In this document: piece by piece, positions 1 to 64,000 of the stretch
How positions within the stretch are numbered: the first letter of the stretch is position 1
Layout: the number at the start of each line of letters is the position of its first letter
Assembly: GCA_904063045.1 (NCBI GenBank)
Contig: CAJFCJ010000020.1
Span: 1,744,034 to 1,808,033, forward strand
Reading direction: 5' to 3'
Length of the DNA: 64,000 bases
From: Dimorphilus gyrociliatus
Taxonomy: Eukaryota; Animalia; Annelida
The notes under the pieces: model-generated
The model's input: only the letters and a program-made list of their open reading frames with translations
Database searches by the model: none
What the model was told of the DNA's origin: nothing
Position numbers and translations under genes: made by a program

Positions 1-234
1 CCATAATACGATATATAGAATCGCCGGCAAGTGTTTTGAGTAGTCACGTGACGATACTCTCCAGTTTGCCTGCACAGTTTAGTCTGAGGAGTTGGTCCAG
101 CAGACAGACCACTGTCTTTCAACTTAACTTAATCTTCTTTTTCTGTGAGGTATTTTCTCAAATTTTCATTTCTTTTTCTTGCAATATCTTATATTATTCT
201 ATTTTTTCAGACAACAAACTTTTCAACTGCAATA

Positions 235-1465
235 ATGGGTGAAGAAAAGGTAAGAAAGCTATTCCTTTTTCTCATATCTTTTCATTGTTTCACATTTCTT
301 CCATTAGTGTTAGATAAATTTTTTGACTGTACCAGATTAATAAACAAATTCATAATTGTAAAATGTGCGCAAGTTCTGTCAAGTTATTTTAATAGCAAAT
401 AATATTGCTAATCTGTAAAACTGCAATACGTTTATCTTCAATATTTTTGCATAGCATAACCTATTCTGTGGCACTCTAAAACTTTGCAGCTGCCAAGCCT
501 GTTGACCTAAATATGTAATTTATATTAAACTGCACATACACCTGCCATAGTTGCGTGTATATTTATAGCATTAGTTCTTTTCCATTCCCATTTTTTTGTA
601 TATGAATATTTTATTAATTTCTAATTTTTGGTTCAATTTTTAAATATTTAACAGAAAGAGAAGAAGAAGAAGAAGAAGGAAAAGAAAGAAGAATCTGAGA
701 TCGAAGAACATTCTGGAGATGAGAAAAAAGAAGCTAAGCCAGCAAAGAGAGGAACATCAAACGTTTTTGCCCTCTTTAATCAGGCACAGATTCAAGAATT
801 CAAAGAGGTAAAATGCATATGAAAGTGTTTCAAACTTGACAAATGTAAACCTTTTTTCAGGCCTTTACCATGATGGATCAGAACAGAGATGGTGTAATCG
901 ATATGGACGATCTAAATTCGATTCACCAACAATTGGGTAGAGAGCCAGATACGAAAACGTTGAAGGCCATGCTGGAGGAGAGTCCTGGTCAATTAAACTT
1001 CACTCATTTTCTAACTCTATTTGGTGAACATTTGCACGGTACCGATCCCGAATCAACCTTGAGGGACGCCTTTATCATGTTTGACGAGGGAAATACTGGA
1101 AAATTATCTGAAGAATAGTTAGTATATCATAAAAAAAAGTTATACTTAGAACAGGGCGAAAAATTCCGCCCATAGATAGCGCTGCATAATAAACAATGTA
1201 TTGCGGTATATTTATATACCGTTAGATTTATGTTAGCTTAAAAACCCCTGGAGAATTGCAGCTAGGATCTGAATTAGTATAGTATAATTCTAAACAAACT
1301 TTTTCTATTTTGTCAAATAGCTTTAAAGACTTACTCATGAATGTTGGAGATCTGTTCAGCAAGGACGAAATTAAGCAAACCTTCAAAGAAGCACCAATCG
1401 AGGGAGGTCAACTCGATTATTTGGCGTTCGTTCGTCTCATAAAGAGAGGAAACCAAGAAGAGTAG
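235..1465 (+). CDS. Myosin regulatory light chain (EF-hand), 4 coding exons
   Basis: Exons 235-249, 655-807, 861-1117 and 1321-1465 join through GT-AG introns into MGEEK|KEKKKKKEKKEE...KRGTSNVFALFNQAQIQEFKE|AFTMMDQNRDGVIDMDDL...LSEE|YFKDLLMNVGDLFSKDEIKQTFKEAPIEGGQLDYLAFVRLIKRGNQEE*. The RxTSNVF phospho-motif and EF1 loop are typical of RLCs. A likely 5'UTR intron lies at 150-210. Confidence 0.95.
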
Positions 1466-2131
1466 ATTCTTAGTTTACCTAGTTTTTTTTTCTGCCATAA
1501 TTTATACCGTTGGTTTGCTTTTTTTCTTCTTTATTTTGTCTTTTTTTTCACAATGAGCAAACTAGAGAGAAAACATTTCTACCCAAAAACAAAAGAAAAA
1601 ACAAAATAAAACCTAATAATTATTATCTGTAAAGAAAACAAAAAGACCCTCTTTTTCGGAAAATAATACAAGATTTGATGAAAGAAACTCATTGTTCTAT
1701 CCTTCTTTCTCTATGCATGGTTCAAACCCTTTTCCGAGAAAATTATTCTCTTTTTTATTTATGATTCGGAAAATTGTACGTCGCTTTAAAATAAAATACG
1801 GGCAAGCTGAATATTTGATCATAAACGTTGGCAAGTCTTATTTAATATACCAATGTATGAAATAATTCTAAAACCGCCAAATATGGACATCGTAAAATTT
1901 GACGATGCTTTGTTAAGAGAACACTGTTTGATCATGCTTTATCAACATTCGGTTATATTAGGGATATAAAATAGCTCTATCTAAAGCTACAAAGCTTTAC
2001 TGTACGTGATTTAAGTGGTGAATCTCAGTTGTAATTTTACTAAAGAGATATTTTCAGTATTTTATTTATATATCTTCCTTCAAACTGTTACTAAAGTTTA
2101 TCTGTAACCATTTTATCACTCGGAGTTGAAT

Positions 2132-4803
2132 ATGCTCTTTCATGATATTACCTTAATAGCAATCACCATCTTATGCTTTGGCGTAAGCTATAATGGAGAT
2201 TTGGTGTTTGATGATAGCGAAGCAATACTGGGCAATAAAGATGTTCTACCATCTTCAAGTTTTATTGATATTTTCCACCACGACTTTTGGGGTTCGAATA
2301 TGAGCTCAAAGAGAAGTCATAAATCGTATAGACCCCTAACAGTATTAACCTATAGGTTTCTATTCAAAAGATATTTTTCACTTTTTTCTTATTAGAAACA
2401 TCTTTTGATAAATCTTATTTGAAACAGGTGGTCGTATTTTTTCGGTAACGGTTACCAGAAGATACATTTTCATCTACCAAACATACTACTTCAAGCGATC
2501 ATTTGCTTACTAACCTATAGATTATACCAGAGATTAACAAACAACAACTTAGTTTCAAAATTGGCCTCAATATACTTCGCCGTCCATGCAGTGCACTCTG
2601 AGAATGTAAGGAAAAAAACACAGCATTTTTCAACTGTTGCAGATGAAAATCTGCAGATATAATTAATTTTTTTTTTTAAATTTTATTCCAGATTGCTGCT
2701 GTTGTAGGTAGAGCCGATCTATTATGTTCAATGTTCTATCTGATATCATTACTCCTTTATATAAAAAGTTAGTATACATTTATAGCGTTTAAATTAATTT
2801 AAGTGTTATTTCTTTTTAATATAATCCAGGTTGGACAAACAACGTATTTATTATACCTGTGATAATTTCAACTGTTTTATCTGTACTAGCAAAAGAACAA
2901 GGTATAACTTCACTGGTAAGTATTATTATTGTTGTTATTAATAGTAACAAACTAAATATTTCTTCGTACCATGTATTCCCCTCAGGCTGTTTGCTTTGCT
3001 ATGGAATTTATTTATGTTTATAAATGTAATTACAAACTTTTGAAGAATCTCAACAATGCAACGTTAATTAGATCTATAGTATTAATTGCCTCTACAATTC
3101 TAATTTTATACTTAAGATTAAGAATTATGAATTATCAACCTCCCACTTTTCAATATCATGATAATCCTCACTCATTTGTGAATGGAACGCTGCTAAGAGT
3201 TGGTATCATTTCTATTTAGGTAAATAGAATTATTATTTTAATAGTTGCGACTTTTTTCTTCAATAGATATTTAATTACAACTATATTTACGCTATGAATA
3301 TTTGGTTATTGTTAAATCCTTCTTGGTTGTGTTTCGATTGGTCAATGGGATGTATACCAATTCTCAATTGGGCTGATAATAGACTTATAATAGTTTGCAT
3401 ATTTTGGGCTGTTGTTGGACTTTATTCTATTAAAATTTTAAGAAAATTGCCAAAGTAATATACAAACAATAATAACTTAAAATAGGTCGAGAAGATTTTT
3501 TATAGTAATTTTTTTTCTCCTTTGCAATAGAATTGAAGTAGTAAGTCTCACTTTAATGATAATACCATTCTTGCCATCTTCCAACATACTTTTTCGCGTT
3601 GGATTTGTCATTGCTGAAAGAAATTTATACATTCCGTCCATTGGATTTTGTTTATTAAGCATAAATTCATTCATCAAATTGATTAATTTTAAAAAAATTG
3701 ATAAAAGATTTACTAAATTATGTTGGTTTGCCTTAAGTTTATTTATTCTATCCAATGGAATTAAAAGTTTCTCAAGAGCTATCATATGGAAAACTGAAAA
3801 ATCACTATTTGAGAGTGGAAAATACGTTTGCCCTAAAAATGCTAAAGTTCATTATAATATTGCTAAAATTCACGGTGATTCTGGTAATTTAACGTTCGCA
3901 ATTTCAGAATATAGATTAGCAATAAGGTAGTTTCAATGTTAATACTATATTATATCTAATATGAATATTTATTCTGCTTTAGGCTTTATAAGAATTATGA
4001 ACAAGCGATGAATAATCTTGCAAATATTCTTAAGGATAAAGGAGAATTTATAGAGGCTGAAAGTCTTTTGTCAAAGGCTGTTACCATTAAGTACGGTCAT
4101 TTATTAATTAGATATATTTATTAAACGTTTAAACTTTTACTTGCACTATTAAATAGTTCAGAGTTTGCGGCTGCTTGGATGAATTTGGGTATCGTTAAAA
4201 TGAATCTTAAAAAGTATAAAGAAAGCGAATTTTCCTTCGGCAATGCTCTGAGACACAGAAAGTACTATCCCGATTGTTATTACAATTTAGGAAATCTCGT
4301 TAGTTGATTTGTTTTATTTTATATATTGCAATTGATAAGTTATACTCAATTAAACTTTTTATATACAGTATGCCGAAACAAAGCATCACCAATCAGCTCT
4401 GGCTGCTTGGGGAAATGCTACACAACAAAAACCTTCTCATTTGAATGCCTGGTTTAATATAATAGTTCTTTATGATAATTTAAAAAATTTTGAAAGAGGT
4501 GAAGCTGTTGTTAAAGAGGCCCTAAAGCATATTCCAAATTCTGATGTTATTTATTTTCAATACTCTATTATGCTTGGCAAGAGTGAAAAATTTGAAGAAG
4601 GAGAAACACAAATGCTAAAAGCCATATCTCTTAATCCTTCCGCTAAATATTATGGAAATTTGGGTATTCTTTATCATAGGTGGAAAAAATACCATAAGGC
4701 TGAAAACGCATACAAGAAATCGCTACTCCTAGAGCCAAACAATATTGAAATGAAAAAGAATTATGAAATGCTTAAAATATCAATGAATAAAAGAAAGATA
4801 TGA
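2132..4803 (+). CDS. TMTC4: Protein O-mannosyltransferase TMTC4-like (multi-TM + DUF1736 + TPR repeats)
   Basis: The spliced translation contains LVFDDSEAILGNKD, DFWG...SHKSYRPLTVLTYR, FAVHAVHSEN|IAAVVGRADLLC, LAKEQGIT, WLCFDWSMGCIP, PFLPSSNILFRVGFVIAERNLYIPSIGFC, CPKNAKVHYNIAK and C-terminal TPRs (ORF 4441-4803). These are TMTC-family hallmarks, and the motifs look most like TMTC4. Confidence 0.9.
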
Positions 4804-4941
4804 AGTTATTCCTTTAAAAATTCAAGTGTTAAGAAAATATGAAATGATTCATATGAATAGAAACGATAAAAATAGTGCTATATTTTTTCTTACATTTATA
4901 TAAAAAGAAACAAAAACGATGTTGTTCTTTCAATAGACAAT

Positions 4942-8971
<4,030 letters not shown>

Positions 8972-10861
8972 CTTCTTAAAGTCACAAAATACTCAATATT
9001 ACTTTCTTGCGCAATTTGAAAAAAAATCACAAATAGTCAAATTGTGATGTAAAAAAAAAATAACTATGTAAAGGTAACAAGTTGTCAAAGATAATGTATA
9101 AAATATGTATATATTATGAGAAACCGCATGTTATGGTGCAGCCGAAATTATGATTGTCAAGGTCAAAGTAAGGTACCGTTCAAAATGTTGAAATATCTTT
9201 AAAAAATTCTAAAAGGACCACGAACCTTATTATAAAATAGAAAAAGAACAAAATTGATAAGTTCTTTCCAGAACTAACACTAAAATTAAAAGAAAAGTAA
9301 TTTTTATGTTCTATAACAAATTACTTTAAAGTATTAGTTGACTAGAGCTTTTTCAAGTTAACAGGCTTTGAAATATTGAAAATGAATTAAAGAAAAATGA
9401 AACGGTGTAAAGATTGTTCGAAAGATCATTTCTAAATGGAATAAAATAAGCAAGTCTAATGTAAGTTTATCATATTTGATTCTCCGCTAAATTCAACTGA
9501 CATTTCAATTTTCTATCTAGTGCATTTCTATATATAACGCTTTGAGGAGATAGGTAGCTTACTTGGGTTCATTTATTGGCTATTACAGCACAGAAATTGT
9601 ATATTAATTTATAAATAGCTTACTTTAGCAATAATTTATAAAATTAGATCTGTAGAAAATTGGCTATAGTTATAAAAGAACAAAAGGAAAGATGTGAATA
9701 TATTTTAAATGTAAGTTCTTTAAAATTTCTCTACACTCAGAACATTCTATTCTTATATTTGTATTAATATAAAGAGTATGAAATTGATTTCTTTCTATTC
9801 CATAGCAAACACTAAGCTAGTTATTATTACGTTTAAACTTTTATGTGAAGATTAAAGCTTAATATTTAAGGGAAAGGGTAAAACTGAGTAAGATTTACTC
9901 ACTTAATCTCTTAATGAATAGAAAGACTTGGGTATATAAAATAAAAGTGAATGTACTTATTAGGTACAGTTATTATTTTTTCTATAAGCCAAATATAATC
10001 CCGCACGTCACCAACTCATTTTCAGCTGGCTTAAACAACTTAGACATCCAATTACAACTTGTAAATTTGTCATTTATTTTATCGATATTGCCCTATGAAG
10101 CAATAAACTGTACTATCTGTCAAAAAGATTCGTGTTGTATAATCTACGAATTTTTTGACGTCATCTTGTAATTTGACATAAAAAATTGTCAGACGCAGGT
10201 GCTTTTATTTTTATAAATATATGAATATTTGTTTGTGTAATAGAATTTTCATTGTAGCAAGTTTATTTTCGTTAGTCCTAATGAATTTTTACATAATTAA
10301 TTAAGAAAGAGTGTATTATGATTAGTCCTTCCTTTTTATGTTTAAAATGAAAGAGGAGCAACCTTCAGATCAAAAATATATATGTAAACATATTTATTAA
10401 TAAGAACTCAAAAGACCTGTAACTTGCAGATGTTTTATTTAAAAAAAATCCATTGCATATTAGCAGAAAAAAATGTGTTTGCACTAAATATTTTGAGGAC
10501 AAATAGACTCAAAATTAGCTTGATTTTTTAGATATAATTATAATTATTATTGTTCACCTCAATATATATTTTCTACGTAGTGAATACAACAAATTATGTT
10601 GCGCATATTCATATTAATAACAGACTTTTTTATCATTAAAAATGAACTAGAAAAAGTACAAATAAAAATTAATTACATCTTATTTAGACATTTGGAATAT
10701 TTTGGTACAAAAATTATTTATTAGCATATTTTTAAAATAGATATACGATTTTCGAATAACTTTCATCCTTTCATGAATAATTAATCTGCACGCGATGACA
10801 GCGCTCTCTGTGGTCGTAACGCAAATTATTCATCATGGCAGTAACCACGTGAAGAAAAAAC

Positions 10862-12869
10862 ATGGGAAATTCTTTCACGAAAAAGGATTGCAGCCAGGGA
10901 AATGAGGAAACTTCATCAGATAATTCAACATCAGAATCTAATCAGAAAGAATGGACCATGTTAGCTTCCGATAGCGTAGAAACATGGAAATTTAGCAGTG
11001 TTTTGTATGGTTTTGAACCAAGAATTGATTATACTTCCGATATAAAGGGACGATTGCAACCGTGGTGTACATTTGGTAGATATTTTTCAGTAAAGTATGA
11101 TTCAACAGAAAAGGTTTGATTCTTTCATTTTAACATAAAAACTGAATTAATTTAAAAAAATGGGTGTGTCTACTTCTAAAAAGTCTCCTACTTTTTTTTA
11201 TATACGTATTATAATGTCAATAATTCTTGTTTCAATATAATATATGCTATTTTAAAACAATGGAAGAAGAACCTAAATGATTCTATTGCTTTTTATATAA
11301 AGATATATCGCCATAAAATATTCCGAAATGGTATTATAGAATATCATGTTCGTCAAACCACGTGATGAAATTCTTAAACTAGAAAATTGTTTTATATTAA
11401 AATATTAATAAGTTTATTACACAATATGAAATACTAATATATAAAATCCAAGCTTTAATTTTGATAAATACAATCGACATGGGAAACATATAATTGAAAA
11501 TATATTAGACGCCTTTTATGTTAAAACTTTTAAAAGTGTTATAATATTTTTGAAGTCACAATCGAGCAACATACCTATAAAAAAATAAATAATTCTTTAC
11601 AAGACGACTAATGATATTACGAATATGAAAAGATTAACATCTTAATCGAAATTTGTAGAAGTTGAGAGAAAAATTAATTATAAAAAAAAAATCTTTTTTA
11701 TTCATAAGAGAATAAGATTTTGTATTTATGAATTCCTTTTCTGAGAAAAGTAATATTGAATTACTTAAATACAGTCTATTGTATATTGTATCTATTAACA
11801 GGAGCATATTGTATAAATTGTCAATATTTATATATATTCTAAAAATTCTTTTCAGGTCTTGGATAGACATTATATGAAAATTGTAATCTCAGAAGGATGT
11901 TTCCATTCTACTCAAATTCGCCTTCCACGAAGTTTTTATTCCAGACTACATTCAGTACCGGAACCGGCTTCCCATTTTCTTAAACCTATTCAAGTTGTGG
12001 GATATCGTGGAGGAGTATGCATTCTACAAGTGAACTGCAAAGACTATTTTATTGAATTTCTAGTCATACATATGAAGACTGGTACGGTTTTAGGGACTCA
12101 TAAAGAGAACATTCAAGGTTATAAACATTACTTATGCGACTGTCTTATTAGTCCAGATTTATCTTCTTTCATTCTCAAACCAAACGCTATGTACGTCTTG
12201 AATTTTGCGCGGGATACATTTAATAGTTCTATGAAAGTTGTATCTTGCAAAGGAAATCCTATGCCTGTTATTAGGGAGAATTTGTTTAGTAATGTTTCTG
12301 TGAGAGCTTTTATAGCATATGATCCAAGGTATACTTGGAGAAGAATTGCTATTGGAAATTATTGCAAACACGGGAAGGACACTGTAATCATCTTTGATTT
12401 GAAATCTGATAAAATTATACAATCAAGCGATCCTTATTCTCACTATCAAACTACGCACAATATATCTTGGTCACCAGATGGAGCTTACATATCATCAATG
12501 GTTCTAGGCAGAACTATTAAAGATGGGTTTTTTAATTTTCCAAAAGTATTGATATACGAATCAACAGATTTAGCAATTATTCAATCAATTAGGACTAATT
12601 ATCTTTCCGAAGTGCCAACACTATCACCGACTGGAATTTTTCCAGTTTTCAATAACACTGGAACAATTATAGCAATTCCTTATGGAGAACATGGAACTTA
12701 TTTTCAACAAGTTGCAGGAGTAAAAGTTTATAAAGCACCAAACGTTTTAGATCTTCAAAGTTTGTGTCGATTGTGTATTAGACAATATTTTGAAACCTAT
12801 GACGTTGATAGACTCCCTCTACCAAACAAATTAAAAGACTATTTGAAATTTAAACCATTTTGGGAATAA
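10862..12869 (+). CDS. Two-exon protein with N-myristoylation motif, beta-propeller-like middle and C-terminal SOCS box
   Basis: Exon 10862-11113 (AAG|gtttga) joins exon 11856-12869 (ttttcag|GTC) in phase 0. The protein starts MGNSFTKK, contains the WD40-like ISWSPDGAYISS and ends DLQSLCRLCIRQYF...VDRLPLPNKLKDYLKF (BC box plus LPLP cullin-5 box). Confidence 0.8.
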
Positions 12870-13571
12870 TAGAATATTGAATAAATGAATAAATAACGGT
12901 AAAGAGAACACTTTTAACTGTCTTGAATAATAAATCATAATATCTTTATGTTTTTTTTTTTTTTATAAAAACACATTATGAATTAATTAATGTCTTTATT
13001 ATTTAAACTCATAAAACACTACAGAAAGTACTGCTGAATTAGCTTAAATAAAGAAAACAAAATAGCTTTCCGCAAACAAGGTCATTTCCTACGGGGTAGT
13101 GCTCTCAGCGTATAGAAGCTGTTCATGTTTTTTTTTATATCAAAATACTGGGGCAATTGGAATTTTTTAAGTTCCTTTGTAAATTTATTTATACAAAATA
13201 TTAAAGACGTACGACGTAGGGGGAGGGCGAGTTGTAAAGAGTTGAATACTAAAAGGATTTTCATCGATTAGTGATTTAAACTAATTAATTAAGATTTTTA
13301 TAGGAGGATTTGAAAATCTAATAAGCATGTTATACTTCTTTCTAACCGGAGGGTTATTCGTTAAAATCAACTTTTTTTGTTAATTACAATTACTCTTCCC
13401 ATGTAAAATTCGATAATATTTTCGTATTTCCCTCCAATTGTTCGCTGGCGTATTAAATCCCCTTTCGCTTCAATTTTTCTTTTAGCGCCATCTATAGGAA
13501 CTACTTCCTAGCAGATATATACATAAACATTGATGTAGCAGTTCTTTTCAGTAAATAAGCTGCGGTTAGCC

Positions 13572-18352
<4,781 letters not shown>

Positions 18353-19147
18353 AAACGCTTCATATTTGATCTCGATGTCACTAATCTTTATCTTCTGATG
18401 CTGAAATATATTGAAATTCTGCAGATATCTTGTCGTTTCATGTGGTCCATACATTTCTTGTTCAGTTTAAAAGAAATAACGCCTAACCAAGAATTTCTAG
18501 TCTTAGCCGTATGCATAGTTTGTCAATATTGTGTTAATTGATCATTTAAGAAGATTGAGTCTTCGTAATCATCATAATCATAAGAGTATTTTTGTATTGC
18601 AGTATTTAGAAGAGAAACATATTTGTAGTTCACTTGACCTTGCAAATGATGAAATGTTCCTTCTCATTTGACATTTTCTAGCAATAAACATGTTTTGAAG
18701 AGAATATTGACTATTTTCTACAGACTGATGAAGGAAAGAAAATTTCCGTTGCGTATAGAAACTATCAATACTTAATTATAAAGTATTATAGAGTATACAA
18801 ACAGTATATGTATAAATCACTAATAGATTATAAATATCCCTTTTTCCCTTTTTAAAACTCGGGACGACAGCTTGTTAAACTCTAGAGAGGGTTTTATTAG
18901 AACAAATAAGCACTGTTAAACATAAAAGTCTACTATAACGACTCTTTCTCAAAAATAAAGTAGTATTCCAGCATTCACGAAACAAATCTGTTCACAATTC
19001 TTGATGTGTGCATAGAACATATAATACTTTCTTTTCTTACCAAAAAATATCCCTAAATTACCAACAACAAGCACAATAAAGTAACGATAAATCAACTATA
19101 CGATAAAAAATGAGATCTTTTTTTTTCCAGTTGACACACGCTTTAGA

Positions 19148-21890
19148 TTACCAATATTGGGAATCGTTGTAGGATTTATTGGCAGGTCGTCGGCTGTTAT
19201 ATCCTATAATAATAATAATAAAATGCAATAAATTGTGATATTTTAAAGGAATTAAAGAGCTTGATAAACTACCTCTACCAAATCCTTGTTCTGGAATTGC
19301 ACCGTTTGTTTCGTAAGCTCCAACAGTTGAATATCCGTAGTTTGGATTAGAATAGTTAGATATGGCAGGGTGACTGTTGTGGAAAATTAGCTAATAAACT
19401 TGATAAACTAGAAAGAAAAAGACTCGTACTTGCTTGGGTAGCTGTCTCTGCTTTGGTAAAAACCGCTGGTTGATCTTGGTTGACCCCAATTTGAACGCTG
19501 CTTGAAACCACCAATAGATGGTGTTCTACCCCGATGATTTCTATTTCGTTTGTTAATAACATTTTTCGATTCGCTATTCGATTTCTGCCAGGTATTGCTT
19601 TTAAGATTTTTATTAGATGTTGCTATTTTAGGTTTAGCAACTTCGGTTTTTTTTTTATTGCCCCTTTTAGTATTTGACCAAGTTCCCATATTCATCTTTA
19701 AAGCTTTATCCAATAACAGCTTTTGTTGAAGTTTACCTAATTTCTAATAAGAAAAAAATATTACGAAAAGGATTTTTAATCTATTCCTTCACAGACTTTT
19801 TTTGTTGAGGAAATTGTTTCGTCGTTTTTTTTGCCTTGAATTTCTTTTAATTTTCCATGAAGGTTTCGTACCATTTGCTCCATTTTAGCTCTTCTTTTTT
19901 CAGATAACAATTCTGGATGAGGAAGCATTTCTAAAAGAAAACTATTTATACTTCGTGTTTGAGAGCTTCAACAAGTTTTTAATTAACTTTTTTCCATTTT
20001 ATTTTATTATTATTTGTTTTTTTTTTTTTGTAGCAAAAACAGACCTCCTGCTGCAGAGAACGATGATGGAATATCATCTGTGTTTACATCATCACCAGAA
20101 ACTTTCAATTCAAATGTTTGATCATCTAATATAATAACGCCATCTATTAAAGTTGCCTAATAAAAGAGAAAATTAAATAGCCTTTATTTGCTTGTACAAT
20201 ATTCAATATCACCTTAAGTTGAACATCATCCAACAAAATATCATTTTTACTTATGGTTTCATATAAGGCACTCGCTGCTTTAGAGGAATCAAATGATACA
20301 TATAAATAGCTGAAAAGAAAGACAAGCTTAGTTAAATACATCTCTGTAGATTAAATATATATATATATATATACTGTATATACACTTCTATAACGATTTA
20401 GTAATGTATATAATATTTATAGCTAACTATATCTATAACAATGAAATTAACTAGAGAGTTAAATGGCAGCTTTATTTATATCAATAAAATTTAACTGTCA
20501 TCTATGTATAAAAGACCTTTTAACAATTATAAATAATTAATAAAAAAATAGAATCATCTATTTTAGCTGTTAAATTGGTTTTTAATGAAAAAAAAAACAA
20601 AAATTAAGGTCACTTGAATATTGAACAATGCGATAGATAGGTATAAACATACATACACTATATGTAGTATATACTTGGCTATATATATATATGTATGTGT
20701 GTAATAGCCTATTTTAAAGGCTTTTAAAAGTAAAACAAAGGATCGCTAATTTACCCTTTTGGTCGCCTGTCGGCGTTTCTAGGCAAATATATTGAAAACG
20801 GTGTTTGAAGATTAAGCGCTTTCGCGATTGTTTCTTCGCTAATATTCTCAATATTTTGGTTGCAATAGAGAACAACCGTTCTGATAGCAGCATCCTCTGT
20901 AAATAGTTTTTCAAAAAGTTATGACTTCAATTGTATAAAGAACCGCCTTATTTAAGAAACTATTAAAAGTTTCTAAAGAACGGACTTAAGTCATAATGAT
21001 AATAGCAATCATTATAATATTATTAAAAAATATGAAAAATATTCTTTCAAAATTATAAAATACAAAAGAAAATCCTACCAGACTGTTTAATTCTTTTTGC
21101 ATAACTTTCTGGGTGAACGCTTTTTTCAGTTTCGTCTGTCAAATATTACTCTAATAGTTACTTAAGCCTTTCTCACCAATAAATATTTAAACTTACACTG
21201 ATTATCCCAATAACGCATTACTCCTTTTGTTGACGATTTTAAATGTTTAACTGTAACACCAAAGAGGCTCTTTGTCAAACCTTTCGAAGTTGTTTCTGCT
21301 TCGAGAAACGTTCTAAATCTTAGCTCAGCAATCCTGTTTTGTTAAATAATTGAATTGATACAAGTTAATTGATCAATAGATGGAATTAGTAGTCTATTTG
21401 TTTACCCTTTTTTGTCGGCTGACTGCTCGTATTCTGACGTTCCTGGTTCGGCTGGACAAAATCGTAATATAAAACTTTCTGAGAGAGAAAATACTTCTTG
21501 TAAAGCTGGATCTTTTAGCATAGAGCTAGTTATGGGGAAGAGTCTCACAGTTCGAGATTTCTCTGAAGATATTAAATCAGTTGCAAATTGCAATCGAGTT
21601 GGACGCTTTATTTCTTCACCATCTTCTTTCGTCTCAATAACAAAGTCTCCTTCGTGCTCTTCCTCGTCTGATTCTTCATCGCTTACTATTTCCATGCGCT
21701 GAAAATTCTCGTCTAAGCATTCAGGACCATGTTTATTAACGTAGTCTAGTAGCCGTAATATTAAGGTAAGTTTGTTCCCCTCAGGGGATAATCCAAGGGT
21801 AGTTAGTCGGCTCTGAAGCTTTTCAATAGTCCACGCGTCCCAATCAATTTCTGTTCCATTGTCCACACAAGCCTTGATCTGTTGCTCCAT
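19148..21890 (-). CDS. SAP-domain protein with acidic tract, two nucleolin-type RRMs and a basic, G/Y/N-rich tail
   Basis: SAP-like WTIEKLQSRLTTLGLSPEGNKLTLILRL, acidic SDEESDEEEHEGD, RRM1 (TVRLFPI...ALQEVF...DKKGIAELRFRTFLEAE) and RRM2 (RTVVLY...IYLPRNADRRPKG|YLYVSF). The exons could be chained in frame through mostly ~56-nt introns to ...SYNDSQYW* (TAA 19150-19148). Confidence 0.75.
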
Positions 21891-21935
21891 TTCAGAATTT
21901 ACTTTATATTTATTGCACTAGTATCACGGATACAA

Positions 21936-21943
21936 CCGGAAGT
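21936..21943 (+). promoter_or_regulatory. ETS/GABP-type CCGGAAGT motif in the 136-bp bidirectional promoter between the SAP-RRM gene and the ZCCHC8-like gene
   Basis: Exact CCGGAAGT lies between divergent ATGs at 21890 (-) and 22027 (+). This motif is common in bidirectional housekeeping promoters. Confidence 0.45.
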
Positions 21944-22026
21944 TTCGGCTCGATAATAACGGGTAGAGCAGGTCCGCGGAAAACTGTTCTGTTGTGCCTA
22001 TGTGATGGAATAATACCTTATTATCG

Positions 22027-23412
22027 ATGGATGAACAAATTGATAATTCATTGAAAGAAGCTGCGAGAGAACAGTATGTATATATTGCTTACATATCTTA
22101 GAAAAAATTCTTTCAGATCTATAATTTCAGCGAAAATAAAAGTTCAGAAAACCCTATTTTAGAAGCAAAAAAATTATTGTGAGTATTTGAATTTCGTTGT
22201 TCACGCGATTTTTAGGATTTCATGACATAAAAAATGATTCTGTAGACACAAAAACTTAAAAAGTTCCCCACTTTGTTCTATTCTGTTTGGAGCTTCTATA
22301 CCAAGGTAAAATGCTAAATTTTTAGTCATATATCTTTAAGTTAATAACTAGTACTTTTATAACGAAATAGTTCACTACGAGAAGAAATTGATTCGGCAAT
22401 ATCTACGATTCTAGCGAGGGAAACAATAAATATATCTGGAAACGAATCTCAAAAAGTTTATGTCACTAATCATTATGGCTTTTATAATACGCAATCTTCG
22501 GCTGGAAAGGATGATATAGAAGAACTTAATGATTCATTGAACTGTGTGGAAGATGGGCGTTCTAATGGTAATTTTCTATCACCTCTCGGAGATGGAAGAG
22601 TCGCAGAGGAGACTACAAGAAGAAGAAAAAGTTTGCAATTACGTCAAAGGAGTTCGTCCTCTAAGACTCGCTTCTACGAATCAGGAGAAAAACATAGACC
22701 AAAGCCTGGAGTGGTAAGCGAAGAGTTACGATGTGCATTAGGGCTTCGATCTGATGAGCTACCTATGTGGATTTATCGCATGCGTATATTTGGTTATCCC
22801 CCAGGTTATGTGGAGGAAGCAAAGCATATTTCTAACGAATTAATTATGCATAATGAACCTGATACACCCACAATTCGACCAACAATTTCATACGATCATG
22901 ACGAATTTATTAATTACCCTGGTTTTAATACGCCGCCGCCAAGCAGAACAAGAGATGAGTTCAGACGCTATGACTCTCCCCAATACAATAATAGGTTTTC
23001 ATTAAAGAATACATTCCCTCAGGAATTATTTCCTCAAGCCAAGAAGCAAGTTAAACCGAAAAGAGCTCGAAAAACATCTTTAGAAGACTTAGAAGCAAGG
23101 AGAGAGGAGTTGGAAAGGGAATTAAATGAATATAAATCTGACGAAGATATTGAAGCTGGCCAAGCTGTTGAAGAAATGGAAACTATTGAACCTCAAAAGG
23201 CATTAAATGTAGAGTCGAAGACATACTATATTCCAGCTCTCAATGAAAATAAGCCTAGTGTCTCATCATTCGCAAAAAATATTACTCCATACGAGCATAC
23301 TTTAGAATTGGAAGAACCTCCCAAAGAAAGAAATATAATGAGCGTGATCTCAGAGATCAATAAAAACTATCAGGAAAGGTATTTTAATGAAGTGGATAAT
23401 GATTCAAGTTGA
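22027..23412 (+). CDS. ZCCHC8: ZCCHC8-like PSP-domain protein (NEXT complex scaffold homolog) with degenerate zinc knuckle
   Basis: The exons start MDEQIDNSLKEAARE(H)... and run into ORF 22537-23412. The PSP domain KPGVVSEELRCALGLRSDELPMWIYRMRIFGYPPGYVEEA followed by YPGFNTPPP matches the ZCCHC8 family. Confidence 0.8.
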
Positions 23413-23502
23413 TTATAATTTTTAGCATGTTTTATGTATCTTGTTAATAATGATAACCAAAATTATGTTTACCTTAATAAATGAGAATTCTTGTTTTCAA
23501 AT

Positions 23503-26305
23503 TTACAAATAAAACAAAGTATGACTCATACATTCCTTAGGAAGAGCACGTAGATTCTGTCCTACCATAGCTGCCAGCTTATGAGCATTTTGACAAGGAG
23601 CAGGTACTCTAACTGTTCCTGGCCAATTGTAATAGCAGTGAGTCATTTTGTACGCTAATTGCTGTTGTTGATCAGGACTTAAATTTGTAGTGTCCTCTAG
23701 CACTATGTAATGTGTTGGACTGACGGTTCCTTGGCGAACGTTTTGGCTTACCAAGAAGAAATCATAATAATCCTTTCTTGTGACGGTATGATCGATTACT
23801 GTACCAGGAACAGGATTTTCAAATTTACTTCTAGATTCGTATAAAAGAAATCTCTGATTTATTCGCTTCTGAACAACAATAAATGCAAACTGGGGATCAT
23901 AACCAGGGAATGATTTGAATGCACGTCGTAATTGAGATATTTCGTGTTCAGCAACGGTTCTGAGGGCTCCATCTCCAACCCCATCTCTATAAATGATAAT
24001 TCTTGTAGGTAAAGAGTTAGTCTTGTTATGAAAGTTCTTAATAGCATCCTCTAGACAATTTCGAAGTTGATCCATAATTTCTTGACCATGAGCTTGCATG
24101 CAAGCCTTGCTCCACCAGCTGGTTGCGTCAAGGCTACTTGAAGCGACAAAACCAGCAACAGATCGTTTTTGAGCATCGTGAAAGACGTCAATACCGCAAT
24201 ACATACTTCCTTTCATTTTTCTCAAGTTTACCGCCCATAATTCTCCATTTAACTTGACATTCATTTGCATAAGGATTTTTTGAGTTACGGATCTTACTTT
24301 TCTTTGATCACTGACCGTTCTGGCATTTAAACATTGTGAAGGAATGCCTCTTTCACAATAGCAAATTTTTTTGATAGCATTATAGCGATCGTCTCTTGAA
24401 TTCGGAAATATGGTCATAATCATTTGAGTATCTTTATAATCTTCTAAGCATTGACGTATGTTCTCTACGTATTCCGACGTACGATCAGACTTTAGTTTCA
24501 TAAGTTTTGGCTGGGCAATACTCATAGCTAAGTTTTTACATTCGGATTTTATCGTGCTCAAAAACTGCATTGCAGCACCCTCATCTCTCTGCGTAACTAA
24601 TAATACCCAAACATTTAATGCCACCGGTTTAAGCATAGGCAATCGAGTGATTTCTCTGCTCCAATCTGCTACAGGTCCTGCTGTAATAACTTTGCGGTCA
24701 CCAACCATAAGTTTCTCCTCCGGCAATCTTCTTCCTTCCAACTCCAAAGGTTTATGGTCGAAATGCATATGCCAGTCCCGTAGTTCTTGCATAGCTTTTT
24801 CGTTTTTGTAAACATTCGAAATAAATACTTGCATTGTTTCATAGCGACGAGTTGGTGATAAACGTGTATGCTCGGCCAGACGTTTCATTAGCTTGAAGTC
24901 AGTTCTCTGTCTGTCGGTAAGGCCTGTAATATGGCAGAGTTCTGGTACAAGCAAAATTGTTTCTGGAGGATTTGGGTCATTTTTACTCTTCTTAGGTATA
25001 TGTGTTAGTAAAGGTTGACCAAGATCTTTGATTTTAATATCATAATGCTCGTCATAGTACTGCACAAACGAAATTGGCTTGCCATGCGACTCAAAAGTAC
25101 TCTCTGGCGTCATATCAAAATTAATATCATCTATTCTATACGTTTTGTAATTGTATCTTGTCATAACTACTTGGCCCAATAGAGCTCTAGTAATTTCCTC
25201 ACGAGCGTTTTTACTTCTCTCTCCCGTGACTGACTTTAATAGGTCTTGAATGACGTTGTATACTGTGTCAATCCTTAGTACTTTATGCGATACGTCCAAG
25301 ATTAGAAAGACACCGTCCTCTTCTTCATGAACAGCAGCAACCAACCCAGGCCATATCTCTAATTTTTCTTCTTTTAAGTATGCAGCCTTGTCAACGCTGA
25401 AGTAACGCCTATTGATGTTAGTGTACTGCAAATGATTCGTAACTCTTTGCATAACCAGCCTATATACCTGAATGCATTCATGCGCTCTTAAACATTTAGT
25501 TTTTCGTATGCGCACGTCACATTTGGAGCCATCTTTAAAGTTGGATACAAGATTTATTTCCTGCAAAATTATTAATAATAAAAAACCAGTTAACAAAGAG
25601 AAAAATTTGAGATTGTTATACTTTATCAAGTTCATGAGGTAAGAATAAAATGGTGCCGTCAAATATCATACACTGTCCAAGTTGCTGTTGGTGTTGAGAT
25701 ATTCCATAGTATCTCTTTCGTTTTGATGGAATATCAACAGAGAATGACACGTGATATTGATAGATACTATAATCCTGAACTTTTATACGCACATGATTAC
25801 TGATAATCTTGGCACTATAAATAATGAAAGCAATTATTCAGTTTTTAAATTATGCAATTGTCATTTAAACTTACCTCGTTCCAATTGAACCATGGTGTTT
25901 TGTTGACCCTCCTTCGATCTTCGGTTCATATCGACGATTTATCTCTTTGTCATCCTTATCCTTTATATCTTCCCTGTTTTTGCTATCCCCTTTGTCATCT
26001 CTCTCTATTTTTTTCTCAAATTTTTCGTCGCTTCTTTCTATGTTTTGTTTTTCTTTGAAAACTTTTCCTACTGCCGATTCCTCTTTTAATTCGGTTAGTC
26101 TAATTCTTCCATCAGAGTCTAATAACGTAATTAATATAGCAATATTTAGTTCTATAAAAGAAATAAACTTACGTTCCGAACTTCTATCTAGCTTCAGATT
26201 TGCAATGCCCCGTATAAGTCCTCTGCCTCCAATTGGAGGTTGGCATTTTGCGGCAGCTTCTAAGAGAGCTCCCCTACCGCCTCTGCCTATTCCACGACTA
26301 GCCAT
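23503..26305 (-). CDS. piwi: PIWI-clade Argonaute, most similar to PIWIL2/Ago3 type
   Basis: Exons 26305-26173, ~26118-25875, ~25814-25621 and 25560-23503. N-terminal RG motifs (MASRGIGRGGRG), PAZ (YKTYRIDDINFDMTP...ILLVPELC), MID (DDRYNAIKK...PSQC), catalytic D-E-D-H (GIDVFHD, QEI, YRDGVGDG, NAHKLA), terminal LFYL*. VVQKR and EISQL...F resemble PIWIL2/Ago3; the paralog call is tentative. Confidence 0.95.
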
Positions 26306-26843
26306 TTTGTCAACCACTGAAAAAAATGGCGGATTAACTTAAATTGTCATTACGTAAGGCGTGCTAATTTCACATAAAAACAACTTTGGTTTACAAACAG
26401 TTTCTTTTTTGGGAAACTAAAAAGTTTTTAACAAAACAATGAAAAGCAAAGAAATGTTTGCAATAGCAATGTTGTTAAAGCTTGAGTTTTTCATAAAAAT
26501 ATACGCCACGAGGTTTCTGGTAGTTTTTGTAGTTTGAACTTCCGAAATACCTTAGCTTTCTTAATAACTTAAGCTTTTTCTACCTAAAACTTTATAACTC
26601 GGCTTATCTTGGAAGCTTATTTATTTAAATGAGCAATGAATATTTTATTACAAAAAAGTTCTTGAGTAAAGTCTATTACAGACTGAGCAATACAATTAAA
26701 GAAAAATTGGTTTAACGGAACTGACGAAATATTGCGCATGCGTAAATTGTATTTTCCAAGTTGGACTCTTATTTCTTTTGTGTTTTTTTAATATATTTAA
26801 TGTATGATTTTTTATCATATAGAAAAAATAAAGATACATTTTA

Positions 26844-27410
26844 ATGGCGTCGAAGGATTTCAATGAATGGTTTAATAGAACAAAGATGAAAGAAGAAATT
26901 TTTTTAGCAGAGTCGTTTCGAAGTTTAGAAGTTGGTTATTGGACTGAAACTGAAACTATGTAAAAAAAAACAGTCATTTTCTATTCTCGTAGGAGGAGTG
27001 GAGACGGTTTACTTGCTGTACCAAAGATATTTTCTAATCTAATTTGTATATATTTTATGTTTAATGGTTTTTGAAATTCTCATTGCCCTTAATTCACAAA
27101 AGTCAAAATATTATACTTTTTTATTCTTTAGTATATAGTTATAGTAAAAACTAAATAACTAAATCATCATAGAGCACACATTTATAGAATAACTAAGCAA
27201 AAGTTAAGCATGGATTAATAAAATAATGAGGAAATAGAGAAAAGAAAATTACTCTTTATCTCCTCATCTTTCTTTTTTAAATCTCAAGAGATGAAAGGAT
27301 ATTTGGATGGAATTAATGGATTGAGTAAAATAAATCGTGATATTTTAACCAAATTATTGCCTTTAAGTTATAAGGGAATCTACAATGTCCCAAATGGTTC
27401 CATCCACTAA
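26844..27410 (+). other. Possible small unannotated spliced transcript divergent from piwi
   Basis: ORF 26844-26963 (MASKDFNEWFNRTKMKEEIFLAESFRSLEVGYWTETETM) ends at AT|gtaaaa. A strong pyrimidine tract plus AG ends at 27288 and precedes ORF 27291-27410 (MKGYLDGINGLSKINRDILTKLLPLSYKGIYNVPNGSIH). AATAAA lies near 27487. Confidence 0.3.
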
Positions 27411-27546
27411 GTAGTCTGAAATTCTATTACGGAGAGATAGCTATGTGAAATACATTAAAAATTTACTTGATGGTTAGGTAATTCCATAAATAAAATTTGC
27501 TTAATTGATTCTATTAACACAATATAATTAGTGATTGATAAATGCT

Positions 27547-30295
27547 TTAATTCTTTAAACTAATTGCTTTTCCCCTTAAATCTTCTAGCTCTTGTCCCAT
27601 ATTATTTACCTTTTCATCTTCTCCTTTGTCGTGGTTCTTTAACTTTCTACTTTGAAAGAAGTAGACGAGGAAAACGAATATTACTCCAAGCGAAATGAAA
27701 CCTATTGTTACACTATGGAGCAGATATCGGAATTTCTTGGAATCATATTTTAAGCAGAAACCTCCCGATTCATTACAGTCTGACGACAAAAGCTTGCAAG
27801 TAGAATCTATAATACGACCATAAATTATTGGAGCCGGCATTGTCGCCCCTAAAGTCGTAGCTATATTGTTTAAACCTAGAGCCAACGATTTTTGATTTTC
27901 GCCCACGGATCTGTTAAGAGTGATAACAATGACATTTATCATAGAAGATATATCTATTTACCTTATTATCATAGAGGTTATCGGTGAACCTGCTAAGTTT
28001 ACAGAAAATGTTGAAATAAAGATAACAATTGCATACGGTATTAACATTGGACACTTTCTTTTACATAAGCCGCTCTTCAATTCTTTTACAGTGTCACCAA
28101 CACACGAGCAGTTGCTATAGACCTATGAGGGGTAACTTTTTATATGTAAAGAGAATATAATTAATTATACGTTGCACTAACAACATTCACTTTGTCATCT
28201 GCTTCAATATAACTGCTAATATTCGTACAGCCTGCGTAGCATGGAGAATAATACATCGTTGAATCATCTTGTGTGCAAACCGGTTGAAAGTCTTGACTGC
28301 AGGAACAGTTAGCGTGACAAATGTCATACGGTTTCATCGTTCTGAAGGCAATAAAAACCTTGTTTAAAAAATCTTTAATAAAAAATATGCTATTAGAATT
28401 ACGTACAAATCTTTTCTCGGTGTGTTACCCAATTCTGAAGGAGTACAGCCCATAAACATTGATATGAACAAGCATACAACTCCAATAATGCAACCGGTAA
28501 TAATAAGCTTCGAAGAGCCTAAAGTATCCAATTGTTTAGCTGCTGCAATCCAGCCTCCAACAAATGTTCCCGCCGCTACTGAACTAGCCATAGCAATTGC
28601 TGGATGACGAACACATTTTAGATAGATAATATGAAAGATGACAGGAAATTTATTTAAATTTTTTTACAAGTTATGATGTTAGCCATATTGGGTCCAAGAC
28701 CAAATTGATCCTCTATATAGGCTGGCAGAAAAGTCATTACTCCAGCGGCTAGGTAAGACACACATACCATACCCATCGTTGCACAAAAATAAGTACCTAT
28801 GTAATATAAAATGTAATAAATTGTGTCTAGTTCTTTTAATGAGTAATTATTTTACCATTTTTATATAATGGAATAGTCACTTTTCTATTTAATTCTTTTA
28901 TGAAAAGGGAAAATTTTTAATCTTATTAGTTGAATTGATTATTTAAGAAAGGGAAAATAGCTAAAACCTTTGTCTGTCATCAGACTAAATTGCCTTTGAA
29001 GTGATTTACGCATTCTTCTCATTACACTATTGCTTCTTTGAAATTTCTTTTCTTTTTTAGAGTGGTGGCTAGTTTTTCTCTTAAGATGCCTGGGAAAGAA
29101 GAGGAGCGGAAGTGAAAAGATTATCATAAACCCTTGTAGAACTAGTGAGCCCAGCCAATAGGCACCTATCCATTCTGGATCGCTTGGCTTTAAATGAGTA
29201 GCTGTTGTAAATATGTTTATCGGCATTATTGTTTGATAATTAAGAGATCAACTTACGGCCCAGATCAACGTATAAGCTGGTGAATAAGGAACCTATAAGG
29301 AAACCGGCTATGCCTCCAAGAGACGATACACTCATAACCAGTCCAATTAGAATACAAGAAATTTGTGGTTCTGTGTTATCGTCGATGTAGGTGAAAGCAA
29401 TTGTAACAAACGGTGCCAAGCCGGCACCAATCATACACTGGGAAAGCACAAAAAATATAAATGGTCCCATTGATTCAACAGCTGATTCATTAGTTATTCC
29501 TGTTTCATTTCCTCCCATGCAGGTAGATGAATTAAAATTTAGTTCCCTATTGCAAACGCCTAAATGTTGCAAACTTGGTATCGTTGCGGATATATTTAAT
29601 GATTCTGGTTGATGCGGTTTTGGTCCCGGTCCGTAAATAAAATGGGGCAAAGCCCAAAGTACTGCTGATGCTGCCGAAGCAAGGCAACCAAGAAATAGAG
29701 CTCGGGGAATATGAATCTTTCCTCCGAGAATGGAGATGACAATTAATAAAATACAGTGGCCTACTTCGCAACTGGATATAATTAAACCATTATAAACCGT
29801 TTTGAAAGCGAACCTCTTTTGTAAAGTCGTTAAGAGTGAGAAACGAATAGTGAAATCCGTTATTATAATGAATCCAAGTATTATAGTTATTATGACATAA
29901 TGCTTAATCGTAATATATTTACGAATACCAGTTGGTTCTTTATCGTAATCAGTTTCGTGTTCAGTGTCCTCTAATGGAAGATTAGGGGTCTCAACTTCAT
30001 TATTATCATTTAAACTGGTTGTACGATGTCTCCTAAAAAATTTCACAAGTGAAAAAACGTTATAATATGAAAGAAACTAGTATTTTTTTAAAAGTATTGA
30101 TCAAGAATTTTGACCGGTAAGATATGCAGCATGCGCAAATCTTATCGCCTTAAAAACAAGTAAAAACAATAGCGCTGAAGGCTTTTTTTCTTAAATAAGC
30201 GCTTTAATTTGTTAAAACGGTTATCCATAATTAGTATTATCTTACTGATTTTCCCGGAATAAGGCGAGACGTTCCTTAACTGAGGGAGAATGCAT
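27547..30295 (-). CDS. SLCO: Organic anion transporting polypeptide (OATP/SLCO family)
   Basis: First exon 30295-30246 (MHSPSVKERLALFRENQ, CA|gtaaga) joins the exon at 30032 in phase. Motifs include FTYIDDN...IGLVMSVSSLGGIAGFLIG, PSDPEWIGAYWLG, Kazal-like CHANCSCSQDFQPVCTQDD..YYSPCYAGC and TMPAPIIYGRIIDSTC. Confidence 0.92.
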
Positions 30296-30760
30296 TGTTT
30301 TTTCTTTTTTATCGATCTACCAACAGGTTAATAGTAAAGAATAAGATGTCAAATTCATTATCAAAAACTAAAATACAAAGATAAGAATTGTTTAGTAGAC
30401 CTATAAAGTATAATAATCAGTCTGAACATATATTTTCGGTATTGACATTATTGAACTAAGCCAAGTTTATTCAAAACTTTCGATACTATAAATATAGTTA
30501 TTAATTATGGAAGAAGTCATAGTATATTAAGTTTACCTGATAAACATTCACGCCACCTACCGAATAATTATAAACTAATAATTTAACTTTATGAACTTGT
30601 GAATTAAACTTAAAGGATAGGGAAAAATCAATCAAAAGATTATAAACATTCAAATTTTTATTCATAAAAAAAATGATATTTAGTGAATAGCAAAACATTA
30701 TAAATAATTAATAAGTATTAAAAAAGTTTTATGAACGAAAAGTTTAGGAAAATACTCGTT

Positions 30761-33700
30761 CTACTTGGCGAAAAATGTTGCAGATGAACCTCCTCCGTAA
30801 CCATAATTACCATTTACTTGGCTGACACTTCGGAAATCTTGCATGTCGAACATATCTCTAGAATCTCTTTCCTCATAATACATATAAGGAGGATTACCTG
30901 TTAATATAATAAAAATCAAGGTTTGATATACTGTATGTACATATGCTGTTTATCGAACTTACTTTGTGTCATATTAACTAAAGTGGCAGATGGGGTACCA
31001 GCTCTGTTGGTCGGTGCACCCCCTACACCCATAGGACTATAGACGCCTGGCTGAGCCACCATCATTGTTTGAGGAGTAGTGATAGGAAGAGGTTTTTTAT
31101 CACTGGTATCGTTTGCATCGTTCATATTTTGTTTGAGAGGTTTGTGCGAGAATTTATGATAACGACAAAGACCCAAAACAGCCAAAACAGCTAGAACTAT
31201 AAAAAGTATCCCAGCAACTCCTCCAATAGTACCTCCAATAATGTAACTTACTGTGTTATCTTCCTTTATATCTTGACATGTTGAACCTTTATAATCGGCC
31301 TCGCAGATGCAAGTAGGTGGCTTCCACCCACCAGAATCTTCTGGCGGATTGCATTTACCTTGGTTCTTACAATATCCCGCACCTAGAATGAGGCAAGCTT
31401 GATGGCATCCATGTCTATCTTCTTCATTGCTAGGTTTCATCTTCGTGCTTCCGCTTCCTTTCGTTGTATAGCCCTCCGGACATTTCTCACAATTTCTCTT
31501 CGTCTTATTACTTTTGAAATAACCAACTTTGCATTTTGAACACGAATTATTTTCTTCACCTAAATCACATTCTCTAAAACAAGCTCCACTCCCAGTTGCA
31601 GCTGGTCCTTCCGTAATCTGTTTACCTATAGTATTTAAGTCCTCACACTTGTCGCATTTGTCCATAATGTTTGCATTTGCTTTATATTCTCCAATTCCAC
31701 AATCAACACAGTCTGAAGTTCCTATTCTCCTTTTACCTGGTGGACATATTTTTAGACAAACCTCATCATGTTTGCCCGCAGTTTTATCTTTTATTGTATC
31801 GAATTGATCGTTACATTTTATGCAAGTATCAGGAGACTCAGGAGGCTGATAAGTTCCCTTTGGACAATCATAACAACCGTCATCAAATGATAAACCTTGT
31901 CCTTGGTCACATTTTTCTGTTGACTCCCTAGGAAGTATAGATGCCGTTTTTAGTTGGTTTGAATTTTCTGGGTTTTTTAAGATTTCATCAACTTTAAGCT
32001 TGAGATCATCTTCACGAGGTGGTGATTTGGTGGTATCAAAATAAGTCGCAGTAAAAGCCGCTGTACTTCCCTCCTCAAATCTAATAATGTTTGTAAACAT
32101 AAAAGAATTGAACGAAGATAGGGCGGGTTTCAGCATATTGATAACTCTTAATTCGAAATTTTTGAAGTCAGAAGAAGATCGATTTGTTAATTGACTATTA
32201 AATGTGTCAGAAAATACGACATTGAAGATAAATTTTTTCGAACTAGCAACAGTATTGCAGTCACTAGAAGACTTTGCTCCAGTAGATGGTGTAGTGAAAA
32301 ATTTTGGACAATCTAAACATTTCTTTTGCCATTTTTTGCTTTGGTATTTTCCTTTGGGACATACTTTGCATTGGTTTACGTCCGTATCTAAATACTCTCC
32401 TGGTTTACAGGGTGGTACAGTACATGCACCCCTAGTCTTGGAAGCCTCTTCTGGTGTTATCATGCCATTGTCACATTCCGTACAGTTACTAAAAGGATTC
32501 ATGAAAGTTTTTGGTTCATTTTCTTCAATAGTATTATCTTTATATTTTCCAATTGGGCATTTCATACATATGAAATTAGTTTGGCTGATATCTCGTTGAT
32601 ATCCACTTTCACAAACGCTCTCGCAATCCTCTTTTGCTGAAGATCCTAGTTTCTTAGTTGTCTTATCGGTAGGACATTTTATGCATTCATTATTTCCGGG
32701 TGAAAAATCTTCATAGGGTTGATATGTTCCTAGTGGACATATTTTGCATTCCTTTCTATCTGGATGCAATACTAAACTATAGCCCTTTGTACAATTTCCA
32801 TATCTACATTGGTCTCTTGATGTTGCGCCTACATATGCAGTGTCAGGCTTGTTGCCTGGACAGTTTGTACAAGTTTCAGAAAATGGTTCATTTTCGGTTT
32901 TGAACATTCCAAGAGGACATGGTTCGCATGATGTTTCATTTTTATTATTAATGATTTGGTATTTAAGTCTCTTTCCAGCAGGACAGAAGAATTTGCAAAA
33001 CATCTCATTTATAGTAGCCTCTTGTTCTGTGGTTTTTTTGTCTGGACATTTAACACATTCGGTATCTTTCGTTTCATCCGATCTGTATTCGCCTACAGGA
33101 CAAGCTTTGCAGACGCCAGGATTATCACCCTCTCGAATGTAACCCAGTTCACATTTTACTCGGTTACAGTCAGCCGTACTCTTTGCACCTTCTTCTTTCG
33201 ATGTTGTTCCAGATGGACATTGCTGGCATGAAAGCTCTTTACTTGCTTTATTTCTATAGGTACCAATTGGACATTTCTTGCAGGTTCCATCAGATTGTAA
33301 CGCCTCTCCGCTTTCACATTGATCAATACAATCGGTTTCTTTTGACTTTCCGTCACCGTTGGTTGTCTTTCCCAGAACACAAGGTAGACAATAAGTTTTA
33401 CCACTGTCCTCTTGATAATAACCTTTTTCACATTGTCTACAACGTCTATCAGATAGTGAGTAATATTGGCCAGGTGAACAAGATAAAATACAATTATTCT
33501 TATTTGATGTACCCTTCGTTGCTGTTGTTTGTCCAGTTCCGCATCTTGAACAAGAGGAGCTACCGTCAGATTCACTATATTCTCCAATATCACAGGCCTT
33601 GCAACTCTTATCACTTTCATCATACATATATCCTTTTGTGCACTGGACACATTCATCGTCAACTTTGTGGTAAAATTGAGGGCAAGAAATGACTATTTCA

Positions 33701-36700
33701 GTTTTAAAAGAGCTAGTTATGATTTTGTTTCCTCCTGCAACATTATCAGTTATAAAGAGACCATCTTGCATTGCTGCTTTGTTTAAAGTTATGGTTGTTC
33801 TCGTACTGCCAATATATCTTAGCGAATTTTTAATGCTAATATCAGCATCAGCCCTATTACCGCTACATGTGACAGTTACAACTGCATTTCCGCAATTGTT
33901 ATCGGCATTACATAAACCTTGTCCTGTCTGGCCTTTTTGGTTGGTATGTAAAGTTCTTATATCCTCGATAATTTTTGATTTTAATCCATTTGTAGCCGTT
34001 GATTGGCAGCTTGTTAGATCGTAGCCCCATGAAGCAGTTAATGTAAACGATTTTACGCCGATTCTACCGCAAGGTGGGAATTTAAATTCATGCCATGGAT
34101 CCTTCAGATTGAAGGTACCGATTGGACCACAAGTGTAGAATATTGGTGAAGGTAAGAGAGGATAATAAGATGCTGAACATGACGGTTGACTGTTGACATA
34201 GAGGTTTTTGTATGTAGTACGAGTTGGTGTAATACCGTTAAGAGGAGCAGAGGGATTGTTACAATCGTCTCTTCTTATGAAAATCTTGAACTTACAGATG
34301 GCTACATTATTCAACTTATCTCTCGCAACATATATAACTTGATAAACTCCAGCAGTGAATACTTGTCCATTTACGTAATTAAATGATTTTTCCGTGTTTT
34401 TATTAAACGTTGGTTCAGTCCAAGTAACACTAATTAGACGAGATGAACCTGTTTTAACAATATTTGATGGACAGCTAACGACATTAGGACCTATTTTATC
34501 ATTATTTTGGCTACAATCGTTTCCTATCTTATCAGAGGGGCAAATCTTTATTTTTCGTACTGATGGAATTATTCTTGTAGCACCACTTTCGGTATTCATC
34601 AAAGACCAATCAAGGGTAATTTCATTTATCAATGATGCTGGATTATCGTTGCCTAATTTTTGAGCTTCATCAATTTCATTCGTACTTAATTCTCTATTCC
34701 AGAATTGTACTAAGCTTACGTAACCTAATAATCCCTCATTTTTAACGGAAGCCTTTTTATTCATATCGTATTTATCTCCTATACGGATTATACCATACTT
34801 CGGTAGTTCGTAATCTGGTTTATAACTTGACAATATGTTTGCCTGAGCTCCATCCACAAACAATTTTGCTACAGCCTTATTTGAATCGAAGGTGATAACT
34901 ACATAATGCCATTGTCCATCGTTAACTCTATGATTAGCACCAAAAGGTAAAAATCTATCACCCCCATCAAAGAATAAGGTTACTCCAGTATGATCAATAT
35001 GAAGTAATTTCTCATCTATTTCCTTAGTTGTTTCTGATTCGGATGAGAAGAGAGTTAAGAACAAACCAGTATCAGCTTGGGATAGATAACGAACGAAAAC
35101 GCCCAAAGACATCATTCGCTTTTCCATTTTAAAGGGAACTGGAGAAACTGCACTACTGTCCTTTGTTGCCCTTAAGAAAGCTATATCAAAGTTTCTATCA
35201 ATTAATTTGCCACAATTTGATCCCACAACACCATTAGTACAACGACAGAAGTATTCATTAACACCATCTATGCATTGACCTCCATTACACTGTACATTCC
35301 TACAATCGTCTATGTTAGTCTCGCAATTTGTCCCCATAAATCCACTAGGACATTCACAATTGTATCCGTTATTTGTTAATGAACATGTTCCTCCATTCTG
35401 ACAAATACTATTTGCTCCACAATAATCTTTTTCTTTTTCGCAACCATCACCAGTAAAAGCTGGGGGACATTTACATACAGCTCGACCATCCTTTATAGAG
35501 CATGTTCCACCATTTAAACAAGGATTTGCATTTTCACATAATTTTGGCCCATCAGAACAGATAGCATTAAAAGTACCTGGTTTACAGGCACAATAGAATG
35601 TATTAAATACGTTGAAGCATTTAGCATCTCGTTTACATGTATCGTCGTTGCAGTTATTTTTCATTTTTTCACAATTTAAACCATCGTAGCCCGAAGGGCA
35701 GTTACACTTATAACCGCTTCCTTCCTTTTCTTCGCATGGGGCATCATTTAGACAAGGATTGCTGTCACATTCTTTTATCTCTTCAGTACAGTTTTTGCCC
35801 TGATATCCACCTCTGCAAACGCATTCATAATCATTTACTGAATTCTTACACTCTTGAGTCCACTCTGCCTTGCAAGGATTTGGTTGACATAAATTTTTCT
35901 GCCTTTCACAGTTGAAACCCTCATATCCGCTTGGGCATTCGCACATGTACCCTCCAGTTTTATCAATACACTTCCCGCCATTAATGCATGGTTCGACATC
36001 GCATTCATTCTGTTCGTGTTGACATTTTGCTCCAAAGAAGCCGGTTGGACAGCCGCAAATGTAGGGAGGGTTTTCTCCCGGTCTGGGTCTACACGTTCCT
36101 CTTTCACATGGATCATCAACACAAGCGTCATCAACAACGCAATCTGATATACCATTTCTAACAGCTAATAGAGAGCATTTGTAACGAACTTCATAGTTGC
36201 TGCAAGTTCTATTGTTCGTTTGATTGGAGTTCAGACAAACAAGACCTCCATCAAGCTCACATGGAACAATTAAAACATCTCCAGTTTCTGACCACGTCTT
36301 CTTTGATTTAGCGTCTCTGCATCTAATTTCAAGAGGTTTTGTTCCCGAGCACACGTTATTAGCTACATAATGTTCGTCATCATCGTCATTGGTGTCGGGT
36401 TTATCTGTATCTTGCCACTCCATCCAGAAATAATCAGATCTGTATCCCTCGCTACATAGACATTTTGTAGCGCTATTCTCGTAATCCTCGATGCATCGTC
36501 CTCTACCACTACAAGAAACCCCATTACATGGATTAGTTTTTCTCTTTTCGCATCGCTCTCCTTCAAAGTAGCGACTATTACAATCGCAGACAAAGCGATT
36601 TAAGAGATTCCTGCAAGTTCCACCGTTCATACATGGGTTTGAAGCGCACTCGTCAACATTGGTTTCACAATCTTTCCCAATAAATCCGTCTACACAGAGA

Positions 36701-39700
36701 CATTTACGGCGGAAACTACTAAGCTTTTCGCATGTTCCTCCATTCTGACAAGGTGAACGGGCACATATATCTTGACTCTGTTCACAAAATTGTCCAGAAA
36801 AGATTGATGTTGTAAGACAGAGACATTTATAATTGCCATCCAAATCTTGACACATGCCACCGTTCGCACATTGATTATTCAAACAATCGTTTGCCTCAAT
36901 TTCACATCTCTTTCCAGAATAAGCGTCAGACTCGGTTTGTTTTTTAATAAATAGTAGACTATTAGGATAAGGTACGAAGGATGTTCCTTCACCTTTAAAT
37001 AAGATACATCTCGAATCTAGAGTCTGATAAAGGGCATTTGTACAAGACGAATCTTCTTTACATGTCTGCATACATCCTTCTCGCGTTGCTCCTTGGTTGC
37101 TAGAATATGCAAGAACATTTCCATCCGAAGGAGCTTGATTTGATTTTTCTTCAAAGCTAATTTTTATTCGTTTCTTACATTCGCATTCAAAATCGTTTAC
37201 CTTATCTGTGCATTTACCATCGTAGAAACAAGGATTTGAAGCACATTCATCAATATTTTGATCGCATAAATCGCCAGTCCAACCAGCCTGACAGTTGCAA
37301 ATAGCTCTGTGATTTTTCACATTACAATTTCCATTCAAGCACGGACTCGGCTGGCATACTCTTGAGGAGATGCAGAGAGATGCATCATCAGCTCCTTCTG
37401 ATGCTGTTGTTTCATCAGATTGACATTCTTTGCATGTTGTACTCCCGTCCAAATTCTGATAGAACCCTTTGGGGCATTTTCGGCATGGAGCTCTTCCAGT
37501 TACAGAAAATTCACCAGGTTTACACCTTGCTCGACATTCTTCCAGACTCTTTGCTCCTGTTCTACCTTCAGTTTCTGTTCCTGTAGGACAAGCTTGACAT
37601 TTCTCAGGACTAATCCAATAAGTATCAACAGGACACTGTCTACACGGAGGCAATTTAGAACTTGATATCATTCCCCTTTCACAAACGGGTTTACAATCAT
37701 CCCGTGATAGAGATCCAGAGTTATAGGTAAAAGTGTTATTTGGACACATTGTGCACTCATCTTTATTTATAGACTCTTGGAAAGTTCCCTTGGGACATTC
37801 CTGGCATTCACCAGCAACAGAATGATACCCAGGAGAACATGGAACTGAAATAGAACAATAATTATAATTCGTAATTGAACTTGCAATTATAATTGTAATG
37901 CTGAATATCAGCTTTATTACTTACTGCATAGGTCTTCTTTAGCTTTACCCACAGGACAAACATATCCATGACTTTCCTGGAATTGACTGAAAAATTAAAT
38001 AGACAACTTAGTTAAATAATATTTTTCCATGAAAAAGAAACAAATACGTACTTTCCCGTCTGAAGCAGTAATCTTAAGCATCCTGATGTTGAGCTGGGAA
38101 CAATTTCAAATAAATGCTCAGCAAAACCTTTTTCTCCCTTGACTAATGTCTGAAGGAAGGCTGTGGTTAGTGACGCGCATCTGTCCTTTCGACTCTTGAC
38201 CGTCTCAAAAGGTGTTATCGACCATGAGAGAGTGACGTAGAAGTTAGAAACTACAGATCTACCCTTTATTGCCTCATCAACCGAATCTGGCATTTTAACA
38301 TTTACAATACTACAATGATCTTGCTCATCGGCTGTTTTCTCAATCAGTGCTTTTTTACTTCTAATCACACTTAAATATTCTGCTGCACAATTTTCGCTTA
38401 TAAGGGAGAATGTAGAAGCTTTGTAAATCAATTGAATTTCTTGAAGATAAGTAGCTTCTTTCGGTTCTATTGTGTATAGAGTATAAGATAAGAATTAAAA
38501 AAAAAGCTAAAAAGGAAAAGTGCTGATGATACTTACTAACGCAATCGGGAACTTCATTTCCAATATCCCAATCATTACCACTTTGACAGGAATAGACGCG
38601 AGTTGTTTTACCATCAGGAAAAACATAACCACTCTCACATGTCATAGTACAAACTGTTCCTCCAGGTGCTATTGCGCAGTTTTTGTTACCATTTTTAGGT
38701 TCTCTTAAAGACCATTCTACGCATTTTCCACTTTCAATTAAGTATTGATATTTACATTCAGCCATATTTTCCGACTCATCCCAAGCTTTTATGGTAACAG
38801 TGAAAACTTTACCAATATTTTTATAATTGACGTCAATTAAGTTTGGCTCCTTAGATTGTTTTACCGCGCCTATGATTGAATTTGCACCTTTTGTAGTCAC
38901 TTGTCTATCTTCATTCTTTGATACGACAGTTTCAGTCTGATGATCTGGGCAACCAGATATGCTGACAACACTTCGTTCTATATTGATATTAAAGAAAAAC
39001 GCCTATTAGAAGGTTTGCCATGAAAGAAAACTCTATTTCACCTCTAATTTTTATTTTAACGTTGCACTCGGCCGCATTTCCTTCGTAATCTTCAGCAACC
39101 CATGTAATGTCGCTGTCCGCTTTAATTGGGGCATTAATATCAATGCTTCCAGCTTTAATGGTAACCGATTTTACTGCTCCAGAGTTATCGGTTACATGAG
39201 GTTTACTCAACGACAAAGTATCCAGTCTATTAATAATTACTATCTTATCATTTACGCAGTCAGTAAATTTAGGCGCTTCTCCATCTTTTTAAAGTAGAAT
39301 ATATTATTAAAATGTCAGCTAAGCTTTACAATATGATACTTACCCTCGCAAACAACACTTGTTGCATCATCCCAGGTTGGTGTACCGCCATTAAATACGC
39401 ATTTCAGTTGGCTTGGCTTTGGATTATAACCGGGTCTGTTACAAGTATACGTAACAACTTGACCCTCTTCGTATGAAACGGAATGTTGAACAGCTTCAGG
39501 AGGAGTTCCAGGATCAGTACAAGTAGGTCCAGAGCACTTTAAATCATTGAGACCCCAATGACCATCCTTTTCACAGGCTACGATATCGTTACCTTTGCTA
39601 CTAGTTCCAGTTTTCTGATAGCCAGCTTTGCAAGCAAACCTAAACTCTTGAAGATATTCTGTATTGGAGGGTTTGGTACCGCTAAATCCAATAAGAACTC

Positions 39701-42700
39701 CAGGATCACCACAATCCAAAATACCGCACTCGAGATCATCACCCACTAGTCTATATGCTTGTTTAGTTTTGTCACCGTTTGCAGTGTCCCATAAACAAGT
39801 TCTGGACTTTTCAATAAACTTGCCCTTCTCTCCCTTTCTTGAAAGATCGCATTTCCAAGTGACTTTCATTCCAAATTCAACAGATGAGCCAGTACTAACT
39901 TCAGATGGTCTATTAATTACCGAAGACGGAATAGAAAGAGAATCACATCTAGCTCTAACGCATGTAGGTGTATTTCCACTCCATTTTCCATCTTCTCCAC
40001 AAGTTCTTTTTGTCCTAATGTTATTACCAGCACCAGACAGTTGATATCCAAGGCTACATTCATACTCTACTTCATCTCCAAAATAGTATCTAGACTTTGT
40101 ATTGAGAATAGCTCCGTTAGCAATAGTGTTGCCAATGTCTTCCTTGCATTCATTAGCTGTAATAAAACCAGAAAATATTAATAAATAGTTTATTTCTAGA
40201 TTAGAAGCATAGAAAAGGAAAGAGAAAAAGACTCACGTATACAAGTATGGTTATAATGATATAGATCGCCGCGTTGAGTACCAGTTTCTGAGGGATGTTT
40301 TGTAAAGCCACTTTGTCCATTTGTTGTAAATAAACTGTAGCCTGACGAGCATGAGCAAGCATAAGAACCTTGTGGATCGTCGGTACATATTTGACTACAT
40401 CCTCCTTTATCACCTATGGCACATTCGTCAATATTAGAGCAAGTTTTGCCATCGTTTGCACTTAGTTTAAAGCCATCTCTGCATTTGCAAATATAAGAAC
40501 CAATTGAATTTTCACATTTATGTTGACATCCATGAGAACCCAAACATTCATTTTTATCTTGACAGTATGGCAGACTTCCAAGAGTTTGATCAGCTTTACA
40601 CGCAAGTGAGGCAGTACCATTAATTTCGAAGCCCTCCTTACAAGTATATGTAATAACGTCCTCGAATTCGATAAATGCTGTTTGTTTATTAGAACTGGCG
40701 TTTGGTATCTGGGTTACAGGACATTTCTTTTCTATAAATAGACAAAAAGAAAATGTTAATATCGCTTATTTAATTTATTAAAAAATTTTCATACTTCTAC
40801 AAGTAGCTAATTCTCCAGACCACTCTCCTCCATTCTTACAATAAATCACATGATTTCCTTTATAGTATTCAAACCCTTCATTGCACTGTGTAGTAAGAAC
40901 TGTACCATATTCGAACCCTTCGCCGTGTACTCTACTCAGAACAGAGTTTGGAGGGGGACCTCTTGGTGGACAATTTTGACCTTTTTTTGAAAATATAAAA
41001 GTATATATAGTATTTATCTTAAAAGTTGGAAATGTCTTTTTTACTTACTTTCACATTTAGGAGAGGAACTCCATTTGCCATCTGCTTGACAATTAACATT
41101 ACCATTTGGCGATATGGAAAAACCGGGAAAACACTTAAATGTTGCTGTTTGTCCTAATACAACTCCAGTTGTTTTCTCTATATATCCATTATTAACATCC
41201 GGTACATGACCACAATAGCGTTTTACACATTGCGGTAAACGATTATAGTTCCATTTACCTCCAATTTCGCATCTTAACTCTACTGCACTCTTTTCAAAGA
41301 ATTCCTCAGCTGAAAAATAATATCCGGCGTTTAAGCAGGATACTGTAAACTTTGAACCAAAGTTTGCTGAATAAGTTCCTGATGTAATAGATGTATCCAC
41401 GTTTCTTTGATAGTCTGGACAATCTACAAAAAAACAGTTTAATTAGGCCTATTCATTTGAGAATAATTAGTAATATTTACCTATAGAATATTTAGCACTA
41501 AAGCCTGTTGACTCTATATTAGCATCACTAGTGAATTTAATTAAGAGCTGTCCATTATTCACTTGTAGTTTAGTTGGAGCATTTAAGCCGGAAAAGCCAC
41601 TGCCTGAATGCACAGGTTGTGTTTGATCGGTAATTCCTCTAAAAATCTACATAAAAACAAACGATTTAAAAATGGAAACAATATACTCTTATTAGAAAGA
41701 TGATTAACCTGTAAGAAGTCTCCAGTTCCCAGACGAAAGTCTGCTGAGGGAAATTTGACTGTTATAGGGCTATCAGTCTTTATTAGCCATTTACAAGTCT
41801 GCAAAGCTGGATAATCTTCAATACCAAAACCTGGGGTTTGTATTGAACCAGATTTTCCGGTCAACTCAACATCACAACCTAGCAAAACAGAAATATTTCC
41901 ATTAACTTTATTCATTTAGATTAAACAACAAAAAAACAGAGAGGAGAACAGTTTTTACCTATCTTATATCTTATTTGAAATCCAACGTTCGTTTTTTCGG
42001 ATTTAGAATCAAGATAAATGTAAGCCGAATTAACAGTTGTAATAATAATTAGATCATTTGCTTTGGATGTGGCATCTAAAGTTGCTAGTACTTTAGAACT
42101 ATCACTGTCTCCATTCTTTACAACGAGTTGATCTTTTTCGCCAAGCTTCACATCAAGAACCTAAATATTGATTTGCAAGGAAATAGAAACATTTATTAAT
42201 ATCATATATATCTTATTATTAAATAAGAGAGCTTATTCGTTTACTTGAATAGTAATTAATGAGAATTGGGAAGCCTTTATTAGCCAATCTATTTTTATGT
42301 TACTAGGATAATTGAGCGGATAAAAAGGTGACATGATATATTGCCATTCGTCAGTCGCCGTGGGAACATCGCCATTACCTCCGGGTAAATACTCAAGGCC
42401 TAAAAAATTGGATAAGTCTGATGTAATTTCTTAGAATTTTAAAGAAATATTATATGAAAATTCAATATCATACTTGTTTGAGTTGTAGGAACGCCAGGAC
42501 AAGTTTTCACCCAAAAAGAGGTTATATCATTAGATTTATTTGGTATAGGCTTAACAATCTTTGAATGTTGAATGCACCGCCCCTTTGTTGTGTAGAATGT
42601 GAACGCATGACAATTAATTTTACTTTCACAGCTAGTAATACAACTATTTTCGTCAGATCCTTCCAAAGTAATTAGGTCTTCGCCAGTTTGCATATAGTTC

Positions 42701-44192
42701 TCCTTTTTTCTCATTTCGCATTTATAAGCTATTTCGTATGGAAAATATTGGAGAAATATTAAGGTATTTACCAATATTATATAGAACAGAAGAAACTGTT
42801 ACATACTTGACGTCCATGTTCCACTGAAACCTTTGTTACCAATTGAACCATCGGTAGAGAATCGAATAATCATGAAATTGTTCTCAGAAATAAAAGTTGG
42901 TACTTGTCCCACACTTTTAACTCCTGATAATGACGCAGCAAACCGTGACTTTTCAAATGTATTACCATTTAACCAAATATCGATGACGTCAAAACCACTT
43001 TCAGTTTGTAAATCGTTAAACTATTAATTAAAAGTTCAATAATTAATTCCAGTGGCTTAACAGCGCGTTATAAGAATGTAAATTTCGTCTATTTTACCTT
43101 AAATTGAACTCTTCTTCCTGGTGGAGCTTCGATTATCCAAATACATTCTTTATACGAAGCATAAGACGTTGGAAAACCTTCGGAAACAATATTACCACTT
43201 TCGGTACCTTTCTTATAAAAGACGCATCTATCGGCTATAAAGAATATAATAAAGATAAATTGATATTCAACAAGAGAATTGATAATTATTTACAGCATTT
43301 TTGATTATCTAACAATTCGTCAGACCTATCGCCACAGTCGTCAAAGCCGTCGCAGAGATATTCATTCTTGATGCATTTACCCGTTTTCTCACAGTAAAAC
43401 TGATCTAGAAAGTATAAATAGTAAATTGGATTGAACTTGTTGTATACAAATGAATTAGATCTTTACCCGAAACACAGGCTGGTTTCATACATATGAATGG
43501 CAGTTTCTCGCCACACCAAGCAAAATTCCAGAAGGGAAATTTGTTTTCATATGTAATTTTTACACATTCTCCCTTATTAATATTCGGTTGACCCGGTCCC
43601 CAATATCCGATAGACGTCTCCGTTTGTTTACCGGATACGTGAAATGCTTTTTTTGGTGTAGACGAGTCGACATTTTGACGGTTGTATCCTATCCAGTAGT
43701 TTACTATATTACTGTCTTTCTTACGAATTAGTTCCGAAATGAACTCGTTCGATGTAGCACCATCAATGGACGTCAAGTGTCCTCCTCCACTTTCGCAGAT
43801 CACCTCCGCCTCGTCGAACGTCAATTTAGTAGTAAACACTTTATAGCAATCTGCACCCCGCTTTTCATAATCTTGAGGGCACGTTAACTTGTCTTTTACT
43901 TCTTTAAGCTCTTCATAATTGAAAGGGAACGCTTGTGACGCCTAAGCATAAAATATTGAAAAAGACACCATAAAAAAGGGAAAATCAGATAGAAAAGAAA
44001 ATTATCAAATAGAGAATTGTGGCAAAAAATATTATCGTGCGTAATAGAAAAAGAAGGGCAGAAAGGGTGGCGTGCCAAAAATACGGAAATCTTCAGTAAT
44101 AACTTTATAACTAGACTAAAATATAACGTCACCTCTTGACATTTAATTGAGGCGTTTAATCCAAACACAAACAATAAACTTATAATCTTCAT
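30761..44192 (-). CDS. uif: Uninflatable/SVEP1-like giant type I membrane protein (CTL, LDLa, CUB x3, PAN, sushi, EGF, HYR, GCC2/3, LamG/pentraxin, WxxW, SEA, TM)
   Basis: Signal peptide exon [20 protein letters not shown] (44192), then C-type lectin (ORF 43405-43839), LDLa, CUB1, PAN, CUB2, CUB3, sushi/EGF and HYR x2. A 6.9-kb exon (37844-30963) encodes the GCC, EGF, LamG, HYR, SEA and TM parts (TM: [27 protein letters not shown]). The last exon 30897-30761 ends ...SSATFFAK*. Domain order resembles Drosophila Uif; orthology is inferred. Confidence 0.85.
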
Positions 44193-44705
44193 CTCTGGTA
44201 TTCCCGCCGAATGAAATTAACAATACGTAACAGCTCGTGTCCTGATCCGACCGGCGGATTCAGCAGAGTCCGAGGGTGTTGGTGAAGGGTGCGGTTATTC
44301 AATACGCTTCTTGTAATGCTTCAATGGCTTTGAATATTCTTAATACGCAGGCTCGTATCTATCTAGCCCGGCACAATATAATGACTAAGCTCTGAACTCT
44401 TCGACTTATGCATATGATATTTAAATAAATGAAAAGGATAGAAGAGTGTTTATACGTGAATGTTTCAATGTTTCCCTCCTTTACATATCTATCATTCATT
44501 TAAAAATATACCCAAGTGGATAGCGTGATAGGAAAAAATAGAAAGTTTGATTGAAATCGATAAATCTTTTGCTGATTTTATGCTTTTATATTCAATTTAT
44601 TAAACATACCTTTAAATCTTTGTATTCATACGTATCTGTTTTAATATACTATTGTATTAGGGGAAGATATGGGTATGGTATATCAATATATGTGTATATA
44701 TAGCT

Positions 44706-44743
44706 TTCTCTTCTCTTCTCTTCTCTTCTCTTCTCTTCTCTTC
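44706..44743. repeat. (TTCTC)n pentanucleotide microsatellite
   Basis: About seven tandem TTCTC units read directly. Confidence 0.9.
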
Positions 44744-44951
44744 CTTTTTTCTCTCCTTCTCTAAATATTTGTATATCTATCTATCTATAAAATCTACTAC
44801 CTATTAAATCTATCTCTTCCCTTTCTGGATATGATAAAAAGGAAAAGAAATTAATAATTTAAAAGGTCGATTATCTATGTTCTTCTGCTAAATTAGGTTT
44901 TAAGGAGAAAAGAGAAGGCAAAGTGGGAGGGATAAAAAATCAATGGAATGA

Positions 44952-45637
44952 CTAACGTTTCGTATAGACACGAATTTCTTTGTAACCATTACTACCGTAT
45001 GTATAAACGGACGACACTGCCAAACTTATCCAGGAAGAATAGACAACTCTCAAATCAAATTCCTGCCAATTATTTCCATCAGTGTCTCCCAGCATATTTT
45101 CAAGAACTACCTGAAGAAATACTTATTCATTTTAAGACGAAAACAAAAAAGAGATATTAGGCCTAATAATATCGAAAAAATTTTTCTCCTTTCAAACCTC
45201 TTGGGTAGACTCATCGCTAAATTCCAATCGTAACTTTTTATTTAGATCGTTCTTCGTTGATCGAGGCATAATACCAAGTTTATATAGAGTATAAACAGTT
45301 TTAAACTGTATTTTTATCCAAGCACCTAAGTTTTGACCATTCGGTACCCAATCTGTTATCAATCTTCCATCTATCGCTTTATCGCAGCCGTAATCAACTT
45401 GATCTATAACAGATGAACAGAAGGCTGTAGCACCATTATCCCCACCAGCAACATTTTCATAAATTTCTATAATAAATGAAAAACAAACGGATATAAACAA
45501 ACTTTTTGCCTTAAATTTAACTGTTTCCTTTATGTTATTTAGAAATAAATGCTTTTGATGAGTAGTAAAATACCGTAAGCGTAAGTTGTACTAGTCATTA
45601 AAGTAAGGTAAAGCACAGGAAGAAGATTAAAGGACAT
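44952..45637 (-). CDS. Small secreted single F5/8 type C (discoidin/galactose-binding-like) domain protein
   Basis: Exon 45637-45574 is a signal peptide (MSFNLLPVLYLTLMTSTTYAY). Exon 45466-45198 reads EIYENVAGGDNGATAFCSS...CDKAIDGRLITDW...GAWIKIQF. Exon 45110-44952 reads VVLENMLGD...WQEFDL...GYKEIRVYTKR*. All phases are compatible. Confidence 0.8.
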
Positions 45638-45887
45638 TATTATCACTTGAAGGGATTGTTCAGCTGTATTCGAAAGTTCTACCCGAGATAAAAAAAAAAT
45701 GGTATACGTTTAGAAAGAAGAAAGACGTGACGTCATCTAATTGGATATAGAATTTCTGTTCCAGTCTTATTCCATATATACTTAGAATGTATAAGGTACA
45801 GCATATTAGATATATTTATACTACGTCACGCAATCGAATTAGTTGCATAGTTTCTATTATTTATTATTGGTGTTTATAGTGACGCCC

Positions 45888-45892
<5 letters not shown>

Positions 45893-45926
<34 letters not shown>
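45893..45926. repeat. (CT)n microsatellite next to a GC-box-like CCCCGCCCC
   Basis: 17 CT units read directly. Confidence 0.9.
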
Positions 45927-45928
<2 letters not shown>

Positions 45929-45990
45929 CCCACCTATTTACCCTCACTTTCATTTACATAGAATAAGGGAAGTCTATTAGTCGGTTTACA

Positions 45991-46599
45991 TCAGGTCACT
46001 GTCCATTTTCCAGTTTCCAATTGAGTGTCAGAATCGGGTTTAGGTAGCTTTCGAGAGCTTTCTATTCCCACTGCATTTGATATTTCTTGGTCAGAATTGG
46101 GTGGACTAGGAAGTGTTACGTCACTCGTTATCAAATCTTCGCAATTAGTTATCTCCTGATACTTTTGAATATCATCAAAGAGTGTAAGCGATACATTGGA
46201 ATTATCTAGATGATTATCTAGAGTCTTTGAACTATTTTTGTATAACCATATTCTACAATCCTTCTTAAAGCGAGTATTTATACCGCAAGAGCGAAACACA
46301 CAAGCAATCTCTTCCGATTCATTTACCCATATCTTTCTTTCATCATCGAAAGTAGATACAAAATAAGGAATAATTGACGAGAGTATATTGTGCAAAGATT
46401 GTTTAGAAAAGGCTCTCGCTAACGATTTTCTATCTATCTTTCTAATTTTCAAATGTAAACTCTTAGCTATTTCAGAATTCTCTTGAAACTCTTTTTCTAA
46501 TTCATCATATCTTTTCCTAGTCATTCCTTCAATGGAGCTTTCTAATATTTTATCATCCCTTAATTCACTGTTGCCATATTTCTCTCTATAACCCTTCAT
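45991..46599 (-). CDS. Intronless 202-aa hypothetical protein
   Basis: A 609-nt open frame with ATG (in-frame TAA just upstream) in AT-rich DNA. I recognise no domain family. Confidence 0.5.
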   Translation of the reverse strand: MKGYREKYGNSELRDDKILESSIEGMTRKRYDELEKEFQENSEIAKSLHLKIRKIDRKSLARAFSKQSLHNILSSIIPYFVSTFDDERKIWVNESEEIACVFRSCGINTRFKKDCRIWLYKNSSKTLDNHLDNSNVSLTLFDDIQKYQEITNCEDLITSDVTLPSPPNSDQEISNAVGIESSRKLPKPDSDTQLETGKWTVT

Positions 46600-46713
46600 A
46601 ATAAATTTGAATATTTAAAAACATGTCTTTTATTTAATTTCAATTTTATTCTGCATATTTTCTTAATAATCTTATATATTGCAAAAGTTTGTCTGTGTTA
46701 AAAGATGGACTAG

Positions 46714-46717
<4 letters not shown>

Positions 46718-46746
<29 letters not shown>
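46718..46746. repeat. (TA)n microsatellite
   Basis: Perfect TA run. Similar imperfect runs lie near 15600, 20355, 50875-50930 and 53965-54000. Confidence 0.9.
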
Positions 46747-46750
<4 letters not shown>

Positions 46751-47539
46751 TGTCAACAACGAACATTTTAACAGCAATGACAATGATCGGACAAAATAAA
46801 AGATGCAAGAAAATAAAAATATCAAAGAGACATCATCTTCTTCATTTTCCTATACACATGTTTCGTTGTTTACAACGAAAAAAAAAAGAATTGTTCATAA
46901 CATAATACAACTTAATATACAGCATATATATATACAATATATATATATACCATGTATAAACATTCAATTAGCAATACTAATTCATGGCAAAAAGCAAATT
47001 TGTTATCATTATTATGTATTAATATTTCAGTTTCTTAAACATTTTAATACTGTGTTTATTTTTAAAGGTTTTTTTTTCACATTTATAGTCTTTTCTTTTC
47101 CTTTTTTTGTGTTTTTTGTGTTTTTTTTTTTGGGTCTTGTTGTAACCAAAATAAATAAGGAGGGGGCAGTGAGAATTAATTAAAATAAACAAAAAGAATT
47201 TTTTAATTTTATAGCAGGAACGAAATAGTAAAATTATGAAATAAATATAAAATAAAAAAGAAAATTTGACTTGAGGGAGGGAGAAGGCGAGCTTGGGAGA
47301 GAAATAGGAGAAAGGGGAGCAGGTGATAAAGTGTGGTTACAAGGGTGATGGGTAAAATGTGGTAAGAAATATATTAAGTAAACTAAATCAACATTTGTTT
47401 TTATTTGACTTAGACATACACTTCAAAAATCATCTTCTATCGCTCGTCCAAGTGTATAAGGCAATATTGTAACGAGACAGCACCATCTTATATTTTTTGT
47501 TTTTTAAAACTTTCGTCGTAGTTGGATTAAATACTTTCA

Positions 47540-50500
47540 CTAAATAAAATGTGGCGTTTCTTGACCAGTTAATAGCCTAAATATTGAGGTTGGCATCGTT
47601 TTCATATGTATCTGTATAGGTGGTTTGTGATAGATGGATAAGGAGTTTGGAAAGAAAGGAAAAAGAAGATAATTAATTTTACTAAGACTCTAACAAAGTC
47701 TACTACCTCCCCAACGGACGTGGCCAGCATATTAACAATTTTTTCATGAGGTACGGCAACGACACTTGTGCTATTTATTTCAATTATTCTATGACCGACG
47801 CGAACGCCTCCCCTCTCGGCAATTCCACCTCGTAGTAAGCTGCATATCTGCAAATCACATTAATAATCAGCCGCTGTATATATTTTCAATCCATCATATT
47901 TTTTTATTCAAAGGGATATTTACCACTCCATTTTGGACGCTAAAACCAAGCTGATATTTAACATCGGGACGTTTTATACACACTTCAACGACAGGTGGAC
48001 AAGAAACAACCGTTAATTTCACTGCTGTTTGCGTTTTTGTAGCCTAAAGAAATTTAATCAAATTAGGTAAGTCAAATTTTAGAATAGCCACATCATTTTT
48101 TTTCTTCACTATGCGAACACTATTCGAAAAACTCACTTTTATATAATTTTGGGCTGAACTTATAGGTAAACCGACTAAAGAGACGCCATTTACCGATATA
48201 ATTTGATCGCCAATATTTAAAAGGCCACAACGCGAAGCCGGCCCACCTGGGAGCATATTTGCTAGAACAACCGTAGGAACCATCGATCCCCAGCCTGATT
48301 CAACTATTACCACACCGAGACATTCTCCTTTACCCTTAGGGACTATTACTTCCTTCTGCATATCCTTATTGGCAAACATGTATAGTTCTTCTCCAAAAAT
48401 TTCTTGCTGATTTAAGACTTCTTGATAGTCCATCTCCTTCATTAGACTAGTATCTTCTATTCCGTTTGCTTTTAAAAATTCCATATAGGCTACTTGAAAA
48501 GCTTGTCCGATAGACTGTGCTATTAACTGGGCCTGTAAAAAATAACAAACTAATGTGGCGCCCATAATTTTTAATGAAGGCAGAATATTTTCGAACACGT
48601 TCTCCTAACGCTTTGCAACCAACTGCGCATACGTAATACTGGGCATCAAGCACAAATCAAATAAACGAGAAAAATTTGGCGACAGCGACCAGGAATCGAT
48701 CATTCGCTAATCAATCGATTCCACATGTCAGAAGCAATCAGCTGTACACCGTAAAAAAGAGAAGAGAGCCGTAATTGATGGTAAGACACGATATCTTTGG
48801 CGTCGACTAATATAAGCAAGTTTAAGAGAATGCAAAAAAAAGTTTATGAATTTTACTACAATTAAAGTTAGTTAGCAACCTTAAAAGAACTAACAAACCT
48901 CCAGTACCGAATCCAGAGCAACGTGAGGATCGGCAAAAGAGCTACCGCTTGTCGCACTAGAAACCGTTGACATAGGAGACGACTCCCCCATGACGTTAGC
49001 TTCAAGTTTCTCATATTTTATTCTACTTTTTAGACTAAACATTCTGGACGCAACGAAGCAACAAGTGATATTCGGGAAAAAACAACGACCTCTAGTAGCG
49101 CCTCGGGTTTGATAGGGGAGAACTGATTGTCAATCCATCGATTCTCTAATCAGGTCAAACAAAAAGCTTGCAGCTACACAACGTTCCTGAATCATTCGAT
49201 CAATCATGCATTGAAAGTTTAATTATTACTATTCGATTTTTAATTGAGCTAGACGCCTGATTGTCGTTTTATATGCGTATTCGATTGAGAATGGATACTA
49301 TCAATGATAATCATTAACCATGCGATTGGTGTATTGGACATAAAAGAGTCGGTAATTATCGTGTAAAGCGGTTTGATACGTAGAAGCGGGAGAAAAAAAA
49401 GTAACGGGCGTTTAATTCCTTTCCGGTATGTATGCCTGAATGGGTGAAATGAAAGAAGCTCTGCAGGGATGTTTGCAATAATAACTTGCATGGTTTGTGA
49501 GACGTCGCTCGACTATAAAACAAACATGCAAGCTTTTACTGACGTCAGTTTTGCCTACTTATAATTTCACTTGTCATATTACAGTCCTTCAAATAAAGAA
49601 TTAAAAAGAGGGCTTCCTCTATAACATCTAAAAAGAATACTAATGCCAAGGAAACAAAAAAAAACCTAAGTAATATAAAGAAAACCACTCTCCAAAAGGT
49701 CTAAATGAATGAGTTTGACCGCTTTTAGTAGGGAATTAACAAACAATACTTGATCGTTATCAGCATTAAACGAAATGCTAAACTAAGAAATAATCGACAA
49801 ATCAATGGCTTGTTGCGCTATCTTTTTTGTTTAATAGATAAACAAGAACATATAATATATTCCTTATAAGGAATATAATACGGTCTTTAGAGTTTATCTT
49901 ATGAGTTATGTTGACAAAAATAATATTTTTATTGAATAAACGCTTATTACAATACTGTTAATTATCTTTATGCATAGTGTACTCTATATTTTTTTTGTGG
50001 CAGATCTACTCGATAAAGAGTGGCGAGAACTATCCTAAGGGTAGAGTTTGCTAAGTAATATAGATGACGCCACTAATCGAATTCGAATGACTATGCGAAC
50101 GAAATTTCCAGTTCGGGAAATGAATAGAAAATAAATGGCTGACCTCATCACTTTCGAACACATGACAAAGAATCTTCGTCTGCTTCTTCTTAATTAAGGT
50201 TTCATCTCCTGGACTGGATGCCAAAGTTCTCCTTCTGGCCATAACAACCACTATATCTCCGATATCAGCAATATAAGATATAGTACGCAAGGAGTGATCC
50301 ATCATGATTTCCTGAATGGAAACAAGAATAAATAAATAAAAAAATAGGGTAAAGTAAACTAAAATATAAAACAAGGCAAAAAAAATCCGGAGATGGATAA
50401 ATGGAAGTAAGACTACCTGTAAATCAGTATTTAGCACCATAATTTTCTCGGTCGATACGAATAGATCTACTTCCGTACTAGGCTGATTCTCCCCGTCGGG

Positions 50501-53500
50501 CGCCTAGAGAAATAATTAACAGAAAAAAAAATCCGTTATTAATATAAGACAGACTGGATGAGACAACTATAGAACAAACTCATTAATAATAATTATTGTA
50601 AATTTAACAACGAGAGTGAATTATACTATCATGAAATATCAAGAGAAAGTGCATTTTATAATATATAGAAAATGTATGAAACGTCAACGTATTACTGAAG
50701 GTGATACTTATATTTTTTCCATACCTCATAATATTTACCAAAATGCATTGGTCCTTGAATCTGATAATAAAGTTATTAAATCATTTTTTTTTCAAGAGAC
50801 CATTACAAAATTCATTTTTCATTTTGTACAAGGCAAAAATTATGAAAGAAATTAGTCAATAAACTAATATGTTTATATATATATATATACTATATATACT
50901 GTATATACTGTATATATATATATATATATATAAATTTTATTTATAGATGTTGAATGACGCTTGTAATACAAATATAGCAATCAGTATTGTAAAATGATAA
51001 ATAGGAAAAGGTTTGTTTGTCAAGTCTAAATTTTCGTACAACACATTACACTCACCGATGCCTTGAAAAAGAAGAGAATAAGAGAGGAAATATTTAGATT
51101 AATACCGTATAGGAAAGGAGAAGAAACCTAAAAAATTTTTCAATTCGTTTATTATCTATACCTTTATACGTCCAACGGCCTCCTGAGCTTGCATCATCCT
51201 CATTGATTTGGACGGTTGGCCTTCCGAAATAAGTTGTGTTGAACCAAGGTAACGAGCTCGAAATAGAACTCCCTCTATTAGAACTGTATCATCGTCAGGA
51301 TCGGGTAAGGATACTATCAAAATAACAAATCAAATTGTTAAATCACCGTAACCTCTATAAATTTCTTTCCCAATCGTTTTTGTTACATAGAATTGACAAA
51401 ATCGTTAATTTCACCCGCACCATAATAATTCACCATTAGTTTTAAAGTAATAAGTGAACTTACCACAAAAATGTTAGTGTTATTTATGTTTTTTTTTATC
51501 ACAAGACGAGAGTGGAAGCAATATCGGAATAAAAAACATAACTTTTGTCAGTACAACATATTATTAATTAATAATCGGTGAAAGAAAAATTAATTATATT
51601 ATGTATTCTAAAATTAGTAGGGTTTTTTCTTCACTTTATAAAGGAACGGAAGGAAAATATAAGCCCTTTAGAATATTCATGCTGCCACTAAAAGCAACGG
51701 TATCTCGGATAAAAAGTGCATTTATCATTCAAAATAAAAAAAAAAAAAAAAGAGGAGAGATAGAGGAAAACTCTTTTCTCATCATTCCTATTACTTACTA
51801 CTGTGACGTAAAATTTGACTATCCATTACTAAGTGATAATAATAAAACTAATAATAGAAATTATAAACCCATTTAAAGGGAAAATAAGGAAACCAAGTAA
51901 ACGAATGTGTTGCGCTAGCTACAAATGGACCACTGAATCAATTTAAAAAAAAAAGGAATTGAGGTGGACCAACGCAAATTAAACGCTTACATGACTCCTT
52001 CTCACCTTCTTTTGCTCTACTTCGTCGTTTTTGGGCCTGTTTCGTGGGAATAAAAAGAGAAAATTAAAAAGCATTCTATTGAATTATTAAAATCCAATAA
52101 AAGTCTAAACTCTAGTTATAAATAACAAGATTATATTATTCATTCATGCAAACAATTGATAAATGCAATAGATATACTGTATATAAATAAATATTGTACT
52201 AATATATACATCAGCAGTATATATTTATATACGTATTTTTTCTTTTCTTTACTAAAAAGAAAAAATTATAAATAAATGCTAATCAAAGGCCCCGACCCGA
52301 CTTCTCGGTAAATATGGACGTACAGAATGAATTAAGACTGTTAAATAGGTGAATGACACGCGATATTCTTATCAGTAAGGGGCGTAAAATATCGAATTAG
52401 ACGTTTTTGCAGTGTCAGTATCAGTCTCAATTGATTTCCTGCAATTTCCAACATTTTTTTTGTGTGTGTGCGAAATTTACGAGCTTGTAAACGAAAGAAA
52501 AGAGAAAAAGAATAGGAACTATTGTATATACCAACCAAAGCGCTTTTATTCACGATCGGTTTTTTCAATTCTGGAATATCGATTTTTTCATTTCTTTCGT
52601 ATTGTTTCTCCAATAGCTCGTCAGTCTCTTCGTCTGTATCGAAATCTGTACGGAAAGCGTTGTTAAAGAACTCTTTTCTCTTACACTCTTTATGATTGGA
52701 AAAAATGAGAAAAGCTCTTGAAAAAGTTGCTGCACCTTTCTTACATATAAATCGTTTTTTACTACCCCTCCCCAAATTCCCCATCCCTCATATTTCTCTT
52801 TCTGCTTCTATACTTTCTACCCTTCTCTATTTTAATTTTGTTGTTTTTTTCTTCTTCTTTTTAATATAATATACAATTTCCTATTTGTATAGTCTTCTTT
52901 ACTTTGTTTCGTGTTTTCAAAAAATTGCTTTTGTACAGAGGAAAAATAATATATATATAAAAGAATTACGTCTTTGGCCCGTTAGCGACCGAAAATTTAA
53001 TTTAATATTCTCTTGTAAAACTTTACAACAGTTAGCGACTTTGATAATTCAACACCGCGGGGTATTTTTTATAATGTATACCATACTTCAAAGGCTTTAT
53101 TCTTCACACTTATTAGACGTTTGTATAGTCTGGGGTTTTCTACTTAGGCTCTCTAGTGACTTTCCAAAGCTGTTTTTCGTTAATCAGAGAATCGTTCAAA
53201 TTTTTCCGCAAAATTACATCAAGCAATTTCCCGCAGTTGATTGGCACTAGATCGTTGTGTAACAAGCGGCTATCTAAGAGCTGTATAATACGAGTTTTAC
53301 GGGCTACTGTCAAACTATTTCCTACATATGGTTTTATAGGCAATTGTGAACAATAAAATTCTAGAGGCAGCATTATAAGCCAATAACTAAAACCACTAGA
53401 GCCAACCTCCATCTTGATGGCGAATATAGGCTGTCGAATTTCCATCTTTTCCTTCTTCTTCTTCTTCACTTTGCCTAATTAAGGACGATATAGAGGATTC

Positions 53501-56500
53501 ACTTTTCGATGCGTATCGATTGTATGTTAAACGTTGGGAATTATAGTTGTTTGAGGCCATCTCCTCGTAGGCTTCGACCGACGCCCCTGCACATTGGAAA
53601 AAGTCATGCCATCATGCGCTTTCGTGCTTATAAAGAAAGCATTAACAATTTAGATAGGTAAAACTATGATATATTTAATAGTCACCTAAGTATAAAACCG
53701 TTAATGCCTTCTTTCTCCTTTTACTAACAAAGCTAATTAAACTAGTTAAGCAAACTGAATTTTGCTCTTTTTTTTTTTTTAAAAAAAAAACTATTTATAT
53801 CTATTTAAAAAAAATTCACCTATAAAGTAATTTATAATAAAAATAAAAGGTAATTATAAAAACTATTGTAATATACAATAAAATAGAAAAGTATATATAG
53901 TTTAAATGTATAGACAAAAGAATCTATTAAATACGAAAGAATTTATATTGTTACGTTTGTTGAATATATATATATATATATACAGTTTATATATATATAT
54001 ATGAGAGAAATTGTTGGAAAAAACTGCGCAAACAACAAAAATCAACAAATAGGAATATAGAATCCATTACAAAAGACGTAAAGAGTGACAGTGTGATAGC
54101 GTAAAAGAGATGATTGCGAAAAAGTAACAGTTGAAGAATTGACAGCGGGAAAGAAAAAAAAAGAGAAAAATAAAAACGATAATCAAGAGTAAAGTTATTG
54201 AAATTAAGATATTTTTTAGTGCATGCTTCTACGAAATCGTGCAAAACTACTTATAATAAATAAGAGACGTTTATATACATTCGTCCAGCACACGATTCCT
54301 CCGTGTTCTACTCAAATTATGATATCCCATTGGCTTGAGCAATCTTCTTGGTTGACGATAAAATGAGGAACACATAATTTCTTTCTAGTTTTAAGTAGTA
54401 ATAGTAACAAGTGCAAGAAGCTTTAATGTGCACATTGTAATGGCTCACCGGCCTACAACAAGCAATCATTTGAAAAAGTAAACAGGCAAAATACATTAGT
54501 GCCATCTTGTGATTAATAAGTGAGTGCCACCGTACACCATCTAGCGTGTTAGAAAAGAAAAGTGCAGCTTTTTCCCGAACAACACGCATCACCACGCAGC
54601 TATAATTATAGTCGATCAAATTCGCGCGTAAAAGTACAAGCTATGTCACTTACCTTTCGTATTCGCTCTAGGTTTAGTTTTCAGATTGATGGAATCGCCT
54701 GGCGAAATTTCCTCATCCTCTTTAATTAAACCTATTTTCCCAAAAAGGGAAGAAAAGAGTAGAAAAAGAGAGAATAAAGAAAAAGTAAATCTGTTTTATC
54801 TAATAGTGTCTATCTTATAATCATATCCTTTCGCTTTTTCCTCTAATTTACGAATGAAAAAGTTTGTAACAATATGAATAAAGACGGCAGGTGACTTAAA
54901 AAAGAAGCTGTAGAGTGGCGAGAAATAAACTCAATAACGAAACAATCAAAAGCTAAACAAGGCACATAATTGAAACAAACCTTGTTGTTTCCTTTTATAG
55001 TATTCTTCTTCTTGTTGTCTCTCAATTTCATCCCTGACTTTTCTCATTTCGTCTTGTCGTTGCATTTTGCGAACGTACGTGTCCCTGTAAAATGATACCA
55101 AGAACTTAAAATATTGTTCCCGACTATATAAACAATGATATTAGAAGTAAAGAGAAAAAAAAATGAAAGATACAATGGATATGGTTAGAAAAAAGGCATT
55201 GAAAATAAATAAGAATAAGAGAGGAAGTTTGCGTATCAAAAACGGATATGGGGAGGGCTGTAGGGACATATTTTCAAAATGTCTGTCGAATATTTATTTT
55301 AATCTAAATCGATTCGTTTTTACTTAATACTCTGACAGAACGAAGATAGATGAAGCTTTCTAATCCAGACTCGCGGCCTATACACTTCCTTGACAGTCGT
55401 CTAACCCTTTGAAAAAAGTACTGTCAGATAGGTTCATCACGCAATTTTACCCATTTTCTCTCTCGTAACAAAAACCATCCCATATAGTAATAAAAAAAGC
55501 GGTGCGGTCGCGCGCCAGTTGCCAATAGTAATAAAAGTAAAGTTGACTGCCGGAACTGCAATGAAGTAGAAAGGGGACGAGCGTTTTATATCGCCTTACT
55601 TTTCTACAACCCGCTTTTTTCTTATGGACTGCGCAGGCGAAAAACCTACATGCCAATTCCAACAACGTACATTATATAAGCTGTCTGTTTTTTTCAACAC
55701 TTTTTATTCTCCATAGACGTACTTCATTTGCATCTATCGATTATCACTATGCAGCTGTTATCCGCTCGTTTCACTTGAACTATATTTATAATTAAGAGAA
55801 ACTAACCCTAAATAAAGGACCGCAGTTAGCATTTCTAAACCAAGTTCATCTACTGGCTTTCCATCGGAGGTAGTTAGAGAATATATCATACATTCAGTTA
55901 GTTCTTGAAGCAATTTAATGTCTCTCTCTTCCGTATCCTCTTGACAATATACCACTCGGCACCGAGTATCGTCCTTTCTTTTAATGAGAGCGTGCCGAGG
56001 CATATTTTTCTCAGTGACTTTTTTTAAAATAATTATCCACTGGATTAATAATCCGTCACGACTATTTCTTCCCGTAGCATTTAAGCGCTATCCTTCTCCA
56101 ACTTGCGCTGCGAGCGCGCAACTGCGGGATTATTCATCGAAACGCCCTCTCCTCAACCGTATTACGCCAAATTGCATTAGAAGCTTCAGCAAACTCTTAC
56201 GTACGTTTCGTCCTTTTCATTCGAACGCTTCCTAGAGTTTATTGAAACACTAAGAAAAAGTCCCCTCTTCACTTTCCCTTTTCCCACGGTCTTGCAACGC
56301 AGAAGACGTATTTTACAAGACTAGTCAAAGTGACGTTTAATTAATTTTGGTTCGATAGGACGAATCGAAATTGATCGCCTATTGTCAATAGATACATCAA
56401 TAACGGATCGCTGACTTGGGTAACTTTCTAATAAAAGACTGGTTGAAAGCAAAAAGGAAGAGATAATACACGTAAAAAAACACCTCTCTTGACCGATCGA

Positions 56501-57608
56501 TAATTATCCTATACGCGTTCGATAATTCTAAATTGATTTTGTTCGACATATAAAAATTTTACACCACATAGCCTGCTAAGAGGTTATGGAAAAAAATTTT
56601 TTAATCTAACATATGCTAAACATAGAACGCCATCTATCGTCTCTCATTAATATTTACTCACCTCATTACCCAAACAGGTTCAATTGGATTTATTTCCGAA
56701 CCATTTTCTCCTTTATAAATCTTGTCGATCGAACCACAATGTTTCCTCCTCAATACTGCTTTAGGGGATTTATCTAACGTAGGTGAATTTTCTTCCATAT
56801 CACTCCCAGTACCACTTGATAATCCATCCTCAACGTTAGGCATACCAGGACTAGAAGAATGGGTTCCAGCACCATCCGATACAAAAGACTCAGCGTCAGT
56901 AGTACTATCTCCACATTCAGTGTGCTCGGGCGATAATGTGAAATTTTTGTTTGATTCACTACTAGTTAATCCATTCGATGTCGTTCTTATAGTTTGAACT
57001 GTTAGAGGTATTTCCGTTAGAGCTTCGTCATTTAATTTAAGTGTACATGGTGAACTTCTATGTATAGGCATTGGAACACTCTTCTCCGGAGATGCTTCTC
57101 GACTGCTGCATACATCTGCAAGCCTCATTCCTACATAATTGTTGGCGTTGGTGCGAGCGTACTTAACATAGTTGTATTCGTTTTCTATCTCTGGTGCAGG
57201 TTTTGGCATTATTCTACATGCAAGTCCAGGAGAAAATTTTGGTGCTGGAGGACTGTCATTAATTCGTTTTCTAATGGTACTTGATGGTGAGAGTGAAGCC
57301 GGTGATGGTGGTGACGGTGGAGGAATCCGTATATCGGCAGGTTCATCTCTAGGAAGAGAATCGGTGCTTTCCATGCTATCTCGCCTCCCCAATCTGCCTT
57401 CCTCGGAATTAACCTCATCATCATCTATTGCAATATTTTGAAGAGATAGACTGCTGACATCGCTCACGTGACAGGAATCATCTCCTAAATGAACTTCGAG
57501 ACTAGCATTGTCCCCCCCTATTGCACACTGAGAATCGTTTTCTTCATCTTCACTTTTTTTCATAAATTTTTGTACATTTAATAGGTCAGAAGGACTTTCA
57601 ACGTCCAT
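47540..57608 (-). CDS. APBA: X11/Mint/LIN-10 adaptor (PTB + 2 PDZ)
   Basis: Exons 57608-56662, 55084-54981, 54731-54654, 52645-52532, 51313-51162, 50503-50417, 50311-50144, 48532-48137, ~48043-47924, ~47848-47708 and a last exon ending at 47540, all phase-compatible. PTB: [36 protein letters not shown]...[19 protein letters not shown]1: [28 protein letters not shown]2: [22 protein letters not shown]. Ends [11 protein letters not shown]. Confidence 0.95.
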
Positions 57609-57985
57609 ATCTGTGATATATAGCTGATGGAGATATAAATGAATGTACTAAATTACAACTTACCTATAAATTATTAAAAGTTATATTTTGAATTTTTATG
57701 TTAGCTGAGAAACATGTGTTTATGAAACATATTATTAAAATCGAATAATAGAGGATTTTTCGTGTATAGATTGAGCGACTAATGCGCCATCTTGATATGC
57801 AAATTATTTCTTTGGAAATATTTCGACAAATTAACTATTATAAAATTATTAAAACTTTTTATAAAAATGAGTGTAAGTTATAATTTTTCTAAATCTTTAA
57901 TTATATTTTATTAAGATTCACACTTGTTCCCCTTCGAAAAATATAATAGTAAAAAAATATGGAATTTGATTCCAGGCTAAATTAG

Positions 57986-58023
57986 TGACGTCAGACTACC
58001 GCCACGTGATTCGTTCCTTTCTT
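57986..58023 (+). promoter_or_regulatory. eEF2 core promoter: CRE, E-box and pyrimidine (TCT/5'TOP-like) start tract
   Basis: TGACGTCA at 57986-57993, CACGTG at 58003-58008 and TTCCTTTCTT at 58014-58023, about 65 nt before the ATG. eEF2 is a classic TOP mRNA. Confidence 0.5.
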
Positions 58024-58086
58024 AGGTCGCCATTGAGGCAACGCACACAGCTTTGCAGTTGTCCGGAAGACTCTTAAACATCTACC

Positions 58087-61000
58087 ATGGTAAGCCTTTG
58101 TTGTGTATGACATTAAATTAAAATGTTGCTGGTATTAATAGCTATGTGATCACCAAATTTCGTGATTAATTTTAAATGATTTTAATGCGAAATTCATGGA
58201 TATAAAAATAGTGCTTCACGCGTGATCATTGAAATTTCTCAACAAGTATCCATGACTTGGTAATTAGGAATCTTCGCACTACCTCAAGTTTATTAAATAA
58301 ACCATAAGCTATATATGATGTTTGACATGTCTTATTGTGATCATTTTTACTATTTTCAATAAAAATTAATTATTCACTTAATGCGCAGGTTAACTTTACG
58401 ATTGACGAAATTCGGTCCATTATGGACAAAAAGAAGAACATCCGTAACATGTCGGTTATTGCCCATGTCGATCACGGAAAATCAACTTTGACCGATTCCC
58501 TTGTATCCAAAGCCGGAATTATCGCTGCCTCCAAGGCTGGTGAGGCGAGGTTCACTGACACCCGTAAAGACGAGCAAGAGCGTTGTATCACTATCAAGTC
58601 AACGTTAGTAAAATAAAAATAAAAAGTTAAGAGTGCCATAAGCTTATCATATTTTTTCTTAGCGCTATCTCCCTTTACTACGAATTACCCGAAAAAGATT
58701 TGAAACTTGTCCAACAACCAAGAGAAGAAGGAATGAACGCTTTTTTGATCAATCTTATCGATTCTCCCGGCCACGTTGACTTTTCATCTGAGGTTACTGC
58801 CGCTCTCCGTGTTACCGATGGAGCGCTTGTTGTTGTTGACTGCGTATCAGGTGGGTTTCAATGATTTTGAGAAAATTCTTTCTTATAATTTTTTTTACAG
58901 GTGTTTGTGTGCAAACTGAAACTGTTTTACGTCAAGCTATCGCTGAACGTATTAAGCCAGTTTTGTTCATGAACAAGATGGATTTGGCACTATTGACACT
59001 TCAATTGGAAGCTGAAGATATGTACCAAACTTTTCAGAGAATCGTTGAAAGCGTTAACTGCATCATTGCTACTTATGGAAGTGAAGACGGTCCCATGGGC
59101 AACGTACAAGTTGACCCATCCAACGGAACTGTTGGTTTTGGTTCTGGTCTACACGGTTGGGCTTTTACTTTGAAACAGTTTGCCGAAATGTACTCCGCTA
59201 AATTCAAGATCGAAGATGTTAAATTGATGAGGAGATTGTGGGGAGATCAATTCTACAATGGAGAAGACAAGAAATGGAACAAGTCAGGAGGAGATGGTTT
59301 CGAACGTGGATTCTGTAAATTTATCCTTAAGCCAATCTACACTATCTTCCACTCTTGTACGAAGAAAACCAAGAAAGAGGCTCTTGGCTTTATTGAAAAA
59401 ATGAATATAAAATTGACTGTCGAAGAGAAAGAACTAGAAGACAAGAAATTATTGAAAACTGTCATGAGAAAATGGCTTCCAGCTGGTGACGCTCTATTGC
59501 AGATGATAACCATCCATTTGCCATCACCAGTTACTGCACAAGCTTACCGTACAGAATTGTTGTACGAAGGTCCAATTGATGACGAAGTTGCCGTCGCTGT
59601 TAAGAAATGCGATGTGAATGGACCTTTGATGATGTACATCTCTAAGATGGTACCCACATCCGATAAGGGACGTTTCTATGCTTTTGGTCGTGTATTTTCT
59701 GGCTTGTGCAAAACTGGAGAAAAGGTCAGAATCATGGGCCCCAACTTCGTACCTGGCGGAAAAACTGACTTGTACAAAAAGAGCATTCAACGTACCATCC
59801 TTATGATGGGAAGATACGTCGAACCAATTGAAGATGTACCCTGCGGAAACATTTGTGGTTTAGTCGGAGTCGATCAATTTTTGGTTAAGACTGGTACCAT
59901 CTCAACTTTTGAGCAAGCCCACAACATGCGTGTCATGAAATTCAGCGTTTCTCCTGTTGTAAGAGTAGCCGTAGAGCCAAAAAATCCAGGAGATTTACCA
60001 AAATTAGTAGAAGGATTAAAACGTTTGGCTAAATCTGATCCTATGGTTCAATGTTCAATTGAAGAATCCGGAGAACACATTGTTGCCGGAGCTGGTGAAC
60101 TTCACTTGGAAATCTGCTTGAAAGATTTGGAAGAAGATCACGCTTGTATCCCGCTAAAAAAATCTGAACCAGTCGTTTCATACAGAGAAACAGTAATTAA
60201 AGAGTCAGATCGCACCTGTTTGTCAAAATCTCCCAACAAGCACAATAGATTGTTCATGAGAGCAGCTCCCTTGCCCGATGGACTTCCCGAAGAAATTGAT
60301 GAAGGAGATATCAACCACAAACAAGAAGCCAAAGAACGTGCCAGAATTTTGGCCGACAAGTATGGCTTTGATGTCACTGAAGCAAGAAAAATTTGGACTT
60401 TTGGACCTGATGGAAGTGGACCCAACATGGTTGTTGACTGTACTAAGGGAGTTCAATACTTGAACGAAATCAAGGACAGCGTCGTCGCTGGTTTCCAATG
60501 GGCAACGAAAGAAGGTGTTTTATGTGAAGAAAATATGAGAGGAATCCGATTTAACATTCACGATGTCACTTTACACGCTGATGCTATACACAGAGGTGGT
60601 GGTCAAATCATCCCAACAGCTCGTAGATGTTTATACGCTTGTGAATTGACCGCTGATCCACGTTTGATGGAACCTGTTTATCTTGTTGAAATTCAGGCAC
60701 CAGAAGGAGCTTTGGGCGGTATTTACCCAACAGTGACAAAGAAGCGCGGTCATGTATTCGAAGAAACTCGTGTCGCTGGAACACCTATGTTTATAGTTAA
60801 GGCTCATTTACCTGTTAATGAATCATTCGGTAAGCATACTATTCTTAACATTTAACATTAAATCTTGACACTCACGCTGCCTGGATACCAATACTGAATT
60901 GGGACCGGAAAGCGACAAACAGTAGTTATGCGAAACTTTCATAAGGTTGATTCGTTACTGTGGTGTCATAGATAATCAGCGACTCTACGTGAGAGCGCAT

Positions 61001-61283
61001 GCTTGTATATGCCATAGCCTGTGCAGCTGCTAGTCAGCACTGACCACACGTGATAAACCATGCAAGCTATAATTTATTCGTTATTTCAGGTTTTACGGCT
61101 CAGCTTCGTTCTCAAACTGGTGGACAAGCTTTCCCACAATGTGTATTTGATCATTGGCAAGTAATGGGAGGCGATCCTCTTGATGGAAAATCTAAGCCAT
61201 TCGACATTGTTATGAGTACCAGAAAGAGGAAGGGTCTGAAGGAGAGCCTGCCTAATTTGGAGGACTACTTTGATAAATTATAA
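58087..61283 (+). CDS. EEF2: Eukaryotic translation elongation factor 2
   Basis: Exons 58087-58089 (ATG only), 58389-58603, 58663-58850, 58901-60829 and 61090-61283. Motifs: [24 protein letters not shown] (eEF2K Thr site), [14 protein letters not shown] and the diphthamide site [14 protein letters not shown] (His codon 60589-60591). Confidence 0.98.
60866..61074 (+). ncRNA. U17/snR30 (SNORA73-type) H/ACA snoRNA in the last eEF2 intron
   Basis: The 5' domain is closed by TGACAC(60866-71)/GTGTCA(60963-68). Then come H box AGATAA (60970-75), a small hairpin (60979-98), a 3' stem GCTTGT(61001-06)/GCAAGC(61062-67) flanking m1-like ATATGCCAT (61007-15) and exact m2 AAACCAT (61055-61), and an ACA-position triplet ATA (61069-71) 7 nt after m2. 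Length is ~209 nt. Confidence 0.85.
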
Positions 61284-61593
61284 ATCGCCGGAGCCGAGAA
61301 GATATTAATATATTAACTCTTAATATATATGATAGGAATTATTCTTTTCTTTTCATGTTCGGCTGCTAGGTTGATGTAAAATACATTGATTGACCGCAAA
61401 ATTGTCTTATTTTTAGTTTAATATTAATTTATTAAATGATAACTCCGATTAGTACTTTGGCTAATGAACATTGATTCGTTTGTCTTTTGCAAGCACACTT
61501 CATCTAGAGTTCGAAAAACTAAAAACGATTTGATGAGAAATTGCACTAAAAAACGTTTGGCATTAGAAGGCAAGATGGCAGCACTTTTAGTCG

Positions 61594-64000
61594 TCACTGA
61601 GAAATGTCGACGTCAAAATGCAATTCGGGTGTATTAGCGGTTTCGATATCGATTTCGCCTTCCTGTTGCTGCTCCTCTTCATCTTCGTTTTCTTCTGCAG
61701 ACTGTGAGCCCTTTCTAAGTTTCCTAAACACTACAACCGCGACAACAACTAGTGCCAAAGTAACTACTGCAGTCCAAGCAACAAGTACAACTAGTGACAC
61801 CTGCAGGGTACCAAGGTTACCAGAACTTGCGAGTATTGGAGAGGATTTTAAAGGAGAAGTTTGAGGCTTTGGAACTAAACCATTCCCGGTAACAGAAACC
61901 TCTAAACTTATACAAGTGTACGATCCATAGGAATTTATACAAATGTCTGAACTTTTCTTACACGGTTTGTTTGCACATTCATCGATATCTGTTCACAAGT
62001 TGTTATTTATAATTTAATAGTTGAAATAGCTTACTTGATTATGTATTTACGCACCTCGACAGCCAAAAGTTGAATTATCAACTACAAAACCTGTGTCACA
62101 TTCACAGTGAGGATTATCCCCATCTACGCAACGATGGGCGCAACCTCCATTTCGGAAACTGCATGTTATATTGGTCGAATTCATACCAGAAACACCACCT
62201 CTTGAACCATCAAACACTGATAAAAATCAAAATTAGAGTTATTACAATTAAACGAAAATATATGGTAGCTAACTAACATGATCGGCAAGATCTTGAATTC
62301 TTTTCAAGCGTGTAGCCACTATAGCAGTTGCAACTATACCCAATTTGTTCATCTATACAATCCTGTTCACATCCACCATTCAAATAATCACATTCATTGA
62401 TATCTGAAATCATAAGTAATTTCAATCAATATAAATATCTAATATTTTTGAAAAGGTAGATAGTTAAATTCAAATGCAAGAAGTATACGACTTTGCTTAC
62501 CGTAACAAGTCTGATTTGCTCTTAATCTATGCCTATAGGGGCTAAAATCGTATTGACAAACGCAAACTGCCTCGTATTTCAATCTATTCACTTGGCTTCC
62601 TGGAGCATTTTTATCATAAACTGTCATAATCTCGCAAATTCCGCCTTTTTCCTGACAACCCATATCATTACACAGTTGACCATCTCGGAAAACTACAAGT
62701 TAAGAATATATATTAATTTCATTAAAGCTATAGCTAATATATCGCACTTACTCTCGTCATTGGATATTGCATCTCTTCCGGGTGGACCTGTTTGACCGGT
62801 TGAACCCTGCACACCAGGAGGTCCCGTTTCACCCGTTGCTCCAGATTTACCTGGCGCTCCTGTGTCTCCAGTGAAACCTGTTTGTCCTGTTGGACCAACT
62901 GGACCTCGACTGCCAGTTGGTCCTGGTAATCCTGTCCATCCTGTAGCACCTGTTTGACCTGAAGGGCCAGGTGCTCCAGCTCGACCGCTAGCTCCTGTCG
63001 ATCCTGTTGGACCTGATGGACCAAGGGGTCCAAGCGGACCAGTTGCTCCAGGTGAACCAGTAAAGCCAATTTCTCCTTGAGGACCGGTAAATCCAGGGAG
63101 ACCAGTGAATCCAGTCGGACCTGATGGGCCCCTAATACCAGTTGCACCCTGTTCGCCGGAGTTGCCAGTGTCTCCTCGATTTCCTTTCTGACCGGTATTC
63201 CCGGTAAATCCTGTAGGACCACTGGGACCACGTTGCCCCGTGAATCCCATGAGGCCAGTGGCACCAGGTAAGCCAGTATATCCTGTAAATCCTGTTGGAC
63301 CGCTGGGTCCACGATCACCCCTATCTCCTTTTATTCCACTTAATCCAGTATCTCCTTGGAATCCTCTAGGACCAATTTCTCCTTTCACTCCTTCTGGACC
63401 TTGATCTCCCCGAGCTCCTGCAACTCCAGTATCACCTGGTCTTCCTGTAAATCCAATTTCCCCTTTTTGTCCATCTGATCCAGCAGGTCCAGGTTCGCCT
63501 GTAGCTCCTGGTAAACCAGTTGATCCAGTAAATCCTGTCGGTCCTGATGGTCCTACTCTTCCAGTAAAACCTTGCTCTCCACGTGGTCCTAAAATATAGT
63601 TATAAATTTTTTATATATGTACAGTATGAGTTTACATCAGATCGTATAAAATTCTTACCAGTGAAACCAATATCTCCAGTAAAGCCTATTTGCCCCGTAA
63701 AGCCTCTTTCACCAGTAAATCCTTGATCTCCTTTTTGACCTGTATTTCCTGTAAAACCGGTGGGTCCAGAAGGTCCCCTGACGCCCGTGAAACCTCTTTC
63801 TCCAGTGAAACCTCTCTCACCAGTGAATCCTTGTTCTCCTTTATTACCCTTTGCACCAGTGTTTCCAGTAAAGCCAGTAGGGCCGCTAGGTCCTCTTTGT
63901 CCAGTGAAGCCTCTTTCACCAGTAAATCCTTGGTCTCCTTTTTGGCCAGTGTTTCCAGTGTAACCAGTGGGGCCACTAGGTCCTCTTTCTCCTTTCTCCC
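61594..64000 (-). CDS. 3' part of a collagen triple-helix + EGF + transmembrane protein (5' end beyond window)
   Basis: Exons >64000-63659 and 63588-62752 encode uninterrupted Gly-X-Y. Exons 62692-62501, 62403-62278 and 62216-62055 encode EGF-like modules. Exon 61988-61594 encodes a truncated cbEGF, a stalk, the TM segment LVVLVAWTAVVTLALVVVAVVVF-RKLRK and an acidic tail to TGA. All junctions are phase 1. Confidence 0.88.

Follow-up and report, generated by a model that had tools for sequence, protein, structure and literature searches.

The last intron of the eEF2 gene in the window, by which we mean the whole 64-kb stretch of DNA that was analysed, probably encodes a genuine orthologue of the U17/snR30 small nucleolar RNA (snoRNA), and we assign to this reading, on the basis of the sequence, a probability of roughly 0.8. 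The reading follows from a full-length alignment to the SNORA73 family, an H/ACA fold, an exact m2 motif with its exact spacing of 7 nt to the downstream box, and a homologous hairpin with an ACA box in a related species, L007. The identity as U17/snR30 that was proposed in the initial annotation is thus backed by alignment, fold, m2 and its spacing, and conservation in L007.

U17/snR30 is among the few essential processing snoRNAs and is needed to make 18S rRNA; to our knowledge, its annotation is poor beyond the vertebrates, the yeasts, and a handful of model organisms. Its hallmarks are the m1 (AUAUUCCUA) and m2 (AAACCAU) motifs, which lie on opposite strands of the loop of the 3' hairpin; the distance from this element to the ACA box downstream of it is always 7 nt (PMC2664660, PMC7601244).

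The host gene and its last intron

The eEF2 gene lies on the + strand and contains four introns, and its relevant parts are arranged as follows:
58087-58089, + strand: end of eEF2 exon 1 (ATG)
58090-58388, 58604-58662, 58851-58900, and 60830-61089, + strand: eEF2 introns
58901-60829, + strand: eEF2 exon 4, the large exon and upstream host exon, recognised by translation similarity and joined to 61090 in spliced contigs
60830-61089, + strand: last eEF2 intron, host of the snoRNA; 260 nt, GT..AG, spliced out in contigs
61090-61284, + strand: last eEF2 exon, stop codon included

Similarity searches for eEF2 were run exon by exon and not on a joined spliced model. The translation of exon 4 showed 77-95% identity with elongation factor 2 proteins, and the identity to named animal proteins was just 77-80%. 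In the eEF2 tree, the protein groups only with two transcriptome relatives (94-95% identity), and its placement among animals is not settled. Spliced contigs without the last intron are present in four public runs (X19, X1, X2, and X20; joint 60828/61089, cut +1). The initial annotation had described a last intron of 260 nt with a GC content above that of its neighbours, and this description is accurate: the GC content is 41% in the last intron and 45% in 60865-61074, compared to 20-28% in the other three eEF2 introns and 34% in the window. The snoRNA element lies on the sense strand of this intron, within a gene of the translation machinery.

A predicted U17/snR30 RNA in the last intron

An RNAfold-type calculation had been suggested as a check on the proposed structure. 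The MFE fold of 60865-61074, which was calculated without any constraint, consists of two hairpins, a hinge, and a tail in the order hairpin-hinge-hairpin-tail (-61 kcal/mol, z -2.2). The elements of the predicted RNA are:
60865-61074, + strand: predicted U17/snR30 (SNORA73-family) H/ACA snoRNA of ~210 nt, from the RF00045 alignment and the MFE fold; 5' end uncertain by a few nt
60866-60968, + strand: 5' hairpin domain with two inner hairpins, from MFE pairs
60970-60975, + strand: H box AGAUAA, which fits ANANNA; in the unpaired hinge of the fold and aligned to AGAgcA of the model
60979-60998, + strand: short hinge hairpin GCG-CUCU/AGAG-CGC, from the fold
61001-61067, + strand: 3' hairpin with the basal stem GCUUGU/GCAAGC and an internal loop presenting m1 and m2, from the fold and the relative L007
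61007-61015, + strand: m1-like motif AUAUGCCAU (consensus AUAUUCCUA, PMC7601244 table 1) with G at 61011, from the sequence
61055-61061, + strand: m2 AAACCAU, exact, on the 3' strand of the internal loop and facing m1, from the sequence
61069-61071, + strand: AUA box, a variant of the ACA box, 1 nt past the stem; predicted 3' end at 61074, 3 nt after the box

In the MFE fold, the 5' domain is closed by pairing of 60866-60872 with 60962-60968 (UGACACU/GGUGUCA), and its inner hairpins are formed by CCAAU/AUUGG and ACAGUA/UACUGU. All the elements of the U17 layout that had been claimed for this intron, i.e. the stems, the inner hairpins, the H box, the hinge hairpin, and the 3' hairpin, are in place in the DNA and were recovered by the fold. 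The same is true for the ATA claimed to follow AAACCAT after exactly 7 nt, which was read at 61069-61071, with a gap between m2 and the box (61062-61068) of exactly 7 nt. The m1-like motif AUAUGCCAU retains the AUAU-CC frame of AUAUUCCUA, from which it differs by a change of U to G at 61011 and of the terminal UA to AU. The pattern AAACCAT-N7-AYA occurs in four copies in the 64-kb window compared to ~1 expected copy, and among these four only the copy at 61055-61071 has a stem, an m1 partner, and a covariance-model match.

Match to the Rfam SNORA73 family

In a permissive Rfam scan of 58000-64000, SNORA73 (RF00045) matched 60865-61074 on the + strand with 26.5 bits and an E-value of 0.0014. 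The alignment spans model positions 1-219 of 219, and the terminal stem, H box, m1, m2, and tail are in register. When the whole 64-kb window was scanned on both strands with 4227 families, the SNORA73 match (E 0.014) was the only one to reach E<=1. The score of 26.5 bits falls well short of the 74 bits set as the gathering score for RF00045. The latter is the curators' cut-off, built mainly on vertebrate sequences, and does not represent a biological feature; because of this difference, a default Rfam scan reports nothing at this locus. The covariance-model check proposed in the initial annotation, therefore, had a divided outcome, with a full-length match of low E-value in the window on the one side and a score under the gathering cut-off on the other.

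Conservation in a related species

A search with the last exon found P0121, a 74-aa ORF with 92% identity, on the Logan contig L007 from run SRR23372216 of a related species that is 88% identical in coding DNA. The 3' hairpin forms the very beginning of this contig, which continues through the intron tail and the last exon to ~1.2 kb downstream. It carries a homologous 3' hairpin (its positions 3-69) at the same intron position, and this hairpin alone matches SNORA73 model positions 145-219 with 22.4 bits. The basal stem, m1 including its G, and m2 are identical between L007 and the window (28/28 positions), and the five differences between the two 3' hairpins are all located in the upper stem and the loop. 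The box in L007 is a canonical ACA, which likewise lies 7 nt past m2. Thus, the comparison of last eEF2 introns of related taxa that had been recommended bears out the proposal in that L007 keeps the 3' hairpin, the basal stem, m2, and the 7-nt spacing on a contig that starts at the hairpin.

From the hairpin to 3 nt past the box, the identity to L007 is 69/76, compared to 45/63 (71%) at third codon positions (Fisher's test, p 0.004) and 11/15 in the intron tail. Because the 3'UTR and the downstream intergenic DNA are likewise 90-92% identical to L007, the hairpin's conservation carries only moderate weight. No compensatory pairs were found between the window and L007 hairpins, i.e. between two sequences. 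A search for the upstream part of the relative's locus, with the final 200 residues of exon 4 as query, yielded no fragment above ~81% identity. A third related species, L012, was seen only as spliced mRNA.

The comparison also bears on the two deviations from the U17 consensus. Because L007 has ACA, the AUA in the window represents a recent, species-level C-to-U change from the canonical ACA. The replacement of ACA by AUA described in the initial annotation accordingly stands, with AUA here and ACA in L007, while any novelty of it does not, because AUA is a recognised alternative ACA box (PMC6984369, PMC8763049) and a functional variant (PMC8763049). The U-to-G change in m1 was also described correctly, with G at 61011; because this G is common to L007, it is conserved and not a private mutation.

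A second U17-like copy and alternative readings

With an exon depth of ~100,000 and A-tails at 61401, the public run X19 looks like poly(A) RNA from this animal. A single error-free contig of this run (60806-61118) covers the intron, with a depth of ~160 compared to roughly 100,000 on the exons (~0.1%), and because this contig spans both exon junctions, it fits unspliced pre-mRNA as well as a snoRNA; the public-run data are Logan contigs, from which RNA ends and local depth cannot be read.

X19 also contains a diverged second U17-like copy in the form of a 318-nt contig, which aligns to 60998-61069 with 7 differences; its sequence upstream of this part is diverged. A second copy is in agreement with the presence of U17 in several copies in other animals (PMC7601244). 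The visible part of this paralogue comprises 30 letters, in which AGAGUU is found at the place of the H box and fits ANANNA less well than AGAUAA. We considered a C-G to U-A compensatory pair in the hinge hairpin between the window and these 30 letters; because the local MFE fold of the paralogue differs, this pair was dropped and is not used as evidence.

The existence of a second copy speaks for an alternative in which the eEF2 intron holds a redundant or decaying copy derived from U17, while the essential U17 is the paralogue or is encoded at another locus, and the G in m1 and the AUA box reflect early relaxed constraint. The departure of m1 from the otherwise invariant AUAUUCC (PMC7601244) and the change from ACA to AUA since the split from L007 would both be consistent with this alternative. 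We nevertheless regard it as improbable, considering that the G in m1 is common to two species with no more than 71% identity at third codon positions, that the basal stem, m1, and m2 are identical to L007 at 28/28 positions, that AUA is a functional box variant (PMC8763049), and that it is the paralogue in which the letters at the H-box place fit ANANNA less well.

It is very unlikely that the intron encodes a genuine H/ACA snoRNA of another kind, e.g. a pseudouridylation guide, that merely resembles U17. The generic layout would fit any H/ACA member and the covariance-model score is modest, but no other H/ACA family matched the region in the Rfam scan of 58000-64000 even at E<=10; moreover, the exact m2, GAUAAACCAUGCA, is common to the vertebrate consensus, and a distance of 7 nt from m2 to the box is a U17-specific trait (PMC2664660). 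Finally, a chance resemblance, in which a structured and GC-richer intron gives no RNA product, would agree with a score below the gathering cut-off, a fold z of merely -2.2, and contigs that give no read-level proof of a stable RNA, but is highly improbable in view of a single-family E-value of ~3e-7 on 6 kb (divided by 4227 families), which by our own scaling to a genome of a few hundred Mb is near 0.01, of the coincidence of motifs, spacing, and stem, of the conservation of the element in L007 with a canonical ACA, and of the independent paralogue. We conclude that a genuine U17/snR30 orthologue is the reading that best accounts for the last eEF2 intron.

The m1 variant and its predicted pairing with 18S rRNA

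All species in table 1 of PMC7601244 carry AUAUUCC in m1. In Trypanosoma brucei snR30, m1 is altered and the 18S rRNA has compensatory changes, so that an altered m1 is tolerated where the pairing with 18S is kept (PMC2664660). No 18S rRNA was detected within the 64-kb window in the Rfam scan, and the duplex energies given here were computed on assumed 18S target sequences and not on those of this species. Paired with the assumed AUGGAAUA, the usual site, the m1 of the window gives -3.7 kcal/mol with 7 pairs and one G-A mismatch, compared to -6.4 kcal/mol for the canonical m1; paired with the assumed AUGGCAUA, the m1 of the window gives -10.4 kcal/mol.

Most likely, the G in m1 leads to one G-A mismatch in the pairing with the usual GGAAUA, for which two extra pairs of the terminal CCAU with AUGG may compensate in part. 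An A-to-C change in rm1 of ES6 in this lineage (GGAAUA to GGCAUA), as a counterpart to the U-to-G change in m1, is unlikely. We favour a tolerated mismatch over a changed 18S rRNA because rm1 also matters for ribosome function (PMC2664660).

eEF2 as a probable host gene for U17

We also searched for U17 in eight other animal eEF2 loci, i.e. those of Paralvinella, Helobdella, Trichoplax, Biomphalaria, Potamilus, Dysidea, and two Logan genomes, and found no SNORA73 match at E<=1 in any of them, including the two Logan genomes, which appear, judged by ORFs, to have the same eEF2 intron position. The presence of U17 within eEF2 appears to be lineage-specific. SnoRNA matches of other families were found in the eEF2 loci of Biomphalaria (at least five SNORD12-like matches, two of them above the gathering score) and Paralvinella (two sub-threshold SNORA38-like matches), suggesting that eEF2 is an ordinary snoRNA host. 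Human EEF2 hosts SNORD37. Two matches to a U17 DNA pattern in JGI metagenomes were rejected as chance matches, as they lie inside an apparently conserved protein-coding frame and are without a SNORA73 match.

A literature search for EEF2 as a host gene of SNORA73 gave no relevant paper, as judged by titles. The suggestion that eEF2 is a new host gene for U17 is in agreement with the lack of a U17 match in the eight other animal eEF2 loci, and is tempered by the fact that U17 hosts are already known to vary by lineage, with U17HG in mammals and the genes for ribosomal proteins S8/S7 in frog and fugu (PMC7601244).

Proposed mechanism and implications

In the mechanism that we propose, splicing of the eEF2 pre-mRNA would release the intron, and the H/ACA core proteins (dyskerin/Cbf5, Nhp2, Nop10, and Gar1) would bind to the two hairpins, the H box, and the AUA box. 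Exonucleases would then trim the excised intron to a stable RNA of ~210 nt that ends 3 nt past AUA. In the nucleolus, m1 and m2 in the loop of the 3' hairpin would pair with rm1 and rm2 of ES6 in 18S rRNA, and this pairing would support the early cleavages and the folding that yield 18S rRNA, with no pseudouridine being made.

If the U17/snR30 reading is correct, standard Rfam thresholds miss this copy in the eEF2 intron, and the locus supplies an annotation for the genome. It would also add eEF2 to the hosts of U17 as a gene of the translation machinery, like the ribosomal-protein hosts of frog and fugu, and would provide a natural m1 variant with a G in its core that is conserved in two species. 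This variant would imply either that a mismatch in the centre of the essential m1-rm1 helix is tolerated or that snoRNA and rRNA have co-evolved; in the less likely case of a changed 18S rRNA, this would be co-evolution of an animal snoRNA with its rRNA at a site reported as conserved everywhere except in trypanosomes.

Comparison with known systems

The predicted RNA is similar to vertebrate U17/SNORA73 (RF00045; E1/U17) in being ~210 nt long and intronic, in its hairpin-hinge-hairpin-tail layout with an H box, and in the exact m2 AAACCAU, the GA-N-AAACCAUGCA context, the 7-nt gap between m2 and the box, and the predicted position of the box 3 nt from the end. It differs from the vertebrate RNA in its host, which is eEF2 here and SNHG3/U17HG or RPS7/S8 in vertebrates (PMC7601244), in its m1 (AUAUGCCAU instead of AUAUUCCUA), in its AUA box, and in a score of 26.5 bits compared to the gathering score of 74. 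With yeast snR30, the predicted RNA has in common the same m2, the same spacing of m1/m2 to the box, and the same predicted role at rm1/rm2 of ES6 (PMC2664660), whereas yeast snR30 is 606 nt long, is independently transcribed, and has a canonical m1.

In Trypanosoma brucei snR30, too, m1 is altered and m2 is not (PMC2664660); in that species, the cognate 18S rRNA has changed in a compensatory manner, and the helix is longer, with 10 bp. The C. elegans U17 homologue CeN96 is an invertebrate RNA of similar size (221 nt) with an exact m2 (PMC7601244, table 1), but keeps AUAUUCC (AUAUUCCUU). Lastly, the snoRNA matches in the eEF2 loci of Biomphalaria and Paralvinella and human SNORD37 have the same host gene as the predicted RNA, but are modification guides and not U17.

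A probable branch point, the transcript end and downstream conservation

Only 15 nt separate the predicted 3' end of the U17 snoRNA from the 3' splice site of the last eEF2 intron (61073-61089), and the sole yUnAy-like branch candidate in this interval is UUUAU, with its A at 61076, immediately 3' of the snoRNA. Because this candidate adjoins the snoRNA and because L007, a contig of a related species, has CUUAU at an equal distance from the snoRNA, the branch point probably abuts the predicted snoRNA end. In the contigs of X19, a public run behaving as poly(A) RNA of D. gyrociliatus, poly(A) tails start after 61401, placing the eEF2 cleavage site ~117 nt 3' of the stop codon. The 3'UTR and the intergenic DNA toward the next gene (61285-61600) are 90-92% identical to L007 (287-620), whereas identity at third codon positions of eEF2 is lower (71%); this difference is a hint of regulatory or RNA elements under constraint downstream.

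Additional U17-like sequences

Contig record 9 of X19 contains a diverged second U17-like copy from the same organism. This copy aligns to 60998-61069 with seven differences in 72 nt, its upstream sequence differs, and in the visible letters AGAGUU stands at its H-box region.

We also note that in eEF2 intron 1 (58090-58388; 299 nt) the segment at 58297-58313, ATAAACCAT--AAGCTATA, is similar to the U17 3' end, ATAAACCATGCAAGCTATA. The local alignment scored 27, compared with 24 for the best of 200 shuffles; Rfam gave no match at 58297-58313. Either a remnant of a second U17 copy in this intron or chance may account for the similarity.

Comparison with other host genes

Repeated snoRNA-like elements are also present in eEF2 introns of other animals:

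Biomphalaria eEF2 locus (L004), 4828-8483: at least five SNORD12-like matches, two of which exceed the gathering score
Paralvinella eEF2 locus (L001), 5596-6105: two SNORA38-like matches, both under the gathering score

In the D. gyrociliatus gene, a pyrimidine tract, TTCCTTTCTT, lies at 58014-58023, ~65 nt 5' of the eEF2 ATG. SnoRNA host genes typically have 5'-terminal oligopyrimidine starts, and this tract resembles such starts in sequence.
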